Source: Wallemia ichthyophaga EXF-994 (taxonomy: Eukaryota; Fungi; Basidiomycota). From it: a stretch of DNA of 32,000 bases. Of this stretch, positions 1 to 32,000 are shown piece after piece. A program made the position numbers and the translations under genes. The notes below the pieces were generated by a model, which searched no databases, was not told the origin of the DNA, and saw only the letters and a program-made list of their open reading frames with translations. The stretch covers positions 360,001-392,000 of the forward strand of contig NW_008806276.1 in NCBI RefSeq assembly GCF_000400465.1, written 5' to 3'. Positions within the stretch are counted from its first letter, which is position 1, and the number at the start of each line of letters is the position of its first letter.

Positions 1-1950
1 CAAGAGAGCGTCAGCAGACTTGAGTCGGCGTTGTTGAGACTGGTTTATGTCGTCACTAGGAGCAACATAAGTGACACACTGAATGAGAGCTCAGCAGAAA
101 GTGCAAATGTCTGTCAAATTGTTCAAGCTTTGGCTAGTAGAGGTGCATTAGGCTACGAGATTGAGTCAAAGGTGAGCAGAGATGCGAGATGCGAGATGTG
201 AGATGGTCACGTGAGACAAATTAACACAAAAACAGATGGTCGAAAACGCTTTGCAGCTTCTCTTCTTAGATCTTCTCTGGACTGTGTCTGAACTTGTGAA
301 GTTGCAACCAACGACAACGGACAACGAAGACTCTGAGTATGAGTTTAAGAAGATGCAAGTCAAGACACTCCGCGACAATCTCTATCATCTTGCTATTGAC
401 TTGTCGGTTGGGTCGACATCAAACTCGACAGACAGCGTCAAATCGAAGGGATTCAAGATTTTAATGGAGATAGTCATATTGTTTGCAGACAACCGTCCAA
501 AGGAATTGAGCACTGAAGTTTCAAAGCACACTTCAATGGAGTTTAGTGAAGAAACGCAGCTGAGATGTATGGGATATGTTGAGTCAGAGATCGATAAGTT
601 TGCCGAGGAGATTCACGTTAACGCTGACAATGACGACGACGAAGCTGCAGAGGAAATCCAAAATGACAAGCAAAGCAGTGATGAGGATGAAGCACCTAAA
701 ATCAAAAAAAGGAAGTCGAAGACAACACCAAAGAAGCAAGCACCCAAGCAGAATAAACAAAAAAAGCAGGAGTTGACATTGGCGCTCCAACCAGATCGTA
801 TCAATTACACATATGAGTTTTCAGAGACAATCGCTGTCGTAGTGAAAGCTATTAGACTTGGTGTCTTGTCGATTGACAAGCTGCCTGTGATATTGGCGCA
901 CCATGGCAGATTTGGTGTGCTCTTTGACAGCCTCAATAAGCTAGCTTTGGATGCAATACGCGAAATTGCTTTGTATGCTGGTAGTGAATATTATCTGGGG
1001 ATAGTGCACGTTGTTACAACCTCACTAATATCAGCACATGAGCTCTTGTTAGAAGGAAAAGTTGAAGATGAATCACGTTTGCTGGCTTTGGGTAGATCAT
1101 TATCTTCGTCGTTAGTGTTACGAGGTGCGCAGTTGAAAATAGTAAGCAGAGCGTCTTCCAATGTCGTAGTTGCAATTCACAAGAGGGTGATTAGCGAGCT
1201 ATTTGACGATCTCAAACCACTTGTTAATGAGCAGCGCAAGAACTCGACAAAGATATCACAAATTAATTCGGGTTTTAAGGCGTTGCAGCACCTTTTAGCT
1301 GTCGGTCCATCTAGTCTCATTGAAGGCAGACATGCACTGGAGGTGAAGAACTTCTACGATGAACAGCTCAAGGCGGCTGAGATTGAGTTGAGCACGTCGA
1401 GCAAGATATGGGAGGGCGCACGTTCGTACGAGAAAAAGCTCGTCACTCTGATAGCTAAAGATAAAGGTGAGCTACCGATGAGCGGATAACGATCAACGAT
1501 ATTTCTAATCATCATCCAGTACTCGTCAAGCATAGGAATGCTCAGGAGAAAGATGTACACTCGCGAGCATCCCGTGAGAAGCATCCTCGAGCTGCAGCCA
1601 CAGCTGGTGAGGGGCTCTCCAAAGATATGGTTGGCAGTGAAGACGAAGGTGAAGAGGGAAGCGAAGATGGTGGTGAAGATGAAGTTGAAGATGAAGAGCA
1701 GAATGCTGAGATTGACGAACACAACGAGAATGATGAACATGATGAAGAGCAATTGCCAGATGAGCCTACCGCTGATATTCAAAGGGACTCATCCCCACTA
1801 TCCTCTCTTACTAGCCATCACGACGAGAATGAAAATGAGAATGCCTCGCAAACATCCAAGAAGAGGTCTCGTCAATCAGACGCCCCGTCGCCAAGTAAAG
1901 GCCTGCAAATGTCCAACACACTCAGAACAAAGCGCAGTCGCATTGATTAG
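1..1950 (+). CDS. SCC3: Cohesin subunit Scc3/STAG, C-terminal part (5' end outside window)
   Basis: Frame 1 is open from base 1 (QESVSRLES...ASRGALGYEIESK). Intron 172-235 joins it to ORF 236 (MVENALQLL...SVGSTSNSTDSVK...KAIRLG...ILAHHGRFGVLFD), which resembles basidiomycete Scc3 C-termini. Intron 1467-1519 joins to an acidic tail ending at TAG 1950. Confidence 0.78.
178..207 (+). repeat. 7-bp tandem repeat (GAGATGC-like x4) in SCC3 intron
   Basis: gagatgc gagatgc gagatgt gagatgg read directly. Confidence 0.8.
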
Positions 1951-2020
1951 CTTGATATTAATATTGTAGTAAAGTTGCTGTACAAAATACGTCCATTTAA
2001 GCATTTTGCAACATCATGTT

Positions 2021-3094
2021 CTAGTAGTGAGCGTCATATGCGTGCCCGCTGTTACTCATAAACATGAGCATTGTTTCGGCTAATCCTTCAGACCAGACAA
2101 CTGCATTGTGACCACCTTTTTGAGTAAGCAGCAGTCCTCTCTGGGCTGATGCATCGGTATACTCCAAAACACCCCATTTATGGCCTGTCAATGAGGTGAT
2201 TTCGTGTGATTTTGTCTTGTTGTTACTGACTTGGCTCTTAAATAACGAGATAGAGTGCTCGACAGGTATCTCGATATCATCCACCGAATGCGCAATCAGA
2301 ACAGGGGATGAGATGGCATGTAGATTGTCGCCTGTGTCGTACTTATGCCTCAAGAACGTGAACAAATATTCTCTGATCTGCGGAAGGGAGCGCAAAGGAC
2401 TAAAGAGGGGAAACAGACCACCGATTTTGTAAGTTTCAAGCAACTTAGTGACGGAAGAGAATGGAGCAGCAAGAACGACTGCGCGTATCTCGATACCCTG
2501 GCTCGATAGTTTTCTAGCAAAGTTAGTAACCACGCCAGTACCCAAAGACTGACCAAGCAGTATGATCTTGTCAGGTGTAGCGCCTCTACTGATAGCATAG
2601 TCGTACGCAGCTTGCGCATCTAGTGTGAGACCTTTCTCTGACGGCAACCCACTCGAGTCACCGAAACCGCGATAATCGAATGATATAACATTAGCATCGA
2701 GCTTGTTGGACATGACGGCGGCAGTGGCTACACGACCGCTCATTGCGCGTGTAGCTGCGTTACCATGCGCGAATATCACAGTTGGGTGTGTTTTGAACGT
2801 GTTGTCGATCTCTCTCTCCGATACGCTGCCATCCATGCTCACTAGAGAGTCGGGCAGGACATGCCAACTGCCGAGTCGCTCCCGATCCACTGTATTGAGC
2901 CTGACATTGAAGGTTTTGAACGGTGACAACCCAAAAGCCGCTGGATCAGACAGAGTTTCACTGCCGGCCATTTTCACCCTTCGCAGATATAGCACTTCTA
3001 GTTGAATATTCGGGTGGATTAATGATATCATTAGAGCTACGTAAATGGCTCCAAACCAAACAAGCCATTTGTGACCTTTGCTGAGGAGGCCCAT
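2021..3094 (-). CDS. Alpha/beta hydrolase, ABHD12/ABHD13/BEM46-like, with N-terminal membrane anchor; intronless
   Basis: FAHGNAATR, FDYRGFGDSSGLPSEKGL, nucleophile elbow GQSLG, HSVDDIEIP and GGHN. The track start at 3115 is TTG; the first ATG is at 3094 (MGLLSK). Confidence 0.88.
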   Translation of the reverse strand: MGLLSKGHKWLVWFGAIYVALMISLIHPNIQLEVLYLRRVKMAGSETLSDPAAFGLSPFKTFNVRLNTVDRERLGSWHVLPDSLVSMDGSVSEREIDNTFKTHPTVIFAHGNAATRAMSGRVATAAVMSNKLDANVISFDYRGFGDSSGLPSEKGLTLDAQAAYDYAISRGATPDKIILLGQSLGTGVVTNFARKLSSQGIEIRAVVLAAPFSSVTKLLETYKIGGLFPLFSPLRSLPQIREYLFTFLRHKYDTGDNLHAISSPVLIAHSVDDIEIPVEHSISLFKSQVSNNKTKSHEITSLTGHKWGVLEYTDASAQRGLLLTQKGGHNAVVWSEGLAETMLMFMSNSGHAYDAHY

Positions 3095-3158
3095 GTGATG
3101 ATAGATAGATAGCAAGAATGATAGAAGGCATTAGGGCATTACAATCTTTTGAAAATGA

Positions 3159-4643
3159 TTAAAAGTCATCAAGGATCTTGTCGAGTGCAGAAACAGCCTT
3201 GTGGACATCGCGGAAGCTGTTGTAAAGTGGCGCTGGAGCTAGTCTGATAACCTCAGGCTTGCGATCATCTCCAACGACGCCGTGTATCTGAAGCTGCTCG
3301 TTGTAGAAGAGCATGTAGTCCTTGTTGAACTTGAGCGACAGCTGGGCACCTCTCTCACTAGGATTACTTGGGGTTATGATGGTGAATTGCTTGTGCTCGA
3401 CGTTGGAACTGTCTGTGTAGTGCTTGGAATACTTCAGCAGTCTTTCCATGTATCCTGTGAGAGCAACACTCTTAGCTCGAAGATTCTCCATTCCAGCCTC
3501 GTCAAACAGCTGGAGAGAAGCGTAGAGGGCAATAAGGGTGAGGACAGGTGTATTGCTGACCATCCAGGCCGAAGCTCCAAGAGATGGCGAAAAGTGTGGT
3601 CCCATTTCAAATCGTGTCTCTGGATCATGTCCCCACCACCCTTCCAACCGTCTGTGGTCGGCTTGGCACTGGCTTTGAGTTTGAGACTCGTGAATGAAAA
3701 TACCAGCGATACCACCAGGAGAGCTGTTGAGATATTTGTAGCTACACCACACTGCAAAATCTACATTCCACTCATGCAGCTTTAAGGGTACGTTTCCGAC
3801 GGCGTGGGCGAGATCCCAACCAACATACGCACCGAACGACTTTGCGTGGCTGGTGATTGTAGGTATGTCAAACAGCTGGCCGGTGTAGAAATGAACACCA
3901 CTGAACATAACCAGGGCTACCTCATTACCATGCTCTTCGAGGGTGCTGAGGATGTCTTGGGTTCTTAGGGTTGATTCACCGGACCTTGGCTTCACTCTGA
4001 TGAGAGCATCATCTGGATTGAGGTTGTGTAGATACGCGTGGGAATTAAGAGCGTACTAAGGCTAGTTAGCTATTCGCAGTTGTCGATATAGCCAACTAAC
4101 ATTATCAGATGGAAATGCGTTGTCTTCAAAAACGATCTTGTAACGTTGAGCGGATGGTTTGTAGAAGGTAATGAGTAGCTTGTGCAGATTTGAAGTAAGC
4201 TGGCCCATAGCGGCCACTTCGTCCGCGTTTGCGCCTGCAAATGATGAGTGTGTGATGACATCAGGCGCTGCTGTTCCCACCGACGATAGCAGCCAGGCTT
4301 CCTTTGACAAGCTCATCACAGCTCTTCCATGGCCTTTGGTATGGATGATCAAAGTGGCCCTCAACTGCGCGCGTCTTCCATACGTCGAGTTCCTCTGCGA
4401 TAAGCGATTGAGTGCGCTTAGGCATCAAACCGAGTGAATTGCCACAGAGGTAGGTGATCTCAGCATCTGCTGCCAAATGAGCTTGCGACTAATAGCGGTA
4501 CGAGACTGACCACGTTTGCACGGCAAGTGGAATTCCTGCCTGAAATTCGAGAGGCTGTCAAGATTATCGAGATGGACAGAGTGGTCCGGATTAATTAGGT
4601 CATCGTCAGTAATCTTATCGAGATATTCCCGCAATTCGCTCAT
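3159..4643 (-). CDS. BNA5: Kynureninase (PLP-dependent, de novo NAD+ pathway), 4 exons
   Basis: FRQEFHLP, YLCGNSLGLMPK, EVAAMGQLTSNLH, FSGVHFYTGQLFD, GWDLAHAVGNVPLKLHEW, WCSYKYLNS (PLP Lys), GWWGH, IRLAPAPLYN, joined across three short GT-AG introns. Confidence 0.95.
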
Positions 4644-4665
4644 CGATGTTCGTTGTAACAATACC

Positions 4666-5622
4666 ATGAGCAGCGGCGATAAGGTTCAGTCAGCGGTAGA
4701 TTTTCTGAGCGACCCAAATACGCAATCAGGTAGCCTGGAGGACAAGGTACAGTTCTTGCGGTCAAAAGGACTCGAGCAGGCCGAGATTAACCAGGCTTTG
4801 GCTGCTGCGAACAACAATCGCCGAATCTTCTTCAGTCAGCCACCGAGATATGAATTGCAGAGAGATTGGAGAGATTACTTTGTGAGCTGCAGGGAGTCGC
4901 TCAGAGCCACTGCTAATAATATGCCCAGATAATGGCCGTTGTATCCGGTGGTCTCGCTTATGGCGTTGGAAGCCTGGCTAAAGTGGGAATATTCTTGCGC
5001 GGTGATCCACCACTCATGCGTACACCCAGAGATATCTTTGGCCACATTTGCAGCCTCCATCGTCTACGCAGTACGAATCTGATCTCAAGTCTTTGAACGA
5101 CAAGTACGACGAAGCAGGTGAGTTGAGTGGCGTGTGTATTACTGCACACTCACAATCAGTGTAGAAAGCACAATGAAGGAGCTGCGTGACGACACAACGG
5201 CTATCAAGGATTCGTTAGCCGGTCAGCAGGACAAGGTGAACGAGACAATCGTTGAAATTGAGAGGGCAGTTGACGTAAGTGGATGCGCATCGTATATACC
5301 AACATCTCACGCCTCATAGGGCATCAAGTCCAGCGAGAAGAGGACTCGAGAAGAGATGGACGGCGTCGTTCGCGAGCTCAGCGAGATAAAATCTCAAATT
5401 CCAAAGCTAGTTGAGTCACAGCAGCAATCGCAAGCAAGCACTCTTAACGAATTACAATCTGAGCTCAAATCACTCAAGTCTCTCCTCTTATCAAGACAAA
5501 ATGGCGGGACGACGTCACCAAGCTCTTCGATACAAATAGGCAAACCACAGATACCTGCGTGGCAACTAGCCACTGCCAATGGCACTTCAACGTCGCCCAC
5601 GAACTCTACAAATTCTCATTAA
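4666..5622 (+). CDS. PEX14: Peroxisomal docking protein Pex14
   Basis: N-domain SAVDFLSDP...KVQFLRSKGLEQAEINQAL. After introns 4882-4928 and 4983-5029 it reads RDWRDYFIMAVVSGGLAYG...RYLWPHLQPP, then a coiled coil ending in KPQIPAWQLA. Confidence 0.93.
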
Positions 5623-5699
5623 TTCTTGTAATTGTTTGAATAATTTTCACTTTTTCACCATCGAACTCAAACGACGACGTGATTTGCGATATTTAAGAG

Positions 5700-8054
5700 A
5701 TGGCGAGTACTAAGGCGATTAATGGCACCCACAGGCTAACATAGCGTAGTTCTGGAAGTGAGCACCATCTCGTGCGCCATCTCCATTTTCTCAAGCCGTT
5801 TGAACAGCACTGAGCTGCTTACGTCGAGGAGAGATGGATATGCATTGGTCTGGATCGCTGCCACGCTTCCATCAAAGTGCGCTCTACAAAATCGCGACGC
5901 TGTCTAACCCAAATCTCAGAGCCAATCTCACAAACTTCAAGAGGCTTTCAAAGAAGGATATTTTAAATTTTTCAGTTCCAGCATTCTGCCAAACGCTGCA
6001 GGACCCTCCTGAGCCACTAGCGCTGCGTTTATCTTCCAGCCTACTCATCGGTGTTGTCAGAATCTACGATAAGCGCCTCATGTTTTTCGAGCATGACGTC
6101 CAGCAGGTCCACAACAACCTCCTCAAAGCCATCAACAATACGGAAATGAGCAGCGACGGTGAGAGTATCAACTTGCTGCAGCATCGAGCACGCGTCGATC
6201 AAATTACTCTCGATGCCAATCAACTTCACGCGCCTGATAACATACAGAATCTCGATCTGAGACTGCAATTGGCTGAGATTGTAAGACGGGCATTTATAAG
6301 CCTCTGTCGCTGTTTCTGACGTTGAAATCGAAAGGATGTTACTGCTGGTATGACCAATGCACTTCAAGACAGCAACATCGCCTCGCTCACTGCATTTGAC
6401 AGCCATTCCAGTGGGATTGGTAGAGCTGATCCGACGCAGCAAGACTTGCTATTCGATCCAATGATACCTATGATGCCCATGGATTGGAGTATCTCCAGTC
6501 ATGCTCCTCTTGGTCCTGATATTCCCGCTAATGTTGCTCAATCGGCGTCTCATCAGTTCCTCCAAGATCGTCCACCTTCGCGACAGATTGCTGCTGGATT
6601 CGATGACTGGGGTATGCCTTCGGAAGATATCCGTCGCGATTTCTTCGAGGACATAGCTCAAAATGTCAGAGAAGAGGGATTGGGTGAGAACTTTTTCAAT
6701 TTTGAGTGAGTGACAAGCTGAGACAGTGGTGAGATATTGCCTTTTTTTGCTTACTTGCCAAAGTATCCCGCTCGAGGGCGTTAAAGCTCAGTCTGTCGAA
6801 GAGCGCAGAGTGAGTGTGTTTGTTGACGCCCTACTGCCCTACTGCCCTAACGCAAGTGTAGAGATCGAGAGAACAAGGCAGCCAACCTATATCTTCTTCT
6901 CCATTGTCTTCACTCCCACAAGCAGCAAGGCCAAAGAAGCGTAGGAGACTCGTTGTCGACAGCCGTCTTGACTTGTTAGATGAAGTGAGTATAGTGTTCG
7001 GGTGTAGTCGAGTGAGTAACGTTTCATAGGAATTGCGAGGATCACGTGACAATTACTTGCAAAATATGGAGAGGTAAGGATTATAACATGTGGGCTGTGC
7101 TTATCCATCTTCAGAGACAATATTGCAGCTGGTCATCGCAACAGCATTTATCAAGAAGAGACTTTAGCGTGCAACATGGTAATATCATTACCGTTCAATA
7201 GTACGTCAGTGTACAGAAGTACCTTCTACTAACAGCCATGGTAGTTGCTAGGAATATGGAGCTTGGTGGTAACTTCCCAGACCCTAAAACCATCACGAGA
7301 TGGAGAAGGAAAGAGAAAGGTGGAGCAGAAGGTGGAGCGCCTGGAACCAAAGAGACGACGCCGATGATTGGGGCAGGTAGTGGTATGGTCAGCTCTGGTC
7401 ATGGCGTAGACTATCAATTTGATGTACCGATGGACCCTCTCCAGCTGCCAGCTGACGTTGAAGTCGGTAGAGCTGTAACAGGCAGTCCACGCAGTGCATT
7501 ACCTTGGGAGAGGTCTGATGTTGGATTGGATGTCGACAGACCGTCTACGGCATCGCCATCTGCAGCAAGTCTCCACAGAAGCGTGTCGATGGTTTCAGAG
7601 GGAAGAAGATTCAGCTTGGATCCCATAGGCAGCACACAAAGGAGACAGTCGATCCGTTCACCAGTTGGTGGATCAGTCGTTGGAGGTGATGTATCCATGG
7701 GAATCGATCATGGATCATTCGCAGGACTCGATGAAGCATTCCTACCAGAAGCTGAGCTCGACAATCAGACTAATAGCTTTTTGAGATTCGCCAAGGGCGT
7801 TTTTGGTAGCAACGGCGGCACGGGTCAAGTTGATGAGCGTAGCAGTGTGCGTTGTCTAGTGATGAATGATATATGTCCAGCAACGCTCACAGCGCGCTAT
7901 GTAGCTGTGAATGCGTTCCATAACATACTAGGTGAGTGTTTTTAATGATGAAACGCGGTTGCCTAAATGGTCCTCTTCAGTGCTCGCAGACAAGAATTTG
8001 GTTAAGGTGCATGTGAAAGACGATCCAACGAGGTGGTCACTTTCATTTGCGTAA
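5700..8054 (+). CDS. REC8: Rad21/Rec8 family kleisin, most like meiotic Rec8; multi-exon
   Basis: Spliced N-terminus MFWNTELLTSRRDGYALVWIAATL...PEPLALRLSSSLLIGVVRIY; middle RPKKRRRLVVDSRLDL; separase-type site DVEVGR; C-terminal winged helix NAFHNIL|VLADKNLVKV ending at TAA 8052-8054. The N-terminus resembles Rec8 more than the Rad21-type MFYS...GPLARVWLAA. Confidence 0.8.
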
Positions 8055-8166
8055 AGTGAAAGAGAAAGAATTGCTGTATATTTTTATTTACGATTCATGA
8101 GTATTCTTGCTGGAATAGGTGATGTCTTGACCAAAACTTTGATAGGCGATACGCATCGGCGAGAGG

Positions 8167-9217
8167 ATGGTATCATTTTCATGTCAGAATTGTAATGATA
8201 CGGTGAAGAAGCCTAAATTACAGATGCACATGAATCGATGCCAGGCGCCTGTGGATTGTATTGACTGCAGTACAACGTTTGATGGACATTCAGCCAAGTG
8301 GGTCGATTGCGGGGGAGGCACTGCAGCGCTAACAACGCAACCAGAGCACACACGAGCTGTATGACGGAGGAGCAGAAGTATCAGAAGAATTTATATCATA
8401 AGCCTACAAAGGTGTGTGCAGCTCTTCGCGTACCACCACACACCATCTAACGCGCAATGAAGACAAAGGCGGTGGAAATGAAGCAAGAGCCAGAGTCTAC
8501 AACAGCGCCAGCTCCAGCTACCGCTCCAGCGCCTACGCAAGAGAAGAAGAAGAAAAAGTCCAAGACTGAGAAAAAGGAGAAGGAGGCGGATGAAGAGCCT
8601 CCATCGACGCAGAAAGAGTCTAAAAAGCGCAAAAAGGTGGGTGCTGAGGAATAGGCGTGTGCGTGTATCTAACGTAGCTGCTCCAGTCCAAGACCAAGGA
8701 CGAGGCGAATGACGATAGCGAGAACAAAGCCAAGGACACAGACGAGCCGTCAAAGAAGAAAAAGAAGAAGACGTCGACGGAGGATGGCGAGGAAAAGCCA
8801 AAGAAGAAGAAGAAGGCTAAAAAGTCTGATAAGGATGCTGAAGATGGTACAGAAAATGTTGAGAAACCAAAGAAGAAGAAAAAGTCGAAAAAAAGCGAGA
8901 GCGAGAGCGCTGTAGGTAAAGGGACTTCCGCGGGAGCTGACAAGAAGGCGCCACCCACTCTATTCACAGACGACGATCTCCGCGATGCAATGAGACATGC
9001 CATAGCTGAGCAGCAGCAAGGCACAACCATCGAGTTCCAAAAGATGCTCATGTCCATTTTAAAGGCAGCGGTGGAGATTAAGAAGAATAAGAATACCGAT
9101 GAGCCGAGTCAGGAAGAGCTCACTGATGCCCACAGAGATATTGCAAATCAGGTGTTGCGGACGATGACGTTCACAAAATCAGACGACGGCAATGAAATGC
9201 TCCTAGGCATCAAATAG
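8167..9217 (+). CDS. LYAR-type C2HC zinc finger nucleolar protein (YCR087C-A-like) with Lys-rich tail
   Basis: MVSFSCQNCNDTVKKPKL..HMNRC..VDCIDCSTTF, then after an intron AHTSCMTEEQKYQK; K/E-rich middle region; stop 9217. Confidence 0.9.
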
Positions 9218-9242
9218 AATATTACAGGGACTGATTGATACA

Positions 9243-9814
9243 TTAATTATTCAAGTTTGTTACTGATTCGGGCGATTGAGGTACCTCGAAGCTGATATCT
9301 GCACACCCGAGCTCAGTGTCGCCGTTGTGGATGTCCATATTGATTGTGTAGTTTGATTGTGAGCTGTTGATGATATCTGAGTCGTTTGTGACATCTAGCT
9401 CGTAGCTGCCTTGGCTGACAGGACAACTAATGCCGCTTTTTGATCTAGGATGAGTCGGTATGAGCTAGGAGGGAGTATGGTAGCAAAGTAGACTAACAAA
9501 TAGGTACAGAAATCTCCATCGAAGCTGAGTAGCTTGAATCCTTGTTCGACGATAGCATATGTGAGCGTTGCACTGTCAACTTGCTCTGAAACATTCATTG
9601 TGATGTTCTGGATATTATCGCCAGTAGCATCTTGGAATGTGATAGCTGATGAGGTACCTAAATAGCGTGAGATAAGGATTATTAGGAAACATCCCCACTC
9701 ACCGCAATCTTTGATCTCCTTAACCTTTGTTTGAACAGGTGTGGACGTTGAGACCGTTTGTGAATGTGCAACGCTCGCAAGCAGCCCTAACAGGTAAACA
9801 AACCTTCTTATCAT
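9243..9814 (-). CDS. Secreted divergent ML (MD-2-related lipid recognition) domain protein, NPC2 paralog, 3 exons
   Basis: Signal peptide MIRRFVYLLGLLASVAHS. After removing introns 9658-9702 and about 9447-9499 it reads EIKDCG...DGDFCTYL|SKSGISCPVSQGSYEL...YTINMDIHNGDTELGCADISFEV...NN*. Four Cys line up with the ML pattern. The last exon is absent from the ORF track. Confidence 0.7.
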
Positions 9815-9945
9815 GATACAATTAATGAAAGATACACTTGCCATTTTGGGAGCGGCGTCGTATGACAGTGAAAAATTTATTACAAAAGGATTCGTAGGAT
9901 CGTTCAATGACATTACAACATATTGTGGTCGTTAGGATAGTAGTT

Positions 9946-10661
9946 TTAGTTGAAAACACTTAAAAACGGAAGAAAACTTAGTCTGAAGTTGAGACAAGCT
10001 AGTGGAGTGTCGTCGACGGTGTTAGCTCTGACTTGAAGGGTGTAGGCGGCTGTAAAGGGTGAGATGGAACGTGAAATGACAAGGTTGACGCAACGCACCT
10101 GGGGGAATATGCGATGGAAGTTGGATGTTCTGTTTGATGGCACGCTCACCCTTTTCAACAGGACATTGAATTTGAGCATCGGCGTTATGGCTTGTGAGGA
10201 GATGAGTATGAGATCAGTGCAAATAATAAACGCGCTTACGCCTCCTTGCAAAGATCGTAGCGAGTGGAATAGAGAGTGATGTAACCCAACTTGACAGCGA
10301 CGTCTGCGTACGCGCCTTCCTGTCGTGGGTGTTAGAAGTGTAAGGGTACTACGCAGACACTGCCACGCACTGCAATGTATCTGTTCACAGTTCCAGCCGC
10401 GTCTATAGTAAGATTACGGCCAGATTGGGGAGGATCCGGGGAAACATCGAGTTTGCTGAGCTTGAGAGCGTCTTCAACATCGCCACAATCACTCCAAGAC
10501 CACTTGGAAAGGGGTTTGACATCGTTGGCGGTGGTGTCATCGCCGAGATAGAGGACAGATTCATCAAAGGAGAGAACATCTAAATAATTATAATCGTATT
10601 CACTGATAAATGCTGCAACAGGCGCTGTGACTGCTAAAACGAGAATTCCTTTTAATTTCAT
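9946..10661 (-). CDS. NPC2: NPC2 / phosphatidylglycerol-phosphatidylinositol transfer protein (ML domain), 4 exons
   Basis: Signal peptide, WSWSDCG, LDVSPDPPQSGRNLTI, |EGAYADVAVKLGYITL...YDLCKEA|HNADAQIQCPVEKGE...LPSHIPP|AAYTLQVRANTVDDTPLACL. Confidence 0.92.
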
Positions 10662-10708
10662 TATCAAAGTGCGAGACGACGCCTTCTGATCACTCGACCA
10701 AGGCTGAA

Positions 10709-13443
10709 ATGCAGTCTGAAGAAATTTGTGAGGCGGGAGAAGCCGGGGAAATAGAACTGACAGGACACACAGCTACACCTGCAACACCGGCTACACTAGC
10801 AACACCAGCTATCCTTACAACGACATCGTCGAGGAATCTGCCAGAGCCAATTTCATACACCAGAAATGAACTTCTTAGGCTTTCAAAATCACCGTTAGTA
10901 AAGGCACCAGATAACTTGGAACCGTTTTCCGTTTGGTTTGGGTGTGTCGCTTTGCAGCTTTTGCAGCTTTTGACTTATTCTGTTGACAGCGAGTATACCG
11001 CTCCACCTGCGAATACACCGAGGCCTTCAATCAGCTCACCCAACTCAAGTGCCTCCAATACCTACAACAGGTGCGCTGCTCATCCCATTTTTGCCTCATA
11101 GCTCACACTACACCCAGATTTAGGCGCAACAACGAAGAAGTCGATTCCCCGAGGTCTTCAAAGTACAAGAATGCTTTCGAAAGAGCTCTTGGTTCTTCCT
11201 CAAACCAACCTTCTTCACTTGGTGGGCTTCTTTTGCGGGTTTATAGCACATCCACTTATACCTTTCACAGCTGCTTATAGAAGTCCCAACTCAAGGCATC
11301 CAGAGCCACGTTCTTTCGACCGCGAGTCTGAATTCGCTAGAAATAAGGTTCGTTCTGGCTCAAATCATAACCACACACTCTCACACTTTAATACTCTCAG
11401 TTCTCCGCTGATAAATCTAAAACTCCTCGTGAAGATCGGCCTGATCGGCCTGATCGTTCTAATAAATACCGCAACGAAGAAAAATCACCTCTTGGAAAGA
11501 AAGACAGTGCAATCACCTTACAAGATTCTCTTAAATCAAACGATGGTGATTGGAGGAAGGGCGGCTTTGCTCAAGAACGACAGCGTATGCGTAGAGGCAG
11601 AAATCCTTCTTTTGACGACGATGCTTCACCAGCGTGGTTAGATGATTCCTCTTCCCGTGACAGATCTAGGAATAAAGCATCCTCTGGTCCTTTTGGTTCC
11701 GGCTCAGCCGGTGTTGACAGCATTCAAGCTTTCAAAGCTCAAATGCGAGACAAGGAAAGACGAGAGAGGTTGCTTGAGCTTGGTATAGATGAAGAAGCTC
11801 CGTCTATTCACTACAATTCCCACTCCCATCCTCAGACTGCTTTGCTCGAGGACGAGTTTCAAGTTGACGCTGCGAATGACGAAACTTTTGGTGATATGGA
11901 TGCTGCTAATGATGATACTTTCGGTGACGGCGCTTCCCTCGAGCCATCCATGTCCAAATTGACGATGAATGATGATCCAGCTATCCTTAATGCCTCAAAT
12001 ACTGCTCCCTCACAAACCCAATCACCAGAAACGCAACCTCAACTGTATACTGAACTTGGAAATGCCGGTAGTACAGCATCATCAGAGGGAACCCCCAAGG
12101 TCACAGAGAAGGCACCTGCTGCCAGCAGATTTGCTAAATTCTTCGATGCCAAGCCAAAATCACATCAACATGCAATGGATGCACAAGCTAAATGGCTCGA
12201 TGCTCAGAGAAGGAAGGAAGCTGAGCCAGCAGTCAATTCTCCAACCCCACCAAACCTAACAAATGACCAACCAGAAATGCAAAGAGTCTTGGCAATGTTA
12301 CAAACCTCAAACTCATCTACACCAGTGCCTCAACCATCTTCCGTAAAAGAAATTAGTAGACCGACATCCACATCATCAGCTGGAGCTGATCTAACAGCAA
12401 TTTTACACCAACAACAACAAGCTGCGTTCCGTAATCAACAACTTCAACAACAACAACAAATAATAATGCAACAAAGGAAAGAACGCGAGCAGGAATTACA
12501 GAGGGAAAGAATGCAAAGGGAGCATCAAGCTTTATTACTTGCACAGGCTCAGAGGAGGCAACAATCACCGCAAGATCCTGCAATACTAAATGCTTTATCG
12601 CTTTCACGTAATAAGGGCAGTCCAGCTGCAGCAATGTCACCAAATGTGATGCACCAACAACAATCAAGAATGAGTCCAATGAATGACCCAAGAGCGGCAG
12701 CGCTGCAAGAGTATCAAATGAGATTGGCGTATGAGAGACAGAGGCAACTTCAACAGAATGAAATGGCAGATCCGCAACCAGAGCAAAGTCAGCAACAAAA
12801 GCTGCAGGAGATGTTAATGATGCAGCAACAGCAAGCACAAATGAGACAAATGCAACAAGCAAATGCTATGAGAGGAGCACCACCAGAGCATTTAGCAGCG
12901 TTGATAAGAGGAGGAGGTAACACACAATCACCAAATAGTGGATCAAATCCACAAGCTGGGACATTGCTTATGCAACAGATTCAACAGCAACAAGGACAGG
13001 TACCTTCAACGATAAGTCCACCACATGCACCACACCAACAGCAGCACTCCCAAGCTAATGAGATGTTACTCCAACAACAGCGTTTGCTCGCTCAACAGAG
13101 AGGCATGCAAGCCGCACAGGCGCAAGCGCAAGCGCAAGCTGCAGCACTCGCGACTGCTATACAACAACAACAACAGCAACAACAGCAACCTATGAGTGGA
13201 TTTATGAATCAGCAACCACATCAACCGTATCAATCACAACAGCAGCATCCTGACATGCACCACTATGCCAACAACAACAACTCATTCGATCACGTCTCCA
13301 AGATGGCAGGACCACAACAGTCTCATCTCATGGATGCTCAGCAGCAGAGACAGAAGCAAGCACAGCGTAGGTAGTGAGATATGGTGTAGGTGTTCTTCAC
13401 TAACGGTTTCACAGTTATGGCATTGCTGAATGGTGGACGTTAA
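10709..13443 (+). CDS. Largely disordered Q-rich protein with N-terminal eIF4E-binding motif (4E-T/Eap1-like candidate)
   Basis: ISYTRNELLRLSKSPLV...WFG contains YxxxxL-phi. Also SRFAKFF, duplicated DAAND[ED]TFGD and a long Q/M-rich C-terminus. The final intron 13367-13414 gives ...QLMALLNGGR*. Internal exons at 11070-11420 are approximate. Confidence 0.55.
12410..13335 (+). repeat. Low-complexity CAA/CAG poly-Gln coding tracts and (GCGCAA)n
   Basis: caacaacaa runs near 12410-12460 and 13160-13190; gcgcaagcgcaagcgcaa near 13120. Confidence 0.85.
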
Positions 13444-14084
13444 TAAACTAACAATCAAAGAACAGCATCTATTCATTCTCTATTACAAATCTTCTTGGTA
13501 AATTTGATCTCTTTATTCAGACCACTCATTCTTCTCACTCCATTCATCTTAATGCATATCTCGTTTTCACTTGAAATTTAATTGTGTGCCTGAAATTAAA
13601 TAGCGCGCCCACTTCACAGTCGCCGCTGTCAATTACCACCACGTATCATTATGAAATTATGAAAATGAATAAATAGATTTTAAATATTACAGTTTAAATT
13701 ATCCGCAAATTTTAACAGCTCAATCAATCCCATCAAGCTCGTTTTGCTGGGTGCCTCAATTATCATTCCAAAACCGCGATAAGCGACAGTAGTATAAGCG
13801 TAAATGGGTTTATCACTTATGATATACGCAAAATAAACTACAGCAAAATCAATGTGATTATATCGTTGAGTTCATTTAGGATCGTCCATCGAAATCATCC
13901 ACTCCATTAATTTAGCAGATTGGAGAAATGTGACCACGCTCGACGGAATTCTGCGAATAACCCTTTTTTTATTACCTGCGCTTCTATCTATAAAAATCAC
14001 ACCGTTTCAGTCCAAGTAGTGAAAAAATTCATGGTAGAAAACTTTAGGTCAAATAAAAGGAGTCTTCAAATGTTTCAAACAAGT

Positions 14085-15849
14085 TTATGTCTTGACTATC
14101 GACTGTCTAGCTCTGCGAATGAATCGGATGAAGCGCTTCGACGATGAAAGTTTTCTATTTGAATTTTCTTGGTCTTTGTGTTCAACGAGTATTCCAGTTT
14201 TGGTAGATAATTGAGATAGCGACGACTTGCTTATTGTTAGAACATCAGCTGCTCTCTCAATCGGTTTACCCTCATCGGTCCAGCGATTGATTCCCCCCCT
14301 CACTGTAAACGCTTCGAAGCCAGAATTTCTCAAGACACTCACAGCGCTCCTAGAAGTACCGCCGTCTTCGCATAGTATTACTAGGCACTTGCTTCCGCGA
14401 TAAGGGTCAGCTACTGCTGCCAGCTTCTCATCAAGAATTGGCCATTGTCTTGCCATCTCGCTCGCGTTCAAGAAAGGATTAGGTGTGTAGTGTGGATATA
14501 AGTCTTCAAGTATTGGGATATTTACTGAAGATGGTATTCGGAAATGATTGAACAAGCTGCTGCTTCGAAGATCCAACACCTGCGTAGACACTTGCTTGGC
14601 AATGACGGCAGCCTCTTCAGGATGCAACTCCCATCCATCGAGATATGGATACTTGTCTACACCCAGCAACTCGCTATTGTGCATGGGCGCGAAGTAGGCT
14701 TCACCTAGCTTCTCTTTGTATTCGCTCATGTAGACGTATGGAAGATCGCAGCAGATAAAGACGCAGTTTACGAACCCATCTTCACTACTTCTCAACTTGT
14801 CGAGCTCCTTCATTTCCTTAGCTCGGTCTAGATAGTTATAAAGACCCTTTAAGTTCTGAGACTGGTCAGGTTAAGGCTAATATTGAGAGGTTCAGACTCA
14901 CAAAGCCAGAGGAAGGTCCTGCTATGATACCATTTCTCGAAAGCCATAAGCTCAATTCATACGAGTCTTTGCTACCGACTTCTTCGATAGTATCGACCGC
15001 ACCGCGCCAGTCGTACCACGTAACTGGCAGTAACATGGACAGAGCTCTTGGACCAGGTACCCTGTCACCTGCTGTGGTACAAACACCTACATTGGTAATG
15101 TTTGGTGTACTGGCTTTAACTGAGTCAGTTGATTGTGGATCCTCATTAAGCAAACAAACCTTTCAGAGCAAGACCAGTCCCAGTCATAGTTCCACCCGTT
15201 CCAATACCTGCGCTAAAAACGCCTACATTTGGTAGCTGCTTGAGTATTTGTTGAGCCGTCCACCTTCCATGAGCCGCAGGATTATCTGGATTGGTATACT
15301 GATCCACATTTAAGGAGCAAGGGTCTTTCCCTCGGTTAGTAGCATGGTAGATACCGCCGTAAACATCGCTACTGAGCGGCTGACTTGGACCACCGCTGAA
15401 GTTCAACTCCAATCCGAAGAAACGCAGGAGGTCTATCTTGGCTGCACTTGTTTTGTTCGAGAGATTGGCTTTCGTCCTCTCAATCCCCATCCTAGCAACA
15501 CCAGTCAATGAGTTAAAGGTAAAAGTATAGCAGACACATACTGTCTTGCAATAACGCTTAAAGACATGATGGTTGAGCCGCTTGAATACTCTACAATTTC
15601 TTTGGTGATTCCTGGTTTGATTTCACCATCTCTTTTGGCTTTCTCAAGCATGTTAAAAGCAGGAAACGCTTTGACGTTGTTTAGCGGATGTGCGGAGTGC
15701 ACCTTAGCAAATATCCTAATCCTATCGTCATTTGCGAACTTGTGATTGGGCAGTTCAACGAGTGGAGTTGGAGGTGTTTTGTCGGGATTCAGATAGTCCA
15801 AGAGGGCATCTTCACCGCTGTAAACGTTTAACTCTTTATTGGTTGACAT
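14085..15849 (-). CDS. PLP-dependent cysteine synthase-family enzyme fused to a C-terminal rhodanese domain, 4 exons
   Basis: PTPLVELP, HPLNNVK (PLP Lys), EYSSGST, DQYTNPDNPAAH, GIGTGGTMTG, AGPSSG. C-terminal LDLRSSSLFNHFRIPSSVNIP...VILCEDGGTS...VRGGINRW is a rhodanese with its Cys retained. Confidence 0.88.
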
Positions 15850-16064
15850 GGCTAAGGGTTAAGAAGACAACTTCGGAATCGGTTAAATTAAAGGATTCGA
15901 GGGTGCAATCAGATAACATGCGGCGACTTGTGAGGGTCTCGAAGGATGCAATCGAACCCTGACTGACGATATTGACTGTGCGTCGAACGTCAAATTGAAA
16001 TTTCGGCGGACCTTGAAAACATCGCAGCTTAATTAAGACGGTCATCATCACAACTTAAGGCAAA

Positions 16065-18103
16065 ATGTCCCATAATCAAAGAAATGACAGTATAAATGGT
16101 GTGTAGCTTAAATAGTTAGCAATGGTCATCTCAATTTCATCAAAGTAGTTGCCGAAACCGACAACAGCGTAATTAAGGATCTAGACAGCAACGAAAGTTC
16201 GCCTGGTGGTGAGTTGGTTGTCGCAGGTGCTTTAATATTGCCCGCTTATCTCACATGGCAGGGAATATCAACAATGGAGAAAAGCAAATTACAGATCAGA
16301 CAAATTATTTGCCAAAATCTAGAATTGTAATGGTGCGTTTCATTCACAGTGATGCTTTTAATTCATCTGTACTGCTTAGGTGTTTTTCTCGTGTAGCGCT
16401 GTCGATTTCCTGGCATTAATGGATCAGACAAACATTGCTGTCGCTTCAACTTTTATCGCAAGTGATCTCGGCGCAGGAGGGCAATCTTCGTGGATCGCAT
16501 CAGCCTATTTCTTGACTTCTACAGCGATGACTTTGAATTATGGTAGATTATCTGATGTTTGTGGTCGTAAAATGTTACTGATGGTCAGCTTATTCGGTTT
16601 CTTTGTCTTCACGATAGGAAGTAGTTTATCTCAGACCATGACGCAACTGTGAGGTTTGGTTAAACTTAATTGAAAAACACTGACATCATCAAAAGTATCG
16701 TGTTTCGCGCTTTGTCAGGTGCATTTGGCGGTGGGATGATGAGTTTATGCCAACTCATAGTGAGTGATGTAGTCAGCTTGAGAGATCGAGGAAAATGGCA
16801 AGGCATTCTCGGGGCCTTTAACGCATTGGCAAACGGCGTTGGACCAGTAATTGGCGGTGCTTTAGCGACTGTCCAGTGGCGATGGATTTTCTGGCTTAAT
16901 CTGCCTGTACGTGAAGCTTTATAAGGTTAGCGCTTTGCATTTGCTGACTTTTGTGCAGATATGCGCCATTGCTTCGGCTATGGTGTGGTATATAATGCCA
17001 CTGAAAAAAGTAGAAGGTCATTGGAAAGAGAAGGTGGGGAGGATAGATTTCGTCGGTACAATACTCGCATTGCTCAGCACAACGCTGATTATTCTTGGTC
17101 TCACCTGGGCCGGATCTGAGTATGCATGGGATTCAGCGCATGTCCTCTGCACTCTTATTCTCGGTGTCGTCTTAGCAGGTGTATTTCTGGGATGGGAAAA
17201 ATATTCTAATTTACCAGTCATGCCGCTGTATATCTTCAAATCAAGGATGGTCTGTGGAGCATGCATTACACAGGCTATCAATGGTTGGATATTCCTCGTA
17301 CAGACGTTTTATCTACCAAAATTTAGTCAGTTGGCTTTTGGCTACTCTGCTATTATCTCAGCTGCTTTGCTCATACCGCTGACGGTTGTGCAGACCATCA
17401 GCAGCACTATCGGTGGACTACTTGTGACATGGACGGGTAAGTATAAACTCATCATTCTGTCTGGGTGAGTTTGAGACTGCTAAAGCTACCGTGCACTCTC
17501 TGACGTGCTTTAAGATGGGCTCTATGGGTCGTAGGCGTCGGATTGATAAGCACGCTAGATGAAACATCGGGACTGGGCAAGCAGATTGGTTACTCTATCT
17601 TGGCAGGATTTGGTGTTGGCCAGACACTTCAGGCTAGTTTGGTTGCTGTCCAGGCAGGAGTCGAAAGGAAAGACATGGCGGTGGTGACATCGACCCGAAA
17701 CTTTGTGCGCAATCTAGGCGGGACACTGGGATTAGCGATTAGCGGAACGATACTTAACAATATAACGCGGTCAAGATTGTTAGAAGACGGAGTAGCTGAG
17801 GGTGTTATCGACAGCGTTATACGGAGGCCGGAGAGTGCACGAAACGACCTCGACAGTGAAACAAGGAAATTGGTAGTCGATGTGTACAGAATGGGCTTTA
17901 GAGTAGTCTTTTTGACTAGCGCTGCTTTGGCGACCGTGGCTTTCATGGTGGCTCTTCTCATGATGCCGCAGATCAACCTCGATCGCGCTGATGACGAGAA
18001 ACTCAAGGAGGAGGGTAGGAAGTGGGTTGAGGAGGGCAAGAAGGAGAGGCAGAAGGTGGCAGAGAGTGGTGAGTCAGAACAAGAACAAGCTATACATCGA
18101 TAA
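16065..18103 (+). CDS. MFS transporter, DHA2 (14-TMS) drug:H+ antiporter family
   Basis: Spliced DQTNYLPKSRIVM|VFF...FLALMDQT, YGRLSDVCGRK (motif A), VSDVVSLRDRGKWQG, GPVIGGAL..VQWRWIFWLNLP, RNLGGTLGLAISG. The start codon is uncertain because the first exon could not be resolved. Confidence 0.9.
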
Positions 18104-18180
18104 AAGTGTAAGTAAATATGAAAATGTAAATGTCAATGCCTTGGGAGTGTTGTAATTAATGCAAGTATCCGTGCACCCCA

Positions 18181-18986
18181 TCAATCGATCAAGTCGAGAG
18201 TGCGAACGTAGAGGGGTATAACAGCTTCGCCCCAGCCGCCCATGAGTTCAGTTCTGCAAATCTGTGGAGTTGGTGTGAGTTTATGAGGGTGATTTAGTCC
18301 ACTCACTGGACAGGGACCTTGGAAAGTGTGGTCAGGGTTGTCAGACAGCATGTAGGTGCGAGCAGCGTAGTCAGTTCTCAGTCTGGCCTTTGCGTTGAGC
18401 TTCTGAGAGCGTTGCCGGGCTTGTTGAATGGGTCTTGGTAGGCTGTAAAGTGTATGTGAGTGGGTGAATGACGTAAAGACAATCAAACAGACGAAATTCC
18501 TTCATTCTTGATGCGTTCGCCTTCAAAGTAATCGAAAAGACAGTTGGCGCATGCGATGTGGCCCTGTGCGGAGCGTGTTATCGGTGTCTCAAAACATCAC
18601 AGCCCACTCACACAAGCCGTAGTGCAAGCATTAGAGACGATATCGAAGCAAATTGGGCAGGTGAGATTATTGAATACAGGTCTACCGTCTATATCGTCGT
18701 GTGGAGCCTCTTGAGCTTCCTGAACAGGCTTAGATTTGCCTTTGTGGGGTTGCTGCTGTGTGCTGTGTGCGCTGACAACAGACGAAGATCTCGTAGAATG
18801 TGTAGAATTACTCCTGCTTGCTGATTTGGATCTCTCTCCTGCGCGTGTACGTTTACGAGATTTCGACTCCTTCGACGTCTGTGGAGGTGGAATGCGGGAA
18901 GTCGATGAAGTGGCGTTGGAGATAGCGTTGGTGTCGTCACCGTCGCTATCAGCAGTGAGATCTATGATTGGCTGATTTCGTTTCAT
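18181..18986 (-). CDS. SIM-containing C3HC4 RING protein (SUMO-targeted ubiquitin ligase-like, Slx8/Rfp/RNF4 type)
   Basis: N-terminal PIIDLTADSDGD (SIM plus acidic stretch). Spliced RING reads CPICFD..ACTTAC|GHIACANC...GPCPV|CRTEL. ATG at 18986. Confidence 0.72.
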
Positions 18987-19028
18987 GATGAATGTTGAGT
19001 GATAACGACCAACTTGGGTTTTCTGATA

Positions 19029-20245
19029 ATGACACAGGGGAAAGAGCACTCTAGGCTGGCTGTAGCAGGCGTGAGTAGCGCTACACGCTGTTGCCACATC
19101 CACTCAAAAACCACCAGGTCGTCGTCTTCTATCTTACAGCAGCTATCGTGATGGTACTCGTGAATAAGGCTGTGCTCAACGTTAGCAACACGCCGCCACT
19201 CTTTTTTCTTTTTATTCAGCTCGCTATAGCGGTCCTCCTGCTTCTGATCAGCCACGCCGTTAAGCTGGTGCGACTACCGCGGATAGAGAAGAAGGTTGTT
19301 CGAGGATTGTGGAAGCTGATTGGAGTGAATGTCGCTGGATTGAGGTGGGCTGAGTGCTGATCTGAGAATTCACCGTTTCTCACGCCCTTTCACAGCTTCA
19401 ACAACTACTGCCTGAAATACATTGACGCGTCTTTCTACCAGGTGGCGCGTGGACTGGTACTGCCCATCACCGTCATCATAAGCTATGCGTTCCTCAAAAC
19501 CCGCCCAAGTAACTGGATTCTGTGCGCGTGTTTCATCATATGTCTCGGTTTTTTCACCTCAGTCCATCCCGGCAACGCGCACCTGAATATGCGTGGTATA
19601 ATCTTCGGGCTGCTCTCATCGCTCACTACTGCAGCACATGCTGTGGTCATTAAGACCAGTCTTCCTGTCGTCGGCGGTTCAACGATTGACATGGCGTATT
19701 ATGTCAATCTATTCTCAGCACTCCTCTTCGTGCCGCTGTCCGTTATCATGGGTGAGCTGCCAACCATCTACGCCCTCTTCTTTCACACCAACGCCCACGA
19801 TCTGTCCGTCTTCTCGATCGGCGCTGCCCTCACTGGCGTCGTCGGGTTCCTCATCTGCATAGCGGGTTTCTTGTCCATCAAGGTGACTTCCCCAATCACC
19901 CATATGGTCAGCTCGGCAGTGCGGTCAGCGCTGATGGCCGTTCTAGGAGTGGTCTTATTTGACGAGCACCTCTCCTCTGAGAAGATAGCGAGTATCGTGA
20001 TTATAGTGCTGGGTAGCGTGTTCTACACTTGGATCAAGGATAGGGAAAGCAGGGCGGCTGCGAGGGCAGACCACGACTATGAGCATCTCGATCAGCAGCC
20101 TCTCGAGACGATTCACGTCGATGGTCAGAGTGATGGGTCGGGCGAGCGTGATGGCGACGTGAACATTCTCTTCGAAGCTCCTCCTGAATATGATTATAGC
20201 GAGGAGCAGCAGCTCAAGAAGCAAACAGCACACAGCAGCTTTTAA
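19029..20245 (+). CDS. Nucleotide-sugar transporter (SLC35C1 GDP-fucose transporter-like / TPT-DMT fold)
   Basis: MTQGKEHSRLAVAG|VVVFYLTAAIVMVLVNKAVLN, FNNYCLKYIDASFYQVARGLVLP, LSIKVTSPITHMVSSAVRS. Substrate cannot be determined from sequence. Confidence 0.88.
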
Positions 20246-20294
20246 ACAATTAATACATTAAGACACCCATCTATCTCTATACATGCACAATACA

Positions 20295-22205
20295 TCATAA
20301 TCCTTTCTCGGTCAGCTTTCTGCGTACCTTGACCATTATTCTCCCGAAAGCGTCGTCGTCGTGCGTGTTGGAGGTATTTTTAATATACCTTTGATTCTTC
20401 TGCATGAAATCAATTAATCTGCGACAATCATCGAAGCGTCTGGCGTCGTAAAAGCCTTTCATGAGAAGGTAGAGGGTATTCTTAGTGATGTGAACATTAG
20501 GTTCGTGTGCCATCTGTTCGAGGAGAACCCAAGGAGCAAAAGGGTGATTATTAGCGAGACTAGCTGTAATAGCGTACTGGAAGAGGGCCTGTGTGGGAGC
20601 GAGCCCGCGTCTTTTCATCCGTGTCATCAGGGACTGTGCCTCTGCGAGACCATCAGGAGACCGAGCTAAGTGTGCGCTAATGAGGGATGTGTAAGTGACG
20701 GATGTGGTTGACATGCCCTCTTCCTCCATGCGGTCAAGCAGACAGAGTGCCTCATCCATCTCTCCCTCTTTCGCTAATATGTCGAGCATGTTGGAGTAGA
20801 TGTGCACATCGGCATCGACGTCGCACTCAGCCATCGTGCGCACCACCACGCCGATAGCGTCCGGATGCGTCTGTTTGCGAAGGTATATCAGCAGCATTGA
20901 GAAAGTATGAGCGTCGGGTGGGATATTATTCTCTTTAAGTTGTCTGATGAGATGAATAGTGGTTTGAGTGTCATTGCGCAGTACAGCAGCGCGTATGAGT
21001 ATATTGTACGACACGATAGTTGGGCTGTTCATCTGATGAAACACATGAGTCGCAACGTCGCTCATACCCACTCTGGTGAGGCCTGCAAGAAGGGCGTTAC
21101 AGATTTTGGTAGGGGTAGGAATATCGTGAGCAGTGTAAATGGTCTGCACACTGTCAAAAACTTGCATACCATCGCGACTGCGTGCGTCTATCAAGCGTGC
21201 TATGAGCGCTGCTGCCGTGTCCTCATGTGGGAGAATGCCACTGCGTGACATATGTCTAAGTATGGTTGTGACGCGCTGCGCACTGCTGCGATGTACTAGC
21301 TCCCCCTCCAATACTGCCTGCAGAGAGTGGTGGCCGAGCGCGTCGAGTGGTCTGTCCAAGACACCTGTTGGGAGAGGGGGCGAAGTGCGTTTATGAGTAT
21401 GAGCGAGCGCACGTAGGAAAGCAGCGTAAACTTGGTCGTCATCGAGAAGCGTGTTTTCTTGTGCTGTTAGTGCATCGTACACTTCCAGTATGTATCGCCT
21501 CATGCCGTCCTGGGCGGCTTGGCCGAGGGAGGTGAGTACGGTCTGCTTGTCGACGAGGACATGCGCCCAGCGCACATTTTCGACGTACTCCTGCGCTAGC
21601 TGTAGCGCGGCACCTGATAGACCCGTGTCGCGCGCAACTATGCCGCTCGAGAAGGTGTAGCCAGGTCGAGCAAGTGCCAGCGCACTGCGCGCACCTTGGA
21701 GAGAGTGGGTGAGGGAGTGGGCGGCTACGACACATACTAGCAGTCTGCTGGAGATGGGTGTGGGTGTGGTGTGGTTGCTGCTGCTACTGCTGCTGCTACT
21801 GCACTGACGCTGTCGCTGTTGAAGCCCCTCAAACAGCTTCAACACGCGCGCTGGATTGTTTCTCTGTAGCGCCACCTTCATTGCGCTTAGCAGGGGTCGT
21901 GACTGGCCGCGTGCTGCCAATTCAACGGCTATATCGTCAATCTGTGCGCCGTCGTCGTTTTCACGTGCGAGTGGGGAGAGCCAAGCGTCGAGTAGGTGCG
22001 AGTAGTGTTTGTCTACGGTGTGTGTATTGCTGATATCACCGCATAAAATCCCTCGCAGCGCATCTGTATCACGATTTTGGATGGCTGTGGAGAGGGAGGT
22101 AAGGTGGATGTCTGTGTGTTTGTATCTGCGTGCAGTCTGCACTGTTTTGTAAATATTCCTCCTAGCCAGCGGATTGAGCGGATTCAGCCTCAAGCAGAAG
22201 CTCAT
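20295..22205 (-). CDS. Mitochondrial pentatricopeptide repeat (PPR) protein; intronless
   Basis: Basic presequence (LARRNIYKTVQTARRY) and about 6-7 35-aa repeats: ICNALLAGL, SYNILIRAA, PPDAHTFSMLL, DVHIYSNMLD, SVTYTSLISAH, PTQALFQ, KNTLYLLMKGF. Confidence 0.9.
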   Translation of the reverse strand: MSFCLRLNPLNPLARRNIYKTVQTARRYKHTDIHLTSLSTAIQNRDTDALRGILCGDISNTHTVDKHYSHLLDAWLSPLARENDDGAQIDDIAVELAARGQSRPLLSAMKVALQRNNPARVLKLFEGLQQRQRQCSSSSSSSSNHTTPTPISSRLLVCVVAAHSLTHSLQGARSALALARPGYTFSSGIVARDTGLSGAALQLAQEYVENVRWAHVLVDKQTVLTSLGQAAQDGMRRYILEVYDALTAQENTLLDDDQVYAAFLRALAHTHKRTSPPLPTGVLDRPLDALGHHSLQAVLEGELVHRSSAQRVTTILRHMSRSGILPHEDTAAALIARLIDARSRDGMQVFDSVQTIYTAHDIPTPTKICNALLAGLTRVGMSDVATHVFHQMNSPTIVSYNILIRAAVLRNDTQTTIHLIRQLKENNIPPDAHTFSMLLIYLRKQTHPDAIGVVVRTMAECDVDADVHIYSNMLDILAKEGEMDEALCLLDRMEEEGMSTTSVTYTSLISAHLARSPDGLAEAQSLMTRMKRRGLAPTQALFQYAITASLANNHPFAPWVLLEQMAHEPNVHITKNTLYLLMKGFYDARRFDDCRRLIDFMQKNQRYIKNTSNTHDDDAFGRIMVKVRRKLTEKGL

Positions 22206-22555
22206 CGTGTTGAATAAAGAAAGGTTAAAAGGATTTAATGGAATTTACTTGGATATATTATCTACTGGAATTTACCTGGGACAGCCTCCGACAGACTCCG
22301 ACAAATTCCGGCACTCGAGACACACGCATCACATATGAAACACCCGTATTCATCCTTCACACAGCTGACACCCGTGCGCAGAACGAACAACTGCGGGTGT
22401 AATTATGCGTGTTCCTGGGAATCAGAAGACCGTCTCAAGCTAATGGAATTGTGAATGGAATCGTACATGAGTAAATAGTCTATATAAGACAGAGCAAGAT
22501 GGGAAAATTTGTAAGAGATTCGGTGAAAATATTCAAATGCTATAGAGTAAAGGAA

Positions 22556-22607
22556 GGAGTATAATAGAGTGTAATAGAGTGTAATAGAGTGTAATAGAAT
22601 GTAATAG
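22556..22607 (+). repeat. 10-bp tandem repeat (TAATAGAGTG-like, about 5 copies) downstream of the cyclin stop codon
   Basis: ggagta taatagagtg taatagagtg taatagagtg taatagaatg taatag read directly. Confidence 0.9.
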
Positions 22608-22668
22608 TCCAGCGGTAGAAAGAGTCATCACAGAGCCATGCCATCGCCCAGGGGTATTAGATGAGACA

Positions 22669-23391
22669 TTAAGATCGAACGAGTGGCCGTGACTCGAGTT
22701 GAGTGAATGGTTTTGCGTGTGTCGAGTAAACGCTCTGCCTAATCGGCGTCGGTGGAGGAGAGGGATATGTGCCAGCAGGAGCACAGCCATGCTCCAGTTT
22801 TTGCCTCTTGAAAGAGACTGAAGCTGGCGTTGATGGCGGGGTGCGGTACAGAGTACTCTGGAACGATTCTAGATGGCTGCTGAGCGTCTCAATCTCGCCT
22901 TCACCCACTGTAACGTGATAGCCGAGGTGTGCAAATAGTTCTCTCTCCATCTGGTTGATCTCCTGGAGTGTAAACTGCCCTCTGGCCACGATATGCCACG
23001 AGCTATTGGCGAAGGTGTCGTCGTTGTTAACCTTGCTTGATATCATCAGCGCTGCGAGATACAGTCGCTGGCCAGCGCTCCCAGTGGCGTTGGGGAAGCG
23101 TCTCTTTAGCCTGTGCAACAGCACTAACGCAGATAAGCAGATATCGCCACTCAGCTGTGTCCGGTACATGGCGTACGCTATGAAATTGTCCAAGCTTGGT
23201 GCGTCCAGCGTAGTGGCGTGCAGTGGACAACTGAAGAGCGAGTAAAGGAATGCGGCAGACAAGCTTGCCAATGGATTCTGCTGTGGATTTGGTAGGCTGT
23301 TTAGCTGCGACTGCCTGAGATTGTAGCTGCGTGTGCGTGTGTACGTGTATGGTGTAGGTGGGGTCAGTGGTTGTGACATTGCCGTAACCAT
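22669..23391 (-). CDS. Pho85-type cyclin (PCL/Pho80 family); intronless
   Basis: FIAYAMYRTQL...SALVLLHRLKRRFP...RLYLAALMISSKVNNDDTFANSSW.IV...EINQMERE. The track start at 23421 is TTG; ATGs are at 23391 and 23379. Confidence 0.9.
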   Translation of the reverse strand: MVTAMSQPLTPPTPYTYTRTRSYNLRQSQLNSLPNPQQNPLASLSAAFLYSLFSCPLHATTLDAPSLDNFIAYAMYRTQLSGDICLSALVLLHRLKRRFPNATGSAGQRLYLAALMISSKVNNDDTFANSSWHIVARGQFTLQEINQMERELFAHLGYHVTVGEGEIETLSSHLESFQSTLYRTPPSTPASVSFKRQKLEHGCAPAGTYPSPPPTPIRQSVYSTHAKPFTQLESRPLVRS

Positions 23392-23642
23392 TTTTTGATC
23401 CAAGTCAACGCCTACTACCAAGATGTGATGCTGTCGCTAATTGCTTTGGGGTCTGAGGTACAACCGCGGCTCGATCAGTGCGTCTGAGATATAACTTTTA
23501 ACCGGTGTTTGACGGAACTAAACGGTGATTACTCAATTTATTCATGGAATAGCTCTTTTTATCCTCCCTCTGATCATTACCCTTGTAATTTAAATTGATA
23601 AAATTTTTGACAGCTCAGCGGGGCATTGCGAGTTTCTATTGC

Positions 23643-23665
23643 GGGGAGGGAAATGGGGAGATGGG
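23643..23665 (+). promoter_or_regulatory. Canonical G-quadruplex motif in the cyclin/VPS20 divergent spacer
   Basis: GGGG-A-GGG-AAAT-GGGG-AGAT-GGG: four G-tracts with loops of 1, 4 and 4 nt. Function is not shown by sequence. Confidence 0.45.
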
Positions 23666-23749
23666 AGGCGAGGACACGAGAAAATGTGATTACTCCAAAT
23701 ATACAATAAAATATCAATGTAAAAGAGTTATTTATATCTTTCATCTTCG

Positions 23750-24331
23750 ATGGGCAACACACATTCAACCGACAGTATACTGCTCGACAATAAAATACAA
23801 AGGGATAAGCTAAATCATTTTAAGAAATCACTGGATAATTTAGCACAAGTAAATCACTCGCTAGCCGCAGAAGCAGTCGCCCGTTCTGACGTCACAGCGG
23901 CTCGCAAGTTTTTACAAATTAAATATGACAACATAGCGAGTGTGAGGCAGGTACAGGCGCAGCTGGATAGTCTGAGTGGAATAATAAAGGGAATTGAAGG
24001 CAAGCGTGAGGAGATGTTGTTGCTCGAGCAGTTGGAGCAGGGTAACCAGCTCCTGAGCAGACTGAACAAGACAATTAGATTGGAACGCGTACAAGACATA
24101 CTCAATTCCAAGGAAACACAAGAATCTTATCAGCAGGAGATATCTAATTTAATTTATACACCAATTCCAGACCTTCAACTGGATAATGAATTGGATAGCC
24201 TTGTTGATGAGGAACCAACACGACAGCTAAAATTACCACGGGTGCCAGAAGGGGAGGTTGGAGTGGATACAAACGAGCATAATGAGCACAATGAGCACAT
24301 CAAATCACCAGAACAACCCTTACCCGCTTAA
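23750..24331 (+). CDS. VPS20: ESCRT-III Snf7-family subunit, Vps20/CHMP6-like; intronless
   Basis: N-myristoylation start MGNTHS, DSILLDNKIQRDKL, helical core, MIM2-like LKLPRVP, C-terminus EQPLPA*. The sequence is divergent. Confidence 0.75.
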   Translation: MGNTHSTDSILLDNKIQRDKLNHFKKSLDNLAQVNHSLAAEAVARSDVTAARKFLQIKYDNIASVRQVQAQLDSLSGIIKGIEGKREEMLLLEQLEQGNQLLSRLNKTIRLERVQDILNSKETQESYQQEISNLIYTPIPDLQLDNELDSLVDEEPTRQLKLPRVPEGEVGVDTNEHNEHNEHIKSPEQPLPA

Positions 24332-26296
24332 TGGACTGCCAATTGATATCAGTCTACGTATCTGGCTCATGTATAATCAATTGCCCACAGAGACTCAGCA
24401 AATCGATAAATTCATTTTAAATTTCAGTGAGGCTTACTATGAGCACAACAAGCTCATCCCCCAAGACACTGTGTATATTCTCAGTTTCAGTATTCTTCTC
24501 CTCAATACAGATAAATTTAATAAGTCAAACAAACATAAAATGTCTAAACGTGACTTTATTAGGAATACCAACTATATTGGCATCTCTGAGTACTTTCTTG
24601 AGTATTTATACGACAACACTTGCTTTACCCCTTTCATTAAACTCGTTGATGCCACAAGATTGCCTTCAAATCACCCTTACAGCTACATTCTAAGCAACTC
24701 CCTCGATAGGCTTAGGTTACCCACTTTAAGCAAGCCAAACGACGCAAAATTTTCACTCTCAGACGCTTACTCCCTTTCAAAACTCAACAGTCTCTTCATT
24801 AACGCTCCTATAATACGCCTTTCTACTAATGAATTCCTTCGCCTCACTCATTACAGCAAACTGAGCATAAAGTTACCTAAAAACACTCTTTGGCGGAGTT
24901 TCGTGGTTATTTTAACAGGTTCACAGTTGCTGCTATACAAAAACATGAGTGTGCTTGCTTCTATAAGAAGTGAAATTGTTAAATTCAATGGCCTTGTTAA
25001 GGAGCACTTGACCAGTTCAAATAACACCCACGCTTCACTCAACCTCCGCAACCTTGATACTCCTTCCCAATACTCTTTTAAACCTGACGATATCATTCCG
25101 CTCGATGACTCTGTAGCTCTTGTAGACCACAGCTACTCTAAACACCCCAATACCATCACTCTCCATTCCCGCAAGTGTAAATACCTCCTTCAGACGCACT
25201 CTATCGAGAGCATGCATTTGTGGATTAGTTTGATCAACTACTCGGCGGCTTTTAAGTGGGCTAATGTCCGCATTCGCGGTCATTCTCTGTCTGATAGCCA
25301 TCTTCATTATGCTGGATTAAAAGCGCGGTCGAGATTACATAGCAGTGCTAGTACATCAGAATTTGCGAGAGCATCTACAGCTACGTCTACATCCGCATCT
25401 ACACCCACATCCACACCTACACCCACTTCATCTCAATCTTCACCCCAATCGCCCACCTCACCGACACTGAACCGCGTTGGCGATTTTGACTCGGCAGTCG
25501 ACTCGATTAGTGCGCACATGCACGCGTCTTCGAATGCTCACTCTCGCTCGAGCAAGCTAAAAGTGGGTATTAACAAAGCTGGAGAAGGCGGGCTAACAAG
25601 ATGCTGCAGACCAAGTTGGCGCACCTGACGCGGTTACAGGAGGAGAACAGCGCGCATTTGAGTGATACGCTCAATAAACTAGAGCTTTGTGGTACGCTGA
25701 CGCCCTTCCGTCGCTCGACGCGTAGCCGGCTGAACGGGGAGCTGGTAGCGATGCTCACGGGGGCACTGGCAGAGCTGCGCGTCGCCGAGGCTAAGTATGC
25801 TTCTGTCGCAGCTACCCTCGCGGGAGATCTGGCTGTCGAAGAGAAAATAGAAGCGAGGTCGGTTAGCGTTGGTATGCGCGCTGCGGCTGTACACTCCCAG
25901 GCTAGTAGAGTGCGTAGAGCTCAGAGTATGTTTGTAGGCGAGGGTGTGGGTGATGTAGGCGGGGAAGTTGGGAATTTGGAAGGTGTGCAAGCTACAGATC
26001 ACACCACTGACCATTCACCTAATCACTCACCTGACGCCCTCCAACACACCGCCTCCATTCGCTCTAATCGCACTCAGAAATACTCCTCCGCTACGAGCCT
26101 CGCGCTACAGGAACAAGACAACGAAGAGTATCCATCGAATAGCACCAGTACCACGGCCACCTCTTCAAATAACCACTACGGCCATATTTCAGTCATCAAG
26201 ATGCCAGACGCGGTGCGCAAACACGCGCGTAACTGGAGCCAAGGAGGAAGCACGAGCAAAGAGATAGTATCGCCGACGACGCAAAAGACTGAGTAG
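24282..26296 (+). CDS. Sec7 + PH domain Arf guanine nucleotide exchange factor (Syt1/Yel1-like)
   Basis: LPIDISLR..LPTETQQIDK (Glu finger), YILSFSILLLNTDKFN, HKMSKRDFIRNT; PH segments WRSFVVILTGSQLLLYK and MHLWISLINY. Intron 25563-25609 joins to ORF 25601..26296. The start is uncertain and overlaps VPS20. Confidence 0.85.
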
Positions 26297-26381
26297 AATT
26301 TATAGGACGAGTAAATATTTATTTGTTGTGTCATCAGTTGTGTTATCAATGTCATCATCTTGAACCACCACCACCAACACC

Positions 26382-27848
26382 ATGAGAGATCACCGCGATG
26401 ACCCGCACTACACTCCCACACCGGGTAGCTCACAGCCTCCGACACAGGCACACTCGGATAGCCTTATTATCCCGCGTACCCCAGTCACCTCTCTCTCCTC
26501 GCAGATAGTCCTCAGTGAGGAAGCGTATACGGCTGCACTCAGTGCGATCATCAAACGCGATTTCTTCCCGCATTTGAAGGCTGCAGATGAATTGAGCGCG
26601 AGTGTGAACAATTGGCGTGGTGGTGGTACTCCCGCCACAACCACTGCTGCTACTCCCACTCCCGCCAATGCCCCCCACTCTTACTCCTTCGCCTCCCTCT
26701 CCTTATCTGAATTCCAGTCGCGGTTCACCTCGGAAGACAACGCCAGCTTCAGCTACCAGCTGCACAAGGCGAACAAGCGGCGGCGAGAGGTGTATCGCTG
26801 GGCATACGATGCAGAGCAACTAGCGAATGAGCGCATCCAGCTTGCCAATGCGGGTATGAACGAGCGCATTGAGGGTGTGCACAACCCCATGGACGACGGC
26901 GAACGGAAGCTTCTGGCAGCCACAGAAGGCAAACTTCATACCACCACTTCTCAAATCTCTCAACACGCCGGCGAGGGCAATTCACAAGCACTCGTGCGGC
27001 GCGAAAAGCAGTCGATGCGCGAGCTCGAGTTGGGTGTTGAAAAGCGATCCACGGAGCACGGTCTAATTCCAACTTGTACCTCACAGCAAGACAACAGAAG
27101 CGCAGCCGTTACCGCTTGGCCCCTCACCGCCGCTAATAATCTCATGTTCCAACCTGATGCGACAACACCTAATTTTGGCTATCGTGGCCACTTTGCCACT
27201 CGTCATCGAGAGGCGGAGAATCGCGCTAAGCGCGTTACTAACTATCCGGCAACTCATCTTTCCGGTGCTCATAGTGACGGTGTCGGTGATGGCGAAAGCA
27301 GTGCGACTGGTAGCGTAGACACCAATGCTATCAACGCTGCTGTTAATGCTGGTGCTGATAGTGGTGCAAGCACACCCACTCACACTCTCCCTTCCGTGCG
27401 CGGTTATACCTTTGTCGAAAGCTCATCACAACCAGAACCAGAACCTCAAAAGCGGACTCGCGGACGTGTTGATAAGGAGGAAGAGACAGTGTGGGACAGT
27501 CGTGCGTATCTACTACTCGCGCTCTTACTCACCAACTCACCACTCACTTATCCTCCAGCTGGCGACTTCAAGATACCGCGGCTGAGTAGACGTGACAGAC
27601 TGGGACAGCAGCTGGCGTCGCAGGCGCAAAACAAGGCAAAAGGTGGAACAAGTGGAGCAGGTGTCACTCCCAACACTCCCGCGAAAACACCCCGATCCGT
27701 TGCTCTCAGTCCGGCCGGTCACGCTCTCCTGCAGAAAACTAAAAGCAGGCGAGACAATGGCGCGACGGATGCTCCAATCAGATCTCGCATCAACCAGTCC
27801 CCGGACATTCGCAGGAAAGACAGACCTTGGACTCCTACACCTAAGTAG
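26382..27848 (+). CDS. ESS2: Splicing factor Ess2/DGCR14 (nuclear protein Es2, Bis1)
   Basis: VLSEEAYTAALSAIIKRDFFPHL, LSLSEFQSRFTSEDNASF, NNLMFQPD, VRGYTFV, FKIP..SRRD.LG..LA, LSPAGHALL. A probable 57-nt intron lies at 27502-27558. Confidence 0.9.
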   Translation: MRDHRDDPHYTPTPGSSQPPTQAHSDSLIIPRTPVTSLSSQIVLSEEAYTAALSAIIKRDFFPHLKAADELSASVNNWRGGGTPATTTAATPTPANAPHSYSFASLSLSEFQSRFTSEDNASFSYQLHKANKRRREVYRWAYDAEQLANERIQLANAGMNERIEGVHNPMDDGERKLLAATEGKLHTTTSQISQHAGEGNSQALVRREKQSMRELELGVEKRSTEHGLIPTCTSQQDNRSAAVTAWPLTAANNLMFQPDATTPNFGYRGHFATRHREAENRAKRVTNYPATHLSGAHSDGVGDGESSATGSVDTNAINAAVNAGADSGASTPTHTLPSVRGYTFVESSSQPEPEPQKRTRGRVDKEEETVWDSRAYLLLALLLTNSPLTYPPAGDFKIPRLSRRDRLGQQLASQAQNKAKGGTSGAGVTPNTPAKTPRSVALSPAGHALLQKTKSRRDNGATDAPIRSRINQSPDIRRKDRPWTPTPK

Positions 27849-27913
27849 CATTTTTTGTGTATGTTACTACATGCATCCATTTATTTATACAAAAAGCTAT
27901 CAAATCAACACAT

Positions 27914-29247
27914 TTACGTGCGACGTTGGTAAATTTGACCAAATTGACCAGCCGTGGAAGCAAGCGGGGATCTTTTCAGCTGCGCCAGGCTCCTTGCAGC
28001 TTCTAAGAGTTGTTCGATTGCCGTATCGGAAATTTGATGGTGTACTACGATCCTGTTAGATCCGATAACAATATCAGCATGGCTGTTGACGTGCTGAATA
28101 AACTCTTCGAGCGTCACTCCAATGGAGGTGCAGTCGAAAAAGACCATGGATGATTCCACCGGCGACAATATCCTAATACCGAGTTCTTCGAAACCCTTGG
28201 CTAGGGTCTGGGCTTGTGAGTGTGTCTTCTTAATGAGGGGGAGGTGTTTATCAATGGCAAAGTCGGCACATTCGACCATGAATCCTGACTGACGAATACC
28301 GCCTCCGAACAGCTTCTTGAACCATCTAGCTTTGGCAATGAATTTCTCGCTGCCGACGAGGATGGACCCGATGGGTGCGCCGACACCTTTACTCAAACAC
28401 AAACTGACGCTGTGGAAAGGATCGCAGAGCTGTTTGATGGATAGGCCAGTAGCCGCATGCACTGGGCGGGAGGTTAGACTGAGTGATTGTGCGTACATGC
28501 AAACGCAAACGTACCGTTCCAAAGACGCGCGCCATCGAGATGCATAATGAGACCTTGTCTAGTAGCCCAATCGCTTATGCGCACCATCTCCGACTGAGGG
28601 AAAACGAGGCCATTCTTTGTATTTTCAAGACTAACAACGCGCGTAGGAGCAGAGCAGAGATCCTCATCTAGCACAGCATGGCTCTGTACATCTTGCAGAG
28701 TGAGATGGTGTGTATTCACCGGCTCGACGGGAGTTATCTGGGCCTGGGAGTGGAATGCTACACCACCCGTCTCGTATTTGTAAATATGAGCGTGGGCATC
28801 GCACAAAACGCTGTGTGGCGGCTGCGTTAGGTGGGTGCGCAAACCGACCTGGTTGGACATTGTACCCGATACGCAGAACATAGCAGCTTGTTTTCCAGTC
28901 ATACGAGCTATTTTGTGTTCGAACTTCTGCGTGCTCTCGTCTTCCTGTGTTCGTGTTAGTTGTATAGTGCGTGCGTTTCGCAATGCACTCACGCCGTATA
29001 CATCGTCACCACGCGACGCATGTGCTAATGCATAGGCGAGCATCTCATCAGTCTTTGTGCGCTGTTAGCCTGCTTATCCTGCGTGTACTGCTGCTTATTC
29101 ACCGGAGCTGTTATCGTATCCGCTGTACTCCCGTTCAGCCTCGAAACAACCACAACCAAAATACTCACTCCTGAAATCACGCGATAAGGATTCTAGTTTA
29201 CGTGCGTGCGTTGAAAAGTTTCGTAGATTACCCAATCCAATTCTCAT
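27914..29247 (-). CDS. GLY1: Low-specificity L-threonine aldolase, about 5 exons
   Basis: Spliced RDFR|TDTITAP|TDEML...RGDDVYG|ED...SGTMSNQVGLRTHL..PPHSVLCD..AHIY.YETGG, LENTKNG, HLDGARLWN, SLCLSKGVGAPIGS (PLP Lys). First ATG at 29247. Confidence 0.95.
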
Positions 29248-29438
29248 GGTTGTTCTTGATGAAATCTTAGTCGATGCGCTGTGCCATATCCCGCTGAATA
29301 GCCGAGGGCACAGGGAGGACAACAGAGAATCAGATGACTACACAAAGCGAGTCCTGAGAGCGGTCAAGATGAAAATTTAATCAGTTTAGTTGCGCATCGA
29401 CTTCTGTGCACTGTCTTCTCTCTTCAAATATCTTCATC

Positions 29439-31054
29439 ATGTCAGGCATAGACAAGCGTATCCCAATTACTATTGTGTCTGGATTCACTGGCTACGGTAA
29501 ATCTGACGCTGTAAGTTAGGTGTTGACGGCGTGTGCACTGGCTGACTTTTCTCGCAGATTGCACACATCCTCAAATCAAAGGCAGCAGATTTGAGAACAG
29601 TGGTGCTTACGCAGAATGTAGACAGGATCAAGAACATGGTAGAATCTGCCGCGGATTGCGTACAACTCAAAGGCAATTGCGGCTGCTGCAGCTTCCGTTC
29701 AGAACTCACTAGCCAGATCTACGATATCGCCAACACTGGCAAATACGACTACATGCTCATTGAGTCCTCTGATGCTGCTGATCCTGAAGAATTGGCTGAG
29801 ACTGTCGCTGTCGAAATGGAGAACGACGACCAAGACGATGAGGCTGAGGAAGATGATGCAGAAGTTGACGAATGTGAGCGTGTTGCTGGCGAGAAAGTAA
29901 AACAAATCCTTAAGGAAGGTGGTCTGGTAAAATTTGTCAAGATGGACACTGCTGTGACAATCGTCGATGGTGAAAAATTGCTCAACGACTTCCACTCAAC
30001 TGAATTCGTTGGTGATGGCGAGAAAAACGATGAGGACGATGAAGAGGAGGAATCAACACTGACTGATGCCCTCATCGCACAAATTGAGTTCGCAGATATT
30101 GTCTACCTCAACAACGCATCAAAGATGTCAGAAGATGCTAAGATGCACGCTGAAGGCGTTGTTAAGTCGCTCAATCACCGCGCTACAGTTGTCCAAGTCG
30201 ACAACGCAGCCGTAGACGCAAAGGATGTTATCCACAGTGGTTTGTTCAACCCAGAACAATCATTCAACCCACAGTGGTTGCAATCAGTGAAAAATCCAAA
30301 CGGCGGTGACTCATACACTAACAAGAACGACATTGAGTCTTTCGTTTACAGACGCAAAGTGCCTTTCCACCCAGCTCGTCTCGCAAAGCTGTTCAAGGAG
30401 TCATTCCACTTTATTCAACAATCAGATGCCCAAGACGCTCAAGAAGATGAGTGGGAAGATCAAGAAGAAGAGGTCGTTGAGGATAAAGGCAAGGGTAAGG
30501 CTGCTGCTATTGAAGAAGACAAAGAGGAACCAGCACAAATGGATGAAATCACTACTGAGAATATAGTTGATGCCATCGACAGAAAGCAGAAGAGTGTATT
30601 CGCTTCTCTCCTCAGAGCTAAGGGTAGCTTCTGGATTGCTTCAAGAGCAGCAGTCGGTGGTGCAATTCAAGCATCAGGACCTGTGTTGAGTGCTGCTTCT
30701 GGCGAGATGTGGTACACCAAGATCCCAGAAGATGAAATTTCTCAAATCAGCCCAGATGAGCAGAAGTACATTAAGGATGTTGTGTTTGATGAGAAATTCG
30801 GTGACAGACGTCAAGAAATCTACATTGTCGGTGGACCAAACTTTAACAGAAACGAGGTTGAGCAAGCACTCGACAGTGCCTTGTTGACTGATGATGAGTT
30901 CAACACGTATAAATCCATCTACGATAAGCAGATGGGTGTGTTTGACAAAGATGAAGAGCTCTCCAAGGCGTTTGACGGTGACTCAGAGTTTGTTCAATGG
31001 GTCGACGATCTCATCATGGCACTCCTCGACCAAGAGGAGGAGGATGAGCAGTAA
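29439..31054 (+). CDS. COG0523/CobW family G3E metallochaperone-like protein (YciC/ZagA-like CobW_C), atypical motifs
   Basis: Exon 1 reads MSGIDKRIPITIVSGFTGYGKS; intron 29511-29557; CGCC metal motif; LIAQIEFAD; CobW_C SFVYRRKVPFHPARL, LLRAKGSFWIAS, FGDRRQEI. Confidence 0.88.
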
Positions 31055-31155
31055 TTTGCAAATATCTTATACCAAACGTATCAAAAGACACAGTAATTTA
31101 ACTTTTCAAATATAGATTCAAATTTACAATATACGTCATCAGTGTAATCTTTTGA

Positions 31156-31749
31156 TTACTTGGTTTGCTTCTCTAGTGCGCTTGTGCTCCTATCTGAGAA
31201 CTCTTTGTTCAATTTCAGAAACTGTTTGAAGCGTTCATCCGAGGCGTCAGCGAGTAGCTGGAAGAGGACAGTTTCTGAAGTTGATATTCTGCCGCCCGAC
31301 TGTCTGATTTGATCAAGTGCGGTGTCTTTATGAGTAGCGTGAGAGCTGGACACGCCATCAATGATCACGTGCACGTCAAAGCCCTTAGCTATAAGCTCGA
31401 GTGAAGTTTGGAGAATGCAGATATGAGTTTCTACACCGACCAAAACGACTGAACGGATTTTATTAGTCTTGAGGGCATACAAGACGTCATCATTTACCAT
31501 CGAGAATCTCGTCTTACTGATAGGATCTGTAGTGAGGAGATGACTGTTGCTGAAATCAATTTCACTAACTGTCTTCCCCAAAGATTGTGGATTCTGTTCA
31601 GAGATCAAGACTGGTACATTTAGAAGCTTTGAGAATTGGACCATTTTATTTGAAACATTAACAACATGATCAAAATCCTTAATCACTTTAGCGAATATTC
31701 CCTGTACATCACAAACGAATAGAGCAGTTTGATTTTGGTGTAAGGACAT
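31156..31749 (-). CDS. Isochorismatase-domain protein (ISOC1/ISOC2-like cysteine hydrolase fold)
   Basis: TALFVCDVQ, SEQNPQSLGKTV, KTRFSM, VVLVGVETHICILQT, VHVIIDGVSS, STSETVLFQL. Likely ATG at 31749 (MSLHQ). Confidence 0.9.
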   Translation of the reverse strand: MSLHQNQTALFVCDVQGIFAKVIKDFDHVVNVSNKMVQFSKLLNVPVLISEQNPQSLGKTVSEIDFSNSHLLTTDPISKTRFSMVNDDVLYALKTNKIRSVVLVGVETHICILQTSLELIAKGFDVHVIIDGVSSSHATHKDTALDQIRQSGGRISTSETVLFQLLADASDERFKQFLKLNKEFSDRSTSALEKQTK

Positions 31750-32000
31750 TAGTGGTCTTTGATAAGCTGTTGGTGGTTCAGGTTGGAGTGGATGATGTTG
31801 ATTGGATGGCTGATCAAGATGCCTTGAATCACCGATGATACAAAGTGTCATATGATAATAAATCCATCTTATATCTTTACAAAACACAAACCAAATCTAT
31901 CCCGTTCGATCTGCGTATCTGCATGATAGCAATGAGGCTGATGGCTGTGTAAGCGTCGTCTCTTTCAAATACTCACACCCACTCTTTGAGCATTTCCTCC
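31750..32000 (-). other. Probable 3' exon fragments of an upstream minus-strand gene running off the window
   Basis: Minus strand begins EEMLKEW followed by a GTGAGT donor and intron-like sequence ending in CAG. No family could be recognised. Confidence 0.3.

What the first reader, a model, noticed from the sequence alone, without database searches (positions are those of the whole stretch)
23750..26296. VPS20 and a Sec7-PH Arf-GEF overlap on the same strand; one splice would fuse them in frame
Seen: VPS20 ends at 24331 with a natural-looking C-terminus, but the Sec7 frame is already open. Its only ATGs upstream of the conserved LPIDISLR helix are 24282 and 24291, inside VPS20, giving a 50-nt dual-coding overlap. 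They arise from a 9-bp repeat read as HNEHNEH in VPS20 and MSTMST in Sec7. The next in-frame Met (24369) would truncate the Sec7 core. No intergenic promoter exists, and the GEF lacks the long N-terminus typical of Syt1-like proteins. A CAG acceptor at 24311 is phase 0 in the Sec7 frame, and three weak GT sites (24242, 24257, 24263) are phase 0 in the VPS20 frame. Introns of 70, 55 or 49 nt would delete the stop and give a myristoylated ESCRT-III-Sec7-PH chimera. Inference: an internal promoter, a bicistronic mRNA, or an alternatively spliced fusion coupling Arf activation to ESCRT-III membranes. I know of no described example of the fusion.
Basis: partly seen in the sequence, partly recalled or inferred. 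Interest (0 to 1): 0.72.

Follow-up and report, generated by a model that had tools for sequence, protein, structure and literature searches.

The report
Overlapping VPS20 and half-Sec7 GEF genes
In the salt-loving fungus Wallemia ichthyophaga, a shortened Arf-activator gene starts 50 bases inside the end of the VPS20 gene; the single fused protein listed in GenBank is most likely a gene-prediction error, not a real chimera.

Summary
The window is Wallemia ichthyophaga. VPS20 (23750-24331) overlaps by 50 nt a Sec7-PH gene (24282-25562, 47-nt intron 25563-25609, 25610-26296). That gene has only the C-terminal half of a Sec7 domain.

The proposed fusion is not undescribed. Exons 23750-24256 + 24312-25562 + 25610-26296 translate exactly to GenBank EOR03695.1/XP_009266731.1 (814 aa, junction ..PEGE|NNPYPL). 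That model came from GeneMark-ES alone; RNA-seq was not used to build it.

Comparison with W. mellicola, a third Wallemia and an AT-rich relative from metagenomes favours two separate genes:
- The gene order, the +1 frame offset and at least one in-frame ATG in the last 47-62 nt of VPS20 are present in all six genomes; the first such ATG has A at -3 in the four lineages checked.
- The codons between the VPS20 stop and Met 24369 change mostly at synonymous sites.
- The distant relative has no Met at the 24369 position.
- The 55-nt "intron" has an off-consensus donor (GTTGGA) and no branch site, and its donor is absent in W. mellicola.

Full-length basidiomycete orthologues (1265-1384 aa) are not next to VPS20, so the gene was truncated and moved in the Wallemia lineage.

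No transcript data could be reached, so a minor fused isoform is not excluded.

The parts
23750..24331 (+). VPS20/CHMP6-like ESCRT-III gene, single exon, 193 aa, natural stop TAA at 24329-24331
   Evidence: ORF. Pfam Snf7 1.4e-12. A profile of four orthologues hits yeast Snf7 structures at E=9.5e-11 and, weakly, the Vps20 N-terminal peptide of 3HTU at E=0.11. M1-G2 is invariant in four lineages.
24233..24247 (+). LPRVP proline motif near the VPS20 C-terminus (MIM2-like). The GenBank fusion junction (after codon 24254-24256) lies three codons downstream of it.
   Evidence: The two prolines are invariant in four lineages: LPRVP / FPSEP / LPNEP / LPNIP. The link to the CHMP6 MIM2 motif is from memory and was not tested.
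24272..24298 (+). 9-bp tandem repeat (AACGAGCAT, AATGAGCAC, AATGAGCAC). Copies 2 and 3 create the two Sec7-frame ATGs.
   Evidence: Read directly. Identical in another W. ichthyophaga strain contig, L003.
24282..24331 (+). 50-nt same-strand dual-coding overlap: VPS20 tail NEHNEHIKSPEQPLPA* and Sec7-PH N-terminus MSTMSTSNHQNNPYPLN
   Evidence: The equivalent overlap is 50 nt in L002 and W. mellicola, 62 nt in L004 and 47 nt in L008/L009.
24282..25562 (+). Sec7-PH gene, exon 1 (427 codons), most likely starting at ATG 24282 (alternative 24291)
   Evidence: ATG with A at -3. The JGI W. mellicola model EIM21428.1 starts at the equivalent ATG. Codons 24336-24368 change mostly synonymously between species.
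24327..24617 (+). C-terminal half of a Sec7 domain (about helices F-J). It keeps the catalytic Glu in LPTETQQID and the LLNTD motif. Helices A-E are absent.
   Evidence: Pfam Sec7 2.8e-22 covers only profile positions 75-177 of 183. PDB Sec7 domains align from their residue ~81-93 onwards. The AlphaFold model has five helices at residues 21-115; Foldseek against ARNO/Sec7p gives rmsd 1.4-2.5 A over ~111 columns with TM ~0.5 of the target.
24870..25250 (+). PH domain (PH_9 type)
   Evidence: Pfam PH_9 1.3e-06 and PH 1.4e-05. The model has a beta-sandwich plus C-terminal helix with pLDDT >90. The best Foldseek matches are Sec7-PH tandems Grp1 and BRAG2.
25563..25609 (+). Genuine 47-nt intron, phase 0 (GTGGGT..CTAAC..CAG)
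   Evidence: It joins the two ORFs into a protein colinear with W. mellicola P0003/P0014. The position and signals are conserved in W. mellicola (GTAGGT..CTAAT..CAG, 46 nt) and L002 (GTGTGT..CTAAC..CAG, 45 nt). L004 has no intron here.
25610..26296 (+). Sec7-PH gene, exon 2 (228 codons + stop). Carries the conserved LTPFRRSTRSRL region and the C-terminal NYGHISVIKMPDAVRKHARNWSQGG motif.
24257..24311 (+). 55-nt segment treated as an intron in GenBank model EOR03695.1; judged here not to be a genuine intron
   Evidence: Splicing it out reproduces P0007 exactly. The donor GTTGGA has T at +3 and A at +6, seen in 0 of 12 supported introns of this window. There is no CTRAY branch site and the interior is 64% purine, within the 34-68% range of the nine supported introns measured. 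The donor is absent in W. mellicola (TTAAAG).

Best explanation
There are two separate genes whose coding regions overlap on the same strand.

VPS20 is translated to its own stop at 24331. The downstream gene encodes a 655-aa protein that begins at ATG 24282 (or 24291), inside the last 50 nt of VPS20. It continues through half of a Sec7 domain, a PH domain, one 47-nt intron and a conserved C-terminal region.

This gene is the Wallemia orthologue of a 1265-1384-aa basidiomycete Sec7-PH Arf-GEF of the EFA6/Syt1/Yel1 type. In the common ancestor of Wallemia and an AT-rich relative, a rearrangement removed the first ~500-650 codons, including Sec7 helices A-E. The remainder ended up directly behind VPS20. 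Expression was then kept by a start codon, and by inference a transcription start, inside the VPS20 3' coding end.

The 814-aa GenBank fusion is a merge made by an ab initio gene finder. Such a finder cannot place two overlapping same-strand genes.

Shown: the ORFs, the overlap, its conservation, the half-domain, the orthology and the origin of the GenBank model. Inferred: the internal transcription start, use of the first ATG, and whether the half-Sec7 protein still acts as a GEF.
For: 1. Gene order cyclin(-)/Snf7(+)/Sec7-PH(+)/Es2(+) is kept in W. mellicola, a third Wallemia (L002) and a distant AT-rich relative (L004).
2. In all six genomes the Sec7 frame is +1 relative to VPS20 and holds at least one ATG in the last 47-62 nt of VPS20. 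The first such ATG has A at -3 in 4 of 4 lineages, and the frame opens only 2-17 codons upstream of it.
3. Codons 24336-24368 (LPIDISLRIWL), between the VPS20 stop and Met 24369, differ from L002 at 5 synonymous and 1 nonsynonymous codon, and from W. mellicola at 4 and 3. The other two frames contain stops. This stretch is therefore translated and needs an upstream start.
4. L004 has Phe at the Met-24369 position.
5. The JGI W. mellicola model EIM21428.1 (642 aa) starts at the overlapping ATG. The NCBI W. mellicola models keep Snf7 and Sec7 as separate genes.
6. The W. ichthyophaga models came from GeneMark-ES 2.3e only (PMC3849046). Another database model, P0023, merges this gene with the downstream Es2 gene.
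7. Twelve introns of this window are supported by frame jumps against L005. All have G at +5, none has T at +3 or A at +6, and most have a CTRAY-like branch site. The real Sec7-PH intron keeps its position and signals in three species while its length drifts 47/46/45 nt. The fusion intron fails these criteria.
8. The AlphaFold model gives residues 1-11 pLDDT <50, as expected for a dispensable leader.
9. The N-terminal part of the orthologues has no match in the window or the related loci. The orthologues in two other basidiomycetes are not next to a Snf7 gene.
Against: - No transcript, 5'-end or peptide evidence could be reached, so the internal start is inferred.
- Same-strand CDS overlap is rare in eukaryotic nuclear genes.
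- The first overlap ATG is polymorphic in the L004 group (ATG in L004, ATA in L008/L009). No single ATG is strictly required.
- An ATG in 20-35 open codons is not very improbable by chance: roughly 0.3-0.45 per lineage, about 0.02 jointly if the lineages were independent (my estimate).
- W. ichthyophaga and L002 both have a GT and a CCAG|AAC spaced 55 nt apart at homologous positions.
- A Sec7 domain lacking helices A-E has no known working precedent, so some other mode of expression or function may be in play.
Confidence: 0.74

Rival explanations
1. The GenBank model is right. A 55-nt intron (24257-24311; alternatives 24263-24311 or 24242-24311) is spliced out, always or sometimes, and gives a myristoylated Vps20(1-169)-half-Sec7-PH chimera of 814 aa.
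For: - The spliced exons translate exactly to EOR03695.1.
- The length of 55 nt is typical: mean 61 nt in PMC3849046, 45-53 nt for the supported introns here.
- The donor has G at +5 and the acceptor is CAG.
- L002 has GT and CCAG|AAC at homologous positions, also 55 nt apart.
- There is no intergenic space for a promoter.
- Alternative splicing was reported for 15% of W. ichthyophaga genes.
Against: - The model is ab initio only.
- Donors are off-consensus: GTTGGA in W. ichthyophaga, GTAGTT in L002, GTAGAT in L004.
- W. mellicola has no GT at the site and only poor 115-193-nt alternatives.
- There is no CTRAY branch site, and the interior is 64% purine (within the 34-68% of the supported introns measured) with only 45% pyrimidine before the acceptor (0.35-0.80, most 0.55 or more, in those introns).
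- The 'intron' has equal length in two species, whereas the real intron drifts 47/46/45 nt.
- A conserved start ATG would not be needed.
- No Snf7+Sec7 architecture appears among homologues.
- The fusion would remove the VPS20 tail that runs to a natural stop in every genome. It would also leave the organism's probable only Vps20 carrying a 645-aa C-terminal extension: 7 Snf7-domain proteins in the proteome, which from memory is the usual fungal set.
Confidence: 0.1
2. The Sec7-PH protein starts at Met 24369 (MYNQLPTETQ), as in the NCBI W. mellicola models and ORF callers. There is then no coding overlap, and the upstream conservation is a relic or a 5'-UTR constraint.
For: - W. mellicola models TIC11375.1 and others, and P0002, start at the equivalent Met.
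- The Met is conserved in the three Wallemia species.
- This reading needs nothing unusual.
Against: - The 11 codons upstream change mostly at synonymous sites, and they align with a conserved Sec7 helix in the orthologues and in PDB structures.
- L004 has Phe at this position.
- The ATG context is weak (C at -3), against A at -3 for the overlap ATGs.
- AlphaFold places residues 21-31 in a confident helix packed in the domain.
Confidence: 0.06
3. One read-through or bicistronic VPS20-Sec7-PH mRNA serves both ORFs. The second ORF is reached by reinitiation, or by a +1 ribosomal frameshift at the VPS20 stop, which would also make a fusion.
For: - Polycistronic read-through transcripts are widespread in Agaricomycetes (PMC4503453).
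- The Sec7 frame is +1 in all genomes, and in W. ichthyophaga and W. mellicola the VPS20 stop lies only 4 nt before the conserved Sec7 motif.
Against: - The VPS20 ORF is 193 codons, and Sec7-frame ATGs at 24186 and 24207 precede 24282, which is unfavourable for leaky scanning or reinitiation.
- The sequences at the stop (GCT TAA T / CTT TAG T / GCC TGA G / TTT TAA G) share no slippery motif.
- In L002 the stop is 25 nt from the motif.
- A read-through transcript may still exist alongside a separate Sec7-PH mRNA. That would not contradict the main explanation.
Confidence: 0.05
4. The truncated Sec7-PH gene is a decaying remnant with no function.
For: Half of the catalytic domain is missing.
Against: - The ORF is intact in six genomes of four lineages.
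- Amino-acid identity between Wallemia species is 63-82% across the Sec7 half and the PH domain.
- The catalytic Glu and the LNTD motif are kept.
- The intron signals are maintained.
Confidence: 0.02

Closest known systems
GenBank EOR03695.1 / RefSeq XP_009266731.1, 'Protein transport protein sec73' of Wallemia ichthyophaga EXF-994 (814 aa)
   Same: It is this locus.
   Different: It is a GeneMark-ES ab initio model without transcript support. Comparative evidence here favours splitting it into a 193-aa Vps20 and a 655-aa Sec7-PH protein.
W. mellicola CBS 633.66 EIM21428.1 / XP_006958459.1 (642 aa, JGI) with the adjacent Snf7 gene
   Same: It is the orthologue. It has the same half-Sec7-PH layout, starts at an ATG 50 nt inside the VPS20 ORF, and has the same conserved intron.
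   Different: About 62-70% amino-acid identity. No GT at the position of the W. ichthyophaga fusion donor.
Full-length basidiomycete Sec7-PH GEFs (P0025 1384 aa, P0028 1265 aa, P0091 1376 aa); family of fungal Syt1/Yel1 and animal EFA6/PSD (family assignment partly from memory)
   Same: They share LPxETQQIDR, the SFS..L.TD.FNKSNK.KM(S/T)K motif, a PH_9-type PH domain, INY(A/S)(A/S)FK, LTPF(Q/R)(K/R)STR and a C-terminal conserved motif.
   Different: They carry a 512-645-aa N-terminal region and the complete Sec7 domain. They are not adjacent to VPS20.
Vps20 / CHMP6, the myristoylated ESCRT-III nucleator
   Same: Snf7-family fold, N-terminal Met-Gly, a proline motif near the C-terminus, ~190-230 aa.
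   Different: Its last 16 codons also encode the N-terminus of another protein in the +1 frame. Orthology to Vps20 rather than to another ESCRT-III paralogue was not tested by phylogeny.
Same-strand overlapping or read-through gene pairs in compact eukaryotic genomes, and polycistronic transcripts of Agaricomycetes (PMC4503453)
   Same: Tandem genes with no intergenic spacer in a 9.6-Mb genome that is 73.6% coding.
   Different: Here the coding sequences themselves overlap by 47-62 nt, and the overlap has persisted across deep divergence. [quoted passage not shown]

Membership tests
ESCRT-III Snf7 family | Snf7 domain across the helical core | tested here: met
   Pfam PF03357 E=1.4e-12, profile positions 9-170 of 171. 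The profile hits yeast Snf7 structures at E=9.5e-11.
Vps20/CHMP6 subfamily | N-terminal Met-Gly myristoylation signal | tested here: met
   MGN(T/S/K)xS and MGQYTS; M1 and G2 are invariant in four lineages. Myristoylation itself cannot be tested here.
Vps20/CHMP6 subfamily | Vps25-binding N-terminal helix; orthology rather than another ESCRT-III paralogue | tested here: inconclusive
   Only a weak match to the 39-residue Vps20 peptide of 3HTU (E=0.11). No phylogeny was done. The proteome has 7 Snf7-domain proteins, which fits one of each usual type.
Vps20/CHMP6 subfamily | C-terminal proline-rich MIM2-type motif | tested here: inconclusive
   (L/F)PxxP is conserved in four lineages. The MIM2 consensus is recalled from memory and binding cannot be tested.
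Sec7-domain Arf-GEF | Complete ~190-residue, ten-helix Sec7 domain | tested here: not met
   The Pfam match covers only profile positions 75-177 of 183. PDB domains align from residue ~81-93. Foldseek covers ~111 of ~190 residues with TM(target) ~0.5. No N-terminal half is found in the window or loci.
Sec7-domain Arf-GEF | Catalytic glutamate in motif 1, and motif 2 | tested here: met
   LPTETQQIDKF aligns with FRLPGEGQKIDRF, and SFSILLLNTD with SYSLIMLNTD of Sec7p 4OIY. E37, T76 and D77 are invariant in 50 sequences.
Sec7-domain Arf-GEF | Nucleotide-exchange activity on an Arf GTPase | not testable with these tools
   Needs a biochemical assay.
EFA6/Syt1/Yel1-type Sec7-PH GEF | Sec7 directly followed by a PH_9-type PH domain and a conserved C-terminal region | tested here: met
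   Pfam PH_9 at 29.0 bits against a cut-off of 28. The best fold matches are Sec7-PH tandems. LTPFRRSTR and the C-terminal motifs are shared with 1265-1384-aa orthologues.
EFA6/Syt1/Yel1-type Sec7-PH GEF | Long N-terminal region before the Sec7 domain | tested here: not met
   18 residues precede LPIDISLR, against 512-645 in the orthologues.
Spliceosomal intron (for 24257-24311) | GT-AG ends and typical length | tested here: met
   GT..CAG, 55 nt. The genome mean is 61 nt.
Spliceosomal intron (for 24257-24311) | Donor consensus GTRNGY and a CTRAY-like branch site near the 3' end, as in this genome's supported introns | tested here: not met
   GTTGGA has T at +3 and A at +6; both occur in 0 of 12 supported introns. 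There is no CTRAY.
Spliceosomal intron (for 24257-24311) | Splice sites conserved in relatives | tested here: not met
   W. mellicola has TTAAAG at the donor position. L002 has GTAGTT and L004 has GTAGAT at another position. The genuine intron 25563-25609 is conserved in three species.
Spliceosomal intron (for 24257-24311) | Junction reads in RNA | not testable with these tools
   No transcript-derived contigs or spliced products for this locus are in the collections searched.

The most novel reading that the evidence does not exclude
The half-Sec7-PH protein is a working Arf regulator that needs only the C-terminal Sec7 subdomain (helices F-J, with the Glu finger). Alternatively it is completed in trans by a separately encoded N-terminal half. 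On this reading, its fixed overlap with VPS20, kept since before Wallemia split from an AT-rich sister lineage, ties its expression to the ESCRT-III nucleator. This could work through shared read-through transcription or through a low-level spliced Vps20-GEF isoform, linking Arf activation to ESCRT-III membranes.
Probability: 0.1. Interest if true: 0.65.

Novelty: new variant of a known kind. Interest (0 to 1): 0.36.

Why it matters
1. The reference annotation of W. ichthyophaga probably carries a false chimera. As a result, Vps20 looks absent as a free protein, and "sec73" looks like an ESCRT-III-GEF fusion. Anyone counting ESCRT or Arf-GEF genes in this model halophile would be misled.

2. 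A same-strand coding overlap of 47-62 nt between two nuclear genes, kept across lineages that share only ~23-36% identity in these two proteins, is a clear example of what extreme genome compaction can fix in a fungus.

3. A Sec7 domain cut to its C-terminal half and still under purifying selection raises a testable question: can helices F-J plus a PH domain still bind or activate an Arf?

None of this opens a new class of system. If the fusion proved real it would be a new domain architecture, but the evidence is against it.

Tried and rejected
- Transcript evidence. The cluster members of the Sec7-PH proteins (Logan, ENA) are all unspliced genomic ORFs. L003 is identical genomic DNA. The supplements of PMC3849046 give only Pfam counts, no junction data.
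- Missing Sec7 N-terminal half. I looked in other frames of the VPS20 region and ran tblastn with orthologue N-termini against the window and all loci. Nothing was found. The rest of the genome could not be searched.
- Natural Snf7+Sec7 architectures. An exhaustive phmmer search with the 814-aa fusion and a profile search with four VPS20 orthologues found none apart from the GenBank model. Only the best stretch of each hit is listed, so this is not an absolute negative.
- +1 frameshifting at the VPS20 stop. The four stop contexts share no slippery motif, so this was rejected.
- Regex scan for consensus introns. It is too permissive: 28945-28992(-) matches but lies inside a continuous conserved exon. 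I replaced it with introns supported by cross-species frame jumps.
- The first VPS20 homology search returned only the query itself. A profile was needed.
- phmmer of VPS20 against the PDB found nothing. The profile found Snf7.
- Ancestral adjacency of VPS20 and the GEF. It is not seen in two other basidiomycetes.
Full report
**Identity of the window.** The Sec7-frame ORF matches a 5-member protein cluster at 100% identity. That cluster includes EOR03695.1/XP_009266731.1 of Wallemia ichthyophaga EXF-994. Splicing window exons 23750-24256, 24312-25562 and 25610-26296 reproduces that 814-aa protein residue for residue. The window is therefore W. ichthyophaga, a 9.6-Mb basidiomycete genome that is 73.6% coding, with introns averaging 61 nt (PMC3849046).

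**Check of the observation.** All details hold.
- VPS20 is an uninterrupted 193-codon ORF (23750-24331) with a Snf7 domain (E=1.4e-12) and an MG N-terminus.
- The Sec7 frame is open from 24231. Its only ATGs before LPIDISLR (24336) are at 24282 and 24291. Copies 2 and 3 of a 9-bp repeat create them. The overlap is 50 nt.
- The three GT sites and the CAG acceptor have the stated phases, and introns of 70, 55 or 49 nt give open fusions.
- The gene continues past the stop at 25628 through a 47-nt phase-0 intron (25563-25609, GTGGGT..CTAAC..CAG) into ORF 25601-26296.

**What the downstream gene is.**
- Pfam matches Sec7 only over profile positions 75-177 of 183, followed by a PH_9-type PH domain.
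- Solved Sec7 domains align from their residue ~81-93 onwards. The catalytic Glu (LPTETQQID against FRLPGEGQKID) and the LNTD motif are kept.
- An AlphaFold model built on a 50-sequence alignment has mean pLDDT 83. It shows a disordered leader (residues 1-11), five helices (21-115) and a PH domain.
- Foldseek superposes the helices on half of ARNO/Sec7p (rmsd 1.4-2.5 A over ~111 columns, TM ~0.5 of the target). The best overall matches are the Sec7-PH tandems Grp1 and BRAG2.
- An exhaustive phmmer search shows that the nearest proteins outside Wallemia are 1265-1384-aa basidiomycete Sec7-PH proteins. They have 512-645 residues before the equivalent LD(I/V)ALR, including the N-terminal half of the Sec7 domain. 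They share PH, LTPF(Q/R)(K/R)STR and C-terminal motifs with the Wallemia protein.
- That N-terminal part has no tblastn match in the window or in ~21 kb of related loci.
- In two other basidiomycetes the full-length gene is not next to a Snf7 gene.
- The Wallemia gene is therefore a 5'-truncated orthologue that was placed behind VPS20 within this lineage.

**The fusion is already a database model, but an unsupported one.** The genome paper states that genes were predicted with GeneMark-ES 2.3e. RNA-seq was used only afterwards, for expression and splicing surveys. From general knowledge, such a finder cannot emit two overlapping same-strand genes. When coding signal in the Sec7 frame reaches back into VPS20, a short intron is its only option. 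Merging recurs at this locus: another database model, P0023, joins the 3' part of this gene to the downstream Es2 gene. In W. mellicola the NCBI models keep Snf7 and Sec7 separate, and the JGI model EIM21428.1 (642 aa) starts at the ATG inside VPS20.

**Comparative test: the start codon.** Four lineages were compared:
- W. ichthyophaga;
- a Wallemia from SRR25399871 (L002/L005, 71% identity);
- W. mellicola (L001, 62%);
- an AT-rich Wallemia-like fungus from metagenomes (L004, 36%; variants L008-L011).

Gene order is the same in all. In every genome the Sec7 frame is +1 relative to VPS20 and carries at least one ATG in the last 47-62 nt of VPS20. The first such ATG has A at -3 in 4 of 4 lineages, whereas Met 24369 has C at -3. 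The Sec7 frame opens only 2-17 codons upstream of that ATG. ATGAGCA is shared by W. ichthyophaga, L002 and L004. Within the L004 group the first ATG is polymorphic (ATA in L008/L009), but a second ATG 15 nt downstream is invariant. A start is therefore always available, and the leader sequence itself is free to vary.

**Comparative test: the codons upstream of Met 24369.** The 11 codons between the VPS20 stop and Met 24369 differ from L002 at 5 synonymous and 1 nonsynonymous position. They differ from W. mellicola at 4 synonymous and 3 conservative positions. The other two frames hold stops. This stretch is translated in the Sec7 frame. A start at 24369 is therefore unlikely, and L004 has Phe at that position.

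**Comparative test: the intron.** Twelve introns of this window are supported by frame jumps against L005:
- They are about 45-53 nt long.
- All have G at +5, 11 of 12 have a purine at +3, and 10 of 12 have T at +6.
- Most have a CTRAY-like branch site 10-25 nt from a YAG acceptor.

The genuine Sec7-PH intron keeps its position and signals in three species while its sequence and length drift (47, 46 and 45 nt).

The fusion intron compares poorly:
- Its donor is GTTGGA, with T at +3 and A at +6; both occur in 0 of 12 supported introns.
- It has no CTRAY branch site, and its interior is 64% purine, which is within the 34-68% range of the nine supported introns measured.
- The homologous donor is GTAGTT in L002 and is absent in W. 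mellicola (TTAAAG). W. mellicola offers only 115-193-nt alternatives with poor donors. L004 offers GTAGAT at another position.
- The VPS20 tail up to its natural stop keeps a weak (S/E/I/Q)-P-(E/I) pattern in all lineages.
- No homologue with Snf7 plus Sec7 domains was found.

**Mechanism.**
- Shown: two ORFs overlapping by 50 nt, both conserved, the second encoding a half-Sec7-PH protein under purifying selection.
- Inferred: a transcription start for the second gene inside the VPS20 coding region. A start between 24208 and 24281 would make 24282 the first AUG. By the same inference, VPS20 polyadenylation falls inside the Sec7-PH coding region.
- Unknown: whether the half domain still catalyses exchange. 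All elements I recall as contacting Arf (helices F-H, the Glu finger) are present, but the structural N-terminal subdomain is not.
- A read-through transcript could coexist with this arrangement, as reported for Agaricomycetes (PMC4503453).
- A +1 frameshift at the VPS20 stop was considered and rejected, because the four stop contexts share no slippery motif.

**Verdict.** The overlap is real and old, and the internal-start reading is favoured (about 0.74). The spliced fusion (about 0.10) is an existing but probably wrong ab initio model. The interest lies in correcting the annotation, in a rare conserved same-strand CDS overlap, and in a half Sec7 domain that has been maintained. RNA junction and 5'-end data would settle the question quickly.

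Noticed in passing
window 23606-23618: The 13-mer TTTGACAGCTCAG lies ~130 nt upstream of the VPS20 ATG, in the divergent cyclin/VPS20 spacer. It is identical in W. mellicola (L001 3265-3277) and L002 (3196-3208) but absent from L004. It may be a promoter element.
   Followed up: partly
window ~25380-27848 (P0023): An 858-aa database model joins the 3' part of the Sec7-PH gene (..HISVIKMPDA) to the downstream Es2 gene (26382-27848). This is a second apparent mis-merge at this locus.
   Followed up: partly
L004 (ENA ERZ28597369 scaffold_871), L008-L011: An AT-rich fungus with Asn-rich proteins, found in several metagenomes, keeps the Wallemia gene order PPR/cyclin/VPS20/Sec7-PH/Es2/lyase/CobW. 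Identity is only 23-36% for VPS20 and Sec7-PH. Its Sec7-PH gene has no intron. The organism is unidentified.
   Followed up: partly
window 28945-28992 (- strand): A segment matches GTGAGT..CTAAC..CAG (48 nt) but lies inside a continuous, conserved exon of the beta-eliminating lyase gene. Consensus-like pseudo-introns do occur by chance in this genome.
   Followed up: yes
window 22999-23013 versus L001 2616-2678: The W. mellicola cyclin gene seems to have a ~48-nt intron where the W. ichthyophaga ORF (22669-23421, - strand) is continuous.
   Followed up: no
window 25380-25460: A Ser/Thr/Pro-rich low-complexity tract (STSASTPTSTPTPTSSQSSPQSPTSPT) differs between W. ichthyophaga strains by substitutions and by one extra repeat unit in P0023.
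   Followed up: no
window 24100-24300: All four ATG triplets in this stretch (24186, 24207, 24282, 24291) are in the Sec7 frame. The one at 24207 opens a 7-codon mini-ORF that ends at the stop just before the Sec7 frame opens.
   Followed up: no
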